In this document: positions 1 to 64,000 of the stretch, one piece after another
Layout: each line of letters opens with the position of its first letter
Position numbering within the stretch: the first letter of the stretch is position 1
DNA from: a virus
Virus record (IMG/VR): IMGVR_UViG_3300045922_000293
Location: 32,001 to 96,000 of that record
Length of the DNA: 64,000 nt
Strand: one strand, 5' to 3'
The notes under the pieces: generated by a model
Seen by the model: the letters and a program-made list of their open reading frames with translations, nothing else
The model's database searches: none
What the model was told of the DNA's origin: nothing
Translations under genes and position numbers: made by a program

Positions 1-1
1 G

Positions 2-1486
2 GATGAAAAGGCCAAAACCCCTTTAAAGGTGCTTGTCCCAACTTCATTGCGTAAAGAATTTTTGGTCTTTGATGCAAAAGGAAAGTCTAAGACTTTTGAG
101 ACTCTTGAGGAAGCCGAGGATTTTGTAAGATTTGAATCTTTTAAGATGGAGACTGACAAGAAAAAACAGCCCTTTAAGATCAATAAAAAAGAGCGCGAGG
201 AGAAGCGACTTGAATGGACTCCCGAAACGGATGAGACCCTTGTGAAGCTGAAGCATAAGATCAGCGCCACGACGCCGGAGATCCTTGCATGGGCAAAAGA
301 CCCTTCAAAGATCAACCCTGCCTCGATTGATGCTCATTTTGCTGAGTTAAGCGCCTCGGACTTGATTCAGGCTAAAGGTCAGCTCGCGCGTTTAAATCAG
401 TATTTGATGTTTGAGGAAGGCGCGGACAGTATTCCGCTTAGTAAGGATGAGGCCGCCCGTGTAGTGAATGTGGTGGAGGCCGCGATAGCCAAGGCTCAGA
501 AAGCTCAAGGTGATGCCCCCGTATTGAATGAAGAGACGATTGAGGATGCGATTGAAATCGCGAAGAATCACGGCGTGGCATCTCTGATCCCCAGTGTGAA
601 GAAGTTGTCTTCTGACGCGGTTTCTGATGTGCGTGACGCCGTGGATAGATACTATCTTGAGACAGGTGATGACACGGCCAAGGATCTGCGTGATGTGTTA
701 GAAATACGCCTTTGTCAAGAGTCTTCAGAATCTACGATCTCAGCAGATATTGCTTTGAAGACCTTATATAAAGAACGAGTGGTGAATCCCTCAGAATTTG
801 ATCTAGGCGATGATGAAGATCGCGGGGAATTTATGCAGAGCTTATCACAGCTTTCTGATAGAGACCTGATAGAAAAGTTTCAAAAGATCCCCATCTATGC
901 ACTGATCATGGGTGTTGATGATCAAACACAGCCTGAATCCCATTTTCTAAGACCCGATCAGAAAGATAGGCTCTTGTTGAAATTGGAGCAGGATATCAGA
1001 AGGCGAGCGTTTTTTAATGATTTGCAGTTAAGGGCGGGTAATCCAGATAAATTATCAGAATTGATTCACCGCACTCGCGAAAATAGTCTCAAAGATCGTG
1101 AAAAGAAGGTCTTTGAAGAAAGAGTGCCTAAAGGCGAGAGCTTTTTTGATTTTTTGATGAAGTTATTGAAGCAGCCTAGTATGAAATGGAAGAGAAGAGC
1201 CATGAGGAAATCTTCATCGTTGAAAATTGCGCATCTTTATATGCTGGGTGTACCTAAGAACACACGCCAGATAAGGCTTCAGGATGTGCTCGCCCTCTTG
1301 TCCTTAGCTTTAGCATGGTATGATAGGGATCAGATGTCCCTTCAGAGTGAGGCATCACGCCGTCGTATGGCGTTAGACTACGCGATTCATACCTACGGCG
1401 GAGGTGAGTATCAAAGGGCTGTGGATGACCCCTTTTATGTGACCCTATGGGATGCTTTATGTGCTTTTTTAGATGAAAACGCTTAA
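2..1486 (+). CDS. Hypothetical phage protein, probably 5'-truncated by the window edge
   Basis: The frame of ORF 29..1486 is open back to base 2. Helical, charged sequence with no recognisable family. The C-terminal segment carries KIAHLYM. Confidence 0.75.
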   Translation, partial: DEKAKTPLKVLVPTSLRKEFLVFDAKGKSKTFETLEEAEDFVRFESFKMETDKKKQPFKINKKEREEKRLEWTPETDETLVKLKHKISATTPEILAWAKDPSKINPASIDAHFAELSASDLIQAKGQLARLNQYLMFEEGADSIPLSKDEAARVVNVVEAAIAKAQKAQGDAPVLNEETIEDAIEIAKNHGVASLIPSVKKLSSDAVSDVRDAVDRYYLETGDDTAKDLRDVLEIRLCQESSESTISADIALKTLYKERVVNPSEFDLGDDEDRGEFMQSLSQLSDRDLIEKFQKIPIYALIMGVDDQTQPESHFLRPDQKDRLLLKLEQDIRRRAFFNDLQLRAGNPDKLSELIHRTRENSLKDREKKVFEERVPKGESFFDFLMKLLKQPSMKWKRRAMRKSSSLKIAHLYMLGVPKNTRQIRLQDVLALLSLALAWYDRDQMSLQSEASRRRMALDYAIHTYGGGEYQRAVDDPFYVTLWDALCAFLDENA

Positions 1487-1496
1487 ATTTACAAAA

Positions 1497-1506
1497 ATCT
1501 TTTAAT
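1497..1506 (+). promoter_or_regulatory. Candidate late-promoter motif ATCTTTTAAT
   Basis: The same 10-mer (ATCTTTTWAT) recurs upstream of several structural genes. Confidence 0.55.
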
Positions 1507-1608
1507 GTGTTGTCTTTTCTATGAGGCTTTATACCCTTTTAAAACCTCATAGCAGTCTTAAAAAATTCCTGTTGGCCGTGAACCCGTTATCTACGGAGAC
1601 CTACTATT

Positions 1609-2439
1609 ATGAAGCGTACCTCTTATCAGCGCCGCCGACCCATGCGCCGTACCTCCTCAGCTAAGGTTCTGTCATCACGACTTGACCGCGTAGCGAATAT
1701 TATTGAGTCCCACCATCGCAAGCTTGGTCTCACCCGCAAGCAGGCGCATCAATTCTGTTTCTCATTGGATCGTCTCGCGGATGTCCTTGATCAGAGCGAT
1801 ATTCAGCAGTGGGATGTTGCGTATGAAGACCCCGAACTCACTTCGGATGAGGAGAGTTTTGATGATGAGCTGATGTTGCAAGAGGATGAGCCTTATATGG
1901 AGACGTTCCATGCTCCATCTAGGCTTCATGAGGGTGATGAGGACGAGGATTCTTACATGCATCATTTTCAAGGAAGCGATTTCGCTAACGTGAATAAGTA
2001 CATGCAAGATGGCCGCCGATCAGCGTTGCGCAAGCCCGCGCGTAAGCTAGCCCGCCGCAAGTTGTCTTATCATTTTGCGGACATGGAAGATGATTGTGAT
2101 GAGGATTTTGACCATGATCATGACGCATATGCTGATATGGATTGTGACGCCGATGATGATTATGGGTCTGACTGTGATGTAATGATGGACGAGGTGGAGT
2201 CTTATCATTTTGCGGATGAAGATGATGAAGAGGCAGAAGATGATATGAACGAAGAAGATGATGTAGAGGCGCGCCGCCGTATGGCGCGCCGCCGTCGATC
2301 AACTGCCTATCTGAATCCTCGTTATGCTCGCCTCCGCCAACGATGGGCTTCCGAAGATGATGTAGAGGCAGAAGATGATATGGAGGAAGAAGATGATGTA
2401 GAGGCGCGCCGCCGTATGGCGCGCCGCAACCGTCGTTAA
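1609..2439 (+). CDS. Acidic/Arg-patched putative internal head or scaffold-associated protein
   Basis: GGAG SD. D/E-rich with a duplicated EDDVEARRRMARR block and SYHFAD x2. Lies upstream of the protease-scaffold-capsid genes. Confidence 0.6.
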   Translation: MKRTSYQRRRPMRRTSSAKVLSSRLDRVANIIESHHRKLGLTRKQAHQFCFSLDRLADVLDQSDIQQWDVAYEDPELTSDEESFDDELMLQEDEPYMETFHAPSRLHEGDEDEDSYMHHFQGSDFANVNKYMQDGRRSALRKPARKLARRKLSYHFADMEDDCDEDFDHDHDAYADMDCDADDDYGSDCDVMMDEVESYHFADEDDEEAEDDMNEEDDVEARRRMARRRRSTAYLNPRYARLRQRWASEDDVEAEDDMEEEDDVEARRRMARRNRR

Positions 2440-2445
2440 TCCATT

Positions 2446-2489
2446 ATAGCGGATTGGTCATGGTGTAACAAAAGAGGCCAATCCGCTAT
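2446..2489 (+). terminator. Hairpin after ORF 1609 (terminator or processing stem)
   Basis: atagcggattgg (2446-2457) pairs perfectly with ccaatccgctat (2478-2489). Confidence 0.5.
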
Positions 2490-2750
2490 GCTTTTGCATG
2501 ACGTGCATCATAACGCATAAAAATTCTTCTCCTTGAGGCCCCCCGATCTTATTGTAACCCCGAGTAGATGTTGAAGGCGGCTTATGGGGTGATCAAGAAG
2601 AATCACGCTGTGAAAATTTATGTATGGTGATGGTGTCGAGACTCTTGAAGCCATTTTCACATCGTAAGGGAGAAAGCGCCAAAGGTCTATCTAATAAACT
2701 TTTTTAAAATAAGGGGGGGATAAGACTATCTTCACGCATTTTATTTAAAG

Positions 2751-3746
2751 GTGATCAGGATGAGGTTTTTACCCGAAGACAGTGAATCTCTGGCGCGTCA
2801 TATTTTGAATAACGGCGCAGAGTATGTGAAGAGCCGTGTACAAGGCGCTGAATATGTGTCTGTAAGGCTTGAAAAGGGTTTGCGCGCCTCCGATCCCCCT
2901 ATTTTGAGATTGGATATTAGCTTAGATGATAAAAGTGAGTGGATTAATAATATTTTTGAGAATTCAAACCTTTTTAAAGTTATATTAAATTCTTATGATG
3001 GGTCACTAGAAGTCTTTTGTAGGGGATATCAAAATTCTGTAAAATTCAGAAAATTACGAGTTAAGACCTTACAAGATGCTGTAAATGAGATTAATGCCTA
3101 CATTGCTCAAATCATCCCTGAGTTAAAGATGAGCAAGCGGATCGCGACCAAGTGCGCTTATATAGATTGGCAGAGCGTAGGAAGATCTTTACAGACGGGG
3201 GATCGTGTGCGAGTGTTCAACTCCGTCGATGGTAGGTTCTCCCCGTGGGAGGGTCATATCACGGCGGTCATGGCGCATTTAGGCATGGTGGATGTGCAGA
3301 CCCCCTTTGGTAATGTCCGTCTCCCCGTTGAAGACGTGACCGTTGTGAGCCGTGATCCTGTGTTAGAGGATACAGGCTATAAGGGGTATGATAACACACG
3401 CAATAAGGATGACCTCACGTTGCAGTACACGCCTGAAAAAGTGAAGACGGCATTGTATTGGAAGGCCAAGGGGCGTAAGTATATGCCGACTAGGTCTGAA
3501 GAGGAGAGTGGTAATTATGTCTGCCCTAAATGCGACAGCCCGTTGAAAAATTCAATTTACAAGAAGCGTACAAAGCTGTTTGTGTGTACAAACAATGAGT
3601 GCAATTTCTGCATCCGCCCCGTGGATATCATCCATGCGGAGACGTGTGATGGAGAGGATAAACCTTTGCTTGATGACACGAATCCGCGATCTCAGGTGTT
3701 GCGTATTGTGAAGGCTTATCTAAGCACGGGGGGATATGTGTCATGA
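2751..3746 (+). CDS. Hypothetical protein with C-terminal zinc ribbon
   Basis: CPKC...CTNNEC motif. ATGA-coupled to the protease gene. The likely start is ATG 2760. Confidence 0.7.
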   Translation: MIRMRFLPEDSESLARHILNNGAEYVKSRVQGAEYVSVRLEKGLRASDPPILRLDISLDDKSEWINNIFENSNLFKVILNSYDGSLEVFCRGYQNSVKFRKLRVKTLQDAVNEINAYIAQIIPELKMSKRIATKCAYIDWQSVGRSLQTGDRVRVFNSVDGRFSPWEGHITAVMAHLGMVDVQTPFGNVRLPVEDVTVVSRDPVLEDTGYKGYDNTRNKDDLTLQYTPEKVKTALYWKAKGRKYMPTRSEEESGNYVCPKCDSPLKNSIYKKRTKLFVCTNNECNFCIRPVDIIHAETCDGEDKPLLDDTNPRSQVLRIVKAYLSTGGYVS

Positions 3747-5233
3747 TACGGTATACAATCGCGAAGGTGTCTACGGTATCCGTGGATAGAGATGTATGGT
3801 CACAATTCAAGAAGGCGCACTCATCCTATTCTACGGGGGTATTCCGTAACAAGCGGACGGCCAAGACCAACAGCTCTAAGGACATCCTCAACCTTTTTGA
3901 TCCTAAGAAGTATATCCTGACACACGCGACAATTATAGCAAGTGTTGACACAGAAGATGTGCCGGGGGTGAAGTTAGGCGAGAACATGTGGGAGGACGGG
4001 CGTAAGATCACCCGTCTATGGTCAGATTACCGTATTAAGAAGGACACAGAGCGTTACATTAACTTTAATAATGATGCATGGGAGCGTCAAAATCTTCTTC
4101 AAACGTTTTGGACATTCATTGGGGGGTACAATTATCAAGAGCACATTCAAGACCCTGAGTTAAGTAAGGGCATTATCTTGGATGCCGTGAGTCGAGATCT
4201 TGGCGACACGGTGTACATTGATATTCTTGTGGCGACGGATCGCTCACATGTTGCGCTTGTGCATGATATTGTCATGAAGAAGATGAAAACGATGTCCATG
4301 GGATGCTCCATTAAGTTTTCAATCTGCACGAAATGTGGGAACATCGCAGCGGATGAAAAAGATATGTGCTCACATATCCGAAGCATGAAGGGCGATACGT
4401 TCAGTGATGCGAACGGAGTTGAGCGTAAGATCGCGGAGCTGTGTGGGCATAGGGAGGTGCCTGAGAGCGTCACATTCTTTGAGGGGTCATGGGTGGAGGT
4501 ACCCGCTTTTGAGGGCGCAGAGGTACGCGCGGTCCTCTACACGCCTGAAGACCTTGATCTGAATGCGGCGGTCCATACCGCACATATCATTCGATTCCCG
4601 TCACAAGTGCCATCCTTTTCTGATTGGACGCAAGCCTTTATAACCTCGCGTGAGGCATCTTTTCGGGATCGTGTAAGTTTTTCTTTTGATGACGATGATG
4701 ATGAAGACGGTGACGGGGATGTGAAGGATGATAAGAATTATTATGAGACGGTTTTAGAAGAGGCTAAAGATCTGGTACAAAATAAGCTCAAGACGGATCT
4801 AAAACGTGAGGTGATGGATAGCCTACGCAAGGATGATGAGAAGACGGAAGCTCCCCTTACCATGGCAGAAGACATGAATGATACGGTCATTGAGTCACGG
4901 CGTCTGGCTCATATTATCAAGGGGATCAAAACGGCTTCTTGCACAAAGGCTGAGATATTTTTAGCCGCCCTCAATCTCTTAGGGAACACCCGCACCGCAT
5001 CGTCATCTCGGCTCCCTATGGAGGCCCGTATTCTCGGTATGTATGCTGTTGCAAAATACAAGAATGCAAACACTTCTTTTTCCAAAAAGTTTCATGGCCT
5101 TTTGACTTTGACCAAACATGCTTCAAATGTGTCTAAGTTTTTAAAGCTCGCTGAAATTCACGCCAAGCGTACTTTAACCCCCTCAGAGCGGGCATATTTA
5201 AGTGATGCATATGTGAAATTGAAGGAATTTTAA
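3743..5233 (+). CDS. Putative prohead (capsid maturation) protease with Zn-finger insertion
   Basis: Motifs NxNNDAW, QEH, SMGC-x5-CxxCGN...CxH and EGSWVEVPA are typical of large-phage HK97-type maturation proteases. Directly upstream of scaffold, decoration and MCP. Confidence 0.7.
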   Translation: MIRYTIAKVSTVSVDRDVWSQFKKAHSSYSTGVFRNKRTAKTNSSKDILNLFDPKKYILTHATIIASVDTEDVPGVKLGENMWEDGRKITRLWSDYRIKKDTERYINFNNDAWERQNLLQTFWTFIGGYNYQEHIQDPELSKGIILDAVSRDLGDTVYIDILVATDRSHVALVHDIVMKKMKTMSMGCSIKFSICTKCGNIAADEKDMCSHIRSMKGDTFSDANGVERKIAELCGHREVPESVTFFEGSWVEVPAFEGAEVRAVLYTPEDLDLNAAVHTAHIIRFPSQVPSFSDWTQAFITSREASFRDRVSFSFDDDDDEDGDGDVKDDKNYYETVLEEAKDLVQNKLKTDLKREVMDSLRKDDEKTEAPLTMAEDMNDTVIESRRLAHIIKGIKTASCTKAEIFLAALNLLGNTRTASSSRLPMEARILGMYAVAKYKNANTSFSKKFHGLLTLTKHASNVSKFLKLAEIHAKRTLTPSERAYLSDAYVKLKEF

Positions 5234-5257
5234 CGCTAAAATTCCTTATCTTAGAAA

Positions 5258-5267
5258 ATCTTTTTAT
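5258..5267 (+). promoter_or_regulatory. Candidate late-promoter motif ATCTTTTTAT
   Basis: Recurrent motif, about 100 nt upstream of the scaffold gene. Confidence 0.55.
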
Positions 5268-5368
5268 AAACACATTTTAGGGTAGGTGTCTTCCTTTTTC
5301 GTGTTGTGAATAGGAAGCACAAAAGACTGATCCTATGTGCCCTTGATAGAACATAAGGAGTTCCAAAA

Positions 5369-6700
5369 ATGAATCGTCGTAATCGTCTGACTCAGCGTAA
5401 AGTGGGTATGCGCCGCAAGGCCGATCCTTATACCATGCACCAGGAGCGTGTCAATCCTCCCGTTGAGAAGTATATGAATGGTGATCCTAGTGCATGGGCT
5501 GAGGATCTGCATCCTATCCCTCCCTATGGCACCCCCCGTAATCAGATCGGCCTCCCCGAATTTATGGAGACGACGTGGACACATAAGGGTACGGAGGATT
5601 GGTCGGAGAACAGCCAAGCCTATGATAACGGCTTTACCTTTGATCGTGAAGACGATCAGGCCCGCCGTCTACAGTCAAGCCACCAGCGTCGCGTGATCGC
5701 GAAGCTGGAGGTGAAGGCTTCTAAGTGCATCCGTATCGCTAAGGCGCTTCTGGTCAATGCATCTGCGGACGTGATCGAGGAACAGGCGATGGCTTTCATG
5801 TCTTTGTCCGATCGTGCTATTCAGGCGACGCTTGTCCGTTTGGCGGAGGACGAGCATGCTTCTGAGGAGGAGGAGGAGGAGGAGGACGAGGTGGAGTCCC
5901 GACGTCTCGCTCGCTATTTGCAGGCGAAGCGCAAGGCGAAGAAGAAGGCGGAAGAGGAAGTCGAGTCTAAGAAGTCCAAGAAGTCCAAATCCAAGAAGGC
6001 CGATGAGGACGACGATGAGGATGAGGACGATTATGAGGACGACGACGACGACGATGATTCCGAAGAGGAAGACGAGGTTGAGGCCAAGAAGTCAAAGAGG
6101 TCCAGAAAGTCTGAAGAGGAAGACGAGGTTGAGGCCAAGAAGTCGAAGAGGTCCAGAAAGTCTGAAGAGGAAGACGAGGTTGAGGCCAAGAAGTCGAAGA
6201 GGTCCAGAAAGTCTGAAGAGGAAGACGAGGTTGAGGCCAAGAAGTCGAAGAAGCGCTCGAAGAAAGCTATGTCTGAAGAGGAGATGGACGCAGAGGTTGA
6301 GGCTATGCTTGCGAGCATGGATGAAGATCTTGATGACATCGTATCGGAAGAGGATGTAGATTCTGAAGAGGAAGATGAGGATCTTGACGCTTCTCTAGAG
6401 GATCTTCTTGACGATGAAGACGCTATGATGGATGACATGGTGGATGATTCTACCATCGACGATATGGTTCTTGAGCATGAGGTAGATCCTCTCATGGAAA
6501 TGACCCTGGATGATGACATTTATTCACGTCTCATGAGCCGTTCAGCCAAGGGCAAGACATCGGCTCAAAAGTCCGCGCAAAAGGGCGTCAAGCGTCTTGG
6601 CCGTGTCACGACCGCCTCTGTTAAGGACAACAGTGAGGTGAATGACCTTAGTAAGCTATGGACCACTGAGCCGGATGTCTCTAAGGTGTTCAAGCGTTGA
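5369..6700 (+). CDS. Capsid scaffold-like protein
   Basis: AAGGAG SD. Very acidic, with alternating E/D and K/R blocks. Positioned between the protease and the capsid genes. Confidence 0.7.
   Translation: MNRRNRLTQRKVGMRRKADPYTMHQERVNPPVEKYMNGDPSAWAEDLHPIPPYGTPRNQIGLPEFMETTWTHKGTEDWSENSQAYDNGFTFDREDDQARRLQSSHQRRVIAKLEVKASKCIRIAKALLVNASADVIEEQAMAFMSLSDRAIQATLVRLAEDEHASEEEEEEEDEVESRRLARYLQAKRKAKKKAEEEVESKKSKKSKSKKADEDDDEDEDDYEDDDDDDDSEEEDEVEAKKSKRSRKSEEEDEVEAKKSKRSRKSEEEDEVEAKKSKRSRKSEEEDEVEAKKSKKRSKKAMSEEEMDAEVEAMLASMDEDLDDIVSEEDVDSEEEDEDLDASLEDLLDDEDAMMDDMVDDSTIDDMVLEHEVDPLMEMTLDDDIYSRLMSRSAKGKTSAQKSAQKGVKRLGRVTTASVKDNSEVNDLSKLWTTEPDVSKVFKR
6059..6250 (+). repeat. 51-bp coding tandem repeat (SEEEDEVEAKKSKRSRK) x3.8
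   Basis: Units start at 6059, 6110, 6161 and 6212 and are nearly identical. Confidence 0.95.
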
Positions 6701-6707
6701 TTTCAAC

Positions 6708-6755
6708 TTTTGAGCTTGGCAAGATGAGAAAAGTGTTGTCGGGCTCAAAATTTTT
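6708..6755 (+). terminator. Hairpin plus T-tract after scaffold gene
   Basis: ttttgagcttggcaa pairs with ttgtcgggctcaaaa (G-U pairs included), followed by ttttt. Confidence 0.55.
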
Positions 6756-6772
6756 CCATGTTTTTTTTATGG

Positions 6773-6782
6773 ATCTTTTAAT
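6773..6782 (+). promoter_or_regulatory. Candidate late-promoter motif ATCTTTTAAT
   Basis: Recurrent motif upstream of the decoration/MCP pair. Confidence 0.55.
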
Positions 6783-6878
6783 ATTAAGTTAAATTGTAGA
6801 ATTCTGACTTAATATCAGATATTCTTAACCTAATGTGTAGTGTTCTAATTTCAGTCACGTTATGTCAGGAGACACACA

Positions 6879-7490
6879 ATGGCTATTCCAGGTCAGGCTA
6901 GCGGTGATTTCACCGAGTCACAATCCGCCCTACGTATCCTTTATATTGGGCATCGGAATACGTTCTCAGCGACGCTGACAACGGATTCTTTCATTCAAAC
7001 CAATCCTCCCGTTGTCGTGACCCCCGCGTCTGTTTCACAGACGCTCGGTCCCGCCCCTAAGCGCGGCGTTCTCTCGGGCTCCGTTGCCTTCACTCGCCCC
7101 GATGCTGGTAATGGTTTCATTGGTGGCCCCCTCGCGACTGCACCCGCCGCAGGTGCGCTCCGCCCCCTTGGTTTTTTCATCAATGATGCCGCGGGTTATT
7201 CTTTTCTGAATACCCCCGCCGCTGCCTCGGGTCAAGGTCCTTACACTTCGGCTCAGGGTACGATTGGGACTCAACTTTATGAGACCCAAAATCTCAACAC
7301 CAACGCTGCGTTGACGTATCAAGTGGGTGACTTTGTGTATGCTTCTCTCAATGGATATCTGACGAATGTTGCGGATGCAGATAATGCAATTGAGCTTGCT
7401 CATGCTCTGGCTTCCGCGACGGTGATGGGTGTCGTAAAGATCGTCCCAGATGCCGTGCTTGCAGAACTCTTGTTGGATCAGCGCATTTAA
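6879..7490 (+). CDS. Putative head decoration/cement protein
   Basis: About 200 aa, G/A/T-rich, immediately before MCP. Pattern YQVGDFVYASLNGYLTN...VMGVVKIVP resembles beta-tulip decoration proteins. Confidence 0.65.
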   Translation: MAIPGQASGDFTESQSALRILYIGHRNTFSATLTTDSFIQTNPPVVVTPASVSQTLGPAPKRGVLSGSVAFTRPDAGNGFIGGPLATAPAAGALRPLGFFINDAAGYSFLNTPAAASGQGPYTSAQGTIGTQLYETQNLNTNAALTYQVGDFVYASLNGYLTNVADADNAIELAHALASATVMGVVKIVPDAVLAELLLDQRI

Positions 7491-7559
7491 TGTTCATTAC
7501 CCCCGTGTTTGGGGGAATTGATGCAAATCGTAGAGAGATATTGAGAGGAGATATACATA

Positions 7560-8435
7560 ATGTCTAACATCGACAACAAAGTGAAGCAGCAGATCATTGC
7601 AAAGTACATCGGTACTGCGCAAGGTCGTCAGAAGCTGGCAGCGTCCATGACGAAGCCTCTACGTCAACGTCGTGACTATTCTTCAGTCGCCCGTAAGACC
7701 TTCCTCGTGGAGGATCTGCCGGACGGTGCGCTCCCTATCTATGACAAGGACCCCGATGTCGCGGCCTATGTCGTGGGGGAAGAAGGCGAAAGTATCATGA
7801 GCGTGATCAAGCCCCGCCGTGTGATCATCCCCCTGTTTGAGATCGCGTGTCTGCCTGAGATTCCTCTCACGCAAGTTAAGGAGCGCCGCTTTGATCTGAT
7901 TCAGCGTTCACAGGATCTTGGGCGCGCCCAGATTCAGGCGGCTGAGGATGAGCGCAGTTTTGCTATCATGGATGCGGTTGCGGTCAACGGTTTTGACAGC
8001 CTCCCCGGCCAGACAAACCCTGACATTCCCGTTGCGGCTCCCGTCACCTCTTCGATCCTCGCGGATGGTTTTTCCGAGATCGAGAAGCATGACCTCCGTG
8101 TTGCCCGCATTTATATGAATGCGAAGGATTACGCAGATGTCCGTAAGTTCGGCCAAGAGATCCTTGACATCCAGAGCCAAGCAGATCTTCTCAAGACGGG
8201 TCTGCAAGCCACCCTCTGGGGTGCTCAGATCATCGTCAGCCGTCTGGTGCCTATTGGCACCTTGTACATCTGTTGTGACCCTGAGATGTTTGGTCGCATC
8301 CCCGTCCGCACTGAGCTGACCGTCCTCTCCGCGGACGATCCCCGTGCCCGCACGATTGGTTTCAGTATCTTCGAGCAGCTCGGAATCGGCGCGACTAACC
8401 CCCGTGGCCTTCAGCGTTTGATCGTGAGCCGCTGA
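7560..8435 (+). CDS. Major capsid protein (HK97 fold, short)
   Basis: GAGGAG SD, C-ending codon bias, and position after protease/scaffold/decoration. Pattern LFEIA..PEI.L..VK.RRFDLI.R.Q...RAQIQAAED; terminal EQLGIG..NP.G. Confidence 0.8.
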   Translation: MSNIDNKVKQQIIAKYIGTAQGRQKLAASMTKPLRQRRDYSSVARKTFLVEDLPDGALPIYDKDPDVAAYVVGEEGESIMSVIKPRRVIIPLFEIACLPEIPLTQVKERRFDLIQRSQDLGRAQIQAAEDERSFAIMDAVAVNGFDSLPGQTNPDIPVAAPVTSSILADGFSEIEKHDLRVARIYMNAKDYADVRKFGQEILDIQSQADLLKTGLQATLWGAQIIVSRLVPIGTLYICCDPEMFGRIPVRTELTVLSADDPRARTIGFSIFEQLGIGATNPRGLQRLIVSR

Positions 8436-8445
8436 TAACAGATTA

Positions 8446-8554
8446 GCTTCCCCTGACACAGTGTCGGGGAAGCGTCAGGATAGGGCTATGTATGCCCTAT
8501 CCCCCCGCCAGAGAATAAGGTCTATATGGAGCAAACCATATAGACCTTATTCTC
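8446..8554. terminator. Three consecutive hairpins between convergent MCP and minus-strand genes
   Basis: Stems at 8446-8473 and 8478-8502, plus a perfect 19-bp stem 8511-8529/8536-8554. Confidence 0.7.
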
Positions 8555-8672
8555 ATTTAAAGAGGTGAAAATTTCACAGGACCGCATCAAGGCTTCACCC
8601 GTGATCTTGAAATCCGCAGGCTTGGTGTAACCCCCGCTCTTGAAGGTTGTTTTGATATGCTTAATAATCACA

Positions 8673-8831
8673 TCAAGCGGGGGCAACACTCCTGCTTCCA
8701 AGGGGATGAATCAGGGGATGAATCAGGGGATTAGGTTTATTATCACTCTGCTTGTACAATGGCTGTACAGCGTCGGCTAGCGTCGTCAAATGATCCACCG
8801 TATAGGCTTTCGCCACCTTTTTCTCAAACAT
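8673..8831 (-). CDS. Small unannotated ORF, 52 aa (MFEKKVAKAYTVDHL...)
   Basis: ATG overlaps the end of the Dps-like gene. Below the ORF-track cutoff. Contains a 12-bp tandem repeat encoding PLIH. Confidence 0.4.
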   Translation of the reverse strand: MFEKKVAKAYTVDHLTTLADAVQPLYKQSDNKPNPLIHPLIHPLGSRSVAPA

Positions 8832-9261
8832 TTAAACGTTGCTTAATCAGATACATATGATTTTCGTGTGAGTTGACAAGCCCCATGAGGTAGTCATCCC
8901 ATCCCATAGACAACAGCTCACAGTCATCAAGACAATTATAACAGTCTTCAATTAAATACATGGTGCCCCGCTCAAGAATCATCGCCCCCTTCAAGACCCC
9001 TTTACCCTCAGTGTGCATGAGAATATGTGAAGTTTTGCGCATCAAGGCCCTAGGCACGATGATGTTGCCGCAAAGTTCTACGATTTTCTCAGCAAGGGTA
9101 TCAATTTCTTTGCGCTCCTCCTTATAAAGCTTCTCAAAGAGGAGATGATCGCTATAACTTGATGGCCCCGTACATTGCCAATGGGCGGCACGGTAATGTG
9201 ACGAAAGTGCCTCAAGGGCGGCGAGGAGATTGAGGAGATAAGTTTGATGGAGGGGGGTCAT
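8824..9261 (-). CDS. Dps/ferritin-like protein
   Basis: HYRAAHWQCTG...HLLFEKLY...IDTLAEKI matches the Dps ferroxidase signature. Confidence 0.8.
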   Translation of the reverse strand: MTPLHQTYLLNLLAALEALSSHYRAAHWQCTGPSSYSDHLLFEKLYKEERKEIDTLAEKIVELCGNIIVPRALMRKTSHILMHTEGKGVLKGAMILERGTMYLIEDCYNCLDDCELLSMGWDDYLMGLVNSHENHMYLIKQRLNV

Positions 9262-9293
9262 TTTGATGTCCTTGTGTTAAAGGGAGGCAATTA

Positions 9294-9303
9294 ATCTTTT
9301 TAT
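9294..9303 (+). promoter_or_regulatory. Candidate late-promoter motif ATCTTTTTAT
   Basis: Recurrent motif upstream of ORF 9354. Confidence 0.5.
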
Positions 9304-9353
9304 AAAAACATGTGTATACGGGGATAACCTATCATCACAGTGTATACTAGAAG

Positions 9354-10391
9354 GTGAAGACCATGAAGAACGAAGCGAGTGGATTTCAGGAGTATGTTGT
9401 AAAGCTCAAGTTTTTGATTCAAGACTTGGGGGTTTTAAATGAAGGATCCATTGTCTATTACAACCCTAAAACGGGAGCCGCAGAGTACAATGGTAATTCT
9501 GTTGAGCGCCTTCCCTCTCTTCGGACCGCGATTGCTTCCGGCTGGCTCTGCGAGAAGAGTAAAGCTAATCTCCCCACTCAGGTTGTGCATGTGGGTGCGA
9601 ACGGGGAGCAGTATAAGGTCCATCGTGAGCATCAGCGGGTAGGGTCAACCCGCCGAGAGACCCGCGTGAAGAATGGGGTGGAGGAGCAGGATCTTCAAGA
9701 GGTTCAGGGCGTGCAAATCTTCTCGAAGGCGAACGCGGGCAATATCAATCTGGCCGACTCTGGGATGTCAACGTTCAAACGCGATCAGGCCAACGCCGCT
9801 GCCGCCCGTTTGAAGAATGCCCAACCGCCCATTCCCAAGATTATTTATACTGAGGGCGTGTCGATTGAGGATACGAGCAATGTTCGCAATCTTCAAAAAG
9901 ATGCGACTTATGTGGAGGGTGTGACGATTCATAACACCTCGGGCACGATGCGCCGCTCTGCTGCGCCGTCCAGCCCTGATTATTGGGATGGAGGCAGCGC
10001 CCGTGATGTCGTAGGTACCGTATCTAGGGGAAAGTTTACCCCTAAGTATGCGGTAGAAGCCCCCCCTGAAGACGATCAAGAAGACAAAGGTTCTTTTGAG
10101 GAAGAGATAAAGGCCCCTGAGCCATCTTCTTATCTCAGCTCTGAAGATCTTGAAGACAGGATGGGGATCATTCTCGCCGCGCTCCCGAATGCACATCTTG
10201 AGGATGTGAAGCTCAAGGTGGCTATTTTGCGCGCTCTTGTGCCCGGCTTCCCCGAGTGGGATGCAAGGGTTCACTGGAAGACGAAGGTGAAGGAGTATCA
10301 TAACTCAATTGAGGGGTATCCCGAGCGCGTTGCCGCGCTGCGGGTGATTGAGCCCGCGAAGTTTTGGGACAAGGTCGAAAAGGGATTTTAA
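9354..10391 (+). CDS. Hypothetical protein
   Basis: 345-aa ORF in operon context, with a short internal repeat (YTEGVSIEDTS/YVEGVTIHNTS). Confidence 0.7.
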   Translation: MKTMKNEASGFQEYVVKLKFLIQDLGVLNEGSIVYYNPKTGAAEYNGNSVERLPSLRTAIASGWLCEKSKANLPTQVVHVGANGEQYKVHREHQRVGSTRRETRVKNGVEEQDLQEVQGVQIFSKANAGNINLADSGMSTFKRDQANAAAARLKNAQPPIPKIIYTEGVSIEDTSNVRNLQKDATYVEGVTIHNTSGTMRRSAAPSSPDYWDGGSARDVVGTVSRGKFTPKYAVEAPPEDDQEDKGSFEEEIKAPEPSSYLSSEDLEDRMGIILAALPNAHLEDVKLKVAILRALVPGFPEWDARVHWKTKVKEYHNSIEGYPERVAALRVIEPAKFWDKVEKGF

Positions 10392-10394
10392 AGG

Positions 10395-11000
10395 ATGAAA
10401 AAGCGTTCACGTGTTATTGACGCGCCTGTTGAGCGTCAGAAATTAGAGATGATGTTGCAGATCATCTTAGATGCTCATGAACACACGGTTCAGTTGATGA
10501 ATCATGTGGACGCTATTTCAGATAAGATCGAGAAGAGTGACCACAAAGATCATTTTTATGCTGAAGCGGGGGATGTGATCGTACAGAGCCCCCGTTTTCT
10601 GCAAGATCTTCGTGGATGTATTAGCGCCCTTGAAGTCATGATTCTTGACACCCTTCGCCCCCATGCCCGCGAGTCCATGCCAAGATTACACAGGGATCGA
10701 TGGAAAAAGCTACATAATAAAAAATCACATTCACATCTGCCCGGGGATCCATTCAAATCAAATCAACTCCCAAATAACAGGACAGTTGCGGAGAAATTCT
10801 ATTTCAACACGCTTAATGACGGGGGGTCATCTGTACAGGATGAATCCATGCGGTCCCCCGATGAATCCATTTATGAACAGTCAAGCGCCTATAGTTTAGC
10901 TAAAGACCAATCACGATCCCATTCAGATTGGCGTGACTGGTCAGAATTGAACGTGTCTTATAATCCATCCACCTCTATCCCAAAGAATATAAGACGATGA
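10395..11000 (+). CDS. Hypothetical protein
   Basis: Tightly coupled ORF with no recognisable family. Confidence 0.65.
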   Translation: MKKRSRVIDAPVERQKLEMMLQIILDAHEHTVQLMNHVDAISDKIEKSDHKDHFYAEAGDVIVQSPRFLQDLRGCISALEVMILDTLRPHARESMPRLHRDRWKKLHNKKSHSHLPGDPFKSNQLPNNRTVAEKFYFNTLNDGGSSVQDESMRSPDESIYEQSSAYSLAKDQSRSHSDWRDWSELNVSYNPSTSIPKNIRR

Positions 11001-11392
11001 AGCATACTTTAGCCTGTACCTTTTGTGGGTCTTCTCAAACCCTTCATATGAGGGTACAAGAATTTAATGAGGTCAAAGAATCCGGCATTCCGTGTGTGGC
11101 CTGCCAAGCAGGTAGATGCTACCCCGTATTTAAGCCTCGCGCTTTGAGCATAGGCATGGTGGGCGATGCATGGTCGGATAAGAATTTAAAAGAGAAGGAA
11201 TATAGAGCACAACGATCATCTTATCTGGGAAAGAAGCAGCGGGATAGTCATTTTGTGCCTACGCTACAGCCTAATTATAACGGTGAAGAGACGGGAACCT
11301 GGCGTGATGCAATGGAAGTTGCTTCAAAAGACGATAAAGATATCACGGGTTATGTGCCGCTTGTAGCGAAAGAGGGGGATGCATCATCATGA
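10997..11392 (+). CDS. Zinc-ribbon (FmdB-like) protein
   Basis: N-terminal CTFC...CVAC; ATGA-coupled. Confidence 0.65.
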   Translation: MKHTLACTFCGSSQTLHMRVQEFNEVKESGIPCVACQAGRCYPVFKPRALSIGMVGDAWSDKNLKEKEYRAQRSSYLGKKQRDSHFVPTLQPNYNGEETGTWRDAMEVASKDDKDITGYVPLVAKEGDASS

Positions 11393-12030
11393 CACAGCAG
11401 CGTTTCATGAGCCTGTACAGACGATCCGAGGGCTTAATAGACTTACTAATTCCTGATCGTCTTGATCTCACAACGGGAACAGAATACGCCGAATCTTATG
11501 ATATTCTTCATGCTCCTAATTGGGATCAAGCTTTTGTACCATTAGAGCAGGGGGTCATATGCGGGATCGGGTTCACATCCCCAAGTGTCCCCTATGCCCA
11601 ACGTCTTACGGCGGGGGGTGGTGCTCCTTTTCGCGGGAAGACGCGTGTGGTCTTGGTTTTAGAGGATTATGCACTTTTAGAGAATGATCTTCAATTTTTT
11701 CAAATCCAAGCAAATTACCCTACACAACCCCCTGATTTAAGTCCTATTCATGTGATTGCTACGTCTAATCAGTATAGGGTCAGAAATGCGGGGCTTGTGT
11801 TAAGTGGTGCCGTCTCCGCCCCCACGGTTTTGGAATTGCCTGCATTGTGCTCAGGGGGTCAGTTTCTCGTGACCGCCGGAACGGCTTTGGCTCAATTTGG
11901 TAAGGGGGCTGGCGTGGTCACCATTTCATCGGGGGTGTTTTATAGTAATTTCGGGGGTCAATTCTCTCAAATGACTTTAGACGGGGGTGCGACTTTATCC
12001 GCATCACTTGTGATGAATCCTTTAAAGTGA
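11389..12030 (+). CDS. Putative virion protein
   Basis: Beta-rich composition, structural gene neighbourhood. Confidence 0.55.
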   Translation: MTQQRFMSLYRRSEGLIDLLIPDRLDLTTGTEYAESYDILHAPNWDQAFVPLEQGVICGIGFTSPSVPYAQRLTAGGGAPFRGKTRVVLVLEDYALLENDLQFFQIQANYPTQPPDLSPIHVIATSNQYRVRNAGLVLSGAVSAPTVLELPALCSGGQFLVTAGTALAQFGKGAGVVTISSGVFYSNFGGQFSQMTLDGGATLSASLVMNPLK

Positions 12031-12032
12031 GG

Positions 12033-12042
12033 ATCTTTTAAT
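12033..12042 (+). promoter_or_regulatory. Candidate late-promoter motif ATCTTTTAAT
   Basis: Recurrent motif upstream of ORF 12127. It also forms an inverted repeat with taaaagat (12053-12060). Confidence 0.55.
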
Positions 12043-12126
12043 TTAGTGTGAGTAAAAGATCGTGATTTCTTTAAGTAGACTTGTTTTGTAGACGCGTTCT
12101 ATAACGTTCCTAAAGAGAGTGGTATC

Positions 12127-12753
12127 ATGGCAAAGCTCAGGCTTATTCACACCCGCACTTCCCCAAGCGTGGTTTATTTGACAGACGTGGACAGCGGGCT
12201 CTCGAATGAGTCGATGCCTGCTCGTCTTTTGAAGCAAGATGTGTACATCCCGTTTAATCTTACAAATCTTGTAGGCACAGGACCTGTTCTGCGTGTTATG
12301 GATCCCACGACCCCTGGGTTTGTGGATCTTGTTCTGTCTGATAAGGTTGTGTTATCTTACGATCGGGGCGTGATCAGGTCGCATGTCGATAACGGGTTGT
12401 TGCAAGATGTGCTGTTGCCTGAGGGTTTTGATGATACCGTGACTGTTGCAACAGCGACGCATGATACGGATACAGATGCGACAAGCGCCGTGGATGATGG
12501 CCTGATTACGATTACAGGCACAAACTTTGTGTCCACCGCACCTTTTCATACTTCCGTAACCATTGTGGCAGGCACGGTGTCCCAGACGTTTACGCAGGAC
12601 GCCATTGTTCTAGGGGGTGGCACGGTGACGGCGACCCAGATTACGATCCCCGTGGCAGTCCACGGTCTGGCAACGGACGGTACGGAGGACGCTACGAGCG
12701 TGACGGTATCCGCGAATGCTCAGAATGTGACATTAGCTGTGACTGTGATTTAA
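12127..12753 (+). CDS. Putative virion protein with Thr/Val-rich Ig-like C-terminal domain
   Basis: C-terminal ITITGTNF...VTVSAN pattern. N-terminal domain is paralogous to ORF 12801. Confidence 0.6.
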   Translation: MAKLRLIHTRTSPSVVYLTDVDSGLSNESMPARLLKQDVYIPFNLTNLVGTGPVLRVMDPTTPGFVDLVLSDKVVLSYDRGVIRSHVDNGLLQDVLLPEGFDDTVTVATATHDTDTDATSAVDDGLITITGTNFVSTAPFHTSVTIVAGTVSQTFTQDAIVLGGGTVTATQITIPVAVHGLATDGTEDATSVTVSANAQNVTLAVTVI

Positions 12754-12800
12754 CAGGTCTTTGATGTAGGAAAATCGGATAGACAAGAGGAGATTTCAAA

Positions 12801-13214
12801 ATGGCTCGTATTACCGTAATTGATAGTGATGTAAAGGCAAGTATTTATCTTCAGGATCTTGAGCGCAGGCAGCGTCAGACGATCTTCCCCCCGGGGCAGG
12901 ATCAATATATCCGCCCTATTGATCTTGCTGCACTTCAGGCAAAGCTCGATGCGTTGGGCAGTGCAGTGCTAGCAGCGGCCTTTGTTGCTGCGACCGTGGA
13001 TGTGGATGATATCAGTCTTGCGACCCTTGAGGCTGAGGCAGGTGTTGTGTTGACCCCTGAGCAAGCCCAAGAGCTTCAAGATGTGCTCAGTGCTCGCATC
13101 GTTGAGACGGGGAATTTTCTTCTATCCTTTGATCGTGGTCAGATTTCAAAACTCATTGAGCAGGGCACAGTCAAGGTCTTCACCGAGAACGGATCGGGTC
13201 TTTTTGTGCTTTGA
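12801..13214 (+). CDS. Putative virion protein (paralog of ORF 12127 N-domain)
   Basis: GAGGAG SD; shared YLxD, QDxYI and LS(Y/F)DRGxI motifs. Confidence 0.6.
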   Translation: MARITVIDSDVKASIYLQDLERRQRQTIFPPGQDQYIRPIDLAALQAKLDALGSAVLAAAFVAATVDVDDISLATLEAEAGVVLTPEQAQELQDVLSARIVETGNFLLSFDRGQISKLIEQGTVKVFTENGSGLFVL

Positions 13215-13378
13215 TGACCCTCCCCTCCCGCGATATTCATGAGGGAGGGAATGTGTGCAATCGTATCCCTCTCGCTTTCATACTAGTTCCTTAACTTTTT
13301 GCCAATGTGTCTCTTGATCTTCCCTTGGATATGAAGGCTATAAGGGTAGTCACGTAAGACGATTAAGAGGTTGAAAAG

Positions 13379-13627
13379 ATGTCTATGTCAAAGCGCGTAG
13401 CGCGGTTATATTTGAAGCGTGCTTACGAGGCACGAGGCGCTCTTGAGAAGGTCATCGGCAAAATGGTATCACGCCAATATGGTTTGACGGATCAGCCTCA
13501 GGAATTTTTTGACGATGTGAAGCAGATCGTTTATGATACGCTGGGTACACAAGATATTGATCTATCTGATCCTATGGTGTATGATGATATTCAGCGTGCT
13601 ATTGTTGAAGTGCTTAATCAGGACTGA
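13379..13627 (+). CDS. Small hypothetical protein, possible internal head protein
   Basis: GAGG SD; N-terminal SKRVARLYL motif. Confidence 0.6.
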   Translation: MSMSKRVARLYLKRAYEARGALEKVIGKMVSRQYGLTDQPQEFFDDVKQIVYDTLGTQDIDLSDPMVYDDIQRAIVEVLNQD

Positions 13628-13678
13628 TTCACCTCCTCAAGAGGCGTCCATGGTGTAGAAAAAACCCGAAAGTGTGAT

Positions 13679-13729
13679 ATAAGGGCGTTTAGGTCAGGGG
13701 GAATAATCCCGAATCCTAAGCGCCCTTAT
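13679..13729 (+). promoter_or_regulatory. 15-bp stem hairpin upstream of the IntC gene
   Basis: ataagggcgtttagg pairs with cctaagcgcccttat (one G-U), ending just before the GAGG SD. Confidence 0.5.
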
Positions 13730-13749
13730 TTCGATGAGGTCAAACGATC

Positions 13750-14376
13750 ATGAGTCTTACTAAAGAGCAACGTGACAAGATCAACAAGGCTTTTTGGACA
13801 AAGTCTTTGAAGGTCAGATCCGCGACGAAAGACGGCGTGAAATGGATGCTTGTCAAGGATATCATGCGTCATGAAACACTACACAAGCCCCTTGTAAGGG
13901 TGTCCCTACGTGACGGGCGTCGCGTGACCTGTACACACGATCACAGCCTTATTTCACCGGATCTGACACCTCTCCAAGCCTCAACTGCGAGGGTAGGGGA
14001 TTACATTTTAGCGACCATGCCTGATGGTTTTCTGGGCTCGTGTAGGATTGTGAGTGTAGAATCTGTGAATCCGCACTTCTTCACCTATGATCTTTGTGTG
14101 CCGGGTCCAGAGAATTTCATCTTATCCAATGGGATTGTGGCACACAATTCATACTCCATTGGGGGTATTAGTTTAGATTTGAACAAATCTTCTCAATATG
14201 AAAGTTTGAAGGGGAATGCGGAGCAGCAGCTTGATAAGATGCTTGAGTCTAAGAGCCGCACTGTGAAGATCATGCGTGGCTTGAAGCAGAGTCGCTACGG
14301 AATTGGAGTGAGATCAGCTTTTGGCCCCGCGCTCAGTGGAGGCAACATCACCCCAAGAAAGTACTTAGGATTTTAA
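13750..14376 (+). CDS. Split-intein C-precursor: 133-aa IntC plus 75-aa C-extein of a putative neck/head-tail protein
   Basis: Block B VTCTHDHSL, block F TYDLCVPGPENF and block G GIVAHN|S. IntC spans 13750-14148. No block A at the N-terminus. Confidence 0.85.
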   Translation: MSLTKEQRDKINKAFWTKSLKVRSATKDGVKWMLVKDIMRHETLHKPLVRVSLRDGRRVTCTHDHSLISPDLTPLQASTARVGDYILATMPDGFLGSCRIVSVESVNPHFFTYDLCVPGPENFILSNGIVAHNSYSIGGISLDLNKSSQYESLKGNAEQQLDKMLESKSRTVKIMRGLKQSRYGIGVRSAFGPALSGGNITPRKYLGF

Positions 14377-14385
14377 ACTTTTTAT
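14376..14385 (+). promoter_or_regulatory. Variant late-promoter motif AACTTTTTAT before the IntN gene
   Basis: One mismatch to ATCTTTTWAT, in the 41-bp gap. Confidence 0.35.
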
Positions 14386-14417
14386 GGCATTTCTAACAAA
14401 AAGCAAGGTGTGGGGTC

Positions 14418-15188
14418 ATGTCAGCAGTCTTCGTCAGGGGTAGCGCGATAGGCAGGGGGGATTTAGAGTTGTTTACAGTAGACAACGCGAATTTGCCTGC
14501 GAATGTGTTTGAAATCAGCTACGCCATTTATGATGTGACTACGGGGGTTGAGGTCTTGATAGGGTCAAGTGCCCGCACCCCTATCAATCCCGATGTAGGG
14601 GAATATTACGCCGCGCTTGAAATCCCCGCAAATGCGAGGACAGGCCTTTATCGCATAAGGTGGCGTTTGCGTGAAACCGCGACGGCTACAGAGATCGTGG
14701 TCGTGGAAGAATTCACGGTATTAGAAAATCAAACCGTGAATCCTTTAAGTTTGTATTCCCCTATTACCTTGGACATGGTGAGAAGGCTTCGTATTTTGCT
14801 CCGAGATAACTCTCCCGACAGAAATTATCGGTTCAGACCCCCAACGCATGAAGAGACAATCAATCGTTTTAATCGCGTGTTTGGTTATATTTGGGAGGAT
14901 TATGAGCTGGTGGAGTATATGGAGCGCGGGGTTGACTTTGTGAATCTAAGCCCCCCCGAAACACATTTTAATACAATTGATCTTATGGTACAAGCGAAGC
15001 CTGCGTGGCGTCAAATGATCCTCATGGCGGCGATGGCCCATGCCCTGATGGCCTTGAGTATCAATTGGGTATCCGAAGAGTTTTCGTTGATTGGGAGTGA
15101 AGAGATTGACATAGATGTGGACGGGGAGATCATTCGGTGTAGGCTTGATGATCTCTTTGATGCTGTATATTCACATGAAGATGCTTAA
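14418..15188 (+). CDS. Split-intein N-precursor: 222-aa N-extein of putative neck/head-tail protein plus 34-aa IntN
   Basis: The C-terminal SLIGSEEIDIDVDGEIIRCRLDDLF (from 15084) matches intein block A and the following segment. RRLRILLRD...YELVEYM resembles head-tail adaptors. Confidence 0.8.
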   Translation: MSAVFVRGSAIGRGDLELFTVDNANLPANVFEISYAIYDVTTGVEVLIGSSARTPINPDVGEYYAALEIPANARTGLYRIRWRLRETATATEIVVVEEFTVLENQTVNPLSLYSPITLDMVRRLRILLRDNSPDRNYRFRPPTHEETINRFNRVFGYIWEDYELVEYMERGVDFVNLSPPETHFNTIDLMVQAKPAWRQMILMAAMAHALMALSINWVSEEFSLIGSEEIDIDVDGEIIRCRLDDLFDAVYSHEDA

Positions 15189-15344
15189 ATGAAGGGTTTA
15201 GATCCCCATGCAAAGATCATCCTAGCTAACATGTTCCATATGAAGATGGCCTCTCTTAGCTCCCCCCTGAATTGGCTCAGCCTTCACGTCCCCTCTCCGC
15301 TCCCGTGGTCCCCGCGCGCATTCTTTCTCTCAAGAGTGAGGTAG
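15189..15344 (+). CDS. Possible small ORF (51 aa, MKGLDPHAKIILANMF...)
   Basis: ATG immediately follows the previous stop and the ORF fills the gap before the helicase. No other support. Confidence 0.3.
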   Translation: MKGLDPHAKIILANMFHMKMASLSSPLNWLSLHVPSPLPWSPRAFFLSRVR

Positions 15345-15351
15345 TTGTAAG

Positions 15352-18300
15352 ATGGATAAGAAAAAGAACCCCAATTTTGATAAAACCTTGTTGCTTCAAT
15401 TAAGGAGGGCGTTTGGGCCTAGATTCATGCCTTTCTTTGAAATGTACACCAATCTTTATATAATGGGCACGGGCGTAACGCCTGTGCCTGAGAATTTACT
15501 ACAAGAGATGCGTGGCACGTTTAGAAGGCTATCGCGCATGATCGAGAGTGAGATCGCGCGAGACGCAATTCTTGATAGTATTCAACAGATGGGACCTTCT
15601 CTCAAACGTCTTCAGCAGGGACAAGATTTCCCCATGATTTGGCGCACGGTATCACGTCAAATGGGGGCTATTATCTCTGAGGTGGCAAAAGATCGCGGTA
15701 TTTATGTCAAGCCCCGTCGCATCCACCCAGATGGTTGGGTACGTTATCAGCGCATGACAAAAGAGGAGACGTCGCTTGAAAAGCTCAAGGATAGTGATCC
15801 CGAAGCCTATGCGCGTGTTCTTGAGTTGCGTAAATTGCAAAAGGCGATTGCAGAGCAGATTAAGGCCAAGATTGAGGATTCGGGCCTTGTTCCCGTCCGC
15901 AAAAAATATTTAGGCAAGGTCGTTTGGGCCGCTGTGACACCTCAAGGTGAAGAGTTGGTGTACGATGATGACGGCGATGTCCTCCCCGTTGAAGCCTTTC
16001 TGGAGAAGCGTGAGGGTCACCTCAAGAGTATAAAGGCACTGAGCCGCACCGTGAAGGTAGACCTTGAGGATATGCGTTCTATGGATGATGCCGCCTTAGA
16101 GGCTTTAGAGGGTGAGGTCGTGTACACCGCGCTGACGGATGACAAGGCGAAGCAGAACGCGTTGACCCGTATTTATCCTGTCAAAGAGGTAGGATCGCGT
16201 AAGATGATCGTGGAAGGTCGTTTCAAGGGCATTTACCTAGATGAGATGATTAATGTTGTAGGCCGTCAGATTGAGGGTGTAGCCTATGATTTCGATCCCA
16301 AGACGGGTATCCCCCGCGCCCTGGAGTCGAGGGCTTCTGGTCAGCTTGAGATTAGTACGGTCAAGGAGCCTTATGTGACAGTGGGCGATGATGGTAGGCT
16401 CTTTTTGAAGCTCCCCAGCACGCATGAATTCTCTGCCCTCCGTAAGCGCATGACCGAATTGGCCCGTATCAATAGTGGTGTAGAGAAGGTTGCGGGCGTT
16501 CGCAGCTCTCAATTTTTCTTTGAGCCCAAAGATCTAGCCAGCGTGCGTGAGGCTTTGGGGTCTATGGCTTTGAGTACATCTGCGGCGGAGGCGGTGGACC
16601 GTTATTTCCGAACTATTGCACGTCATGAGCTCGCGACAACGGAGGAGAATCTTGCGCGATTTAGTGCAGAGCGTTTGGGTGGTTTTAAAAAGGGTCGTGA
16701 CCTGTATAGCGTTCAAAAGAAGGCTCTCGCTTGGGCTGCCGCCCGTCAGGGATCCGGCGTTTTAGCTTTAGGGACTGGGGTGGGGAAGACAAGCTGCGGG
16801 ATCGCTGCTTTTAAAAGTGCAATGAACGATCAGGAGGAGATGCAAGAGCCCTTTAGGGGCTTGTATGTGTGCCCTACAACGTTGACAGGCAACCTTCCAT
16901 CTGAAGCCTATCAGTTCATGGAGGACCCCAAAGAGTTTCTTGAAAATATTGATGTGTTGAGCTATACACAATTCACCAAGGCAGTCAAGAAAGACCCTAA
17001 CTTTATGCAACGCTATACGATCGTCATTTTTGACGAAGCACAGGAGTTGTCTGGGGGAAGTTCTGAGGCGGCGAAAGCCGCCAGCCGCCCTCACCCTCGT
17101 AAGCTGTTCATGACGGCCTCGCCGATGGAGCGCCGCCCCGCAGAGGTCTACACGTTGGCGGCTTTGGCAAATAATGAGGACGTCACGAGTAAGGAGTTTA
17201 GGCGTAATCGCAGGCTGTTCGAGGCGCGCTTTTGTGAGGAGATCGGCGGACGTTTTGTGTCCGTGAAAAATGATCCTGTGACGCAGAATGATATGCGCAC
17301 ATGGGTACGTCAAAACATCTTCCATACAGATAAGGCACAGGTTGAGGAGTATGTGCTCCCTGATGTTGTTAGAGGCAATACTTCGATTCACATGCACCCT
17401 GATGTGCAGATCGCGTATCGTGAGGTCACATCTAAGATCCGCCTTCATATGCAAGGCCTTGTGGAGAAGTTTAGGGATCAGAAAAGTACCGTGAGATCCC
17501 GTGATAAGATCGTAACTTCTGCCCGCACGAAGTTGGGTCCTGAGTTCAAGAAACTCATGCTTCTTGCGAATCTACCTGATAAAGTCATCCCTGGCGTTCC
17601 GAATCCAAAGATTCAACAGTCAATCCGAATCGTAGAAGAGCGGATTGAGAAGAGTGATCGTGTGATCTTTTTCACCGATCTTCCTGAAATGGCGGAGGAG
17701 AATGCCAAGCGTCTTAGTATGGAGTACCCGGGTACGCTCCATGCGTGCTGTCTCTCAAGCAAGATCTATCTCTATCGTAATGGTGAGATTGATCAGACGT
17801 TTAGGAAAAAAGCCTATAAGTCAAGCACCCGATCCTATGCGGCGGATGAATGGCAAATGTATGTGATGCATGAATACATCAAGCCTAACACGTTTGATGT
17901 GCTTACCGCTAGCCTTACGGCGTCTTATGCGAAGGGTCATAATTTACAGGAGTTCACCACGATCGTTCACCTTGATCGGGATTCTTGGAATGCTGAAATG
18001 ATGCAACAGCGTGAGGCTCGTAGCTGGCGTCAGGGCCAAAAAACATCAGTGGACTGCATCACCCTTGATGTGGTATATAGTGAGACGGCGGATGATTATG
18101 ATCGCACACTGGATGAGATCATGCGATTCAGTCAGGAGATGGAGGAGCAGTTGTTTAATGATATTATCGTCGCAAGTCAGACCCAAGCGCTTGGTGAAGA
18201 GTATTTCACGATGGAGCAGGAGACGACTACGAAGTATCAGGCGCAGCGCAAGATCATGGAGATGTCACTTTCCCCGTATGCGACGAATCATGCTAGGGCC

Positions 18301-18375
18301 GTGGAGGATTCTAACAACGGGGCCATGGTAGAGGAGGAGGATTTCACGGATCTTAACTTTCCTTTATTTGCCTAA
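15352..18375 (+). CDS. SF2/SNF2-like helicase with long N-terminal extension
   Basis: YSVQ (Q motif), GTGVGKT, FDEAQ, MTASP, GHNLQ, WN...QREARSWRQGQ. Confidence 0.85.
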   Translation: MDKKKNPNFDKTLLLQLRRAFGPRFMPFFEMYTNLYIMGTGVTPVPENLLQEMRGTFRRLSRMIESEIARDAILDSIQQMGPSLKRLQQGQDFPMIWRTVSRQMGAIISEVAKDRGIYVKPRRIHPDGWVRYQRMTKEETSLEKLKDSDPEAYARVLELRKLQKAIAEQIKAKIEDSGLVPVRKKYLGKVVWAAVTPQGEELVYDDDGDVLPVEAFLEKREGHLKSIKALSRTVKVDLEDMRSMDDAALEALEGEVVYTALTDDKAKQNALTRIYPVKEVGSRKMIVEGRFKGIYLDEMINVVGRQIEGVAYDFDPKTGIPRALESRASGQLEISTVKEPYVTVGDDGRLFLKLPSTHEFSALRKRMTELARINSGVEKVAGVRSSQFFFEPKDLASVREALGSMALSTSAAEAVDRYFRTIARHELATTEENLARFSAERLGGFKKGRDLYSVQKKALAWAAARQGSGVLALGTGVGKTSCGIAAFKSAMNDQEEMQEPFRGLYVCPTTLTGNLPSEAYQFMEDPKEFLENIDVLSYTQFTKAVKKDPNFMQRYTIVIFDEAQELSGGSSEAAKAASRPHPRKLFMTASPMERRPAEVYTLAALANNEDVTSKEFRRNRRLFEARFCEEIGGRFVSVKNDPVTQNDMRTWVRQNIFHTDKAQVEEYVLPDVVRGNTSIHMHPDVQIAYREVTSKIRLHMQGLVEKFRDQKSTVRSRDKIVTSARTKLGPEFKKLMLLANLPDKVIPGVPNPKIQQSIRIVEERIEKSDRVIFFTDLPEMAEENAKRLSMEYPGTLHACCLSSKIYLYRNGEIDQTFRKKAYKSSTRSYAADEWQMYVMHEYIKPNTFDVLTASLTASYAKGHNLQEFTTIVHLDRDSWNAEMMQQREARSWRQGQKTSVDCITLDVVYSETADDYDRTLDEIMRFSQEMEEQLFNDIIVASQTQALGEEYFTMEQETTTKYQAQRKIMEMSLSPYATNHARAVEDSNNGAMVEEEDFTDLNFPLFA

Positions 18376-18390
18376 CGCAAAGATGGTGGG

Positions 18391-18726
18391 GTGAGCCCCA
18401 TCTCACCCTTTGAACGGAGTATGAAGACGATGCGTCGTAGAGCACAACAAACGGTTTTGAATACGCCAGAAGACTGGCAAGTTTATATTAGTGGCTTGTC
18501 AGATGAGGATCTACAGGCTAAGGCACGCGGGGCGAATAGTCTTGAATTCGTCAAACAGCTTAAATCGGAGGCGATGACCCCCGATGTGATTACAGATATT
18601 CTCACGAGATTCGCGCTAGAGCTGCAATCTCGTGGTTTGCTTGTCCCTGAGCGAGGGGATGGGAGCTACTTATCTTATGCCGCCCTCCTTCGGGATACCA
18701 CGCCTGATGAGGATGTGGAGTTATAA
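18391..18726 (+). CDS. Hypothetical protein
   Basis: ORF in operon following the helicase. Confidence 0.6.
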   Translation: MSPISPFERSMKTMRRRAQQTVLNTPEDWQVYISGLSDEDLQAKARGANSLEFVKQLKSEAMTPDVITDILTRFALELQSRGLLVPERGDGSYLSYAALLRDTTPDEDVEL

Positions 18727-18747
18727 TGGTCTAAAGTAGAGGCTTGC

Positions 18748-19356
18748 ATGAAAGCGTTAGTACAGCTCTATCATAGTGTGGCTTCGGATCCTCTGCATCG
18801 GAATGTGATTGAGACGTTGCATGACCTTTCTCTAGAGAAAGGCTGGCAAAATAAGCCCGTCCGTATGGTGGACCGTATCAATTTAGCTCAATCACAGATG
18901 CTTCAAGATATTGTAGAGGAGTTAGAGGAAGATTATGGGGTAGATGTAGATTCCTTGGGTCTTACCTCTATCTCTGTTCGTAGCTTGAAATCGATGGATG
19001 GTATTTCAGAAAAGATGCTCCGCGAGATCGCCAAGTTTGGGGATATGCATCTTATCCTCCGTGATGATCTTGTGCAAGCGATCTCTCAATTTTGTGAGGG
19101 TCAGGGTCTAGGTAAAGCAAAAGAGACGTCATACTCTTATTCTTCTGGATTATTGACTTTGAATGTTTTGAAGGTCCCTAAGAAGGTGGATGCAGAGTTT
19201 CAAAATCTTTTCATTCGTGCGTTGACGGAGTATTTAATCAAACATGTGCCTAGCGCAGCAAACATGTTGAAGTCTGGCACGTTGATCAAGGCTGCCATTG
19301 AGGACCAGGGGACGTTGAAGATCTCTTGGAGCCCTAAGAGCGTGGAGTTGGTGTAA
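18748..19356 (+). CDS. Hypothetical protein
   Basis: ORF in operon; GAGG SD. Confidence 0.65.
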   Translation: MKALVQLYHSVASDPLHRNVIETLHDLSLEKGWQNKPVRMVDRINLAQSQMLQDIVEELEEDYGVDVDSLGLTSISVRSLKSMDGISEKMLREIAKFGDMHLILRDDLVQAISQFCEGQGLGKAKETSYSYSSGLLTLNVLKVPKKVDAEFQNLFIRALTEYLIKHVPSAANMLKSGTLIKAAIEDQGTLKISWSPKSVELV

Positions 19357-19358
19357 GG

Positions 19359-20723
19359 ATGTCTGGGTATCCTCCCTATAACAAGCGATACCCCCCTTTT
19401 GACGGGTATAAGGATCGCAAGACATCCCCGTTAGAATGGGAGGATACGCAGTACCCGTTGGCCCCGCTCAACGTGAACGTGCAATGGTCGTTTAACTCCA
19501 CGCTCCCCGCGATGGATCTCTACTGGGACCCGCCGCAGTGGCTGATCTTCAATGGTGTGTTCCGCATCATGGGCGTGAATATCTACCGTGCTCTCGATTC
19601 GGAATATGGGCCTTACTTCAGATTAAATACGGCCCCGTTAGGTTCTACTTTTTACAGGGATGAGACGATCAATCAGGACGTGGTAAATGAAGACGTAAGT
19701 TCTCAGTTTTTGGTCCGCCGTCCGGATCGATGTGTGTTCAAGGTTCAAAATTATCCCATTGTGAAAGCACACACCAACAATTTGTTAGCGGATCATCCCC
19801 TCGATGTCGCCGTGACCATAGATGGTGTCCCTGTACAGGTGGCTCGTGTCTGGGGTGAGACGGGTGAGGTGGAGTTGAGGACGGACATTCTCTATGACAG
19901 CTCTTCCAATGAGCGTACTTATCCGATCTTGCCGCGTGAAGATTCAGTTGTAACATGCTCCTATGCCTATAATGTCAACTTTATAACAAATACACTGAAC
20001 CAGCGTATCTTTTACCGAATGACAACGGTCGGTGTTGACGAGTTTACGGGGGAGATGCGGGAGACGCCCTTACATTTAAGTGAAGCCAAATACCATCATC
20101 AAATGGAAAATGTGGATTATATTTGGAAGGAGGCGATTCATCGCAATAAATGGATTTTGTATCAGGGTGGCGAGCGTGTTAAGGTGTTCATCCGTAAATA
20201 TGTTGGGCCTAAATGCTCTTGTTATGATCAGACAATAGGCCAGCCGCGTAATAATTGTCCCGTCTGCTTTGGTACGGGCGTTCGGGGTGGTTATGAAGGT
20301 CCCTTTGAGATCTTGATCGCGCCCCCCGAGGCGGAGAAGACGATCCGGCAGACGGAGATCGGATTGCGCCAGGAGCAACAGTATGAATCATGGACGGGTC
20401 CGTCCCCTTTATTGAATCAGCGTGATTTTTTGGTCAAGTTGAATGGGGACCGCTACTCCATCGGCGCGACACGTCTTCCCACCAATCGCGGAAATGTCTT
20501 GCAGCAACATTTTCAAGTGGGCCTGATTGATAGCCGCGACATCAGACAACAAGTGCCTGTGACGGGAACCTTACCCTTGGCCTATCCTCAAACGCGCACA
20601 AGGGATCATGATGAGGATGAATTGAGCGCCGTCACCTACCCCCAGATGACAGATAAGTGTAATATTGAGGCTGAGCGTGAGCAGCGCGGTAGAACGCCGA
20701 CATTTGAAAATATAGTCTATTAG
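19359..20723 (+). CDS. Putative neck/head-closure protein with FN3-like N-terminus and Zn finger
   Basis: LYWDPP...GVNIYR...YFRLN (FN3-like); CSC...CPVCFGTG; C-terminal beta domain typical of large-phage neck proteins. Confidence 0.6.
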   Translation: MSGYPPYNKRYPPFDGYKDRKTSPLEWEDTQYPLAPLNVNVQWSFNSTLPAMDLYWDPPQWLIFNGVFRIMGVNIYRALDSEYGPYFRLNTAPLGSTFYRDETINQDVVNEDVSSQFLVRRPDRCVFKVQNYPIVKAHTNNLLADHPLDVAVTIDGVPVQVARVWGETGEVELRTDILYDSSSNERTYPILPREDSVVTCSYAYNVNFITNTLNQRIFYRMTTVGVDEFTGEMRETPLHLSEAKYHHQMENVDYIWKEAIHRNKWILYQGGERVKVFIRKYVGPKCSCYDQTIGQPRNNCPVCFGTGVRGGYEGPFEILIAPPEAEKTIRQTEIGLRQEQQYESWTGPSPLLNQRDFLVKLNGDRYSIGATRLPTNRGNVLQQHFQVGLIDSRDIRQQVPVTGTLPLAYPQTRTRDHDEDELSAVTYPQMTDKCNIEAEREQRGRTPTFENIVY

Positions 20724-20732
20724 GAGACCCAC

Positions 20733-21299
20733 TTGATTATTACCCCAACATCTCATGCTCATCACGATTTGATCTCGATCTGTTTAAAACATTATCAAGG
20801 CATATGTTTTGCTCATGAGGGTATTCATCAAGACCGTGATGGTTTTCTAGAGGTGCATGTGCCTAGTTTTATCTTGACACATGACTTTTACAAGCAATTC
20901 TTTTCTCAGGTCTATAAAATAGCTTATAGGCATCGGAAAAGTCTTCTTAAAATTGCGGCGGTTGCGCATCCTGTAGATTCTGTGTCTATCGTACAGCCGT
21001 CTATAGATTTTGTGGACATGTTGAAAGTCACCGTAGATACCATGTATCAGGAATTTACTTTGAAATATGATGCGACGTGCCCCCATATAGTGACCGCGGT
21101 GTCGTCCCCTTCATCTTCCCATAAATTTTACCAAGCAATTCAAGCCCCCCAAATTCAGCATGTATTTAGAAAAGCCAAGGCAAAACGGCTTCTTTTCCAC
21201 CTTATAAAGGGGGATGAGACTCTCCCTCAAAAGACATCATGGTCTACACAACCCATTGTATCATTTTTGAGGATTGAAGATCTTTATGAGGAAATATAA
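20733..21299 (+). CDS. Hypothetical protein
   Basis: AGGAG SD with TTG start. Confidence 0.55.
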   Translation: MIITPTSHAHHDLISICLKHYQGICFAHEGIHQDRDGFLEVHVPSFILTHDFYKQFFSQVYKIAYRHRKSLLKIAAVAHPVDSVSIVQPSIDFVDMLKVTVDTMYQEFTLKYDATCPHIVTAVSSPSSSHKFYQAIQAPQIQHVFRKAKAKRLLFHLIKGDETLPQKTSWSTQPIVSFLRIEDLYEEI

Positions 21300-21777
21300 C
21301 AAAAATCAAAACAGAAAGAGGGGTTTAAGTAACCTTGAGAGTAAGATTCAAGTCAGTAAAAATAAGGCTTTTGAGACTCGTTTGAGAAAGCAATTGCTTC
21401 AAGTGTTTAGGTTAGCAATTTTCCAAAGTAGATTTAAGCGCACTCCTAGGCGTTTTCTCAGGGCTGCGAACATAGAATTCAAAGACAATACAATCTGTGC
21501 GTATATAGATGCTGAGGGCGTCACGGCGCAAGATCAAGGAGTGCGTCGCCACTACATGACCTATCTTCGTGGAGCGGGCCCGGTGATGATCAAGCAGGGG
21601 GTGTTTAGGAAAGCTCCGGCTAAAAACAGCCTCATAGCGGACCAATGGCTTCATAAAGGCTACAAGGGTAAAAAATTCATGCAACGCGCGCGCGCGCGGA
21701 TGTTAGAGGTCCTCAAGAAAGAGCTTGCACAACACACCAAAAAAATGCTATTTGGCCGTCTAAGGGGCCAGAAATAG
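21274..21777 (+). CDS. Basic protein, HK97-gp10-like/neck-associated (putative)
   Basis: QDQGVRRHYM...WLHKGYKGKKFMQRA resembles the HPG..(A)..F..RA end of gp10-like proteins. Likely start 21286. Confidence 0.5.
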   Translation: MKIFMRKYNKNQNRKRGLSNLESKIQVSKNKAFETRLRKQLLQVFRLAIFQSRFKRTPRRFLRAANIEFKDNTICAYIDAEGVTAQDQGVRRHYMTYLRGAGPVMIKQGVFRKAPAKNSLIADQWLHKGYKGKKFMQRARARMLEVLKKELAQHTKKMLFGRLRGQK

Positions 21778-21792
21778 CAATGAAGATCACCT

Positions 21793-22467
21793 ATGAAATT
21801 CAGGTTTTTTTTAATTCTGTTCTTAGTGGAGGGATGGATACAGCATAGGATCAACAGGATGCAAGGATCTTTTAATGTTACGGTCTTGTGGCGGATTAAA
21901 AACAAAACGACTGCCACGTTGCACATGAAAGATTTAGGGGTGACATTAGAATCTGGGGGGGAATGTGAGATCGTTCAAGATCGCGCTTCATGGTCCCGTG
22001 ATCTTCAAGACGCGTTGAGGACGGGTCGTGCAGAGCGCGTAGGGATCAGTCATCTTGAAGACCCCTCTTCTATGCCGATTCCAACCCCCGCTCTAAAGCG
22101 CTCACCCCCTAAATCTTTGCAAAGTCCCCGTGAGATCTCCTTACCCCCCACCGTGGATCCGACAACGGAGATGGTTGCGGCGCTGAAGGTCAATAATGAC
22201 CTTTTGACGAAGGTGGTAGACTTGTTATCCCGACCCCAAGCGGTGCCTACTCGTTTTGTGCCAGATAGTGCCCCAACGTATGCTCAAGATCGCATTCCTT
22301 GCCCTCGTGAGGAGGATCATGCGGTGTTTATCCCTAACTTTAAGATCGATGAGTCGAAGATCAGCGTTGAGGGGGATATCGCTCGGGAAGAGAGCGCGAA
22401 CGCGGAAGCATCCAAAGATGCCTCGGCGGCCTTGAAGCGGCTCAAGGCCAAAAATAAAAAGGCATAA
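21793..22467 (+). CDS. Hypothetical protein (true start probably downstream of 21876)
   Basis: Contains the ATCTTTTAAT motif at 21867-21876 inside the annotated 5' part. Pro-rich linker and basic C-terminal helix. Confidence 0.6.
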   Translation: MKFRFFLILFLVEGWIQHRINRMQGSFNVTVLWRIKNKTTATLHMKDLGVTLESGGECEIVQDRASWSRDLQDALRTGRAERVGISHLEDPSSMPIPTPALKRSPPKSLQSPREISLPPTVDPTTEMVAALKVNNDLLTKVVDLLSRPQAVPTRFVPDSAPTYAQDRIPCPREEDHAVFIPNFKIDESKISVEGDIAREESANAEASKDASAALKRLKAKNKKA

Positions 22468-22605
22468 GACTCTTTAGGGTATCCCCCGCCTACGCTGAAA
22501 GCGTAGGAAAATAGGTTGTGTTGTGATGATGCTTGTTATAGAGTGTTGTCGTGAGGTTCGCGGGATAGCGATAGCGCAACCTCATACCAAGTCTCCTCCG
22601 CTGAG

Positions 22606-23781
22606 ATGCGAAAGAGCGGATATAAACGTGAGGAAAAGGTGCAAACCCCACATGATTGTGATATTTCTCCTGCCTCACCACGGTGGGGGGATTATGGAAT
22701 GGCGGTCAAGCGTAAGCGTGGCCGGCCTAGAAAACACCCACAACAAGAGGAAGGAAGTAGCATGAATAGTGATAGCATTGAGCTGGTCGAAAATGGCGTG
22801 GGTTTGGATATTGGCACAATGAATATTGTGTCTGCCCGCCAACAGGAGGATCGCGTTCTGTTCCGTAAACAGCGCGACGCATTCTTTGATTTGGATATCA
22901 CCGCAAAGCCTATGCTGAGGTTGAATAGGGTTCCGTTCATTCAGCAAGATGATCGCTTGATCATCCTTGGGGATTCGGCACTTGCCTTTGCCAATGTGTT
23001 CAATAGGGAATTGCGTCGCCCCTTATCACAGGGGCTCATCTCGAATACAGATCGTGAGGGGGCGGAGATTCTTCAAATTCTGATCCAAAACACGATCGGG
23101 AAGCCTCAGGGGGATCAAGAAACGTGTTGCTTTAGCGTCCCCGGCAATCCTGTGGATCTGCCGGGCCGTGATAATGTGTATCATCGCGGGGTGTTCTCCA
23201 ACATCCTCAAGGGTCTTGGGTATAAACCTATTGCGTCGAATGAGGCCCTTGCGGTCATCTTCAGCGAGACCGCGCCTGAGATGTTCAGTGGCGTCGCGCT
23301 ATCCTTCGGCGCTGGCATGGTCAACATCTCCTGCGCCTATCAGACTCAGGCGGTGCAAGCTCTTCAGTTTGCGGTTGCGCGGTCGGGTGATTATATTGAT
23401 CAACAATCGGCACAATCCCTAGGCTTAACGGCGGCGAAAATGTGCAAGATCAAAGAGGATGGCATTGATCTTCGTAGCCCTTCTACGCAAGAGGAGAGCG
23501 CGCTTGCGTTCTATTATCAAGAGGTGATTCGCTATGCCTTGGGTCACATCGTAGATCGCTATAAAATGACGGCGGGTCAGAGCATCAGCTTCCCCGAAGC
23601 TGTTCCGATGATTCTAAGTGGCGGCACGACACTCGTGAAGGGATTTCACGAGTTGTTCAGTGCAGAGTTTGAGCGCTGCCGCAAGAAGTTTCCGATCCCA
23701 ATCAGTGAGATTCGCATGGCGACAGACCCCCTCAATGCCGTCGCTAGTGGACTCTTGATTCAAGCGCAGCAGGAAGACTGA
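22606..23781 (+). CDS. Actin-fold ATPase (MreB/ParM/FtsA superfamily)
   Basis: GLDIGTMNI (phosphate 1), NEALAV (connect 1), SFGAGMVN (phosphate 2), LSGGTT (adenosine), AVASG (connect 2). Likely starts are 22699 or 22762. Confidence 0.85.
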   Translation: MRKSGYKREEKVQTPHDCDISPASPRWGDYGMAVKRKRGRPRKHPQQEEGSSMNSDSIELVENGVGLDIGTMNIVSARQQEDRVLFRKQRDAFFDLDITAKPMLRLNRVPFIQQDDRLIILGDSALAFANVFNRELRRPLSQGLISNTDREGAEILQILIQNTIGKPQGDQETCCFSVPGNPVDLPGRDNVYHRGVFSNILKGLGYKPIASNEALAVIFSETAPEMFSGVALSFGAGMVNISCAYQTQAVQALQFAVARSGDYIDQQSAQSLGLTAAKMCKIKEDGIDLRSPSTQEESALAFYYQEVIRYALGHIVDRYKMTAGQSISFPEAVPMILSGGTTLVKGFHELFSAEFERCRKKFPIPISEIRMATDPLNAVASGLLIQAQQED

Positions 23782-23984
23782 TTAGATACTCAGGGGCAGG
23801 ACCCTCCTTTCAATGGGGGATTCTAAAAAGAGGTCTGAAAATGCGTGAGAAGGATGGGGTTGACTCTCCTCTTAGAACGTCCTAAATGAGACTAAAATTG
23901 ACCGTTAAAGCCCTCGTATGCTTCTCAAAGCTAAGAGGGTTTTAATGAGATCGTCCATGGTAAACATAGGTTCCATCTCGCGCC

Positions 23985-25787
23985 ATGAATTATCAATATC
24001 TCACGACATCCATCAAGCGGAGGATGCTTGAAGACCTGAAGCGGCACTTCAGCTACATCCCTCAGCACAAAGATATTGTTGAGCACATCCGCTACAAGTA
24101 CGACTTCAAGGAGAGGCCCCAGAAAGGCATCTTCTTGATGAACGTATCTGCCACCCCCATGAAGCTGTCTACAGATAACTACATGGCGGGATTGCATTCT
24201 TATGTGATGCTCGGAAAACTTGATCTTGGTACATCACGGCCAAGCGGAATGTTCGTGGATTGGGTCAAGGAAGATACGGAATTAATTGAACGTAACAAAG
24301 GCATCCCGCCTGCTTTTGCAGGGCAGTACAATCTTGAAATTCAATCCCGCATCGATCCATCTACGAAAGAAACGGAATGGGATCTGTATGTGGACCCCAT
24401 TTACAAGGTGCTTCAGGAGCCTTTGCTCACATTCGTTACGGGCAATGAAACTTCTGCAAATCTTCAAAACATCCCTGTCTACCCGAATAGCCCGCGCCTG
24501 TATCTCAATGGGCGTACACAACTCCTAAGCGGACCTGTGTTCAGTCTTCAAGCCAATCAAAGTCTCATCATTCATGATCCCCTCTTTGGTTTACCTCAAG
24601 GTCAGATCCGTGTGAGGGCGTTGTCCCCACAGATGGCCCCGTACACTATTGTGGCGGGCGTGAATGATGTGTTGGCTTTTGAAGTGAACGGCACCCCCGT
24701 CACGGTGCTTCTTCCCCCAGGCGTGTATACAGCACAGCAGATGAAACAGGAGATTGACGCTGCCGCTCATGCGGAGAGTCTGTTTGCACCCGAGTATATC
24801 ACGAATGTGGTGGGGGATCAGCTTGAGATCACGGGAATCACGTCTGTATTTTTTGAGGATCATATCTTTTCCCCCGCCTCCCCCACTCTCGGCTTCCCCT
24901 CCGCTAGCTTTATTCCCCCTATTGCGCAGGGGGTGCTTTTCAGGCCCCGTGTATTGGACCATCAAAATGTCATGACCTTGATTCTGGACGGTATTGAGTA
25001 TGCCATCATCTTTGAGCCCGGCATGTATAAAGATGCTGTGGAGATTCGGGATAGGATTCAAGATCAATTGCCCGTTGGGGTAACCTTAGTGTTACAAGAT
25101 GGGGGGGAGTACACAGTGGATAACGTGACGGGTGCGGTGACGTTCCATGTGGCGTTTAGCCCCGGTGATCACGTGATTGCGGATTATTCTTATCACGGGC
25201 CCTCCCGCGGGCCTATAGCCGTAAAGAAGAATCAAGAGGTGCGCCATGCCGTGGAAGGCGCGATGATAGCCCTTGGCGAGTCCTTTGAAGATAAAGATAA
25301 GTGTTTCATCTTGATTTTACCCCATCGTGTTCATACCGCGGATTTGTATGGGGGTAAGACTGAGATAAGTTTGGATTTTGATATTATCGCCCGTGATCCG
25401 ATGGATCGTGAGAGCCTTGTTGACATTCTTACGATGTATTTTCATCATTATGAAAATGAGCGGTTTGCTGAGGAGGGCTTAGGTATTACAAGTGTGAGCG
25501 GGGGTGGTGAGAGTGAAGAGGTCTATGATGATGTGGGGGACGATTATTTCTACAAAAGTAGTGTGAGTGTGTCTCTCCAAAGTGATTGGGAGGTAGCAGT
25601 GCCGCGCCCCCTCACCATTGAAAAGATTTTGCCCGTGACGTATGAGCAGGAGGCTTTATTAGCTGCGCGGGAGCGTGACATTCTCCCTCATGATCAGGTT
25701 TTGCGCCCCGTAGTGTCCGTGACTCAAGAAGAGATAAAAGAGAAGGCACGGCGTGGTTTGACACCCTTTAAAGAGAGAATCCACTGA
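23985..25787 (+). CDS. Putative tail terminator/neck protein with inserted surface domains
   Basis: Conserved-looking N- and C-terminal halves interrupted by beta modules shared with the sheath; lies upstream of the sheath. Confidence 0.5.
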   Translation: MNYQYLTTSIKRRMLEDLKRHFSYIPQHKDIVEHIRYKYDFKERPQKGIFLMNVSATPMKLSTDNYMAGLHSYVMLGKLDLGTSRPSGMFVDWVKEDTELIERNKGIPPAFAGQYNLEIQSRIDPSTKETEWDLYVDPIYKVLQEPLLTFVTGNETSANLQNIPVYPNSPRLYLNGRTQLLSGPVFSLQANQSLIIHDPLFGLPQGQIRVRALSPQMAPYTIVAGVNDVLAFEVNGTPVTVLLPPGVYTAQQMKQEIDAAAHAESLFAPEYITNVVGDQLEITGITSVFFEDHIFSPASPTLGFPSASFIPPIAQGVLFRPRVLDHQNVMTLILDGIEYAIIFEPGMYKDAVEIRDRIQDQLPVGVTLVLQDGGEYTVDNVTGAVTFHVAFSPGDHVIADYSYHGPSRGPIAVKKNQEVRHAVEGAMIALGESFEDKDKCFILILPHRVHTADLYGGKTEISLDFDIIARDPMDRESLVDILTMYFHHYENERFAEEGLGITSVSGGGESEEVYDDVGDDYFYKSSVSVSLQSDWEVAVPRPLTIEKILPVTYEQEALLAARERDILPHDQVLRPVVSVTQEEIKEKARRGLTPFKERIH

Positions 25788-25789
25788 TT

Positions 25790-26236
25790 ATGCCTATTTT
25801 TAAGTTTGATTGCCCTGAATGTGGGTTGACGTTTGAAAAATTGGTTCAAAACCGCAACATAAAAGAGATGGAGTGTATTCATTGTGCTTTCACTGCTCAA
25901 AAGCGCCTTAGCGCGTTCAATTCACAGTTTGCGGACGCTAAAAATGCATCACGCGGATTCTCAGGTGTTTATGATCTTGATGTCAATTTAGACAAAAATT
26001 TAGGGCGTGATGCACAAAACCGCTGGGAGATCATTAAGAATCGTGAGTCTCAAAAAGATCGTATGCATGCATCCGTTGCGCAGCAAACAGGGGTGAAAGA
26101 CGCTAGGGTGGCGCTCAAGCGTGATCTTGATTTGAAGGAGCCCGTGTATGAACCCATGACCCGTCAAGAGGTTCTGACGAACGTGAAGTTAAGGCGTGAG
26201 GCCCGGGCTTATGAAGCGGAAATGAAAAAGGGTTAG
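25790..26236 (+). CDS. FmdB-family zinc-ribbon protein
   Basis: MPIFKFDCPECGLTFE...CIHC...KRLS. Confidence 0.8.
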   Translation: MPIFKFDCPECGLTFEKLVQNRNIKEMECIHCAFTAQKRLSAFNSQFADAKNASRGFSGVYDLDVNLDKNLGRDAQNRWEIIKNRESQKDRMHASVAQQTGVKDARVALKRDLDLKEPVYEPMTRQEVLTNVKLRREARAYEAEMKKG

Positions 26237-26293
26237 AGTTTTTATGTGAGGGGATGTGTGCTCCTACCTTTCACATCTATCTAAAAACAAGGT

Positions 26294-27238
26294 ATGTTTT
26301 ATCCTATGTATCAAAAGCCTGTGAGCGTGCAGAAGAGCTTATCCGTTATATCTGTAGAGTCTACCGCGTTTGATGTGCTGGCTAGTGAGGGTCGTATTGC
26401 CTCGGAAAGATTAACCTCGCAGATGCTTTATCCTAATATGCCTCTCATCGTGATCTGTGAGGAGAACGGGCAGAAGCATTCTTTACTGGCCATTGCGCTG
26501 AAAGAAGAAGATAAGGAAAAGCGTACAATTACGGTACATAAGGTGTCACATGGCAAAGACGGCGGGAGTGTTAACGGGATCAAACCCCGTAATAAAGAGC
26601 AGAGCTTGTTATTAGCTCTGCTCCAAATGATGCATGTGCGAGTGCTTGTCGTCACAGGTCCGGCGGGTACGGGTAAGAGCTTGTGTATTGCAGCGCATGC
26701 TTTTGAGGTGATCAGTAAGACCAAAGATATGAAGTTGGTCTTGACGAAGCCCTTAGAGATCGTGACGGGGACGCGTTTTTGGGGTACCATGCCCGGAAAT
26801 GCAGATGAGAAGTTTGAGCCTTTTCTTAAATCTTTTTCAGTTCTCTTTGAGTCCATCTCGCCAAGGGGTGCGAGTACCCGTGAATATGTGGATGGATTGT
26901 TAAAGAGCAAGCGCATCGAATTCTATCCCTTAGAAGTGATGCGCGGGGTGTCTCACCGAAATAGTTATGTGTGGTATGATGAAGCGCAAAACATGGATTG
27001 TCATGAAATGCTTACATTAGGATCACGCATTGATGATGTGGGACAGAGCCGTCTTGTTTTATCAGGTGATTTGTATCAACAGGATCGTCATATCGCCCGT
27101 CCTGAAACAGGCTTGCACCACCTTGTGACCTCAAAGCATTTCTTGGAGTCCCCTCACACGGCACACATGGATCTCAATAAGATTGAGCGGGGCGTCGTGT
27201 GTCAGCTATTCCATGATATCTTCAGTGGTCTCGCCTAG
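26294..27238 (+). CDS. phoH: PhoH-family ATPase
   Basis: IKPRNKEQ, GPAGTGKS, MPG..DEK, MRG.S, DEAQN, GDLYQQD. Confidence 0.9.
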   Translation: MFYPMYQKPVSVQKSLSVISVESTAFDVLASEGRIASERLTSQMLYPNMPLIVICEENGQKHSLLAIALKEEDKEKRTITVHKVSHGKDGGSVNGIKPRNKEQSLLLALLQMMHVRVLVVTGPAGTGKSLCIAAHAFEVISKTKDMKLVLTKPLEIVTGTRFWGTMPGNADEKFEPFLKSFSVLFESISPRGASTREYVDGLLKSKRIEFYPLEVMRGVSHRNSYVWYDEAQNMDCHEMLTLGSRIDDVGQSRLVLSGDLYQQDRHIARPETGLHHLVTSKHFLESPHTAHMDLNKIERGVVCQLFHDIFSGLA

Positions 27239-27272
27239 ACATGATCCGATCTTAGATCGTCTTTCGCGAAAT

Positions 27273-27325
27273 TCCTTTTAATACCCCACCGTGTTTAAAG
27301 CCTTCGTGTAAGAAGGTCTTTTTAT
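27273..27325 (+). promoter_or_regulatory. Two variant late-promoter motifs upstream of the sheath (TCCTTTTAAT, GTCTTTTTAT)
   Basis: At 27273-27282 and 27316-27325. Confidence 0.4.
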
Positions 27326-27398
27326 CAAGCCGCTATCTTTGCCATACGGCAAAGAATCCGGATATGATTTTAAAAGTGAATAGATAAAAGCGAAGGAC

Positions 27399-30300
27399 TT
27401 GACGCCCATGAGTATTTTCCCTACCTATGCTCCTCCCGGTGTATACACACAGACGCGCGCACAGCAAGATGCGAGTGGCCCTCCCAATGGCCTCCGTCTC
27501 CCCGTGTTTATCGGTACGGGCAAAGAGACGTTGCGTCGCGTCAACCTAGAGCTGATTAGGGGTTCTTCTGTACAAGCGGATCAGCGCATTAATCGTGAGT
27601 CTGTCGCGGAGCGCGCTATTATAGCACAGACGGGCGAGACCACTTTCGTGCTAGGTGCGTTTGATGGTGTCACGAATCGTATTCAGGTTTTGAATTTTCC
27701 GATTACGAATGGGAGCGGCCAGGGCCTTCCGAGCAATAATGTGGCGGATGTGGTTGTGACGGTGAACGGCATCCCCGTCCGTCCCGCCGGAATGCGCGGC
27801 GCGTTAGGTGTGATCACGCTTCAAATTCCCCCGTTGCCCGGTGATGATGTGCGCGTGACGTACTCGTTCAAGCGCACGGACACCCTCATCACAGATGATC
27901 TCAGTGCTCAGGTCACCACCCAACCCGCTCGATTGTTTGGTGCTTTGCCTGAACCTTATACGATTGTATCAGGCGTCAATGACACCCTGATTTTGATCGT
28001 TGATGGTGTGACACATACCCGCACCTTACCTGCTGTGACGGGTATCACGGCTTCGGATCTTGCGGTACAAATCAATGGCTTGCTTATCCCCGGTTTGACG
28101 GTGTTTGCGGATACTGATAATAGGGGTCAGGGCCGTCTTGTGTTCGAGGCAGCGCAGGGGATCCTTATCGGGGCGGGAACCGCAAACGGGGTGCTAGGAT
28201 TCATCACGGGACAGCGTACAAGGCGCAATCAGGTATTCTTCACGAATCAGGGGCCGATTGTGGATGGTCGTAACGGCGGCATCACGACGACGGACCCAAC
28301 AGATGTGAGCGTGCGCGTGGACAACGTGCCTGTCATTCCCCTTGCGGTGGATGGGACAAACTACTCAGTCACGTTGCCCTTTGCACCAGCGCCGGGGGCT
28401 CGGGTTGAAATCACCTATTTCTTTAATGCTTGGCAAGACACGTTTGACTACCTTCCTGATACGGGAGTCACGAATGTGCTTCAGGTGGGAAACATCCCCG
28501 ACAAGCGCGATTATCGTGAAGAGCTTGATTATGTGGTCCTAAATGATCGCATCCTATGGGGTGCCGCGACGAATATCATGTCGGGTGTGAACACGGGGGG
28601 CACGGATCCTTTCGGATCGGAGCAGATCTCAACGCTTCTGATCGATAACCGTATGTATCTAGAGCGCGCGACAAGATTTGTGGATCGTTCCGTAAGCCCC
28701 GCCCGCGAGTCGAATACGACGTTTATTCTTGAAAATATTCCCACGCTAGGTAATGGGCGGGATACGCCACTGAATCTTGACGTCTTTCATGCGGTCGCCA
28801 ACGATCGTATTCAGGTGCCCTCAAATCGAACGGATTTGATTCAAGTCTTTACAGGCCCCAACTTATCGAGTGCTCTGCTTGAAGGCCCGAGAAGCGTTGT
28901 GCGTGTTACGGCGACAAATCGTAGGGTGACATTAGCGGAGCCAATCCCACCTGATCATTTCATTTGGGTGTCTTATTACTATAATCGTCTGCGTGATGAT
29001 CGTTATACGCTAGAGGTGCAGACGCAGACTTCGGGTCTTATTCCGGGCCAGTACACGGTCACGTCACGACTCCAGGGTCAACGCTTGTATGATGTGCGTT
29101 TTGGTACGACAACTTCTAGCGTGCCGATTGCATGGCCCTCCGGTGTTGAGACGGATCCTGACGGGTTCATTGTAGGAGGTCAGGGGCGTAATGAAACCGT
29201 GACGGTCACATTTACGCAGATTCCTGCCACCCCCGCAATTCTCACGAATACGTCAACGGGGCCTTATGACCTGTATGCGACTTTATCAGATCGGCTTTAT
29301 ATCAATGTATCAGGGACGCCGACTACAACGAATTTGAATCAGCCCGCTCCGGGCACCCTTGTGAGCGGCGCGCATCCTTCTGCAACATTGTTCACCTTTA
29401 CCCCTTCAAATAACGTCTTCTCTTTTGAGCTGGATGGGGTGGTGTTCAATGCGAATATTCCCGCAGGTGTGTACACGGGTCCGCAGATTGTTGAGCGTAT
29501 GAATCGCGCCGCGTTGCCCTTATCTACCGTGACGGCGGGCATTGCACAGCCTTATGATATTATCTCACAGGTGCAAGGCACGAATGCCGCGCCGTTTGAT
29601 ATCTTCTCGCAGATCACGGGGTCACAAGTTGGGCCGTTCAATATCTTCGCAGCGGTGCAAGGTACGAACGCGGGGCCTTTTGATATCTTTGCAGAGATTC
29701 TTGGGACGAATGTGGGGCCTTTTGATACGTTCGCGACGCTGACCACGCCTAGCTCCGAGCCTTTTGATACCACACTCGGCAATCATGTTTTTGATCTTAC
29801 GGTCAACGGTGTCCCTGTAAGCGTCAACCTCACGGTGGGCGCGGCAGAGACGGCGGCTACCCTGATCGCGGATATTACCGCCGAGCTGACGCTTCAAGGC
29901 TTAAATGTCGGGCCTTTGACCTTCCCCACTACAAATGATGTGGAGGTCTTGAATCAGGCGGGTGCAATTGAAATACGCGCAACAGATTCAGTGGTCATCG
30001 GCGCAGGTACGGCGAACACACCTTTTGGTTTTGTAGGCGGCGAGACGAGTAACGCTGTGGTGAATTTTGACGTTGAAATTAACGGCACAGGTGTGAATGC
30101 GATTCTACAGGGAGCGGCGGCTGTGCCAACATCAGCGGTGATTACCGCGTTGAGCGCAGCGGCGACCGCAGCGGCATTCAATGTGGGCCCACTCAATGTA
30201 TTGACAAATGATGTGGTGTTTGAAAACATTGCGGGGGCGGTGCGTATCCGATCAACCAACACCGTCGAGATCGGATTGCAGACGATCACTAACACCCTTC

Positions 30301-33300
30301 TCGGCTTTGCAGACGCAGATCTTGACCGAGCGGATAATGCACTTGAGTTCAATATTGATGTAAACGCCGCCCCCATCGCTGTCCCTGTAACATTGCGAGG
30401 TGGTATCGCGATCCCCACAAGCCGTATCGCGGAAGATGTCAATGATGCGATTGCGTTAGCGGGCCTGACTCAGGGACCATTGACGACACTCACGAATCAA
30501 GCCCATGCTCTTGTGGGCCCGGGGCAAACGCTACGCATTGAAGTGAAAGAGTCGATCACTGTGCTTGCGGAGACTGCAAACGGTGCGCTTGGTCTAGTGC
30601 CCGCTACGATCACCGCCCCGAATGTGTTTGACTTCACTGTCAATACCATTCCTGTCACAGCCTCTTTACTTGGGAATGCGGCGGGCCGTCATGTTCCCGC
30701 TGCAAATATTGCGACAGCACTGAACGCTGCCGCAGCTTTGGCGGGTGTGACCGTGGGCGTGCTTACGGTCCCCGGTAATGATTTTGATGCGGCGGTGTTA
30801 GCGGCTTCTATTCTACAGCTTCAGGCCACGCAGAATATCACGATCGGCGCGGGGACCGCTAACCCCGTATTAGGCTTTACCAATCTCGCTACAGCATCCT
30901 CCCCCAATACGTTTGACCTTGAAGTGAACGGCACCCCCGTCACGGTCTTGTTTAACGGGGGGAGGGGTATTGCTGCGTCACAGATTCAAACCGAGATCGA
31001 GGCTGCTTTGATCAGCTCTTTGATTGTGGTAGGGGACGTGAGTGTGAGTGGTAATGAGGCGGATGTGAGTGTTCAGAACGGGCGTGTCCGTATCAGGGCG
31101 AGGGACTCTGTTGAGGTGCTTGCAGGGAATGCCAACCCTGTGTTAGGATTTGCAGACAACACGGCGGTCACCACCTCAGATCAGCTCACCTTTATCATGA
31201 ATGGTGTCCCCGTCAACGTCACATTAAATCGTCTTGCGAATCAAAGTGCCCTCTCTATTGCTGCCCAGATCAATGCTCAAGCGGTCGTGGCAGGTCTCAA
31301 TGTGGGCCCAATCACGACACCGGGATTTGAGGCGCAGGCGGTGAGCGTCAACGGGCGTCTACAGGTGCAAGCGTATCAGGATCTTGAGGTAGTTGCGGCG
31401 TCAGCGAACGGGATTTTTGGTCTTGTGCCTAGTGTGCTGCCCTCCAATGTGGAATTTGCAAAATATCGATCGGGCCTCAATACGGATCGATTCTTGATCC
31501 GATCCCGTGTACTCCCCACCAATCCCTCACAGGTAAGCCGTATCCGTATCCTGAGCGGAACCGCAAATGCAACGCTTCTGTTTACCCCGTTTGCGGATGC
31601 CACGGGAACAGAGCGCGCGGTCAACAAGCCCGCTACGGTGATTGGTACGAATGTGACTCCTTTGCAAATTCAGAATCTTGCACTTCAAAATCCTGTCTTG
31701 CGTGTACGCTTGCAGGGGTCTGAATTTCAAGTCACGGGCTTTACGCTTGTCACGAACTTAGCGGATGTGGCCAACGTCATCAACACCGTGATCGCAGGGG
31801 CGGGCAGTGTGACAGTGGAGGGTCAGCGTTTGCGTGTGACCAGTGCGGTGGATACCCCCGACAGCCTTGTGGAGATCGTGCCTGCTCCCGCCAATAGTTT
31901 CTTAGGATTTACGGGAACGGAGCGCGGGGTGTTGCGACGAGTCGCCGCATCAGAAGTGGCAGCGGTCCTCAATTGGCAGTCTTTAGACTGGCTCGCGCCC
32001 TCGGCTACAGACTTCAATGGTCAAGCCTTTGCGGATGTGTTGGGTGTTCAGGGTCAAGGGTCATTCTTGCGTATGACCACGTTTGAGGAAGGCGCGCTCC
32101 GCTCTCTTCTGATCGCGACGGGTGTACAGGATGCCACCAATGATACGGTGATTGGTCTACAGCCTGGGGATAATGCTAGCGGTACAGATCCTATTGACGG
32201 GTTTCATGTCACGTCAAACATCCCGAATGGGTCAAGCGGTCATGGTACGGTGGGGCGAACCTATACGGATGCCGTCACGGGGCTCAGGTTCACGGTCCTC
32301 GCTCCTACAGGTGGGGCTTATGTAGTAGGTGAGAGTTTTACTCTTGTTGTGTCGGACACATTCTTGACGGGAGCAAGACCAACACAGGCGATGCCTGGCC
32401 TTGAGACGATTGTGACCACTACGGCTGGCGTAGGCGTTCTTGATACGGGTATTCTCGACTCTTATGATGGGGGTGGCTTTGAGCCCCGTGTCAATGATTT
32501 TTATTACATGTCTTATGACTATGTAAAGCCTGATTTCGACATACGCTTGTTCACTTCATTAGCGGATGTGATTGCGGAGTATGGGGATCTAGACGTAGAT
32601 AATGCTTTGACTGTGGCGGCATTCTTGGCTTTCCAGAATGGTGCTAGCGTGATTGCATGCAAGCAGGTTGTGCGTCAGCCCGGACTTGATCAGGCATCCT
32701 CTACAGCTTATATTCAAGCGATTCAGGATCTGGAGAAACCTTTAGCGGGGGGCATTAACGCGGATGTGATTGTCCCTCTCACGTTTGATCTTAATGTGTT
32801 CAATGCCGCCGTGAGATCGGCGGAGGTACAATCCTCTATCCGCTATCGTCAAGAGCGTTCCTGCATCTTCGGTGTAGCCTCGGGTGTACGCCCGCAAGAG
32901 GCGCAGGCATTGGCGCGGGGGCTTCGCTCAGAGAGGGCGGTGATCGTGTACCCCGATTCATTGATTATCTCCTTGCCGGATGCATTAGGCATATCACGTC
33001 AGTTTGTTGTGGATGGAGTGTTTGCTGCCGCTGCTTTCGCGGGTCTTAGTGTGTCACCTCAATTTGATATTGCGGAGCCAATGACCCGCAAGAGTATTGC
33101 AGGTTTTGATCGCTTGAATCGATCCCTTGATGAGATCGAGAAGAATAGTCTCGCTATTGACGGTGTGACGGTTCTTGAAGATAATGGAGGATCGGTGCGT
33201 GTGCGACATAGCCGTACGACGGATCCTTCAAGTGTATTTACGTCAGAACCAAGCGTTGTAGCGATCAAAGACTTTGTTCAGATCCGAACCCGACGGGTAT

Positions 33301-33533
33301 TGGATCGCTATATTGGTCAGAAGTTCTTGATCAGCCGTGCAGCGGATGTGGAAACCACCCTATCGGGCTTGCTCAATTCTCTTGTGGACTCTGAGATCAT
33401 TAGGGGATTTGGTGGGGTGAGCGCCGTCCCCAGTCCGATTGATCCTACGGCGCTTGAAGTGGTAGCATTTTACAGCCCAGTCTTTCCTCTGAATTTCATC
33501 CGCCTCACATTTACCCTCCGATCCTCAACCTAA
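27399..33533 (+). CDS. Contractile tail sheath protein, very large (2044 aa)
   Basis: N-terminal YAPPGVYTQ; C-terminal sheath domain ending YSPVFPLNFIRLTF; repeated inserted domains. ATG 27408 is the likely start. Confidence 0.9.
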   Translation: MTPMSIFPTYAPPGVYTQTRAQQDASGPPNGLRLPVFIGTGKETLRRVNLELIRGSSVQADQRINRESVAERAIIAQTGETTFVLGAFDGVTNRIQVLNFPITNGSGQGLPSNNVADVVVTVNGIPVRPAGMRGALGVITLQIPPLPGDDVRVTYSFKRTDTLITDDLSAQVTTQPARLFGALPEPYTIVSGVNDTLILIVDGVTHTRTLPAVTGITASDLAVQINGLLIPGLTVFADTDNRGQGRLVFEAAQGILIGAGTANGVLGFITGQRTRRNQVFFTNQGPIVDGRNGGITTTDPTDVSVRVDNVPVIPLAVDGTNYSVTLPFAPAPGARVEITYFFNAWQDTFDYLPDTGVTNVLQVGNIPDKRDYREELDYVVLNDRILWGAATNIMSGVNTGGTDPFGSEQISTLLIDNRMYLERATRFVDRSVSPARESNTTFILENIPTLGNGRDTPLNLDVFHAVANDRIQVPSNRTDLIQVFTGPNLSSALLEGPRSVVRVTATNRRVTLAEPIPPDHFIWVSYYYNRLRDDRYTLEVQTQTSGLIPGQYTVTSRLQGQRLYDVRFGTTTSSVPIAWPSGVETDPDGFIVGGQGRNETVTVTFTQIPATPAILTNTSTGPYDLYATLSDRLYINVSGTPTTTNLNQPAPGTLVSGAHPSATLFTFTPSNNVFSFELDGVVFNANIPAGVYTGPQIVERMNRAALPLSTVTAGIAQPYDIISQVQGTNAAPFDIFSQITGSQVGPFNIFAAVQGTNAGPFDIFAEILGTNVGPFDTFATLTTPSSEPFDTTLGNHVFDLTVNGVPVSVNLTVGAAETAATLIADITAELTLQGLNVGPLTFPTTNDVEVLNQAGAIEIRATDSVVIGAGTANTPFGFVGGETSNAVVNFDVEINGTGVNAILQGAAAVPTSAVITALSAAATAAAFNVGPLNVLTNDVVFENIAGAVRIRSTNTVEIGLQTITNTLLGFADADLDRADNALEFNIDVNAAPIAVPVTLRGGIAIPTSRIAEDVNDAIALAGLTQGPLTTLTNQAHALVGPGQTLRIEVKESITVLAETANGALGLVPATITAPNVFDFTVNTIPVTASLLGNAAGRHVPAANIATALNAAAALAGVTVGVLTVPGNDFDAAVLAASILQLQATQNITIGAGTANPVLGFTNLATASSPNTFDLEVNGTPVTVLFNGGRGIAASQIQTEIEAALISSLIVVGDVSVSGNEADVSVQNGRVRIRARDSVEVLAGNANPVLGFADNTAVTTSDQLTFIMNGVPVNVTLNRLANQSALSIAAQINAQAVVAGLNVGPITTPGFEAQAVSVNGRLQVQAYQDLEVVAASANGIFGLVPSVLPSNVEFAKYRSGLNTDRFLIRSRVLPTNPSQVSRIRILSGTANATLLFTPFADATGTERAVNKPATVIGTNVTPLQIQNLALQNPVLRVRLQGSEFQVTGFTLVTNLADVANVINTVIAGAGSVTVEGQRLRVTSAVDTPDSLVEIVPAPANSFLGFTGTERGVLRRVAASEVAAVLNWQSLDWLAPSATDFNGQAFADVLGVQGQGSFLRMTTFEEGALRSLLIATGVQDATNDTVIGLQPGDNASGTDPIDGFHVTSNIPNGSSGHGTVGRTYTDAVTGLRFTVLAPTGGAYVVGESFTLVVSDTFLTGARPTQAMPGLETIVTTTAGVGVLDTGILDSYDGGGFEPRVNDFYYMSYDYVKPDFDIRLFTSLADVIAEYGDLDVDNALTVAAFLAFQNGASVIACKQVVRQPGLDQASSTAYIQAIQDLEKPLAGGINADVIVPLTFDLNVFNAAVRSAEVQSSIRYRQERSCIFGVASGVRPQEAQALARGLRSERAVIVYPDSLIISLPDALGISRQFVVDGVFAAAAFAGLSVSPQFDIAEPMTRKSIAGFDRLNRSLDEIEKNSLAIDGVTVLEDNGGSVRVRHSRTTDPSSVFTSEPSVVAIKDFVQIRTRRVLDRYIGQKFLISRAADVETTLSGLLNSLVDSEIIRGFGGVSAVPSPIDPTALEVVAFYSPVFPLNFIRLTFTLRSST
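29526..31425 (+). repeat. Six 14-aa repeats followed by six ~90-aa repeats within the sheath
   Basis: xxxGTNxxPFDI-type units at 29526-29771, then (F/L)xxxVNGxPV...AxxANxxLG(F/L) units at 29781-31425. Confidence 0.85.
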
Positions 33534-33616
33534 AGCCTATTTGAAAGCCCTCAAATCGAACCTAGCTAGATCTTGGCTACATCCTAATTGTCCCCCACAA
33601 AAATCATACTTTAGAC

Positions 33617-33645
33617 TTGAAAAGTATGTGTGAGCAGGGTATAAC
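33617..33645 (+). promoter_or_regulatory. Possible sigma70-like promoter upstream of chaperonin
   Basis: TTGAAA-17 nt-TATAAC. Confidence 0.35.
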
Positions 33646-33897
33646 CTGCTCGGGTCACTTTGAACCCTGATGAGTTGTTTAAGAGAGCGTTAAGGGTGTA
33701 TTCCCACAGCGGAGCCCAAACGTATGTATCTTCTTGGGGGAATTGTGGCCAGCGCCGCTCCATGGTTGATCTTGTAAGTGAGGTCCTTCAACCATCCTCA
33801 TGCTCAAGGGTGTAGGCTTGAGATAGGCCGTGCTTGGGCTAGAAGTTGTCTCCGGAGGGTGTGTAGAAGTTAGGAAGACGATGAAACATAAGAAGGA

Positions 33898-35544
33898 ATG
33901 AAGATGTCTAAAAAAACGATTGTGTATGGTGATGAGGCTAGGGCGAAGTTAGCAGCAGGTGTAGATACGATCGCCCAAGCAGTCGGCGTGACATTAGGGC
34001 CGCGCGGGCGGCATGTCATGATCGATCGTTTGGGAAATCCGCAAATCACGAAGGACGGAGTGACTGTAGCTCGTGAGGTAGAGCTCGACACACCTATTAG
34101 CCGCCTTGGGGCCCAAATGGCGCGGAACGCTTCCACAGCAACTGTAGCACAGAGCGGGGATGGCACGACGACAACGATGATCTTGACACAAGCTATGGTC
34201 AAGAATGCGAGGAAGCTCTTGACGGGCAATAGTAGCTTATCCCCTGTTCTGATGCAGAAGGGCATGATGCGCGCGTCAACCCTCGGGGCGGATTTTTTGA
34301 GAAGTATCTCAAGAAAGGTGGAGAGCCCCGAGGAGATCGCCAAGATTGCCTCATTGTCGAGTAATGGGGATCACCATCTAGGGGCATTGATCGCGCAAGC
34401 CTGTGAGACGGCGGGGGAGGAAGGCGTGATCATGGTGGAAGAAGGTAAGGGGATTCAGACGGTTTTGGAGTTTGAGGAAGGTTATTGTCTTGATCGCGGC
34501 TATTTTGATGTGATTTTTTGTGGGGATCCGTCAAAAACAGAGATTGAACTCGAAGATGCGTTTATCTTGATTTGTAATAAGAAGCTGACAGATGTCCATG
34601 AGAGCAAGCACGTGTTGCAATGGGTGGTCAGCATGGATCGCCCGCTTATCGTGATCGCTCATGACTTTGGGGGTGACTTTTTAAAGGCGATGTATCAAAA
34701 CAGCATCGCCAAAAATATCAATGTGGTGCCTGTTGTCGCCCCCTTATTTGGGGATAAGCGTGACATTCTTCTTGAGGACCTCGCGGTATTGACAGGCGGG
34801 ATGGTGATTGATGATATGGCGGGGATCACATTTAAAAGTGTGGAGCCGCAGGATATGATCGGGATTGCGCATCATGTACGCGTCACGAAGACGCGGACGA
34901 TCTTGTTTGACTGTACTTCGGATGCAGTCCGCTTAGAACAGCGCATTCGCCATGCTCAACATTTTGCAAGAACAAGCCCCAGCGAGTATGATAAAGAATT
35001 TCATCAACGCCGCGGATCTTATCTCGGGGGAGGCATGGCGATCATCCGCGTAGGCGCTCAGACTGAAGCGGAGATGAAGGCATATAAGGCCCGTGTGGAA
35101 GACGCCCTGGCTGCAACGAAGGCTGTGATCAAGGATGGCTTTGTGTTAGGCGGTGGTATGGCCTATTTAAAGACCTCAGAGTATCTCAAGGGTGTGTATC
35201 CCCAGATGAGCTTTGCCACGGAGGATGAGGAGGTTGGCTATCATCTTGTATGTGACGCTCTTGAAGCACCTCTCGTGAAACTTTTGGAGAATGCGCAGCT
35301 CAAGCAGCCTCATCGGATCTTGTATGCCGCGCAAGATTTAGGGTTTGAGGATGGTGCGGTCTATGACGTAGCACGGGGGGAATGGGTGGATGGGTATAGG
35401 GGAGGCATCATTGATCCAACGCTCGTGGTCCTGTCATCCCTGCATAATTCTGTGAGCACGGCATCCACGCTGATGATGGTGGAGGCCGTGATAGGCATCT
35501 CCGATATGGGTGAGTTTTCACCTTTTGGCATTGACCTTGCTTGA
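33898..35544 (+). CDS. groEL: GroEL-like group I chaperonin
   Basis: VTLGPRGR, ITKDGVTVA, GDGTTT, RVEDALAAT, GGG, GIIDP. No GGM tail. Confidence 0.95.
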   Translation: MKMSKKTIVYGDEARAKLAAGVDTIAQAVGVTLGPRGRHVMIDRLGNPQITKDGVTVAREVELDTPISRLGAQMARNASTATVAQSGDGTTTTMILTQAMVKNARKLLTGNSSLSPVLMQKGMMRASTLGADFLRSISRKVESPEEIAKIASLSSNGDHHLGALIAQACETAGEEGVIMVEEGKGIQTVLEFEEGYCLDRGYFDVIFCGDPSKTEIELEDAFILICNKKLTDVHESKHVLQWVVSMDRPLIVIAHDFGGDFLKAMYQNSIAKNINVVPVVAPLFGDKRDILLEDLAVLTGGMVIDDMAGITFKSVEPQDMIGIAHHVRVTKTRTILFDCTSDAVRLEQRIRHAQHFARTSPSEYDKEFHQRRGSYLGGGMAIIRVGAQTEAEMKAYKARVEDALAATKAVIKDGFVLGGGMAYLKTSEYLKGVYPQMSFATEDEEVGYHLVCDALEAPLVKLLENAQLKQPHRILYAAQDLGFEDGAVYDVARGEWVDGYRGGIIDPTLVVLSSLHNSVSTASTLMMVEAVIGISDMGEFSPFGIDLA

Positions 35545-35707
35545 GGTATGCCGTAAGAATGATGGGTTGTGCAGCCCCTCAGAGGAGGAGGAGGACATAC
35601 TTAATCGTATGGATAAAATTTGGAAAAAGCTCACACTAGAAGAGAAATCTATCACATTTACATCGAAGCTTTAGATGCTTCGATCCCATAGAAAGAAGGC
35701 ATTATAG

Positions 35708-36847
35708 ATGAGCAAGAGATTGATTATCTCCCATGCTGGGTGTAATGATGGTACATGGGCCGCGCATGTATGTCTAGCAAAATATCCTGATGCGAAGGTG
35801 TATTTTGCATCTTACCATCAAGACCCCCCTGATGTGACGGGTCTTGATGTGATCATGGTGGATTTTTCATATAAGCGAGCCGTTCTTCTTGATATGAAGG
35901 AGAAGGCAAACAGCTTGATTGTGTTGGACCATCATCTATCCGCTCAGGAGGATTTAGAGGGTCTTGATTTTTGCATCTTTGATCAAGAACATAGCGGCGC
36001 GGTCATGGCATGGTTGTATTTGTTCCCAGATCGCCCCGTGCCCGATCTTTTAAAGCGTGTGGAGGATTATGATCTTTGGCGGTTTCATTTTGAGGATACC
36101 AAGCGTGTAGTGCAGGGTATGTATTTGTACGGCAAAGATGATGTACAGCGTGAATTAGATATTGATGCTTTGCTTCAAGGTGTTGGTGACGATCGCCTGA
36201 CCTTTTATGCAGATGTGGGCTCAGTGCTTGTCAAGTCTTCCAATCATGCGGTGTCGCGATTAAAGAGCAAGGCCCATGATCTGAAGATAGGGGGGCATTG
36301 GGTCAAGGCTGTCAACACAACAGAATACGTCTCAGAATTAGGGGCCGAATTAGCTGCAAAGTCGAAATTCGCTGTGATTTGGAGTCTATCAAAGGATTCA
36401 CAGCACATTCAATTATCTTTCAGATCGGATCGTGATAATCCGGACCATATCAAAGTGAAAGATATTGCGACATCATTAGGCGGGGGTGGTCATGAATATG
36501 CTTCAGGTGCTAAGATGACATTGTCAGAATTCTTGCTGTGTTTGAATCCTTATAGGAATGCACGTTCAGAGGCTTATAGGGAGATCACGCCGGATGCCGT
36601 GCTTGATTTCCTCAAGCATCACGGATGGATTGAGGTAGCTTCAACGGATTATAAGAGGGGGGAGGTGTATCAGCCTTTGTATAGCGTGTGGGATCTGCCC
36701 AAGACTGAATTTCAAGTCTTGGTGCCGCATGATCCTGAAAGGTCTGAATATACGCAGCGTATGGCTGAAGTGGTGACACATCTTGCACAGGCACACCGTC
36801 GAGAGCGTCATGATATGATGTTCATGTTGATTCGTGGGTATAAGTGA
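35708..36847 (+). CDS. DHH-family phosphoesterase with DHHA1 and an extra C-terminal domain
   Basis: HxxCxDG, VDFS, LDHH, SGA, DxDLW, SFRS, GGGGHEYASG. Confidence 0.9.
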   Translation: MSKRLIISHAGCNDGTWAAHVCLAKYPDAKVYFASYHQDPPDVTGLDVIMVDFSYKRAVLLDMKEKANSLIVLDHHLSAQEDLEGLDFCIFDQEHSGAVMAWLYLFPDRPVPDLLKRVEDYDLWRFHFEDTKRVVQGMYLYGKDDVQRELDIDALLQGVGDDRLTFYADVGSVLVKSSNHAVSRLKSKAHDLKIGGHWVKAVNTTEYVSELGAELAAKSKFAVIWSLSKDSQHIQLSFRSDRDNPDHIKVKDIATSLGGGGHEYASGAKMTLSEFLLCLNPYRNARSEAYREITPDAVLDFLKHHGWIEVASTDYKRGEVYQPLYSVWDLPKTEFQVLVPHDPERSEYTQRMAEVVTHLAQAHRRERHDMMFMLIRGYK

Positions 36848-37242
36848 TGCCGATATCCAATATGAAGAATAATCAGGCTTTGACTTTCAAATGGGTGGTG
36901 GCGCATCCTTATTCAAAAAATCAAGTGAAGAATGTGCTGGTATTAGATGCCTTTGGGTTTCAGCCTAGTCTTGAGAGCCTTGACGTGTTTGAGCGTGATG
37001 TGCGTGAGGGGGGCTGGAAGGCATTTCGCGTGATTGTAAAAAAGGGTCAGATCACGTTTGCCATGATCTGGGATACAAAGCAAAAAGAATCGTATCTTGA
37101 TTACATTTATACATGCGGCGTCTGGTCGGGGCGCATCTTGTCCTATCTTGAAACACATGTGAGCATCTCTGATACGATTCATGATGAAGAGGATGAAGAG
37201 GATGAAGAGGATCATGGGGAGGATCAGGAGGATGAGGATTAA
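36844..37242 (+). CDS. Hypothetical protein with acidic tail
   Basis: Overlap-coupled ORF. Confidence 0.6.
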   Translation: MMPISNMKNNQALTFKWVVAHPYSKNQVKNVLVLDAFGFQPSLESLDVFERDVREGGWKAFRVIVKKGQITFAMIWDTKQKESYLDYIYTCGVWSGRILSYLETHVSISDTIHDEEDEEDEEDHGEDQEDED

Positions 37243-37280
37243 GTGTTTTAATTTGAAGCATCATAATAATCTGCCCTTTT

Positions 37281-37883
37281 TTGACAAGGTATTTTGTTAT
37301 GATACGACACCTCGCTTTAGAATGCTTGTTCAAGCTGGCCTCCTTTCAATATGATCAAGAGCCTAGTGATCCCGCCCAATATCAACGTTGGTATGATCAA
37401 CAACATGAGCACAACGTTGTTGTGGACGATTCATCAGGTCATAGTGAAATCTTGTCCCCCCGTGAGCCTTATTATGTGCGGGTAGCAGCGGCGATCCATC
37501 CGGATCTATCCCTAACAATTCAGCTTATTTCTAACATCTCAAAGAGTCTTACGGAAGGGCTTGACACATGGGATGAAGAGCGTGTAGAATTGTATCTGGA
37601 TATGATTGAAGACCTTGCGGATTTTGCCGAAGATGTCTTTGATCTGGAACCCCTTGAAGAGGATCTAAGAGAAGTCTACGCTGTTACAAAAAGGCGGCGA
37701 CCTTCTAAATCCACGGATTACCGTAAGTATCGCCAATATTGGCGTAAGAATCGTCAAAAGTATCGCCAAAAGAAGCGCAAACAGCGCTTAGATTATCGTA
37801 AAAATAAGAATAAAATCAAGCGTCGCCGCAAACTTTTAAAGAACCGCCCGAAGGGTCGTGTGAGAAAGCCACAAGCATTTTAG
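37281..37883 (+). CDS. Hypothetical protein with very basic C-terminus
   Basis: Acidic core followed by a K/R-rich tail of about 60 aa. Likely start ATG 37299. Confidence 0.65.
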   Translation: MTRYFVMIRHLALECLFKLASFQYDQEPSDPAQYQRWYDQQHEHNVVVDDSSGHSEILSPREPYYVRVAAAIHPDLSLTIQLISNISKSLTEGLDTWDEERVELYLDMIEDLADFAEDVFDLEPLEEDLREVYAVTKRRRPSKSTDYRKYRQYWRKNRQKYRQKKRKQRLDYRKNKNKIKRRRKLLKNRPKGRVRKPQAF

Positions 37884-37911
37884 TACCGGAATGCATGTAG
37901 GAGACTAGCTA

Positions 37912-39540
37912 ATGAGTGATGAGAAAAAGGTTCATTCCCCCTTCTTCGAGAACATAGGTCCAGATGCCCCACCTGATGCAAATGCTAAACACGGATGGAT
38001 GGGTTTTTTTCGGAACAAACTCAAAGAAGCCTCAGACTTTTTGAATCGTGATGATGTAGAGACTGTGCGCGAGGTTGCTACGGATATCTTCGAGGTGGCG
38101 TCGAGTATTGACCCCAAAAAGCCTTTGACCTATGCATTAGGGGCTGTACAGCTTGTGAACGTAGCCGCCTCCTACTTAGAAGATACGGGTGTTCAAACCC
38201 CATTTGATATTGAGTGGTATACCATAGTTAATCGAAGTCACCCACTTATCTCAGGGGATTTGGCGTTATTTTTCTTTGAGGATCTTGATTCCCTGGGCTT
38301 CAAAACCCTGATGCTCAGTCATTCTAAAAGTAAATCGAAGGCTGTTAAGGCCAAGGATGCTGACCAGTCAAAAAATAACAGTAATGTGTCTTATGCGATT
38401 TATTGCTATGAGTTTTCTCCCGATGTGAAGATTTATTTCAAGGGGAGTACAGCGTATAAGTCGATGCCGAAGACGGACGGTGCGCGCTTTGATTATACGA
38501 TTTATATAGATAACGGGATACCCCCTGTGGGGTATGATTCTCGCGACCCTCTTCAAAAGAAGCGCTGGGATGAAGCAGCACAGCGTGTGTTTTCGGTCCT
38601 AGCAAAGAAGGTGTGGACACGTTATTCTAATCATATCGAGATTTGTTGGGATGATATGAAGGGGAGTGTCATTTTTAAGAACAGGGAGGAGCCCCCTTGG
38701 GGTTATAAAGGGGATCGCGGTACCAAGTTGATTGACCAATGGGGTAAGTTTCTTCAGGCGGGCATCCGCCGTGCTGTCGTCCTACATGGCCCTCCGGGTA
38801 ATGGTAAGAGTACGTTAGCGCGCGAGGCCGCGAAGCGGTTAGGGCGTAAAACCTTGTACATACCTTTAGACACGCTGGATAAATCCCCGAGCTGGTATCT
38901 TGAGAGTGTGTTAGGAATCTTATCCCCCGAAATCGTGATCGTAGATGATCTTGATCGACTTGGGACAGGGAAGCTCTCCAAGCTGCTCGCTCTTTTTGAG
39001 GAGAATGTAAGTCTCCTGTCAAAAGTACCCCTAGTCATCGCGACCACAAATGATATCACCCGTTTGCCCAGTGCTCTGCGGCGCCCTGGCCGCTTTGATG
39101 AGGTGTGGTCAGTCACAGCCCCCGATCATGAAATGTTAGGGGATCTGATCTATCACCTTGCACAAGAAGAAAAGTGCTCACTTGGCGAGGGAGCTTATGA
39201 GCGAATCTTTGAGATGGCATCCAATTTGAGTCTGAGTGGGGCTCATATTCGCGAGTTATTAAGACGCGTGAAGGTCTTGGGCATTACGGCCCTTGACATT
39301 TCATCTGAAGATCTGACTTTCTCGGGGGATTTTTTTCTTGATGATGAAGAGATCGGTTCGGAAGACGATTGTAATGACGACGAGGAGGAGTTGATGGAAG
39401 GGGACGATGATGAGGAGGAGTTGATGGAAGGGGACGATGATGAAAGTGATCCTACCTCTGATCGCCATCTTTATGCTGCTGCGAGATCCCGCACAAGAGA
39501 TCGTAAAGGTGCCTACAATCTAAAGCCAAGGGAATTTTAA
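37912..39540 (+). CDS. AAA+ ATPase
   Basis: GPPGNGKS, IVDDLD, ATTN, ALRRPGRFD. Acidic tail with a 30-bp duplication. Confidence 0.9.
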   Translation: MSDEKKVHSPFFENIGPDAPPDANAKHGWMGFFRNKLKEASDFLNRDDVETVREVATDIFEVASSIDPKKPLTYALGAVQLVNVAASYLEDTGVQTPFDIEWYTIVNRSHPLISGDLALFFFEDLDSLGFKTLMLSHSKSKSKAVKAKDADQSKNNSNVSYAIYCYEFSPDVKIYFKGSTAYKSMPKTDGARFDYTIYIDNGIPPVGYDSRDPLQKKRWDEAAQRVFSVLAKKVWTRYSNHIEICWDDMKGSVIFKNREEPPWGYKGDRGTKLIDQWGKFLQAGIRRAVVLHGPPGNGKSTLAREAAKRLGRKTLYIPLDTLDKSPSWYLESVLGILSPEIVIVDDLDRLGTGKLSKLLALFEENVSLLSKVPLVIATTNDITRLPSALRRPGRFDEVWSVTAPDHEMLGDLIYHLAQEEKCSLGEGAYERIFEMASNLSLSGAHIRELLRRVKVLGITALDISSEDLTFSGDFFLDDEEIGSEDDCNDDEEELMEGDDDEEELMEGDDDESDPTSDRHLYAAARSRTRDRKGAYNLKPREF

Positions 39541-39541
39541 C

Positions 39542-39832
39542 ATGTCTTCTTGTTATTGGGCGAGCCAAGGTCAATGTCTCCTCACAAAGCTACCTTGTGA
39601 GAGTGTTTTGGAGATTTTACACACGGTTCCAAACGCACGTCATGATCTTTTGAATTGTGCTCTAAATTGTGCTCAAAACGTGAATCCATTGTATTTAGAG
39701 TATGTGAATCAGGTGGGTTTGATTCAAGATCCATCTGATCAGAGTGCTTTGTTCCAGAAGAAGATCGGCAATAAGTTTGTGGATAACCATAGAAACATGC
39801 CTGATATGCGACTGCCTAAGAAGAATTCTTAA
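39542..39832 (+). CDS. Hypothetical Cys-rich protein
   Basis: Coupled ORF with five Cys in the first half. Confidence 0.5.
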   Translation: MSSCYWASQGQCLLTKLPCESVLEILHTVPNARHDLLNCALNCAQNVNPLYLEYVNQVGLIQDPSDQSALFQKKIGNKFVDNHRNMPDMRLPKKNS

Positions 39833-39887
39833 CCATATATGATCACGATACCTTACCTACACGACGCCGTAAGGCAAATAAACCCCC

Positions 39888-40139
39888 ATGACATCAAAAC
39901 GAGACAATGTGGTCTTAATTCAAGGTCTTTTGAGGCAAAATGAAATTCTGTCTCAAAGACTGGATCAATTAGAATCTGAATTGTCTGAATTGAAAGAAAT
40001 TCACTCTTTGACCAGTGATATGTTTGTGAATGTGATGTTGGATATGTTAAAAATAGCACAGCCTAAAAAGGCGTGGCTTGATCTCTACCTCAAATCCCGT
40101 GAGAATTTCTTGAATCAGGCTGGGGATGAGGATAAATAG
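39888..40139 (+). CDS. Small coiled-coil hypothetical protein
   Basis: Heptad-like LSQRLDQLESELSELKE. Confidence 0.55.
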   Translation: MTSKRDNVVLIQGLLRQNEILSQRLDQLESELSELKEIHSLTSDMFVNVMLDMLKIAQPKKAWLDLYLKSRENFLNQAGDEDK

Positions 40140-40212
40140 GATATAAACGCGATTCCGTCGCCTCATTTTCCAAAGAAATGGGGCGTGGGTATAAAAAGAT
40201 GGAGACCCTAAG

Positions 40213-40587
40213 ATGCCATTTGATTACATTCCGTTATCCGATAATGAGATTGATGTGGTGCATAAGATGGTGGATGGGCAAGAGCTTTATGTTGAGGTCG
40301 TGGGCTGGGGCTACCATCCGAGCCCTAAGATCATTGCAGGTGATAAGCGTATTCAGGTTCGCTTTCCACTTGAATTCAACCGCCCGGATTTCAGTGTGCC
40401 CGTGCATTACTTTGATATCGCCTTAAAGTTGAGGAACGGGCGTGAGGTATACAAGGATCGTCTCCCCGTATCAGACCCGTATCAAGGTGGCCCCGTGATG
40501 ATTACAGCGGGCGTGTTGCTAGATATGGTATGGGATATCAGCGTGGGTGCGATCTCACCTGATTTCTTGCGCTATATGGGTAAGTAA
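40213..40587 (+). CDS. Hypothetical protein
   Basis: GGAG SD; beta-rich. Confidence 0.65.
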   Translation: MPFDYIPLSDNEIDVVHKMVDGQELYVEVVGWGYHPSPKIIAGDKRIQVRFPLEFNRPDFSVPVHYFDIALKLRNGREVYKDRLPVSDPYQGGPVMITAGVLLDMVWDISVGAISPDFLRYMGK

Positions 40588-40797
40588 ATGGCAGGTTTTC
40601 TTCGACCACAGCGCCCCTTAGATAAAACGATCTACTGGCGCGAGCTTAAAGTCTATGCGCTTTCACGGTTGGATGAACACGCATGGCAATATGAATTCTT
40701 GACGCAGTGTCAAGATGATGAGGATGCGCTCCGGCGTTTATCTTGGATCACAAAAACAGATATTGAAAGGGATACTGTACAACATGGCAAGCCGTAA
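40588..40797 (+). CDS. Hypothetical protein
   Basis: Abuts the previous stop. Confidence 0.5.
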   Translation: MAGFLRPQRPLDKTIYWRELKVYALSRLDEHAWQYEFLTQCQDDEDALRRLSWITKTDIERDTVQHGKP

Positions 40798-41077
40798 GAA
40801 GACGAATGAGACGATGAATGATAGTGTACTCCAACATCATCCCGTGGCACGCACGGATACAGATATTTATATTTTATATGTGGGCACCCCGTCCTCCCAT
40901 CAAACACTCAAGGTCAGGGCGGATCAGATCGTGGGCTTTCTTGTGAAGGGTGACCACCCTGAGCGCGTGTACCTCAAGGGGGGGCATTCTATTGATCTCA
41001 CGCCTTCTGTTCGCAATCACATTGACGCCGCCCAGCATAACTTTGAGGTGATGCAGAGATGGGAATCGGGGGACTAA
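40715..41077 (+). CDS. Hypothetical protein (likely start 40784, MASRKK)
   Basis: Continues the operon; converges on the minus-strand ORF. Confidence 0.5.
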   Translation: MMRMRSGVYLGSQKQILKGILYNMASRKKTNETMNDSVLQHHPVARTDTDIYILYVGTPSSHQTLKVRADQIVGFLVKGDHPERVYLKGGHSIDLTPSVRNHIDAAQHNFEVMQRWESGD

Positions 41078-41439
41078 GGCTCGCCTAGAGGGGCATGAAA
41101 TACCAGCGTTAACTTCACATCACGGTTATAATAACGCTGGTATTTTTGTGCTAATCCCTTAGCTTCAGGGTACCAAATATCTTGATACATGTCTTTGAAG
41201 CCTTCACATGGGGGCCAAAGATCGATGACAAAGCAGAGAGAAGCCCCCCCATCATTGCTGACCTCACGTATGCGCGGCAACATGTCAAGAAAGACACAAA
41301 AGCTCAATGACGACAGATAGGAATCCATGACGCGATGCGCAGCCATCGGGCTAGGCACTTGGTCCAAATCTTCCGGCATTGTGGTTATTTCACCTAACAT
41401 AAGCATCCCCCCTTCTTTGATCTCTATCAATTTCAGCAC
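41074..41439 (-). CDS. Hypothetical protein
   Basis: Coupled to the sigma-like ORF. Confidence 0.5.
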   Translation of the reverse strand: MLKLIEIKEGGMLMLGEITTMPEDLDQVPSPMAAHRVMDSYLSSLSFCVFLDMLPRIREVSNDGGASLCFVIDLWPPCEGFKDMYQDIWYPEAKGLAQKYQRYYNRDVKLTLVFHAPLGEP

Positions 41440-41918
41440 ACAGGATATCGGACCCGATCCGATGACAGGTCGGGGAAGTGTTTGACCACTTCATGTTTGC
41501 AGAAGTCTTTAAATTCCTTCCACATGCTGACATAAGGGCGTTGATATTTATCGCCGATCTCCCGCCACGTCATCTCTTGAATGACGAGATCCGTGAGAAC
41601 GAATTCATAGCCTTGCTGTACACAAAAGTGGTAGACTCGCTGCGCATCCATAAACATTTCAGTTGATACATGATACGAGCCCAAATCTCCTCTCATCTTC
41701 ACATGATGCTCTACATGTTTTTGATGCCTCCTCGCATGTGATCCACAACGGGTGGCGGTGAGCTTGATCGCGTTGCGGATATGATCGAGGCTCTCATAAG
41801 AGCTTTTCTTAGCGAGCAGTTTGCAAATGGCCTCCTGAATCCAGTCCCCCTCTAAATTTTTAGGGAAGGTGTCAAGCATGGAAGCCCATTGCTGATCTGT
41901 GAGATCAGTCATGTACAT
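41433..41918 (-). CDS. ECF-type sigma70-like factor (putative)
   Basis: DWIQEA (region 2 DxxQ), region 2.4-like TATRCGSHARR, HTH EMTWREIGDKYQRP; 161 aa. Confidence 0.55.
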   Translation of the reverse strand: MYMTDLTDQQWASMLDTFPKNLEGDWIQEAICKLLAKKSSYESLDHIRNAIKLTATRCGSHARRHQKHVEHHVKMRGDLGSYHVSTEMFMDAQRVYHFCVQQGYEFVLTDLVIQEMTWREIGDKYQRPYVSMWKEFKDFCKHEVVKHFPDLSSDRVRYPVC

Positions 41919-42182
41919 GTTGAATCCATATTGTTTAAAGGGTTCTTAGGGTGCGTACCCTGAGTGTTTTGGGCCAGATGAAGGCATGGGGATACGCGTG
42001 GATAGAAGAACACTAGGTGCGCGTAGCACACGTATAACGATAACGCCATACACTTCATCACGCAATATTAAAAAACGTGTTAAGTACGTCTACAAAAATA
42101 TTGACAGGGCCATCTTTAAGATAGCTTTCAATGAACATGTTGATATACAATGAGAAAATTTCAATTGCAAATCCATGAGCCT

Positions 42183-42191
42183 TGTTATAAT
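42183..42191 (+). promoter_or_regulatory. Extended -10 element TGTTATAAT upstream of topoisomerase gene
   Basis: Exact TGnTATAAT in an AT-rich divergent gap. Supports the true start at 42262. Confidence 0.4.
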
Positions 42192-42261
42192 TTCAAGGTC
42201 GTGTAGCGCCTATCGAAAGCCTGCGCTGTCACCTCTACGTCGCATCCATGGGGATCCCGTC

Positions 42262-44148
42262 ATGACTCAACCCGCCGCCGCCTACACCTCGGATGATATC
42301 AAACACCTTAGTGAGCGCGAGGCTGTCCGCCTCCGCCCCCACATGTACATTGGTTCCACAGATAGACGTGGCCTGCATCATGTGGTCGCTGAGATTTTGG
42401 ACAATGCTTGCGATGAGGCTTTGAACAAGCACGCGAATGTCATCACGGTCGATGTGTCCTCCGATGGTGGGTACGTATCGATAGAGGATAACGGTCGTGG
42501 CATCCCATCGGAGCCTAACAAGGAAGGGGTGAGGGGTGTGGAACTCGTGTTCACGAAACTTCACGCGGGAGGCAAATTCGGGGATTCAAGTGCTTACGGG
42601 TCTTCTGGGGGTCTTCACGGCGTCGGCGCTAGCCTAGCCAATTTCTTATCAACGCGTCTTGAGGTGGATATCTGGCGATCAGGAATGCACACAAGATTCA
42701 TCACCGTGGATGGTGAGTTTGAATCCGTTGAGGATCACCCCAGTCAAGATAAGAAGCGCGGCACGAAAGTCACATTCTACCCACTTTTTTCAAGATTTGA
42801 ATGTGATCGTCTTGAATATGAAGACATCAAGACCATGATCGAAAATAAGGCATATTTGTTATCCGGCGTGAAATTCATCCTCATGCGTGGGGGATCTAAT
42901 CCCCACGTGATTTATTTTGAAGACGGGATGCGCGCTCTCTATGATCTGTGTAAAGATGGCTTGGATCAGGTACATCAACCGGAGTTGATCCTTGATCAAG
43001 AATATGAGGGATTCCAGGTCAAAGCCCGTATAGGATGGGTGTACAGCCGTGAATATGATCGTAAGACGTTCGTGAACATGATCCCAACACAGGACGGTGG
43101 GACGCATGAGCAGGCGTGTTTGAGCGGTCTTTTAACCGCCTGTAGGGCGCTAGAGCAGGGGAAGAAGCCTGTGTTAAGTCTTGAGGATGTACGCGGGGGC
43201 CTTCGGCTTGTTCTCAGTCTGACCGCCCCGAAAATAGCTTTTGAAGGGAATCTCAAAGCCAAATTATACACACCCGAATATTTATCTCCGCTCACACGAG
43301 TGTTCCAGCGTCATGTTGAACAGTATTTTGTGGACTACCCACAACAGGCCAAGATCCTGCTTGAATTCATGCTTGAGACAAGGCGTCTGCGCCTCCATCA
43401 AAAGGCCCAGAAGGATACATCATCTAGGAAGTCCCCCGTTTTGAATCTCCCCGCCAAGCTGGCGGACTGTCTACATGCCGATCCTGTCAAGCGCGAGCTT
43501 ATCTTAGTCGAAGGGGATAGCGCGGGGGGTAACGCAAAGCAGGGTAGGGATCGGCACACACAGGCAATTTTACCCCTTCGCGGCAAGATTCTGAACACCG
43601 AGCGCATGAGTGCTGAGGATATTTTAAAAAATAAGGAAATTCAGGCTATTGTGGACTCTTTGGGGTGTGGAATAGGTAAGAACTATGTGTATGAGCATGT
43701 GCGCTATCACAAGATCATTCTCTTGATGGATGCGGATAGCGATGGGGGTCATATTTTGAGCTTGATCTTAACGTTTTTCTACCGCCATCTTCCCGATCTT
43801 ATCAAGCGCGGCCACGTCTTCATCGCGCAGCCCCCGCTGTTTGCGGTATCCTATAAAAATGAAAAATTTTGGGCGCTCACGATAGAAGATCGCGATCGTC
43901 TCTTGAAGACCTACCCCAAAGCGGAAGTGTCCCGCTTCAAAGGCTTGGGGGAGATGCGCGCCCAAGACCTCAAAGCAACGACACTTGATGCAGCTAGCCG
44001 TCAGATCATCCCCGTGGCGTGGCCAGCGAATACGGATGAGGTCAAAGAATGTGATGATATTTTTGAGGCCCTGATGGGAAAGCACGCATCCTTGCGATCC
44101 GATGCAATTGCGGCCTATATGAAAGATCATGCTACGGAAGACATTTGA
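42262..44148 (+). CDS. gyrB: Type IIA topoisomerase B subunit (GyrB/ParE-like)
   Basis: EILDNACDE, DNGRGIP, HAGGKF, GLHGVG, EGDSA, PLRGKILN, DADSDG, RFKGLGEM. The ORF track starts at 42175. Confidence 0.93.
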   Translation: MTQPAAAYTSDDIKHLSEREAVRLRPHMYIGSTDRRGLHHVVAEILDNACDEALNKHANVITVDVSSDGGYVSIEDNGRGIPSEPNKEGVRGVELVFTKLHAGGKFGDSSAYGSSGGLHGVGASLANFLSTRLEVDIWRSGMHTRFITVDGEFESVEDHPSQDKKRGTKVTFYPLFSRFECDRLEYEDIKTMIENKAYLLSGVKFILMRGGSNPHVIYFEDGMRALYDLCKDGLDQVHQPELILDQEYEGFQVKARIGWVYSREYDRKTFVNMIPTQDGGTHEQACLSGLLTACRALEQGKKPVLSLEDVRGGLRLVLSLTAPKIAFEGNLKAKLYTPEYLSPLTRVFQRHVEQYFVDYPQQAKILLEFMLETRRLRLHQKAQKDTSSRKSPVLNLPAKLADCLHADPVKRELILVEGDSAGGNAKQGRDRHTQAILPLRGKILNTERMSAEDILKNKEIQAIVDSLGCGIGKNYVYEHVRYHKIILLMDADSDGGHILSLILTFFYRHLPDLIKRGHVFIAQPPLFAVSYKNEKFWALTIEDRDRLLKTYPKAEVSRFKGLGEMRAQDLKATTLDAASRQIIPVAWPANTDEVKECDDIFEALMGKHASLRSDAIAAYMKDHATEDI

Positions 44149-44662
44149 AGCGTTGAATGAGTTCTTGCAAGACACGCATCGTCTCCGCTGCATCGGCCAC
44201 AGCTCTGTGCCTGCCTTCAAGTGTAGGCACGCCTAATGCCGTCGCCACCGCCTGAAGGCTTTGTTTAGAAGGCTTATCAAAATCCACTATCATGGTATAG
44301 GCATTGTATAAGACCCGCATATCCTTCCATGTGTATTGTGATAAAACATGGGACTTCATACGGAGGCGTCGTAAAGATTTACGAAGGACTTTATCGTCAT
44401 TCCCCCAGAACCATAGGGATATGGGCTCTTTGAATTCACTTAGCCATGAAAAGAAATCCTCTAAGCCTTCTTGCTCAGAGGGGCAATGCTCAAGCATCTC
44501 ATTGGTAATCCCCGTGAATTTAGTGATCATATGAGAAAGTTTTCGCGCTGGTTTGAGCATGATGTGGTATTCAGTTTTTATGCACGCGTCTGTATAGGAT
44601 ACGACGCCTATCTCAATAATCTCCCCCGTATCAGCCATTTCAAGATCAAGCACAAGATTCAT
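44132..44662 (-). CDS. DEDDh 3'-5' exonuclease
   Basis: DLEM, IIEIG, FTGIT, WGNDD, HRAVADA. Confidence 0.9.
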   Translation of the reverse strand: MNLVLDLEMADTGEIIEIGVVSYTDACIKTEYHIMLKPARKLSHMITKFTGITNEMLEHCPSEQEGLEDFFSWLSEFKEPISLWFWGNDDKVLRKSLRRLRMKSHVLSQYTWKDMRVLYNAYTMIVDFDKPSKQSLQAVATALGVPTLEGRHRAVADAAETMRVLQELIQRFKCLP

Positions 44663-44676
44663 AGGATTTCATCACG

Positions 44677-47025
44677 ATGTTACACACCGCCGCGACAGTC
44701 ACGATCTCTACGATTATTCTACCAACCATCACGCTTCATCACGATCTGGTTCCAGGCGAAAAGCGATCCGATGCGCTTTTCTTAGAACACTGGACTAAAA
44801 AAACCCAATTTGACTCAGCAGAGGTGGATCACAGCTTCTTCGTCCTCCTCATGGAAGGAGTGAAGGGGGTAGGTCTCTATTCCAAGGCTTCTTCCATTAA
44901 AGAATTGTCAAAGGGGAAATACCGCATGACATTCACGGCGATGTCGCGCGTGAATCTTGTGGATGTGGATGTGGCAGGTGGTGTCTGTACTTTTGAACAT
45001 ACGGTATTTGAGGGGAAACTTCTTGAGAAGGATTACGGGAAACTGATTAAACATGCTGAAGCATTAAATTTTGTGCAAAATGGTGTGAAAGACATCCCCG
45101 GAATGAGTCTCAAGCATGATCTCCTTGTCTTGGGATACTTCTCTTATCGCCTAAGCTATCACTCCGTGGCCATCTCGAAGTACAGCCACAAGATCATCAA
45201 AATGTCAGCCTCACAGGCCCGAGATATTCTTGAGGCGGGTAAGATTCATGTATGGATCAAGACCATCTTTGATCTTTTGTCTCAGAGCCTGTTGGCGGTT
45301 GAGGTTGAGGAAGAGACCGAGAAGGCCGTGACTGCTCAGACAAAAGAGATTCAAAAGAATGCGATTATCCGTGAAAAGATCAAAGCTCTCCAGAAGCAGT
45401 TGTCCGATGAGGATGATTCAGATGGTATAGATTTCGAGTCACGTGTGATGGAAGCGGATCATTTAACAAATGAAGCACGTACGGCGCTGATGAAGCACGT
45501 ACGGCGCCTGAAAGCCATGCAGCAGACGTCATCTGAATATTCATCCCTGACGCAATATGTGGATACCTTGCTGTCCTTGCCTTGGAACCGTTCCAGTCAA
45601 GCAACGCCGTTGAGTATCGTGGATGCGAGATTGGCTTTGGAACAGCAGCATTATGGCATGGATCAAACCAAGAAGCGTATCCTTGAGTATCTCGCCGTAT
45701 GCGCCTTAACGCCGCGGATGTCACCCCCGATCCTGTGTCTTGTAGGGCCCCCTGGTACGGGCAAGAGCACGATTGCACAGAGCATTGCCCAAGCATTAGG
45801 GCGTGTGTTTGAGCGTATTAGCTTAGGGGGCGCTCATGATGAGAATGAGATCAGGGGCCACCGTCGCACTTATGTAGGTGCGATGCCGGGGCGTATTGTC
45901 AAGAGTTTGATCAAGGCTGGGGTGAATAACCCTGTATTGCTTCTCGATGAGATTGATAAAGTTGGCACGGGTAGGCATAGTGGTGGCGCTCAGGCCGCTT
46001 TACTTGAAGTGCTGGACCCATCGCAGTATCATACGTTCCATGACTATTATGTGGATATCCCCGTGAATCTCAGCACATCGGTCATGATCGCTACGGCGAA
46101 TGATCTCAGTACGATCAGCCCCCCACTACGGGATCGTATGGAAATCATTGAGGTGCCGAGCTACACTTCTGTTGAAAAACTAGAGATCGTGAAGAGGCAC
46201 TTGTATCCTCAATCTCTTGATCGTCACGGTTTAACCCCTGCTGATATTGAGATCGATGCCGATAGGATCTGGCCTCAAGTGATCAGTGATTACACAGCGG
46301 AGGCGGGTGTGCGGTCTTTATCCAAGAAGATCGACGCAGTGGTACGTCACAGCGCTCTGTTCAAGCTGGAGCATAAGAAGCCTTTTGAGGTGAGTTTGGC
46401 TTCCCTTGATGATGTGTTAGGTTTACCGATCTCAAGCCATGATCGTATTAAATCCTCACCATCCATTGGCCTTGTGACGGGCTTGGCTTGGACGCCTGTG
46501 GGTGGGGATATTTTATTTATTGAGGCCGCCCGTGTTCAAGGGGGCCCGCCGGGCGAGATCAAGATCACGGGGTCTCTTGGTGATGTGATGCGTGAATCTG
46601 TGCAGGCGGCTTGGACGTATCTACGTACTTTGCCTGATTTGATCATCCCGCCTGATATCTCCATCCATGTCCACGTGCCCGCAGGGGCGACACCTAAAGA
46701 CGGTCCCTCGGCTGGAATTGCCTTGATGGCAGCCCTTTTGTCGGTCATCACGGGGCATCTTATCCCTGCGGATCTTGCTATGACGGGGGAGATCACGATC
46801 AGGGGTGATGTGCTGGCTGTAGGCGGGATTCGTGAGAAATTGATTGCGGCGCACCGTAGTGGGGTGCGCACAGTGATTATGCCTACCACATGTAAGCCCC
46901 ACATGCGGGAAGTTCCCCGCATCGTCCAAGATGATCTGACCGTGCATTACGTGTCTCATGCCTCCGATGTGATCACCTTGCTGGGGTTAGTGATCCCCTT
47001 ACGTCAGAGCATCACCACCCCGTGA
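44677..47025 (+). CDS. lon: Lon protease (LonA-type)
   Basis: HYGM..TK.RILEYL, GPPGTGKS, GHRRTYVGAMPG, LLDEIDK, PKDGPSAG (catalytic Ser), GGIREK (catalytic Lys). Confidence 0.95.
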   Translation: MLHTAATVTISTIILPTITLHHDLVPGEKRSDALFLEHWTKKTQFDSAEVDHSFFVLLMEGVKGVGLYSKASSIKELSKGKYRMTFTAMSRVNLVDVDVAGGVCTFEHTVFEGKLLEKDYGKLIKHAEALNFVQNGVKDIPGMSLKHDLLVLGYFSYRLSYHSVAISKYSHKIIKMSASQARDILEAGKIHVWIKTIFDLLSQSLLAVEVEEETEKAVTAQTKEIQKNAIIREKIKALQKQLSDEDDSDGIDFESRVMEADHLTNEARTALMKHVRRLKAMQQTSSEYSSLTQYVDTLLSLPWNRSSQATPLSIVDARLALEQQHYGMDQTKKRILEYLAVCALTPRMSPPILCLVGPPGTGKSTIAQSIAQALGRVFERISLGGAHDENEIRGHRRTYVGAMPGRIVKSLIKAGVNNPVLLLDEIDKVGTGRHSGGAQAALLEVLDPSQYHTFHDYYVDIPVNLSTSVMIATANDLSTISPPLRDRMEIIEVPSYTSVEKLEIVKRHLYPQSLDRHGLTPADIEIDADRIWPQVISDYTAEAGVRSLSKKIDAVVRHSALFKLEHKKPFEVSLASLDDVLGLPISSHDRIKSSPSIGLVTGLAWTPVGGDILFIEAARVQGGPPGEIKITGSLGDVMRESVQAAWTYLRTLPDLIIPPDISIHVHVPAGATPKDGPSAGIALMAALLSVITGHLIPADLAMTGEITIRGDVLAVGGIREKLIAAHRSGVRTVIMPTTCKPHMREVPRIVQDDLTVHYVSHASDVITLLGLVIPLRQSITTP

Positions 47026-47110
47026 GGATCCATAGCACGAATGCGGGTGTCAAGTCGGCCATTGATGTACCAAGATGTTAGGTTGTGTTCTTGTGTGTGG
47101 GGTATAAACA

Positions 47111-47731
47111 CTAAAACGCTGATAAGAGCCAAGCAATATGCCGTGACATCTGCGCCCAACCTAATACAATGGATTTTTGAGTCACCACATTATCAAGGAA
47201 TCGTGTCACAACAATCTTGTCACTGATCTCACAGAGAATCTTGCGCTCCCCTTGGACAAAGGTCAGTGATATGCCATCGAGGAGCTGAAGCGTCGGCCCC
47301 ACGGCGATATGAGCGCGCGATGCTAGACTTAAAAATAACATTGTATTGTGGTATAACGTGGTTTTGGTCTGTTTGAGAGCAGCTTGAAAGAACAAAAAAT
47401 CTTCTTGAAGATGTTTCTGGTCTACTTCCTCCAAAATGATCTCTTCGATCGATGAGACGGGCCGGTTATTGCGCAATAACGTCTCACCTTCTTTATGAGT
47501 TTTGGCGAGATTCAAAGGTCTGTACAGATCCTCGAACGCCTCACTATCCTCCTCCTCATTGACAGGGGGTTTGATCTTGCTGCTTGACCAATGGAATCTC
47601 TTCGATTTGTTTTCCATGATTACCCCCTTCTGTCCCTGAACTAGAGACACTAAACTCCAAGTTAAAAAAAGCTCGTGTGACCACGATGCAACGTCCATCC
47701 GCGGAGTGCTGTAAAGACACCGCCTTGTCAT
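47111..47731 (-). CDS. Hypothetical protein (likely shorter, starting MENKSK)
   Basis: Best ORF in the interval; an AAGGGGG SD precedes the internal Met. Confidence 0.5.
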   Translation of the reverse strand: MTRRCLYSTPRMDVASWSHELFLTWSLVSLVQGQKGVIMENKSKRFHWSSSKIKPPVNEEEDSEAFEDLYRPLNLAKTHKEGETLLRNNRPVSSIEEIILEEVDQKHLQEDFLFFQAALKQTKTTLYHNTMLFLSLASRAHIAVGPTLQLLDGISLTFVQGERKILCEISDKIVVTRFLDNVVTQKSIVLGWAQMSRHIAWLLSAF

Positions 47732-47906
47732 TCGATGCCCTAAGATGGTAGATGTTCCCTTGTTTATTCCGATACATTTTTGACACGTTTTTGCTCCCGC
47801 AGCAATATACTATCCCCGCAAAGCGCATAGGTATTAATAAATGCCATTCTTGTGAGGGCACCCCCTTGGGTGTGGAATGTGTAGAAAGGTATAGACGGGT
47901 ATCCTA

Positions 47907-48269
47907 ATGGCCGCAGATGATATGACAACAAGACTGCTGTTGCAAACCCTAGAGGCGTTTGAGCCCATCAGGGAAGATGTGACAGAGCTTAGAAGGGATA
48001 TTGCAGATTTAAGGGTAAGACACGCGAATGTGAGCGTGATCGATGCTAGACTTAAGCACATTGGTACGACCATTGAAGGCTTGAATGATAAGATCAAGGT
48101 CTTGGGTCAAACCGTAGATGAAAAACATAAGGCGCTTGATGCTAGACTTGATACGATTGAGAAGACCCATGCCCGCTGGCTAGGGGCGCTTGGCGTGGTG
48201 GCCGTGATCTTAGGTCTGATCTCAGGGCATCTTGTCAAATGGTTAGGTGCTTTGATGGTTGCCCCATAA
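47907..48269 (+). CDS. Holin-like coiled-coil plus C-terminal transmembrane protein
   Basis: Long heptad coil followed by WLGALGVVAVILGLISG. Confidence 0.55.
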   Translation: MAADDMTTRLLLQTLEAFEPIREDVTELRRDIADLRVRHANVSVIDARLKHIGTTIEGLNDKIKVLGQTVDEKHKALDARLDTIEKTHARWLGALGVVAVILGLISGHLVKWLGALMVAP

Positions 48270-48915
48270 TGAGCCTATTTCTATGCGATATGAACATGAA
48301 TTAAGTGCCCTGTTGACAGCTTATCTCACCTCAATGGGGTATTGTGTTCATGGTGAGGTAAGTGTGTTTCATCGCACTTTGACATTTGATCATGTGGCGC
48401 ATCTTGGTCCGTGTGATTGCCCCGAGTATGTGCTCACATTTCAATTGAAGCTAGGATTTACGCAAGACCTTATACGTCAAATGATGCGTGATGATCTTGG
48501 TCATTATGGTGATGCGCATTATATGGTGACGCCTAAGAAGCGCGGCTATACACGCGATCTTTATGCTGCGAAACTTGATCATTCGTGGTATATTAAGCCT
48601 GGCTGGATCGTGATCGGTGAGGAAGCGGATCTGATCGTAGATGCCACTGTGATGAATCCTCACTATGCTCTAAGAAATAAGTACAGGCTGCTTCTCACGG
48701 AGGCGAATAGGGGCATGATTGGGGGTGTCAAGGGCGAGGTGTATGACACTCACTGGAAGCTAGCCTGTAGATATCATCGGGAGTGCTCACAGCATAATCC
48801 GCTTTATTTGCAGAATACACAATCCATGAAGCAAGTGATAGCAAATGCGCCTTCCGCATTGAAGTGTTATAAGAATTTGGCAGCTACACTAAAAAAGGTA
48901 GCAAAATGCAAGTAA
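48259..48915 (+). CDS. Possible PD-(D/E)XK-fold protein
   Basis: EHEL...YL..MGY.V.GEV...FDHVA...FQLKL. The ExK position reads QLK. Confidence 0.4.
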   Translation: MPHNEPISMRYEHELSALLTAYLTSMGYCVHGEVSVFHRTLTFDHVAHLGPCDCPEYVLTFQLKLGFTQDLIRQMMRDDLGHYGDAHYMVTPKKRGYTRDLYAAKLDHSWYIKPGWIVIGEEADLIVDATVMNPHYALRNKYRLLLTEANRGMIGGVKGEVYDTHWKLACRYHRECSQHNPLYLQNTQSMKQVIANAPSALKCYKNLAATLKKVAKCK

Positions 48916-49232
48916 ATGTAGAAAGAATCGTACAAGCTTATTTGAAGAAAGCGAAGGCGCATTGTTTGCGATTGCGCCCTACACCACATTCGGGCGAGGT
49001 CAGAGTTTATTTTGATTATGAGGAGGGTCAGCCTACATGTCAGATAGTAGGTATTCAGGGGAATGATCAAAAGGCGTTTCCGCGTGAGGGGGAGTCCTTT
49101 GACGCGATCAAGCGTTGGGTCCACATGAATCCAAAAGCACAGGTATATCATGCCTCATTAGGATGGCTATCTCGTCCCGATATGAATGCATGGCAGCATC
49201 TTAGGGCTTATTTTTCAGGATCAGAAGAATGA
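48906..49232 (+). CDS. Hypothetical protein, possible internal head protein
   Basis: N-terminal VERIVQAYLKKA motif. Confidence 0.55.
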   Translation: MQVNVERIVQAYLKKAKAHCLRLRPTPHSGEVRVYFDYEEGQPTCQIVGIQGNDQKAFPREGESFDAIKRWVHMNPKAQVYHASLGWLSRPDMNAWQHLRAYFSGSEE

Positions 49233-49801
49233 GACGTGATACAATCACTAAAACGGCTCGCGTGAATGACACAACGGCCCGCGTTTATATTACCTTATAT
49301 GATGATCATCAAGATCCCGCCCTAGACATCTCTGAGCATGACGTCTTTGCCCGGGTATCTAAGAATGGTGATCCTCAAACTTTTGAGACCTTCACGGCAT
49401 TGACATGGGCGGAATTAGACCCACTTGATATACCGGGCGTCTATGTGATCACGCTCCCCGCCCCATGGTTAGATACAGTGGGGACGGTGTTCATTCGTGT
49501 AGACCCCGTCGCCGCCCCGCCCCAAACGGTTCAAGGTGTGGATTTGATTGTCGAGGTGCATCCACTTGACTTGACGGATCTGGATCTCCAGATGAAGCGT
49601 GTCTTGGGATTATGTCAGGAGAATTATAGGGTCACGGGGCAGACATATAATCCTCGCGGTGATTTAATCAGCGCCATCTTGAGTATTTATGAAAATGCGG
49701 CGGATACCACGGCGGATATGAACCCGATTGCAACGTATCGTGTCTCGGCTAGTTATGACGGGACGGGGCGCTTGATTGAGTATGTTGTGACGCGGGATTG
49801 A
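49229..49801 (+). CDS. Putative virion structural protein
   Basis: Beta-rich; heads the baseplate/fibre-like operon. Confidence 0.55.
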   Translation: MRRDTITKTARVNDTTARVYITLYDDHQDPALDISEHDVFARVSKNGDPQTFETFTALTWAELDPLDIPGVYVITLPAPWLDTVGTVFIRVDPVAAPPQTVQGVDLIVEVHPLDLTDLDLQMKRVLGLCQENYRVTGQTYNPRGDLISAILSIYENAADTTADMNPIATYRVSASYDGTGRLIEYVVTRD

Positions 49802-49802
49802 G

Positions 49803-52800
49803 ATGATTCAAAAAGAGCGATTTGAGAAGAGCAAGCTGTTCCGGGGGGAATACGGGGCCTATGTGATGACACGCTTCCCCGGTGAGATTCTTCTCAACGG
49901 GGTCGATCCCATAGCTCTTGTATTTACGGATAAAGCCCCGCTCACGCACCCACGCGCTGGCCTGCTAGCCGTAGCGTCTGATGTGATCGTGACCATAGAT
50001 GGCAATCCCTCCTTGATCTTTGATATCGATCCATTGTTGGGCATCATTTATGTACGCGGTCATATCTTCGCGGGATCAAGCGTACAAGTTGAATATACGA
50101 CGACACCTCATATCATTACACCTATCACGGGGATGAATGATCCGAATTATCTTCTGAATCAATTTAAAAATGATTATGCACATCCATTTACCTATTCAAG
50201 TGTCTTAGCCCCTTTTACCCCCCCTCCACAAGCCCTCACACGCGGGCATCGTTATAGGGCTTTTGAACGGGCTTATTCTTCTTTTACAAATGATCCTACA
50301 TCTATGGTGTTGAATGAAGACAACAACAAGGCATTTGTCAATGAGGCCCTTGCGAACTTCACTCCTCAAGAGATAGGATTTGAATCCGCATCTCAATCCC
50401 CACCGCGGGACTTTGAGCATATTGGACCCTCATTAGGGGTGTTCTTACCTCAGGGGGGATATCGTCTTGAGGACCTTCAAAGGTCAGATGACCTTATAGG
50501 CGCTGATCCTAACTTCTTTAGGAAGGCTGTGGATCTTCCCGACCAATACAGGGCTTTGGTCAATGCACGCCTCCGTGTGGATAGCTATACGGCGGAGAAT
50601 GATTGGACGGGTGCAGCTTTTGGATATGCGGATGGCGGCAGGCTTTATTTTGTAGCTTTTCTTGATATTTCAGGATTCCGTACTGTGGCGCTTTTACGTT
50701 ATGCGGGTGATGAATCACGTGCCACAAGTTATAGGGGTATGTCCGCCGTGGTAGAAGATCGCGGATTAGGGGCTAATCTTCTCGTGTGGCATGGCCCGCC
50801 GCCTTTTTTAGAAGGTACAAGACTTCTCTTTGATCATACCATGATTCGAGCGGCTGATGTGATTATTCAAGATCCTTTACAGCCTTCACAGTTTCTTATT
50901 GAGTTAAGTGGCCCACTACCGATGGCCGCATCTTATGATGTCATGATTGAGCAAGATTATAGTAAAGATCAAACTTATAGGCTTACACTAGATCAGAATA
51001 GGATCGCCCTGTTTAGGTCCGCTTTTCCTTCCCCGTTGATGACTTTGGATCGTGATGAGGCCGCCGTAGCCCCACAAGTTTACGGCGCACTTGTTCGCCC
51101 GCAGGAAGTTTTCTGGGGTGCGTTATCGCGACGTGCAAGCACTGTGATCACGGTTTCTTTTTTGCGGTATAATTATATCCCTCTTATCACGCAGGACATA
51201 TCCTTCAGGGAGCAGGTGCGCTATAACGCAGATGTGTTACCTGATCTTGCGGGATTTACCCCCGCCGTGCGTCATGGCGCGCCTTCATTGATAGGGCATA
51301 CACTTCATCTACAGACCACGGGTCGTATAGATTCTCAAGGTATTGTGTATGATCGTGATGAGCCTTTTTTATCAGATCAGACCGCGATTCAGGTGATCTT
51401 CAGGGCGCGGGTGCAAAGCATGATCGTAGGGCAGCCCTTTACCCTTGTCTGTGCGGATGGCGTAAGAGAATTGACCCTCACAATCCTGAACAGTTATGCA
51501 CAAGATGCGGTGATCAAAGCCGAAGAGACCTTATTGACATCGGGCCTTGAATTTCTACCCCCGAATCACATTGTGAATGCAGAGGCACTTTTTGAATCCG
51601 CTCAACATTTTGCACATGTGCTTTCAGGGGTAACATTTCCTGAAAATGAGGCATGGCAATCTAATTTCACCGATCCTTTTCAATTTGAAGATCGAGCTAT
51701 TCTATTTGATCATAATGGCCTTCAAACGAATCAAATATCGAAATCTGCAAACATTGCATCAAATCATTGGGTATGTGTTCACAGGATCAGTGTTGTTGAA
51801 GGCTACGAGGTCAATTCGTCCAATGCATTCGCTATTCCTGTTTATTGGGGTCTTGAAGATGGCACGATTTCAGCGTTTTTGACCTTTACTGACAATGGTA
51901 CAAAATATGTGGCCGTATGTGATCACAATGGTCAAGTGGTGATCACGACGGGGATGGGACGCTTGCAATTTGCGTTCGATTGGCAGACGGATACGTTTTA
52001 TACCGTAAGGCTCTTGAGAAATGCGGGATTTTTGACCCTGAGCATTGATGGTGCGGTCCTAGCTGTGATCCCGATCACCGATCTTGCTGCTTCCCCTGGC
52101 TCTACCGTGATGACACGCTTGGTCTTGTTACAAGGGCATCGTGTTCTCGTCAAGACGGAAGGCTTCTTCGCACATAGTACAGATATGAGTGTCACCGATC
52201 GCCGTGTAGGTATTTATAGGGGTGGGCATAGACTTTTAGCATCTTCTTACACAACTGCATCTGTATCCCCGTCATGGTTTGGTAATTTTGTTGAGTTGAA
52301 GGTCTTCCGCGATCCAAAGCAGGATATTGTTCAGGTATTCGCGGATGATGTCTTAATTCTTGATATGCCTTACACCATGCTTCCGGAACAGACATCTTTA
52401 GATCAATTGAGTGTTTCAAATAGGTCTTTTGTGTCTTTTGGGTCGTTTGACGGCAGGTCTCTTGCAAATGTGAGTTTAGATTATCTTAGGTATGACATCC
52501 GATCAAGTTTCACACGAAACCGCACATTACCTCGATCGGCGCTCAATACAGCTCATGTGATCACATCCCCTGAACCTTTACAAGATACAGAGGCATCACA
52601 GGCGGTCATTGTATCTGATACGAAGTTTCGTGTCAGGATTTCGCAAATCGATCGCAATCCCATCATCATTATCAGTGTCACATCCCTAGACGGCGGAGTG
52701 ATGTACCCCTTTGCATGGTCTCTGGGGAATCGTCATATCATGATTTTAGGTGCGGGTTTGCCTTCAGATCGGACCCCCGTGATAGTGACATTCTTGGAAG

Positions 52801-53462
52801 GCCCCGTATGGACAGAAGCCTACCTGAGATCACGACCTGCGAACACACGGCTATTAGGAGATACGCCTATTGTCCCACTATCCCAGCAGGCATTGCTTGT
52901 ACGTAGTACGGAACCTTCCGAGCCCCTTGAGGCCAGCCCCACTACAGACATCACGGATCTGCTCTTCAACCAATCGCGGGTTTTGACGGATGGTGTCCAT
53001 ACAATCACGTTCAGTATTGTGTCCCCCGGCAATTATCACAGACCTTATTACACGGGTCTTGAGGTGTATACGGATAGCTGCGGATCAGATGATGTGCCCC
53101 TAAGCCCCGCATGTGATCACTTTACACAGATTTCTTTAGATACCCCGTATGAAGACACTTATAGGATCCCTCTACAAGGGGATCCTACATTACCTTTCCC
53201 TTTCCTTTTGACATCTTCGCTATTAACAGATCAGGGTTTTGTGCTGATGCCGTATGCGCCTTACCCCATAAGTCTGACCCTAGCGTGGGGTTTGGATGAT
53301 GCGACGTTACCCCTAGACGATAGATGGTCGGGTGCGTTGGAAGACTTCGCGGGGTCATCCTTACTGACCTTTGTGGGGTCTACTCTGACCACATCGGGTG
53401 CGGGGACGACCGTCTTCACCCTGACCACACCTCCTCTATCTGTGGTGACGCCGCTGTCCTGA
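49803..53462 (+). CDS. Large putative baseplate/tail protein with lectin-like beta-sandwich regions
   Basis: 1219 aa. N-terminal module shared with the sheath and neck proteins; ConA-like beta patterns. Confidence 0.55.
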   Translation: MIQKERFEKSKLFRGEYGAYVMTRFPGEILLNGVDPIALVFTDKAPLTHPRAGLLAVASDVIVTIDGNPSLIFDIDPLLGIIYVRGHIFAGSSVQVEYTTTPHIITPITGMNDPNYLLNQFKNDYAHPFTYSSVLAPFTPPPQALTRGHRYRAFERAYSSFTNDPTSMVLNEDNNKAFVNEALANFTPQEIGFESASQSPPRDFEHIGPSLGVFLPQGGYRLEDLQRSDDLIGADPNFFRKAVDLPDQYRALVNARLRVDSYTAENDWTGAAFGYADGGRLYFVAFLDISGFRTVALLRYAGDESRATSYRGMSAVVEDRGLGANLLVWHGPPPFLEGTRLLFDHTMIRAADVIIQDPLQPSQFLIELSGPLPMAASYDVMIEQDYSKDQTYRLTLDQNRIALFRSAFPSPLMTLDRDEAAVAPQVYGALVRPQEVFWGALSRRASTVITVSFLRYNYIPLITQDISFREQVRYNADVLPDLAGFTPAVRHGAPSLIGHTLHLQTTGRIDSQGIVYDRDEPFLSDQTAIQVIFRARVQSMIVGQPFTLVCADGVRELTLTILNSYAQDAVIKAEETLLTSGLEFLPPNHIVNAEALFESAQHFAHVLSGVTFPENEAWQSNFTDPFQFEDRAILFDHNGLQTNQISKSANIASNHWVCVHRISVVEGYEVNSSNAFAIPVYWGLEDGTISAFLTFTDNGTKYVAVCDHNGQVVITTGMGRLQFAFDWQTDTFYTVRLLRNAGFLTLSIDGAVLAVIPITDLAASPGSTVMTRLVLLQGHRVLVKTEGFFAHSTDMSVTDRRVGIYRGGHRLLASSYTTASVSPSWFGNFVELKVFRDPKQDIVQVFADDVLILDMPYTMLPEQTSLDQLSVSNRSFVSFGSFDGRSLANVSLDYLRYDIRSSFTRNRTLPRSALNTAHVITSPEPLQDTEASQAVIVSDTKFRVRISQIDRNPIIIISVTSLDGGVMYPFAWSLGNRHIMILGAGLPSDRTPVIVTFLEGPVWTEAYLRSRPANTRLLGDTPIVPLSQQALLVRSTEPSEPLEASPTTDITDLLFNQSRVLTDGVHTITFSIVSPGNYHRPYYTGLEVYTDSCGSDDVPLSPACDHFTQISLDTPYEDTYRIPLQGDPTLPFPFLLTSSLLTDQGFVLMPYAPYPISLTLAWGLDDATLPLDDRWSGALEDFAGSSLLTFVGSTLTTSGAGTTVFTLTTPPLSVVTPLS

Positions 53463-53798
53463 TTCGCGAACCTGTAGCGATCGTTGAAGTGCTGAGGGGG
53501 TTCGCGGAAACGGAACCATTGGGGCTCTTTAGGGGATTTTATGTTGTGTTGTCGTGAGTGTTGTAGTAGGGTGGTTAGCGGTCGGACCTTAGTCCTACCA
53601 CATACCAAGTGCCCCCTAAGAGGATGAGGGCATCCTCCACCTTAAGGTGGAGAATCGGAAAGACACATCGCTGCTCACGGGTCTGATCTCCTCCTTATGA
53701 TGGAGGATCGGATAGAAATGATCGGCGCGGACATGAAAAAATGTCTTAATATCTTGATCCTACATAGGCCCCCTTTTGGAGAGCCTATGTAGGATCAA
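53463..53798. other. Highly structured intergenic region
   Basis: Several stems, an 18-bp perfect palindrome at 53635-53652, and a perfect 16-bp stem at 53754-53769/53783-53798. Confidence 0.6.
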
Positions 53799-53810
53799 AA
53801 GAAATAGAGA

Positions 53811-54473
53811 ATGGATATGCCCAAGAATATCTTAACGTCTAAGCTCTGCGCTTATGTGGCGTCGGCACGCAGCGCAATGGGCCTCACTCATTATGACGAT
53901 GTACCTACCCCCCGTATGCGAGGCGATATTTTTTTCCGCATGATTGATACATCTACTGGTGAGGTGTTGTGTGATCACGCGATTCGTAACATCATCACGC
54001 GCGACATGTCCATTCTTGTGGCTCGATTGCTCAGATCAAATGGAGAGCCTTCACGTGGGTTGTCTATGCTCGCTGTGGGTACGGGCGATATAGGTTGGAA
54101 CCCTATGGCCCCTCCCGTAGAGACAAACACGCAGAGATCTCTCTACAATGAGATCGCGCGTAAGCCCTTTGCGATGACAACTTTTGTGGATGCAGGGGGG
54201 AATCCGACGCTTATTCCCACAAATGTGATTGATCTGACTACCACATTCTCCGAAGCGGAGGCTGTTGGGCCGCTTGTTGAGATGGGATTGTTGGGCGGGG
54301 ATGCGGACCCGATGAATATTGCATTGACAAATCCAATCCTTCCTCCTAACGGACCTTATGATCCGGCTGAGAATGTGGTGGGTAAGGATATGTTGTGTAA
54401 TTATAAAACATTTCCTGTGATTAACAAGCCCGCCACGGCTACATTGACAATTACTTGGCGCATTACGACTTAA
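53811..54473 (+). CDS. Baseplate/tail-collar-type protein
   Basis: NIIT...LAVGTG...L.NEIARK...F.EAEAVGPLVEMGL.GG...FPVINK....LTITWRI. Confidence 0.7.
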   Translation: MDMPKNILTSKLCAYVASARSAMGLTHYDDVPTPRMRGDIFFRMIDTSTGEVLCDHAIRNIITRDMSILVARLLRSNGEPSRGLSMLAVGTGDIGWNPMAPPVETNTQRSLYNEIARKPFAMTTFVDAGGNPTLIPTNVIDLTTTFSEAEAVGPLVEMGLLGGDADPMNIALTNPILPPNGPYDPAENVVGKDMLCNYKTFPVINKPATATLTITWRITT

Positions 54474-54485
54474 TGGATTAAGCAC

Positions 54486-57029
54486 ATGGCTGATTACGGA
54501 CCTCATATTAGCGCCTATCTTGATCCAACAGGGCGTAACTTTGATCTGATCGTGTACCAGCAAGTCCGCCCGTTGGCGGAATCCGAGCTGAACACGTCTC
54601 AAGACGCTTATCAAGATAAATTGCGCAAGATCTTGACGGTGTCTACGCCATCAGGTTTTTTGACGGGTGACTTTCTTCAACCTGAAGTGTTGGATTATGT
54701 GTTTGACCTGACTCCAAACACATTCAGGCTAGTCAACCGCCCTATTGTACATGTCAACGGGTGGGTGATGCCGATTGAATTTACAGGCACCTCAACATCG
54801 GGGGAGAATGTCATTACCTTACCCGCACCCCCGGCGGGGGCTACGGATGTGGGTGCGGATTTTGTGTTTCTTGAGGTCTGGCGAGCTTTGGTGAGTCCTA
54901 CACCAAGCATGATCAATAAGCCTAATGCAAATGAAATCTATCCGAATGGTAATATTCTAGCGGATGCGGGGACGTATCTACCTGACGATTTAATCAATCC
55001 CGTCTTGGCGCTGGAATCTACACGGCGAGTACAGATACAATATCGTATTCGATCCGTGCGCCTGTCAACGCGACAAGAGAGAATTGGGTACCCCGATTCT
55101 AATGTCACTTCACAAGGCCCGCAGGCTGCCCCCGGTGTAGACGCTTATGCCCCCGTAGCTACGGATAGTGGTCTTTGGGTCAGTGGTTCAGGTGTAGCGG
55201 GGGATTTAGGTACGGTGGACGGGGTGATTTATAGCATCCCAATCGCGATCGTGTTCAGGCGCAACACGAGCCCATGGGATTATTTGTCAAACGGGAATGG
55301 AGGTAGCCTGATCCTGAGTGGTGTGTCAGACAGGCCCGATGGGTATTATGCGGATCAGGTTGTCTTAGAAGACGTGCTTGATTTACGTCATGCTGTCAGC
55401 TTTACGGGCGTATCTCACGAACATGTTTTGAATCATAGCGCCGCTTTGCTCATGGATCAAAACCTTCGGCAATGGGTGACGGACAGCAATCAGACGGGAT
55501 GGTATTCGGCGGGCGATCATGTAGGCAATCGTTATTATAAAGGTGATGATCTTGTGCCATCCACGCCTGTCACGGACCCACCTAGCGGAAATACGTTCGG
55601 ATCTGTTGACGGGCTCAGGGAGCGTTATACGGATCGACCCCATATCCAGACACACACAAGACGCTTTGGAGCCCCTGTAGGAGGGTGGACTGTGGGGGAT
55701 GTGATCACATTTGATCTCTTGGCCCTAAGTCCTTTAGGCGCCCCGCTAGCGGATGAGCAGCCGACAGGGACGGTGATCAGGGATGTCACTAGATTGACGC
55801 TTAATGATAGCGCGGCGGGGGTGGGAAGCCCACCGTTCCCTCCTCAAGTCATCTTAGGTTTGCAGACACAGACGGTCACGATTACTATGGGCACAAGCCC
55901 CGTTCCGAATAGTCTTGAAGATCTATGGATTGATTTTGAGCTTGAATACCCTTCGGGGTCAGGTCTTACAAGTCATGTCACCCAAGAGATGACAAATTTT
56001 GATATTCTTGTTCATGCTCCTTCTAATTTAAGCACAGCGATTGGTGTAGCCCTCACGGATGATGCTGCGGGCCGAGCACTTGTGCGCAATTATCTCTTTA
56101 CTGAATATGAGGCCGCGCATCGCGAAGTGGTGTTGTATCATACAACCGATAGCGCCGTGACAGATCAGATCCGCGCTACAGATGCCTTGACCCTCCGTTT
56201 ATCTGAGCCTGTGCATCAAGGGTTAGCTGGTGTGGTCAGTGTGGTGGATAGTTTATTGACGCCTCATCTTGTTGCGGGTGTAGATATTCAATCACGCACG
56301 ATCTTTCTCGACCCGCTTGATCCCCTCCCCTCCCCTGATGATTTAGTGACGGTGACCTATTTTCCGCAACGCGCACTCCCCATCACCTCAACGCCTGTGA
56401 CGTTGTATTATAGGACGGCTGCATTGCAGGCGATTCCAGCGGAATATCTACCTGTCACGCTGATTGTGAATCCTGTTGCTGTGAGTAAGCAGCTTTATGT
56501 CGCGACAGCAAGCTCAGGTTCCGCACTCACGCCTTACCCCTATGAGAGCCCCTCCAATCAGCTCCCAAATCATGCCCAAGCTTCCTCATGGATCGGTGAG
56601 GAGGTGTTGAGATCCCCCGCCCCAATTTCAATCGATGATTTTAGTGTGGATTCCGGTTTCTTGGAATTGCCCGCCTTGGTGCCTTTTGCACAGGGTGTGT
56701 CATGGATTTTTGACAACCCTGTGAATATTACCATTGAGGATCAAGAATTCGTGGACCATTATAGGACAGCCCCTTTGTTGAGTTATAAGCCCAGCGCGAT
56801 CGCACAAGGCTTGAGCGCACATACCCCACACAAGGTATTCGCTTTTGTCCTTGCACACCTGTTGCAAGATACGCTATTCGCCCGGCGTGGTGAGCTTATC
56901 ATGCTCGGGATAGCACAGGTGCATCAAGGAAATAAAGAAAATCGCTTGGCCTTATCTGACAATACGGCTGATGGCGCTGCCGCTGTATCGATTTACCGTG
57001 TGAAGGGTGCTTGGAGGACGAATGCCTAG
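54486..57029 (+). CDS. Putative baseplate/tail fibre-attachment protein
   Basis: YQQVRPL.ESELN..Q, DFVFLEVWR, ESTRRVQIQYRIR, IPIAIVFRRN, RPDG. Confidence 0.65.
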   Translation: MADYGPHISAYLDPTGRNFDLIVYQQVRPLAESELNTSQDAYQDKLRKILTVSTPSGFLTGDFLQPEVLDYVFDLTPNTFRLVNRPIVHVNGWVMPIEFTGTSTSGENVITLPAPPAGATDVGADFVFLEVWRALVSPTPSMINKPNANEIYPNGNILADAGTYLPDDLINPVLALESTRRVQIQYRIRSVRLSTRQERIGYPDSNVTSQGPQAAPGVDAYAPVATDSGLWVSGSGVAGDLGTVDGVIYSIPIAIVFRRNTSPWDYLSNGNGGSLILSGVSDRPDGYYADQVVLEDVLDLRHAVSFTGVSHEHVLNHSAALLMDQNLRQWVTDSNQTGWYSAGDHVGNRYYKGDDLVPSTPVTDPPSGNTFGSVDGLRERYTDRPHIQTHTRRFGAPVGGWTVGDVITFDLLALSPLGAPLADEQPTGTVIRDVTRLTLNDSAAGVGSPPFPPQVILGLQTQTVTITMGTSPVPNSLEDLWIDFELEYPSGSGLTSHVTQEMTNFDILVHAPSNLSTAIGVALTDDAAGRALVRNYLFTEYEAAHREVVLYHTTDSAVTDQIRATDALTLRLSEPVHQGLAGVVSVVDSLLTPHLVAGVDIQSRTIFLDPLDPLPSPDDLVTVTYFPQRALPITSTPVTLYYRTAALQAIPAEYLPVTLIVNPVAVSKQLYVATASSGSALTPYPYESPSNQLPNHAQASSWIGEEVLRSPAPISIDDFSVDSGFLELPALVPFAQGVSWIFDNPVNITIEDQEFVDHYRTAPLLSYKPSAIAQGLSAHTPHKVFAFVLAHLLQDTLFARRGELIMLGIAQVHQGNKENRLALSDNTADGAAAVSIYRVKGAWRTNA

Positions 57030-58998
57030 AATGAAGAATCCGAATGATCTGCTTGTAGGATCGGGACAGGCGGCTCAGGGGAGTGTCTCGACGAGTGCGT
57101 TGGTTACGGTTGATTTCGCGGCTCGTCCCCCTGTGAGCGTCAATGCGGATGCTATTCCTGTTGACACACCTTTGGCCATTTCGGGTAGTAATGTTCAATT
57201 ACATGTTGATGGGGTCAGCGGATTAGCCCCGCGCCCGCTCCCGTTGACTTTGGGGCAAGTGTATCAAGTGGATCCTGAAGTGGGGTTTGTTCCCACCCCC
57301 TCACTCGGATCTCCCGCGGGGTCAAATATCTTGTGCCTAGTGTTTCCTAGTGCATCGTTTCAATACCTCAATGTAGGCTTTCCCGCCGATCGGGGCGTGC
57401 TCGCGGTGGAGTTTGACCCAACGTTAACGGGCCTGAATTATCAGGCCGTGAGCGCCCTGGACATGACCAAAGTGTTTGTAGAGGGGTCACCGGATGATGA
57501 CGTGACAGCACCTTCACGGCGTGTGGGGCAGCTCGATTATATCGCGGGGTCAGACCCCGCTGCAAGCGTCGGGGTATTACCTCAAAACGTCACTTTACGT
57601 GATCGTTTACCTCGTCTTGATGATTATACACGCTCAAATTTTCCGTTTCTCAATCCGGTGGGGGATGACCCCGTTTACCCCGCGTTTCATGAAGATTTCA
57701 CAGGTCAATATCTCTCTAAATTTGAGATTACGGTCAATCTTTCCGTGGGTCAAAATGGATTGATGCGTTTTGTGCATTATAAATCCCGTGTAGATTTTCA
57801 AGCGGGTCAAGCGGGGGATCCATTCGCATCGTGGTCAATTGTTGACACGACATTCGCTCCCTTAAATATTAGTATTTTCTTTGATAATAGTGTCATCCCT
57901 GTAGGGATTACTTCCTACACTTTGGACGCGAATAATCTTGTGGACTCGAATGAGATTGGGCCCTCAAGGCGATTTTTGAGTGGCGTTTTGTACTACTCCC
58001 CCGTAGATACGTTCACGCTCACATGGGGCGCGACAGGGATGTATGCGAATAGTTATGCACTTGAAGGTGCAGCCCTCCCGCGTGGTCCCCTTGATACAGC
58101 GGATGAGTCCTTATTTGGTTTTAGCTCTTATAGCCCCCCTGTACCCAACATTGCGGACGTATCCACATTCAATGACCCTTTATTTACCTTCGCGGTGGGG
58201 GGTGTTCGTGCTGCAAGACCTCTGCTAAGGGTGTTTAAACCTAATGGTTCCCAGAACACACAACCCTACCCCGCCCTTCATCCTACTCTTTTGGTGCATG
58301 AGGCTAACTTTTTGACGATCCATGCTCAAGAAGAGAATTTTAGACACGAACGATCACGATACCCCTTTACAGGTAACGCCATCCTTGCTTATGATCCTTC
58401 AGGGACAACGAGTACGTGGGATGCTACGGCGTCTATTGTGGGCTCACAAGAGCTTCAGGTGCGGGGTGTGGATGTGGTGACACGTCCGTATTTAGGCTTA
58501 GGTGGTGGTGAGCTAGTCTTCCCCGTGACGGATTATAGCACGGGGCATGTGCCCCAAACATTTGACGGTGTGACGCCACAGCGGGATTATAGTGTGGTGC
58601 CTGGCTTCCCTTTCTTGGTGTTTGTGCGTGCTTTCGATGTGGGAGGGCCCCGCCGCGAAGGGCGTATTCAAATCGACGGGACTTTTGATACGGGTCTTCA
58701 TGCGACCCTTGCTGCCATGCTTCTTGAGCCCAACACCTCTGGGGTCGATATTGAGCTAGCGGCCACAGGCGCCCAAGGAGTCTTTTTCAGCTCTGTGTTA
58801 AGACCCGTGGGGCAGGGTGGAATCCTTACAGGAGTTGAAATAGTCAGTGAGACGAGTGTCATCTTGGACTATCTGTTACCTCATACGCCTAATTTTCAGT
58901 TTAATGCTTGGCCCGTTACGTGTCAGGTAAAGATTCAGACGGGGTCACAAGCATCTCTAGCGCCTTTTGGACTTCAACGAATTCGGATTGTAGTATGA
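57007..58998 (+). CDS. Putative tail/baseplate structural protein (likely start 57022)
   Basis: Overlap-coupled, beta-rich, in the tail operon. Confidence 0.55.
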   Translation: MLGGRMPRMKNPNDLLVGSGQAAQGSVSTSALVTVDFAARPPVSVNADAIPVDTPLAISGSNVQLHVDGVSGLAPRPLPLTLGQVYQVDPEVGFVPTPSLGSPAGSNILCLVFPSASFQYLNVGFPADRGVLAVEFDPTLTGLNYQAVSALDMTKVFVEGSPDDDVTAPSRRVGQLDYIAGSDPAASVGVLPQNVTLRDRLPRLDDYTRSNFPFLNPVGDDPVYPAFHEDFTGQYLSKFEITVNLSVGQNGLMRFVHYKSRVDFQAGQAGDPFASWSIVDTTFAPLNISIFFDNSVIPVGITSYTLDANNLVDSNEIGPSRRFLSGVLYYSPVDTFTLTWGATGMYANSYALEGAALPRGPLDTADESLFGFSSYSPPVPNIADVSTFNDPLFTFAVGGVRAARPLLRVFKPNGSQNTQPYPALHPTLLVHEANFLTIHAQEENFRHERSRYPFTGNAILAYDPSGTTSTWDATASIVGSQELQVRGVDVVTRPYLGLGGGELVFPVTDYSTGHVPQTFDGVTPQRDYSVVPGFPFLVFVRAFDVGGPRREGRIQIDGTFDTGLHATLAAMLLEPNTSGVDIELAATGAQGVFFSSVLRPVGQGGILTGVEIVSETSVILDYLLPHTPNFQFNAWPVTCQVKIQTGSQASLAPFGLQRIRIVV

Positions 58999-61900
58999 CA
59001 AAAAATAAGCAGGGTGTGTTGAATACGGGTGCCAATCGTGCGCAAGAAGCGGAAGCCTTCGCTTCAAGGGTTCAGGCTATTCCAAGCCGTCGTCCGTTGG
59101 CCTTGATCACGGACCCCACACGTTTTGTAGGGGATCTCAGCCGACAGACGCTCTTCAATGCCACGGTTCCAAACTCACACCCTACGCGTAACAGGCGTTT
59201 GACTGAGACGTTACAGGTGTACGGCGTCACGGTTTGGGCGGAGGGCACAGAGGGGGAAGTGGTCAATGTCAATGAATTTGACACAGGGGGTATTGATGTC
59301 ACAGGTTTCCCCTCCCATCTCCGGCTGGTGCTTCTCCGCGGAGCTATCAAGCTAGGGTCCTATCGTATCACCTCCATGACGGGCACCTCAATCTTCACGG
59401 AAGAGGAGATGGATTTTGCCGTCACTGTGTGGCAGCTTGTGGAAGAAACACCGATGCAAGCCCTGCCCGTCCCTTCAGATCAGGCTATGCCCGGCACGGA
59501 AGTGACCTATTTGATTGTGAAGCCCCCGCGCTGGCCGCTCTTACGCAACAATCAATTCACCTTAGCCCAATCCCCCGCGCTTTCAGGCGGGATCACAATG
59601 GATGCGATCACGGGGCGCTTGACCTTAAATGGCTCACACAATCAACCGAGTCAAATTTATCAGGTGGATGATGTGGTCAATGTGAGCCTCAATATCAATC
59701 TTAAAGGTATTATGGCTAGGGTTCAAGATGTGGTGTTTACCCCCGGCCTTCCCAATACAGAAGTGTTGACCTTAGAGCCTCTATTTAATGAGGCCGTCCC
59801 CATCTACACCTCGCCTTCAAATGCGGCTTATAAAGTTGCACAGGTTCGGGACGTCTTGGCGAATCCTTATGCCCCTGTGAATGGGGTCAATATTTGGAAT
59901 AATAAAGACGTGCTTGAATCCATGCGTTTGTACCCCTTAGTGGCCCCCGTTAATGGTGATCCGTCACGCATTCCTTTTGGCGTACATTCGTTGTTTTCAA
60001 ACAACGCTGCACCTTATGTACCCCCCACGGCGGCGGGTTTTCGAGTCGTGCTTTATCCTGCTACAGTGGCGGGTACCGCCGATCTGACGCGCCCGATTAC
60101 GGATTTCAATGATATCATCATTGATCCTATGGTTACAGAGCCCCAGAGTGTAGAGATAGATTATGCACAGGGGGCGATTCTTCTATCTCATGCAATCCCC
60201 GCAGCGGGAGGGGATCTCAACCCTAATGGTTATGTGTCTCCTAGCGGCACTCGGCATCTGTTCGTGGCTTGTGCAGCATATAATTCAAGCTACGCACCCG
60301 AGACCGTTGAGGGTTTGCGCACCAGTGCTGAACGTAGCTTGACCTATGAGATCGGGCCTCTTAATCGTGATTTGATTAATCTTGCGAGAGGTTGGACATT
60401 TCGTGATCAAAGTTTTGATCCTTATCATGAGCAGCAGGGGCAATCACAGAGGCCGACGAAGCCCGCTGTGATGATTGCAGCAGGATCGGGGGGGTCAGCG
60501 AGTGTTGTAGTGGAGGGGAACCCCCAGATCTTTTTTCAGACAAAGAGCACGCGTACCCCCAGCACAGCCATCGGGGCGCTGGGTTACGGTCCCGTGCTCA
60601 ACCTGACGGACACACAGCAACAGATATCCATTCTTCCCTCTGCTCAGGGCGGGGGGCTGGTGGATTTAAGCGCAGGGTCAGAGACTGCGATCACGTCAGA
60701 GGGGCATAGTTATATCACCTTTTCAGAGGGGTGGAAAGATCTTGTCATCAACGCGAATGTGACCATTACAGCGGGCGTGAATGACCAGATTCGTTGGCAT
60801 ATGAATGATGTCGCAATGGTGCTCACGTTGAGCCCGGGTTTCAAGACTGCGGCTGCGTTACAAACTGAGTTGGCATCCTTGATTGTGGCGGCTGGAGTGT
60901 CAGCGGGCGTACCACAAATTGTCGTACCGACTAGCCCAAACCAAAATATCAATTTACAGCCAACACCGGATAAAACAGGGCTCCGGGTCAGTGTGCGCGA
61001 TTATTTTGTGACGGGGACGGGGTCTTCTCACGCAACTTTAGGGATTCCGAATCATGTGCGCGTCTTGCCTGTGGGTCTGTTTCAGAAGATTGTTGCGGGC
61101 TCAGACCAAACAAGTCCTATGGCATGGGATTATCAGCATAGGGAAAACAAGCGGTCTGCACAGTGGCGCGGTGAGGACGTGAAGATCCTTGGGGGTTCTT
61201 CTTTACGGGCCGTTGGGGAAGCTTTTGAAGTTGGGCATACAAATTATGTAGTACGTGCGGATGATACCCCTATCACATTTAATGCGAATGATGTAAAGAT
61301 CCCGCCCATGGATCTTTTTGTCACACGCAATGAGGATAATCAGACAGGAGTGCGTTTAGTTCAGGTTCCTGATACAACTGTGAGTATATCGGGGCCTTCC
61401 GCCGTATACCTCATCTATTGGGATGAGATTTTAGAATCTCTTGAATTTGTGGACTATGCCCTTGTTCTTGATAAGACACTCCGCACCCCCCCTTATCGCG
61501 GGGTAGGGGTAGCTTTGGTGTCTTACAATTTCATTACGAATATTAATTTTGTGATAGACATACGCCCTTTTCTCACCAATCAAAAGCAAAATGATACCAT
61601 CACGGTGGGGACAGGGGGTATGTTCCGAACGTTACAGGGTGCAATGGCTTGGATTGAAGCACATCCTCAGGGGTCAAGACATGTTAAGTTGATTTCAGAT
61701 GTGGAGCATGTAGGTCCGACAGCTATACCCATTCCTTCAAATGTCACCCTAGATGGTCAGGGATACACTGTCACTGTGTCCGGATATGATACCGTGTTCG
61801 GTGACTTGTTCCATCTTGACCATGATAGCACATTTTCAGCCGAAAGCTATGTGAAAATGTGTCATTTCAAGGTGGTCTTTGCGGCCCCCCAAGTACAATT

Positions 61901-63359
61901 TTCAACATTTTTCATTAATAAGCCAGGAGCCCAACTTGAGCCGTCAACCCTTGTCTTAGAGGATATTCTTATTGTGGGGCATCCCCTCAGGTCCTTCGGC
62001 TTTTTAGTGGGGTCTGATTCCGCAAGTGATTTGAAGATTCATGCCACCCGTTTCGTGACGCAAGGGCTGCGCTTTGCTCTTGGATTTATAGGCAAAGAAG
62101 TTCATTTAAACCATTGTAAATTTCTAGACCTTGCTCCTATTGCAGACGGACGATTAATTGATGTCAGGGATGGTTCAAAAATATCAATTCACAACACATT
62201 GGCCCTATTAAATGCGTCATTAGGGGGTCAAAGCATCTCAATTTTATCTAGTGCTACATCATCTACGACAACAAATGATGTGGACATTGAGATTTGTCAT
62301 TCACGCTTCTCTGTAGGGGATATTGACGCGATACGCTTAACCATGATATCCCCAACGGTCCCCTCACGTTTATCCATCCGGCACACTGAAATTCTTGTGG
62401 ATGAAGCTTCCAACCACTTCATAGCCGATGGAAGTGGTATTGGGGATGCCTTGCGCGCGATTGATATTGATCTTGATCATTGTGATTTGTTACGCACAAA
62501 ACGTGCTTACCCTCCTTCTGCGGGGATTCAAACGGGGTCTTTATTCACGACAACGATCCCCGTCAAGTTATCATTAGATACATGTAGGTTAGATCATGTT
62601 TATATTAGCGGGTCAAGCAATTCGGGGCACACCTTTTTGATACAAAATTGTAGCACGGTATTCAACGAGGGATCTGCGGTTGAAATACTAGGCACAGGTG
62701 GCGGTAAGGTGATTTTGAAAGATAATCGTTGGGATAATGGGTATTTTGGTTTTTCAGAATGCGATGTCACGATTGAGGGGGGTGTATACAGGTCTTTCGG
62801 GTTCATTCAGTCGCCCACATCGGTGGGTTCAGGGTTTTTTGCTTTCTTTAGATGTACCGTCAATGCGGGGTCGGGTCTTCAGATCGTGAAGACCTCCCCC
62901 GATAATATTTCTTGTATGAGCTTCTTTCAAACCTGCTCTTTGCAAGCGGATCAAGTGTCTATTCGACATGGGGGGGCGCTTGACCAATCTCTCTTAGGTA
63001 TAGTTGCGGAGTCGAATGCAATATTTGATCGTTTTCAGGTAAATAATCTCAAGTCGATTTTCACGGGGCCGCCCCCCACGAACCCTGTCAATGCGAGTGC
63101 GATTGTGTTCCTCCCCCGTGTAGCCCTCGCTCGTGCATCCTGTGTGATGACGAATTTTATCGTAGAAAATTATCCTACTTTAACTGTAGCCCCTGACCCT
63201 GATATCAGATCCAATGCTGTACGGGTGAGTTCAAATTGGGAGATTGTGAACATTACTTCGGGTTTGGTCTTGACAAATACCACCATTCCTGTAAAGTTTA
63301 ATTTTGCTGCGACGGTCAACATCTTCGTGGATGCGACGGTTAGGTTCATCACTCTTTGA
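58995..63359 (+). CDS. Putative tail fibre/spike with C-terminal beta-helix-like region
   Basis: ATGA coupling at 58995. ITVGTGGMFRTLQGA...IPSNVTLDGQG is a pectate-lyase-like beta-helix start. AT-richer 3' third. Confidence 0.65.
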   Translation: MTKNKQGVLNTGANRAQEAEAFASRVQAIPSRRPLALITDPTRFVGDLSRQTLFNATVPNSHPTRNRRLTETLQVYGVTVWAEGTEGEVVNVNEFDTGGIDVTGFPSHLRLVLLRGAIKLGSYRITSMTGTSIFTEEEMDFAVTVWQLVEETPMQALPVPSDQAMPGTEVTYLIVKPPRWPLLRNNQFTLAQSPALSGGITMDAITGRLTLNGSHNQPSQIYQVDDVVNVSLNINLKGIMARVQDVVFTPGLPNTEVLTLEPLFNEAVPIYTSPSNAAYKVAQVRDVLANPYAPVNGVNIWNNKDVLESMRLYPLVAPVNGDPSRIPFGVHSLFSNNAAPYVPPTAAGFRVVLYPATVAGTADLTRPITDFNDIIIDPMVTEPQSVEIDYAQGAILLSHAIPAAGGDLNPNGYVSPSGTRHLFVACAAYNSSYAPETVEGLRTSAERSLTYEIGPLNRDLINLARGWTFRDQSFDPYHEQQGQSQRPTKPAVMIAAGSGGSASVVVEGNPQIFFQTKSTRTPSTAIGALGYGPVLNLTDTQQQISILPSAQGGGLVDLSAGSETAITSEGHSYITFSEGWKDLVINANVTITAGVNDQIRWHMNDVAMVLTLSPGFKTAAALQTELASLIVAAGVSAGVPQIVVPTSPNQNINLQPTPDKTGLRVSVRDYFVTGTGSSHATLGIPNHVRVLPVGLFQKIVAGSDQTSPMAWDYQHRENKRSAQWRGEDVKILGGSSLRAVGEAFEVGHTNYVVRADDTPITFNANDVKIPPMDLFVTRNEDNQTGVRLVQVPDTTVSISGPSAVYLIYWDEILESLEFVDYALVLDKTLRTPPYRGVGVALVSYNFITNINFVIDIRPFLTNQKQNDTITVGTGGMFRTLQGAMAWIEAHPQGSRHVKLISDVEHVGPTAIPIPSNVTLDGQGYTVTVSGYDTVFGDLFHLDHDSTFSAESYVKMCHFKVVFAAPQVQFSTFFINKPGAQLEPSTLVLEDILIVGHPLRSFGFLVGSDSASDLKIHATRFVTQGLRFALGFIGKEVHLNHCKFLDLAPIADGRLIDVRDGSKISIHNTLALLNASLGGQSISILSSATSSTTTNDVDIEICHSRFSVGDIDAIRLTMISPTVPSRLSIRHTEILVDEASNHFIADGSGIGDALRAIDIDLDHCDLLRTKRAYPPSAGIQTGSLFTTTIPVKLSLDTCRLDHVYISGSSNSGHTFLIQNCSTVFNEGSAVEILGTGGGKVILKDNRWDNGYFGFSECDVTIEGGVYRSFGFIQSPTSVGSGFFAFFRCTVNAGSGLQIVKTSPDNISCMSFFQTCSLQADQVSIRHGGALDQSLLGIVAESNAIFDRFQVNNLKSIFTGPPPTNPVNASAIVFLPRVALARASCVMTNFIVENYPTLTVAPDPDIRSNAVRVSSNWEIVNITSGLVLTNTTIPVKFNFAATVNIFVDATVRFITL

Positions 63360-63366
63360 GGTATCT

Positions 63367-63975
63367 ATGTATTATCTTGTTGAGAACAAGACTCAAACTA
63401 TTACGGCATCTCTCTTGCCTCATTTAAATGGTGTGCCCGTCGAGGGTCAACGGGTTGTGACGATAGATGATCGGGCACCTATTGATGAAGAGAGCCCACC
63501 ACCTCTTACGTTGAATGGCTTATTGTCTCAGAAATTTGCGGGCCTTCTTGCGTTGAATCCTCAATATAATCACATTACGTATGACGACTTTGCATCTCAA
63601 GCAGTGTGGGACCCCGCCGCGCCTTCAACCATGGCGGCGATTGGGGTGGGCCTTGTGTGGCTCCCCCCCTTTGCGGGGTTATTACAAACGATCACGATAG
63701 CCGCCGCTGTGCCATTTGATCGTGGTGTCTTGACTTGGAACGCGGCGAGGTTTACAAGGGAATATGAGGATGCCGTCCGTTTGCATCTTTTCTATGAGCC
63801 TGTATCCTCCGATACCTTGACCGCCTTTATCTCCAATGATGGGGGGGGTTCTTTTACCCCCGTTATCAATGGGTTGGAGTTTGTGTTGCCCTCCTTCGGG
63901 GATCAAATAGTGGTCAGATTTGAGAATACGAGTACGCAACGCGTGTATATTGAGCCCTTTGGCGTACTTTATTAA
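63367..63975 (+). CDS. Putative virion protein
   Basis: GAGG SD before ATG 63367; ISNDGG.SF motif. The ORF track starts at 63304. Confidence 0.55.
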   Translation: MYYLVENKTQTITASLLPHLNGVPVEGQRVVTIDDRAPIDEESPPPLTLNGLLSQKFAGLLALNPQYNHITYDDFASQAVWDPAAPSTMAAIGVGLVWLPPFAGLLQTITIAAAVPFDRGVLTWNAARFTREYEDAVRLHLFYEPVSSDTLTAFISNDGGGSFTPVINGLEFVLPSFGDQIVVRFENTSTQRVYIEPFGVLY

Positions 63976-64000
63976 CATAGGTAGATCATGTCACAATTCT

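Follow-up and report, generated by a model that had tools for sequence, protein, structure and literature searches.

A Candidate Atypically Split Ser1/Ser+1 Intein, Encoded C-Half First, in the Putative Head-to-Tail Adaptor Gene of a Metagenomic Phage

Results

Gene Anatomy and Genomic Context

The DNA analysed here (the window, 64,000 nt) comprises bases 32001–96000 of a 113,160-bp IMG/VR virus record. CheckV rated this record as ~25% complete, and the source is therefore a huge phage. Two neighboring genes on the + strand of the window carry the parts of one adaptor gene and of one intein. ORF A (13750–14376, 208 aa) has its own ATG at 13750 and consists of an IntC segment of 133 aa followed by a C-extein of 75 aa. 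ORF B (14418–15188, 256 aa) consists of an N-extein of 222 aa followed by an IntN segment of 34 aa. Both were full length, with no frameshift or internal stop. A check of the ORFs and of the sequence reproduced the coordinates, the lengths and the 41-bp gap that a first-pass annotation of this DNA had described.

The boundaries of the four parts, all on the + strand, were set as follows. IntC occupies 13750..14148 (ORF A residues 1–133) and was delimited by its match to PF14890, by its invariant columns and by its collinearity with contiguous inteins. The C-extein occupies 14149..14376, runs for 75 aa from Ser+1 (SYSIGGISLD...) plus the stop, and equals residues 223–297 of uninterrupted adaptors. 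It is followed by a 41-bp spacer (14377..14417) with a G-rich, Shine-Dalgarno-like run directly 5′ of the ORF B ATG. The N-extein (14418..15083, 222 aa) ends in ...INWVSEEF and would comprise an Ig-like beta-sandwich (residues ~1–102) and a helical adaptor domain. IntN occupies 15084..15188, extends for 34 aa from Ser1, contains block A only, has a net charge of −9 and closes with the stop at 15186–15188. All catalytic and family-invariant residues are retained, namely Ser1, T62/H65, D114, H132-N133, Ser+1 and those of the exteins.

An inverted-repeat search returned an imperfect hairpin at 13676..13732 on the + strand (18-nt arms, 89% complementary, 21-nt loop), within a 122-bp non-coding stretch 5′ of ORF A. 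It may be an RNA structure or a terminator of the preceding genes. The locus lies inside the head module, downstream of a prohead protease-like gene (3743–5230) and of the major head protein gene (7560–8432; phrog_2522, E 5e-48). Its flanks are syntenic with those of related loci and in the same orientation, with o10997-o11389-o12127-o12801 upstream and o19359 downstream. All four parts are single, as no second copy of any of them was found in the whole 113-kb record. Nothing in the same 113 kb resembled the endonuclease encoded by related loci (see below) or a remnant of it.

The Intein and Its Family

The presence of intein motifs in both ORFs was investigated by profile searches and alignment. 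ORF A residues 1–133 matched the Pfam family PF14890 (Intein_splicing) with an E value of 1.3e-10 and 41.7 bits (cut-off 35.8), and a Pfam search of ORF B gave no match. Block B reads T62-H63-D64-H65 (TxxH), block F is D114-L115, and block G is H132-N133, preceded by A131 and followed by Ser134. The first-pass annotation had placed blocks B, F and G, then Ser, at the start of ORF A with no block A, and this arrangement is confirmed. In an alignment of 22 C-halves, H41, D64, H65, S66, D114, L115, A131, H132 and N133 were invariant, T62 was at least 90% conserved, and S134 (the +1 residue) was at least 90% conserved with Thr in the remainder.

On the N-terminal side, Ser1 (Ser223 of ORF B, directly after EEF) was invariant in 13 N-halves and fell in the same alignment column as Ser1 of 13 contiguous inteins. 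The 12 N-halves other than that of the window (247–261 aa) likewise pass from EEF into a tail of 31–36 aa of the form S-[LIV]-x-[GP]..., with Ser1 invariant. More than 200 homologous C-halves (~208 aa, with PF14890) and dozens of N-halves that share this tail were found in public data. Joined in the order IntN + IntC, the window segments aligned end to end and collinearly with 13 contiguous inteins that occupy the same site of homologs. This end-to-end match, together with the >200 C-halves and the dozens of N-halves, is far beyond chance. The split point is identical to that in 31 split relatives and corresponds to a loop whose length varies from 0 to ~50 aa among the contiguous inteins. By its sequence features, the window intein is thus classed as a naturally split class-1 intein with an atypical split site.

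An Arg/Lys followed by His in motif NX, ahead of block B, is a signature of Ser1/Ser+1 inteins (PMC10189870), and IntC carries R40-H41 at this position. Residues 38–41 of IntC lie in the predicted interface with IntN in the co-fold described below. The first-pass annotation had proposed a search with intein profiles; beyond the score of IntC above the PF14890 cut-off, a C-half profile matched solved inteins, with PI-PkoII at 4.9e-15 and further matches to Pho CDC21, Pho RadA and Mja TFIIB. The same profile matched PolB16 only at E 4.8e-5. Judged by these profile comparisons, the intein belongs to a class-1 lineage that has no near relative among characterized split inteins. Both junction nucleophiles are Ser, which makes it cysteine-independent at the junctions only. 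A fully cysteine-less intein was ruled out, as IntN contains one Cys and IntC three (four in total).

Charge complementarity between the halves, which the first-pass annotation had put forward, held in its counts and not as a rule. IntN has 11 D/E against 2 K/R, and IntC residues 1–60 have 16 K/R against 6 D/E. Across relatives, the IntN tail is consistently acidic (net charge −4 to −10 in the 12 other N-halves), and the net charge of the first 60 aa of IntC ranges from −1 to +10 across 22 relatives, with the window copy at +10. The basic start of IntC is a property of the window copy and not of the family, and charge complementarity is therefore no general rule here.

The halves were also co-folded, as had been proposed in the first-pass annotation. 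IntC (with 5 extein aa) and IntN (with 5 aa) gave an ipSAE of 0.73, compared to 0.02 for the best of three controls, with at least 88% of contacts agreeing between runs and a partner pLDDT of at least 75. In calibration, 58 of 80 solved complexes attained the mark, compared to 2 of 110 mismatched pairs. Since solved structures include many split inteins, the score is to be read as likeness to a split intein and not as binding. Together with the collinearity with contiguous inteins, the co-fold supports the earlier proposal that the 34-aa tail is block A and would complete the Hint domain.

Uninterrupted Homologs across the Junction

With the 222-aa N-extein as query, 575 homologs were found, mostly of 296–297 aa. 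The closest uninterrupted homolog, P0002 (297 aa), was 87% identical in this search (85–87% over the N-extein across comparisons), and the C-extein (ORF A 134–208) was 80% identical to its residues 216–296. Across the predicted junction P0002 reads ...INWVSEEFSYSIGGISLDISK..., passing from INWVSEEF straight into SYSIGGISLD. Because P0002 is continuous over the junction, the predicted product of 222 + 75 = 297 aa is a real protein in relatives. The splice product and junction (INWVSEEF/SYSIGGISLD) proposed in the first-pass annotation, which had called for this homolog search, were thus matched residue for residue in homologs of 296–297 aa. The motif EEFSYSIGG is uninterrupted in P0002 and P0393 (both 297 aa) and in P0391 (299 aa).

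Most intein-free alleles carry Asp at the +1 position (DEF-D-YSIGG). The sub-clade of the window keeps Ser there even when intein-free, as in P0002, P0393 and P0391. The uninterrupted P0391 shares a 90%-identity cluster with a split N-half, P0004, which indicates that gain or loss of the intein was recent. Over the whole locus, the exteins are 80–87% identical to the intein-free homolog, and the intein is ~60–67% identical to its nearest kin.

The Host Protein

Residues 160–256 of P0002, which span the junction, matched the head-tail connector family phrog_17327 (E 1.7e-5). An AlphaFold2 model of the adaptor (48 intein-free homologs as input; mean pLDDT 80) predicted a beta-sandwich at residues 1–102, a helical domain, a beta-hairpin at residues 224–231 and a long helix at residues 235–258. 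The predicted hairpin stands directly after the insertion site at 222/223. Using VIA-align, model residues 115–270 matched the adaptors of nine phage portal-tail complexes plus T4 gp13/gp14. These matches (Z 9.9–11.0, rmsd 2.2–4.3 Å over 96–115 residues) are mostly helical, and a Z below ~13 may reflect a common arrangement of helices. Residues 1–105 of the model matched macroglobulin and Ig-like domains. This N-terminal Ig-like domain dominated a Foldseek search against the PDB, which gave no clear adaptor match, and the matches in BFVD were phage proteins without a name, including gp165 of Bacillus phage G.

The adaptor matches agree with one another in function and fit both the PHROG match and the genomic position, so that the assignment is supported despite the moderate Z scores. 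Modelling and profile evidence thus support the host gene as one for a phage head-to-tail adaptor (neck) protein, in line with the virion neck gene that the first-pass annotation had named. Among solved phage adaptors (T4 gp13/gp14, PDB 9lu4; Pa223, GP4, A4, SU10, KHP30 and VP1; the Mu neck subunit), the common element is a helical domain that includes a beta-hairpin followed by a long helix, and the window adaptor appears to differ from them by its extra N-terminal Ig/macroglobulin-like domain. Its sequence had no significant similarity to the solved adaptors. The adaptor gene is a hotspot for inteins, with up to three intein sites in relatives.

Gene Order among Relatives

Related loci were collected from IMG/VR and JGI metagenomes (232 in total), and the 178 that were distinct after duplicate removal were classified by layout. 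Most were intein-free (114/178), and 19 carried a contiguous intein at the site. In 29, an N-half was followed by 0.9–1.1 kb with an endonuclease ORF and then by the C-half; two (L178, L191) had the N-then-C order with no endonuclease and a spacer of 90–120 nt. The remaining 14 showed an N-half only. The C-half lay upstream of the N-half in none of the 178. A scan of genome contigs yielded two loci only, both intein-free. The arrangement reported by the first-pass annotation, a C-half gene first, 41 bp upstream and with no endonuclease, is present in the contig as described and has no counterpart among ~64 intein-bearing relatives.

The ORF in the ~1-kb gap of the fractured relatives carries a VDGCYWHGC motif, matches DUF559 (E 7e-7) and is Vsr-like. 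Most of the 14 N-half-only loci end at a contig edge. One of them (L095) carries, after the N-half, one ORF for a Vsr-like endonuclease and one of HNH type, and in two others (L139, L147) the DNA beyond the N-half holds unrelated genes for more than 3 kb. The two nearly identical phages L008 and L188 carry almost the same intein, which is endonuclease-split in one and contiguous in the other, showing that the endonuclease gene enters or leaves the loop on short time scales. In a tree of IntC sequences, contiguous and split forms are interleaved, a topology that singles out no layout as ancestral, and the window copy groups with P0271 and P0272 only (97/94 support), the two closest C-halves.

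Discussion

Proposed Mechanism and Origin of the Swapped Order

We consider it likely that ORF A and ORF B are swapped halves of one adaptor gene, which is split at 222/223 by an atypical Ser1/Ser+1 class-1 split intein and spliced in trans. Translation of ORF A would give IntC (133 aa) joined to the C-extein (75 aa), and that of ORF B the N-extein (222 aa) joined to IntN (34 aa), the two halves probably being co-transcribed. The acidic IntN tail would dock on IntC and complete the Hint fold. Class-1 oxyester trans-splicing would then join EEF to SYSIGG, giving the 297-aa adaptor, for which intein-free relatives have one undivided gene. Virion assembly would in that case depend on splicing. 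The unusual order of the genes is no obstacle: as the dispersed halves of DnaE and Neq PolB illustrate, trans-splicing needs no N-first or adjacent gene order, and gene order is therefore mechanistically irrelevant to it.

The ancestor was most likely a fractured gene with an N-half, a Vsr/DUF559-like homing endonuclease gene and a C-half, in this order. The endonuclease gene may have been lost first, as intermediates that are free of it and still N-then-C exist among relatives. The halves would then have been exchanged, for example by tandem duplication and loss of the outer half-copies, a route that would give exactly the order observed. With the halves swapped, a simple deletion is unable to restore an uninterrupted adaptor gene.

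This last point opens a further and more doubtful reading, which we hold to be rather unlikely as a whole. In close relatives, the intein comes and goes freely. At the present locus, which has no endonuclease gene and puts the C-half first, no single deletion restores the adaptor gene, so the phage would be locked into trans-splicing, and the swap would have made a removable intein a fixed, obligatory step of virion assembly. The C-first order might even have been selected. The large IntC, made first from a shared mRNA, would already be present to bind the short acidic IntN tail when this tail emerges from the ribosome, and the unusually strong +10/−9 charge pairing of the window copy would fit such an adaptation.

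Alternative Explanations

The swapped order could be an artefact of assembly, with a true order of N-half then C-half (with or without the endonuclease gene) and two segments mis-ordered in the contig. The order comes from a single metagenomic contig (P0001 and P0270 have one member each, from one contig), the 31 related split loci with both halves are all N-then-C, and populations that mix intein-free and intein-bearing alleles could tangle assembly graphs. However, such a mixture of intein-free and fractured alleles offers no edges from the upstream DNA to IntC, from the C-extein to the N-extein or from IntN to the downstream DNA. Three false joins would be needed, and the DNA at each is unique spacer (122, 41 and 163 bp; 13628–13749, 14377–14417 and 15189–15351). 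A repeat search at these novel junctions gave no direct repeat above 18 nt. ORF B also retains its ribosome-binding-like G-run in the 41-bp spacer. Given that family synteny and orientation are kept in the flanks on either side, that the boundaries lack repeats and that no endonuclease remnant is present, misassembly is unlikely, and we regard it as improbable. More improbable still is that both ORFs are remains of an adaptor gene that was broken up, with the working adaptor in the unassembled ~75% of the genome. A record that is ~25% complete leaves room for an uninterrupted second copy elsewhere, and the locus has been remodelled, with an SNF2 helicase gene directly downstream that is absent from the syntenic region of relatives. 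Against decay stand the full length of ORF A and ORF B, each with no frameshift or stop, and the retention of Ser1, T62/H65, D114, H132-N133, Ser+1 and the invariant extein residues. The greater identity of the exteins (80–87%) compared to the intein (~60–67%) is the pattern expected from purifying selection on the exteins, and the gene occupies the same conserved place as the one adaptor gene of relatives.

The two chains might also associate and never be ligated, either as a non-covalent two-chain adaptor or with C-terminal cleavage only. The +10/−9 charge complementarity would favor tight association whatever the chemistry, and C-cleavage can be extensive in Ser1 inteins with an atypical split (PMC10189870). 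However, the residues for all four splicing steps are conserved across the family, in uninterrupted homologs a single chain passes from a helix into a beta-hairpin at the junction, and an unspliced complex would put a 167-aa Hint domain in the adaptor ring. We give this explanation little probability.

Comparison with Known Split Inteins

Several natural inteins, such as GOS-TerL, AceL-TerL and VidaL, are atypically split, with a short IntN that holds block A only and a long IntC. In the cyanobacterial DnaE and Nanoarchaeum PolB inteins the split is dispersed, with the halves far apart. The window differs from the latter in that its halves lie on one strand, separated by 41 bp, and are exchanged inside conserved synteny; the relatives L139 and L147, with no C-half within more than 3 kb after the N-half, resemble them. 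Short Int-N segments of 15–25 aa have been published for atypical split inteins (PMC12707363), as has a Ser1/Ser+1 atypically split intein, PolB16 OarG (Pasch et al. 2023; PMC10189870). The window intein shares with PolB16 OarG the Ser1/Ser+1 oxyester chemistry expected from its nucleophiles, the Arg-His of motif NX before block B, a metagenomic phage origin, and a short IntN with block A only next to a long IntC. It differs from the published atypical inteins in an IntN of 31–36 aa across its family instead of 15–25 aa and in its host gene, and from PolB16 in having only remote similarity to it (profile E 4.8e-5), the closest solved inteins being archaeal.

Fractured genes of environmental phages were described by Dassa, London, Stoddard, Schueler-Furman and Pietrokovski in 2009 (PMC2677866), in gp41, IMPDH, DnaE, NrdA/J, ligase and terminase, that is, in replication, repair and packaging enzymes. 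The locus and its relatives resemble these fractured genes (PMC2677866) in being a phage gene with a split intein, in the free-standing Vsr-like (DUF559) endonuclease gene that relatives carry between the halves, and in the coexistence of contiguous, split and intein-free alleles. The order of N-half, homing endonuclease gene and C-half that defines a fractured gene was found in 29 relatives and not in the window, which has no endonuclease gene and places the C-half before the N-half. Unlike the published cases, the host is a virion adaptor, and the endonuclease gene of relatives follows block A, the usual site being before block F.

The atypical split site and the Ser1/Ser+1 junctions that the first-pass annotation had described are features already on record for other inteins (PMC10189870, PMC12707363); the layout and the host gene stand as new. 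Since the atypical split, the Ser1/Ser+1 chemistry and fractured genes have all been published, the novelty lies in layout and host gene and not in chemistry. In the literature searched, no head-tail adaptor, the solved phage adaptors included, was reported to contain an intein, and we found no description of the window intein family or of adjacent same-strand split-intein genes in the C-before-N order with no endonuclease. The relatives document a large natural family of atypically split Ser1/Ser+1 inteins, with >200 C-halves and an N-piece of 31–36 aa, which can be mined for new cysteine-independent ligation tools. Within it, contiguous, endonuclease-split, endonuclease-free and swapped versions of one intein exist side by side, a series suited to the study of how split inteins originate. 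The swapped layout would be a natural permuted gene that can be repaired only at the protein level, and its evolutionary meaning would be an irreversible dependence on splicing. Compared to the replication and packaging enzymes known as hosts, a virion adaptor points to a wider niche for inteins in phages.

Additional Intein Sites in the Adaptor Gene and Elsewhere in the Phage

The adaptor gene of related phages also contained inteins at a second site, located between LLRDN and SPDRNY, which corresponds to residues 131/132 of the window adaptor. These were identified in the related loci L168 (2982-5089), L186 (2905-5066), L188 (3851-6606), L201 (4000-6249), and L191 (4556-5900). The second-site intein has Cys1/Ser+1 chemistry and is likewise atypically split, with an IntN of ~35 aa starting CVGEE..., and its halves usually flank an ORF for a TnsA-like endonuclease (PF08722, 1.2e-5). 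Since split inteins occur at two adaptor sites, some phages have an adaptor coding sequence divided into three parts by two distinct split inteins. Site 131/132 of the window adaptor was empty. A third site, close to the C-terminus, was observed in L227 (2363-3739), where the intein is contiguous and ends in ...SHN, followed by SGRGVLSPRKFVGL. The adaptor gene looks like an intein hotspot.

Outside the window, the same phage record contains a 1157-aa ORF resembling family-A DNA polymerases (G000:C1:108022-111492; L001), which is interrupted by a contiguous Cys1/Ser+1 mini-intein (junctions …QAAK/CVVG…FINHN/SANF…).

Surroundings of the Split Gene

Directly downstream of the N-half gene, and within the structural module, is a 1007-aa SNF2/DEAD-type helicase gene (15352-18375). 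None of the 80 related loci compared had a counterpart at this position; therefore, the locus has been remodelled beyond the swap of the gene halves. In many relatives, among them L139 (5001-5339), L147 (1140-1457), and L041 (5001-5306), the adaptor gene is closely preceded by a gene for a short protein (~105-112 aa) that is paralogous to the adaptor N-terminal Ig-like domain (25-35% identical). This paralog was absent from the window, where an unrelated 82-aa ORF (13379-13627) takes its place.

Split and Contiguous Alleles

Split alleles in N-then-C order without an endonuclease were found in L178 (4564-6624) and L191 (5136-6672), with spacers of only ~90-120 nt between the halves. These alleles could plausibly represent a step between the fractured layout, in which an endonuclease gene separates the N-half and C-half, and the window layout. 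Two nearly identical phage lineages carry an almost identical intein at site 222/223 (L008:4992-7327 and L188:5206-6606); a Vsr-like endonuclease gene divides one copy into two halves, whereas the other copy is contiguous. This pair represents a natural before-and-after case of intein splitting driven by an endonuclease.

What the first reader, a model, noticed from the sequence alone, without database searches (positions are those of the whole stretch)
29526..31425. Matryoshka-like nested domain expansion in the 2044-aa tail sheath
Seen: an intact module near the sheath N-terminus reads LFGALPEPYTI-VSGVNDTLILIVDG...GAGTANGVLGF. In the middle of the protein, six copies of only the first strand occur back to back (…QPYDI, …APFDI, …GPFNI, …GPFDI, …GPFDT, …EPFDT). 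They are followed by exactly six copies of the rest (NHVFDLTVNG, NAVVNFDVEING, DNALEFNIDVN, PNVFDFTVN, PNTFDLEVNG, SDQLTFIMNG), each ending in an ANxx(L/F)G-like motif (copy 2 reads TNTLLGF). Inference: the order is N1..N6-C6..C1, meaning each domain was inserted into the same loop of the previous one. This would build an out-and-back stalk of six domains projecting from every sheath subunit, giving a bristled tail. The block itself sits inside further split copies of the module.
Basis: partly seen in the sequence, partly recalled or inferred. Interest (0 to 1): 0.75.

Follow-up and report, generated by a model that had tools for sequence, protein, structure and literature searches.

The report
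Six-deep nested domains in phage sheath
A giant tail-sheath protein of a huge phage carries six copies of one small flagellar-cap-like domain, each apparently inserted inside the previous one like Russian dolls, which may be the deepest self-nesting of a protein domain seen so far.

Summary
The 2044-aa tail sheath (window 27399-33533, +) has six 14-aa units at an exact 14-residue period (aa 710-793). Six ~92-aa "headless" bodies follow (aa 794-1342), each ending ANxxLG(F/L). An intact module (aa 180-268) aligns end to end with unit 6 + body 1.

The nested reading is supported:
- **Counts move together.** Homologous sheaths have 0+0, 1+1, 6+6 or 7+7 units and bodies, never unequal numbers.
- **Fold prediction.** In the best AlphaFold2 model, single FliD/flagellin-like domains span unit 1..body 6, unit 5..body 2 and unit 6..body 1. 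Two further host modules enclose the array.
- **Peptide test.** Units 1-3 became ordered on bodies 4-6 in an ESMFold2 complex: ipSAE 0.52, best control 0.00, a weak pass.

Levels 2-4 were not resolved by AlphaFold2 (pLDDT below 30). No coordinates were available. The "bristled tail" idea is untested.

Nesting itself is known, for example in the Geovibrio flagellin (D5 inside D4) and the six-level cyanobacterial RNA polymerase Si3. This is therefore a new, extreme variant of a known kind: about eight levels of one fold. Two other first-stage notes of this scan describe the same stretch.

The parts
27399..33533 (+). Tail sheath gene, 2044 aa from the TTG. The true start is probably the ATG at 27408 (M4).
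   Evidence: The ORF is open. phrog_2839 'tail sheath' matches aa 1690-2040 at E 2.3e-36. tblastn hits annotated sheaths of Tunturiibacter phage Tunturi_5, Bacillus phage G and Mycobacterium phages. The homolog consensus begins MSxFxxYAPPGVYT.
27936..28202 (+). Intact reference module M0 (aa 180-268): head unit plus body in one piece.
   Evidence: HMM hit over profile positions 1-83. Aligns end to end with unit 6 + body 1 at E 3e-5.
29220..29363 (+). Outer host module O, N-terminal part (aa ~608-655, includes GPYDL).
   Evidence: VIA-align ranges 18-20..1007-1011 against FliD D2/D3 domains: Z 8.4-9.4, rmsd 2.6-2.8, 105-111 residues aligned.
29376..29525 (+). Host module H, N-terminal half (aa ~660-709: strands and helix). 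The array is inserted after its helix.
   Evidence: Half-length HMM hits (profile 1-36/40) here and in homologs. The module is contiguous in P0012/P0013. VIA ranges 61-71..814-816.
29526..29777 (+). Six 14-aa head units U1-U6 (aa 710-793), 42 nt each: 29526, 29568, 29610, 29652, 29694, 29736.
   Evidence: Exact 14-residue period. DSSP strands fall in U1, U4 (by this framing its last residue plus the first three of U5), U5 and U6 of the AlphaFold2 model.
29778..30032 (+). Body 1 (aa 794-878). Contiguous with U6, forming the innermost, intact module.
   Evidence: HMM iE 4.6e-33. VIA ranges 186-190..288-297.
30033..30308 (+). Body 2 (aa 879-970). Paired with U5 in the model.
   Evidence: HMM iE 7.7e-29. 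VIA ranges 166-173..381-386 in 7 distinct rows over the two searches, Z 3.4-4.8.
30309..30596 (+). Body 3 (aa 971-1066). Expected partner is U4.
   Evidence: HMM iE 5.3e-31. The pairing is inferred; the U4 strand has pLDDT about 57.
30597..30878 (+). Body 4 (aa 1067-1160). Expected partner is U3.
   Evidence: HMM iE 1.3e-30. Weak support from the complex of U1-U3 with bodies 4-6.
30879..31151 (+). Body 5 (aa 1161-1251). Expected partner is U2.
   Evidence: HMM iE 2.9e-35. Weak support from the complex.
31152..31424 (+). Body 6 (aa 1252-1342). Paired with U1 in the model; outermost module of the array.
   Evidence: HMM iE 2.8e-33. VIA ranges 115-119..753-758 in at least 8 rows, for example phiTE sheath 9cb9_A with Z 7.5, rmsd 2.8, 82 aligned.
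31425..31610 (+). Host module H, C-terminal half (aa 1343-1404).
   Evidence: Aligns with the C-half of the contiguous module of P0012/P0013 and of P0007. VIA ranges end at model 814-816.
31620..31910 (+). Intact module M_last (aa 1408-1504), lying beside H inside O.
   Evidence: VIA 819..924: phage XM1 baseplate 7kh1_A6 Z 12.1, rmsd 2.0, 104 aligned. Pa193/E217 sheath Z 8.0-9.7. Vibrio flagellins Z 9.3-9.9.
31911..32198 (+). Outer host module O, C-terminal part (aa ~1505-1600).
   Evidence: VIA ranges end at model 1007-1011.
32466..33518 (+). Conserved C-terminal sheath core (aa 1690-2040).
   Evidence: phrog_2839 at E 2.3e-36. About 30% identity to annotated sheaths of phage G and Mycobacterium phages.

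Best explanation
The gene encodes the contractile-tail sheath of a huge phage. Its relatives sit on contigs of 300-520 kb.

**Architecture.** Between the conserved N- and C-terminal sheath core, the surface-exposed insertion is built from one ~105-aa module with a FliD/flagellin outer-domain-like fold. The module has two short head strands, then a body of strands, one helix and more strands, ending ANxxLGF. Six copies are nested recursively. The chain lays down the head strands of modules 1 to 6 in turn (aa 710-793). It then completes the bodies in reverse order, from innermost to outermost (aa 794-1342). Head unit k thus completes body 7-k.

**Enclosing levels.** The six-module array sits after the helix of a seventh module (H). 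H, together with one intact module, sits inside an eighth module (O). That gives about eight nested levels of one fold.

**Shown here:** the repeat anatomy, the lockstep copy numbers in homologs, and a predicted model whose domains are discontinuous exactly as nesting predicts at levels O, H, 1, 5 and 6.

**Inferred:**
- Pairing at levels 2-4.
- The result is a chain of beads joined by a double linker, extending from each sheath subunit.
- Its role is surface decoration, either weak adhesion to host envelope or matrix, or lateral bracing of the sheath, as proposed for other extra sheath domains.
- The array most likely grew by separate duplications of head units and bodies, kept equal by selection, rather than by literal serial insertion.
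For: 1. **Sheath identity.** phrog_2839 at E 2.3e-36, plus tblastn hits to annotated sheaths.
2. **Repeat anatomy**.
3. **Intact module = unit 6 + body 1**. Later bodies lack the head.
4. **Lockstep counts** of 0/0, 1/1, 6/6 and 7/7 in homologs. Length steps match about 105 aa per module (2044 against 1520 and about 1420 aa).
5. **AlphaFold2 of aa 590-1600.** Mean pLDDT 80.7, with most of the bodies at about 75-95 per 10-residue block (body 3 and parts of body 4 lower). VIA-align ranges to single-domain PDB hits:
   - 115-119..753-758 (U1 + body 6; best Z 7.5, rmsd 2.8, 82 aligned)
   - 166-173..381-386 (U5 + body 2; Z 3.4-4.8)
   - 186-190..288-297 (U6 + body 1)
   - 61-71..814-816 (module H)
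   - 18-20..1007-1011 (module O; Z 8.4-9.4)

   No range fits a parallel register.
6. **ESMFold2 complex of U1-U3 (aa 710-755) with bodies 4-6 (aa 1067-1342).** Verdict: weak support.
   - Score 0.52, best of 3 controls 0.00.
   - The mark was reached by 58 of 80 solved complexes and 2 of 110 mismatched pairs. At 0.60 or under it was reached by only 7 of those 80 and by both mismatches that passed.
   - My own alignment was used, so these counts hold only roughly.
   - Runs agree in at least 98% of contacts. Partner pLDDT was at least 77, against 27 when chain 1 was replaced.
7. **Geometry.** U6 is joined to body 1 by the same 6-residue loop as in intact modules. All inter-unit and inter-body linkers are about 8-10 aa, which fits only the mirrored order.
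8. **Precedent.** In the Geovibrio flagellin, D5 is a duplicate of D4 inserted in its loop, and D4 is FliD-D2-like (PMC11532411).
Against: - Units U2 and U3 and most of U1 and U4 (model residues 127-174) have pLDDT below 30 in the AlphaFold2 model. Bodies 4 and 5 are matched there as contiguous domains (ranges 484..576 and 577..670). AlphaFold2 can therefore build the bodies without heads.
- Only one of five AlphaFold2 models was good (80.7 against 56-61).
- No coordinates or contact maps were available. VIA ranges give only the first and last aligned residue, and several supporting rows have low Z (3.4-5).
- The complex pass is formally weak.
- Similarity among head units does not mirror similarity among bodies, so there is no co-phylogeny support.
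- Unrelated proteins carry long arrays of similar 14-aa FDI-type repeats with no bodies. Such repeats can therefore exist on their own.
- Only 5 array-bearing sequences are known, and no intermediate counts (2-5) were found.
Confidence: 0.77

Rival explanations
1. The 14-aa units fold on their own, as a beta-ribbon or solenoid-like spacer, or act as a flexible linker. The six bodies are then self-sufficient tandem domains, and the equal counts are coincidental or reflect co-duplication.
For: - AlphaFold2 leaves U2 and U3 and most of U1 and U4 (model residues 127-174) at pLDDT below 30 while still building the bodies.
- Bodies 4 and 5 are matched as contiguous domains.
- Unrelated proteins P0095-P0110 have 20-35 copies of similar 14-aa repeats without bodies.
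Against: - Counts of 0/0, 1/1, 6/6 and 7/7 are never unequal.
- The unit is homologous to the head of the intact module, which the bodies lack.
- U1, U5 and U6 are placed in domains with bodies 6, 2 and 1.
- The U1-U3 peptide is disordered (pLDDT 27) with an unrelated chain but reaches 78-80 with bodies 4-6 (weak support).
Confidence: 0.1
2. Inter-subunit donor-strand exchange. Some head units complement bodies of neighbouring sheath subunits, knitting an outer mesh over the sheath, analogous to the core sheath handshake.
For: - Sheath cores are known to exchange strands between subunits (established knowledge).
- Bodies 3-5 lack a confidently placed head in the monomer model.
- Equal counts would also be required by this model.
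Against: - Short 8-10-aa linkers on both sides favour intramolecular pairing.
- Levels 1, 5 and 6 pair within the chain in the model.
- A fixed mesh would have to survive the large subunit rearrangement on contraction.
- This was not tested directly.
Confidence: 0.07
3. Intramolecular pairing in another register, for example unit k with body k, or promiscuous or shifting pairing.
For: Head units are similar to one another (up to 11/14 identical). Their specificity for particular bodies is probably low.
Against: - U6 is tied to body 1 by a 6-residue loop, as in intact modules.
- No VIA range matches a parallel register such as 118..289.
- A parallel register would need the body chain to curl into a ring.
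Confidence: 0.04

Closest known systems
Geovibrio thiophilus flagellin outer domains D4/D5 (PDB 9au6; PMC11532411)
   Same: A FliD-D2-like domain is duplicated and the copy is inserted into a loop of the original, on the surface of a helical polymer. 9au6_A appears among the structural matches of the model here.
   Different: It has two levels, against six or seven here (about eight counting the hosts). It is a flagellar filament, not a phage sheath. No sequence-level relationship was shown.
Cyanobacterial RNA polymerase beta' Si3 (nested sandwich-barrel hybrid motif domains)
   Same: Recursive nesting of homologous small domains. It was reported as the deepest case, six levels, in a survey of 48,551 insertion events (PMC13114784).
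   Different: The fold is different (SBHM) and so is the function (trigger-loop insertion). The nesting is not at one and the same loop, and it does not give the simple pattern of n heads followed by n bodies.
Extra domains of phage tail sheaths (T4 gp18; Pa193/E217, phiTE, Milano and A-1(L) sheaths)
   Same: A conserved N+C core with surface domains inserted into one another. The module here superposes on a domain of the Pa193/E217 sheath (Z 8.0-9.7, rmsd about 2.5, about 103 aligned) and of the phiTE sheath (Z 7.5). Extra sheath domains are thought to be dispensable for contraction (PMC9230969).
   Different: Known sheaths have 1 to about 5 extra domains of mixed kinds and 400-900 aa. This one has at least 9 copies of one module and 2044 aa. 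No PDB sheath is detectable by sequence.
Flagellar cap FliD D2/D3 and flagellin out-and-back topology
   Same: The module fold is shared: FliD of E. coli, Salmonella, Serratia and Bdellovibrio give Z 7.7-9.4 and rmsd 2.6-3.0 over 105-114 residues. D3 inside D2 is itself a nested pair, and the chain runs out and back (PMC6248924).
   Different: There is no significant Pfam match to flagellar families. Similarity is at fold level only, and the context is unrelated to flagella.

Membership tests
Contractile phage tail sheath | Conserved C-terminal sheath core detectable by sequence profile | tested here: met
   phrog_2839 'tail sheath' at E 2.3e-36 over aa 1690-2040, profile positions 217-564 of 581. 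tblastn gives 29-39% identity to annotated sheaths. Homologs P0040 and P0093 carry PF17482.
Contractile phage tail sheath | Pfam or PDB-level sequence match of the query itself to a solved or curated sheath | tested here: not met
   Pfam gave only sub-threshold DUF hits. phmmer and a profile search against PDB sequences gave no hit. The family is too diverged for these libraries, so identity rests on PHROG and annotated relatives.
Contractile phage tail sheath | Conserved N-terminal core and a neighbouring tail tube gene | not tested
   The N-terminus is conserved among 92 homologs. The core was not folded and no tube gene was sought. The immediate neighbours are PhoH-like and GroEL genes.
Nested (discontinuous) domain insertion | The host domain is formed by two sequence segments that flank the insert | tested here: met
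   Single-domain structural matches span 18-20..1007-1011, 61-71..814-816, 115-119..753-758 and 166-173..381-386 with only about 70-110 aligned residues. Levels 2-4 are unresolved.
Nested (discontinuous) domain insertion | Homologs without the insert have a contiguous host domain | tested here: met
   P0012/P0013 have host module H in one piece. P0007 has H plus one inserted intact module.
Nested (discontinuous) domain insertion | Equal numbers of N-terminal pieces and C-terminal pieces across relatives | tested here: met
   Counts are 0/0, 1/1, 6/6 and 7/7. Only 5 array-bearing sequences exist in the databases searched.
FliD / flagellin outer-domain fold | Structural superposition on FliD D2/D3 or flagellin D2/D3 | tested here: met
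   FliD gives Z 7.7-9.4, rmsd 2.6-3.0, 105-114 aligned. H. pylori FliD 6iwy is the top Foldseek hit at E 1e-4. Vibrio flagellins give Z 9.3-9.9. The Z values are middling, so this shows a shared fold and not proven homology.
FliD / flagellin outer-domain fold | Sequence-profile match to flagellar families (Flagellin_IN, FliD, FlgK D2-like) | tested here: not met
   The best hit is PF21158 FlgK D2-like at E 0.016 (15.6 bits against a cut-off of 24.2) on one module. The others gave nothing. The Atlas lead to a cluster with 22% Flagellin_IN scored 0.90 and is only a lead.

The most novel reading that the evidence does not exclude
This is the deepest natural self-nesting of a protein domain yet seen, about eight levels of one fold (nine in P0006). 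The copy number is tuned in nature between 0, 1, 6 and 7. The resulting rods stand out from every sheath subunit as a brush of roughly 15-20 nm, used for adhesion. Alternatively, the heads are partly exchanged between neighbouring subunits to form an outer chain-mail that must unzip or slide on contraction. The phage GroEL gene directly downstream might be needed to fold a protein whose outer domains cannot close until about 640 residues have been made.
Probability: 0.15. Interest if true: 0.85.

Novelty: new variant of a known kind. Interest (0 to 1): 0.66.

Why it matters
- **A sequence signature for nesting.** Nesting depth can be read directly from sequence as n short head units followed by n headless bodies. 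This pattern could be searched for systematically.
- **Depth.** If the topology holds, it exceeds the six-level record reported for RNA polymerase Si3, and it uses a single loop of a single fold.
- **A natural series for folding studies.** Variants with 0, 1, 6 and 7 copies allow study of how discontinuous domains fold. The outermost domain cannot close until the whole array is synthesised.
- **Sheath biology.** It would show how a contractile sheath tolerates a large appendage on every subunit.
- **Phage biology.** It points to an unexplored surface feature of huge-phage tails.

Tried and rejected
- **Second AlphaFold2 job.** Units 4-6 plus bodies 1-3 (aa 756-1066) with a 5-row alignment gave mean pLDDT 40.2, which is uninformative.
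- **Coordinates.** None of the models were exposed in the script box, so no contact map could be computed. Domain composition had to be read from VIA-align ranges.
- **Co-phylogeny test.** I asked whether similar head units correspond to mirrored similar bodies. There was no signal in the query, P0003, P0005 or P0006. The extra module of P0006 could not be located.
- **DNA tandem repeats.** None were found.
- **More array-bearing homologs.** A word-based search restricted to aa 700-1345 returned only P0002-P0004. The exhaustive representative search returned only P0002, P0006 and a fragment, P0094, plus unrelated 14-aa-repeat proteins. No intermediate counts (2-5) were found.
- **Pfam on single modules.** Only sub-threshold hits.
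- **PDB sequence and profile searches of the core.** No hits.
- **Pfam on the unrelated 14-aa-repeat proteins.** Nothing relevant.
- **Literature search.** No paper was found on nested insertion in sheaths that describes this pattern.

Full report
**What is there**

The window carries one long ORF, 27399-33533 on the + strand, of 2044 aa from a TTG. Its last 350 residues match the PHROG tail-sheath family phrog_2839 (E 2.3e-36). By tblastn the same region is 29-39% identical to annotated sheaths of Tunturiibacter phage Tunturi_5, Bacillus phage G and many Mycobacterium myophages. Ninety-two homologs of 1168-2489 aa exist in metagenomes, many on contigs of 300-520 kb, so this is the sheath of a huge phage. 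The window's own assembly is a single 113-kb contig. The homolog consensus begins MSxFxxYAPPGVYT, which makes the ATG at 27408 the likelier start.

**The observation**

The motif P[FY][DNT][ITL] occurs at aa 718, 732, 746, 760, 774 and 788, an exact 14-residue period. In 5000 shuffles the longest such run was 2. Six ~92-aa repeats follow, ending ANxxLG(F/L) at aa 878, 970, 1066, 1160, 1251 and 1342.

An intact module near the N-terminus (aa 180-268) aligns over its full length with unit 6 + body 1, head strand included (E 3e-5). Body 4 aligns with body 1 only from the second strand on (E 4e-10). The six later copies really are headless, and the six short units really are spare heads. The finding's coordinates correspond exactly to aa 710-1342. 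At DNA level there is no tandem repeat, so the copies are old.

**Lockstep in relatives**

I built an HMM of the body, scanned all homologs, and read the region upstream of the first body.
- P0012-P0029 (about 1412-1505 aa) have no unit and no body at this site. A host module that is split in the query is contiguous in them.
- P0007-P0011 (about 1520 aa) have one unit directly followed by one body, an intact module inserted after the helix of that host.
- P0003, P0004 and P0005 have six and six.
- P0006 (2138 aa) has seven and seven.

Length differences fit about 105 aa per module. However, only five array-bearing sequences exist in the databases I could search, and none has 2-5 copies.

**Structure prediction**

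AlphaFold2 on aa 590-1600 with a 27-row alignment gave one good model: mean pLDDT 80.7, against 56-61 for the other four. Most of the bodies scored about 75-95 per 10-residue block; body 3 and parts of body 4 were lower, at about 46-68. DSSP shows short strands in units 1, 4, 5 and 6, but model residues 127-174 (units 2 and 3 and most of units 1 and 4) have pLDDT below 30. This also shows that the 14-aa unit contains two short strands, better framed as xxxx-GTNxG-PFDIF.

I therefore used the ranges reported by the structural aligner for matches to single PDB domains. With only about 70-114 aligned residues, the matches span:
- model 18-20..1007-1011, an outer module O (FliD D2/D3; Z 8.4-9.4, rmsd 2.6-2.8);
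- 61-71..814-816, host module H;
- 115-119..753-758, unit 1 to the end of body 6 (at least 8 rows; best is phiTE sheath with Z 7.5, rmsd 2.8, 82 aligned);
- 166-173..381-386, unit 5 to the end of body 2 (Z 3.4-4.8);
- 186-190..288-297, unit 6 + body 1.

These are exactly the discontinuous domains that nesting predicts at five of eight levels. No range fits a parallel register. Bodies 4 and 5 were matched as contiguous domains, as expected when their heads are unplaced. The caveats are that a range gives only the first and last aligned residue, and that several rows have low Z.

**Complex test of the unresolved part**

I folded units 1-3 (aa 710-755) as a separate chain against bodies 4-6 (aa 1067-1342), using ESMFold2 with controls. 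The verdict was weak support.
- Score 0.52, best of 3 controls 0.00.
- The mark was reached by 58 of 80 solved complexes and 2 of 110 mismatched pairs. At 0.60 or under it was reached by only 7 of those 80 and by both mismatches that passed.
- My own alignment was used, so the counts hold only roughly.
- The runs agree in at least 98% of contacts, and the partner's pLDDT is at least 77.
- With an unrelated chain in place of the bodies, the peptide's pLDDT fell to 27.

This fits strand complementation, but it does not fix the register.

**Geometry and evolution**

Unit 6 is joined to body 1 by a 6-residue loop, as in intact modules. All other linkers, on both the unit side and the body side, are about 8-10 aa. 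Only the mirrored order lets every head reach a body.

Similarities among head units (for example U2 and U4 at 11/14 identical; in P0006, U3 and U5 at 10/14) are not mirrored among bodies. I therefore see no evidence for literal serial insertion of whole modules. A single tandem duplication cannot turn one head plus one body into two heads followed by two bodies. The likelier route is separate duplications of a head unit (a harmless 14-aa loop extension) and of a body, with selection restoring equality. This is inference.

**What it resembles**

The module has the fold of FliD and flagellin outer domains, and of an extra domain in solved phage sheaths (Pa193/E217 Z 8.0-9.7; XM1 baseplate protein Z 12.1). 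It matches no flagellar Pfam family.

Nesting is a known principle:
- sheath extra domains are inserted into the core and into each other (PMC9230969);
- flagellins run out and back (PMC6248924);
- in the Geovibrio flagellin, D5 is a duplicate of the FliD-like D4 inserted in its loop (PMC11532411);
- a survey of 48,551 insertion events found six-level nesting in cyanobacterial RNA polymerase as its extreme (PMC13114784).

The present case is the same principle taken further: six (seven in P0006) copies of one fold in one loop, inside two more copies, in a sheath.

**Function**

Nothing here tests function. By analogy with other non-essential sheath and flagellin outer domains, I take it to be a surface decoration. 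It would be a chain of about six 3-nm beads on a double linker per subunit, serving weak adhesion or lateral bracing. Whether it stands out as a bristle or lies along the sheath is unknown; pTM of 0.50 says nothing about inter-domain geometry.

**Rivals**
- The units fold alone, or act as linkers (about 0.10). AlphaFold2's failure on units 2-4 keeps this alive. So do unrelated proteins with 20-35 similar 14-aa repeats and no bodies.
- Inter-subunit strand donation (about 0.07).
- Another register (about 0.04).

**Verdict**

The nested interpretation is supported, at about 0.77. The bristle idea remains open. This is a new and extreme variant of a known architectural kind.

Noticed in passing
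window 33898-35544 (+): A full-length phage GroEL gene (phrog_5725, E 6.5e-118) lies directly downstream of the sheath gene. A link to folding of the deeply nested sheath is speculation only.
   Followed up: no
window 23985-25787 (+), aa ~217-320: The upstream 600-aa protein carries an intact copy of the same module (APYTIVAGVND ... ASPTLGF; HMM iE 8e-5). It shares an exact 28-nt stretch (24679-24706) with sheath body 5 (30919-30946), in the same codon phase and encoding EVNGTPVTV. This suggests recent gene conversion or module exchange between virion genes.
   Followed up: partly
proteins P0095-P0110, e.g. P0096 aa 400-900, P0097 aa 220-540: Unrelated metagenomic proteins of 570-1750 aa contain 20-35 tandem copies of a 14-aa repeat of the type xTxKFDIxxEVxKx. 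No matching bodies follow, and there are no relevant Pfam hits. This is an uncharacterised repeat class that scores against the head-unit array.
   Followed up: partly
window 27399-27410: The ORF's TTG start is probably not used. Homologs begin at the Met equivalent to the ATG at 27408. The database version of this protein (P0002, 2009 aa) starts 35 residues further in.
   Followed up: partly
homologs P0030-P0092: Many longer relatives (1550-2489 aa) show half-length hits of the module (profile 1-40) separated by hundreds of residues from C-terminal halves (profile 55-83). This suggests other nested arrangements that use the post-helix loop rather than the head loop. Three (P0039, P0043, P0057; about 2440-2490 aa) use other, unidentified insert domains.
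   Followed up: no
window 26294-27238 (+) and 35708-36847 (+): A PhoH-like gene (phrog_170, E 2.3e-39) and a DHH phosphoesterase gene (phrog_4771, E 1.5e-60) flank the sheath-GroEL pair. The sheath is therefore not in a compact tail-gene block here.
   Followed up: no
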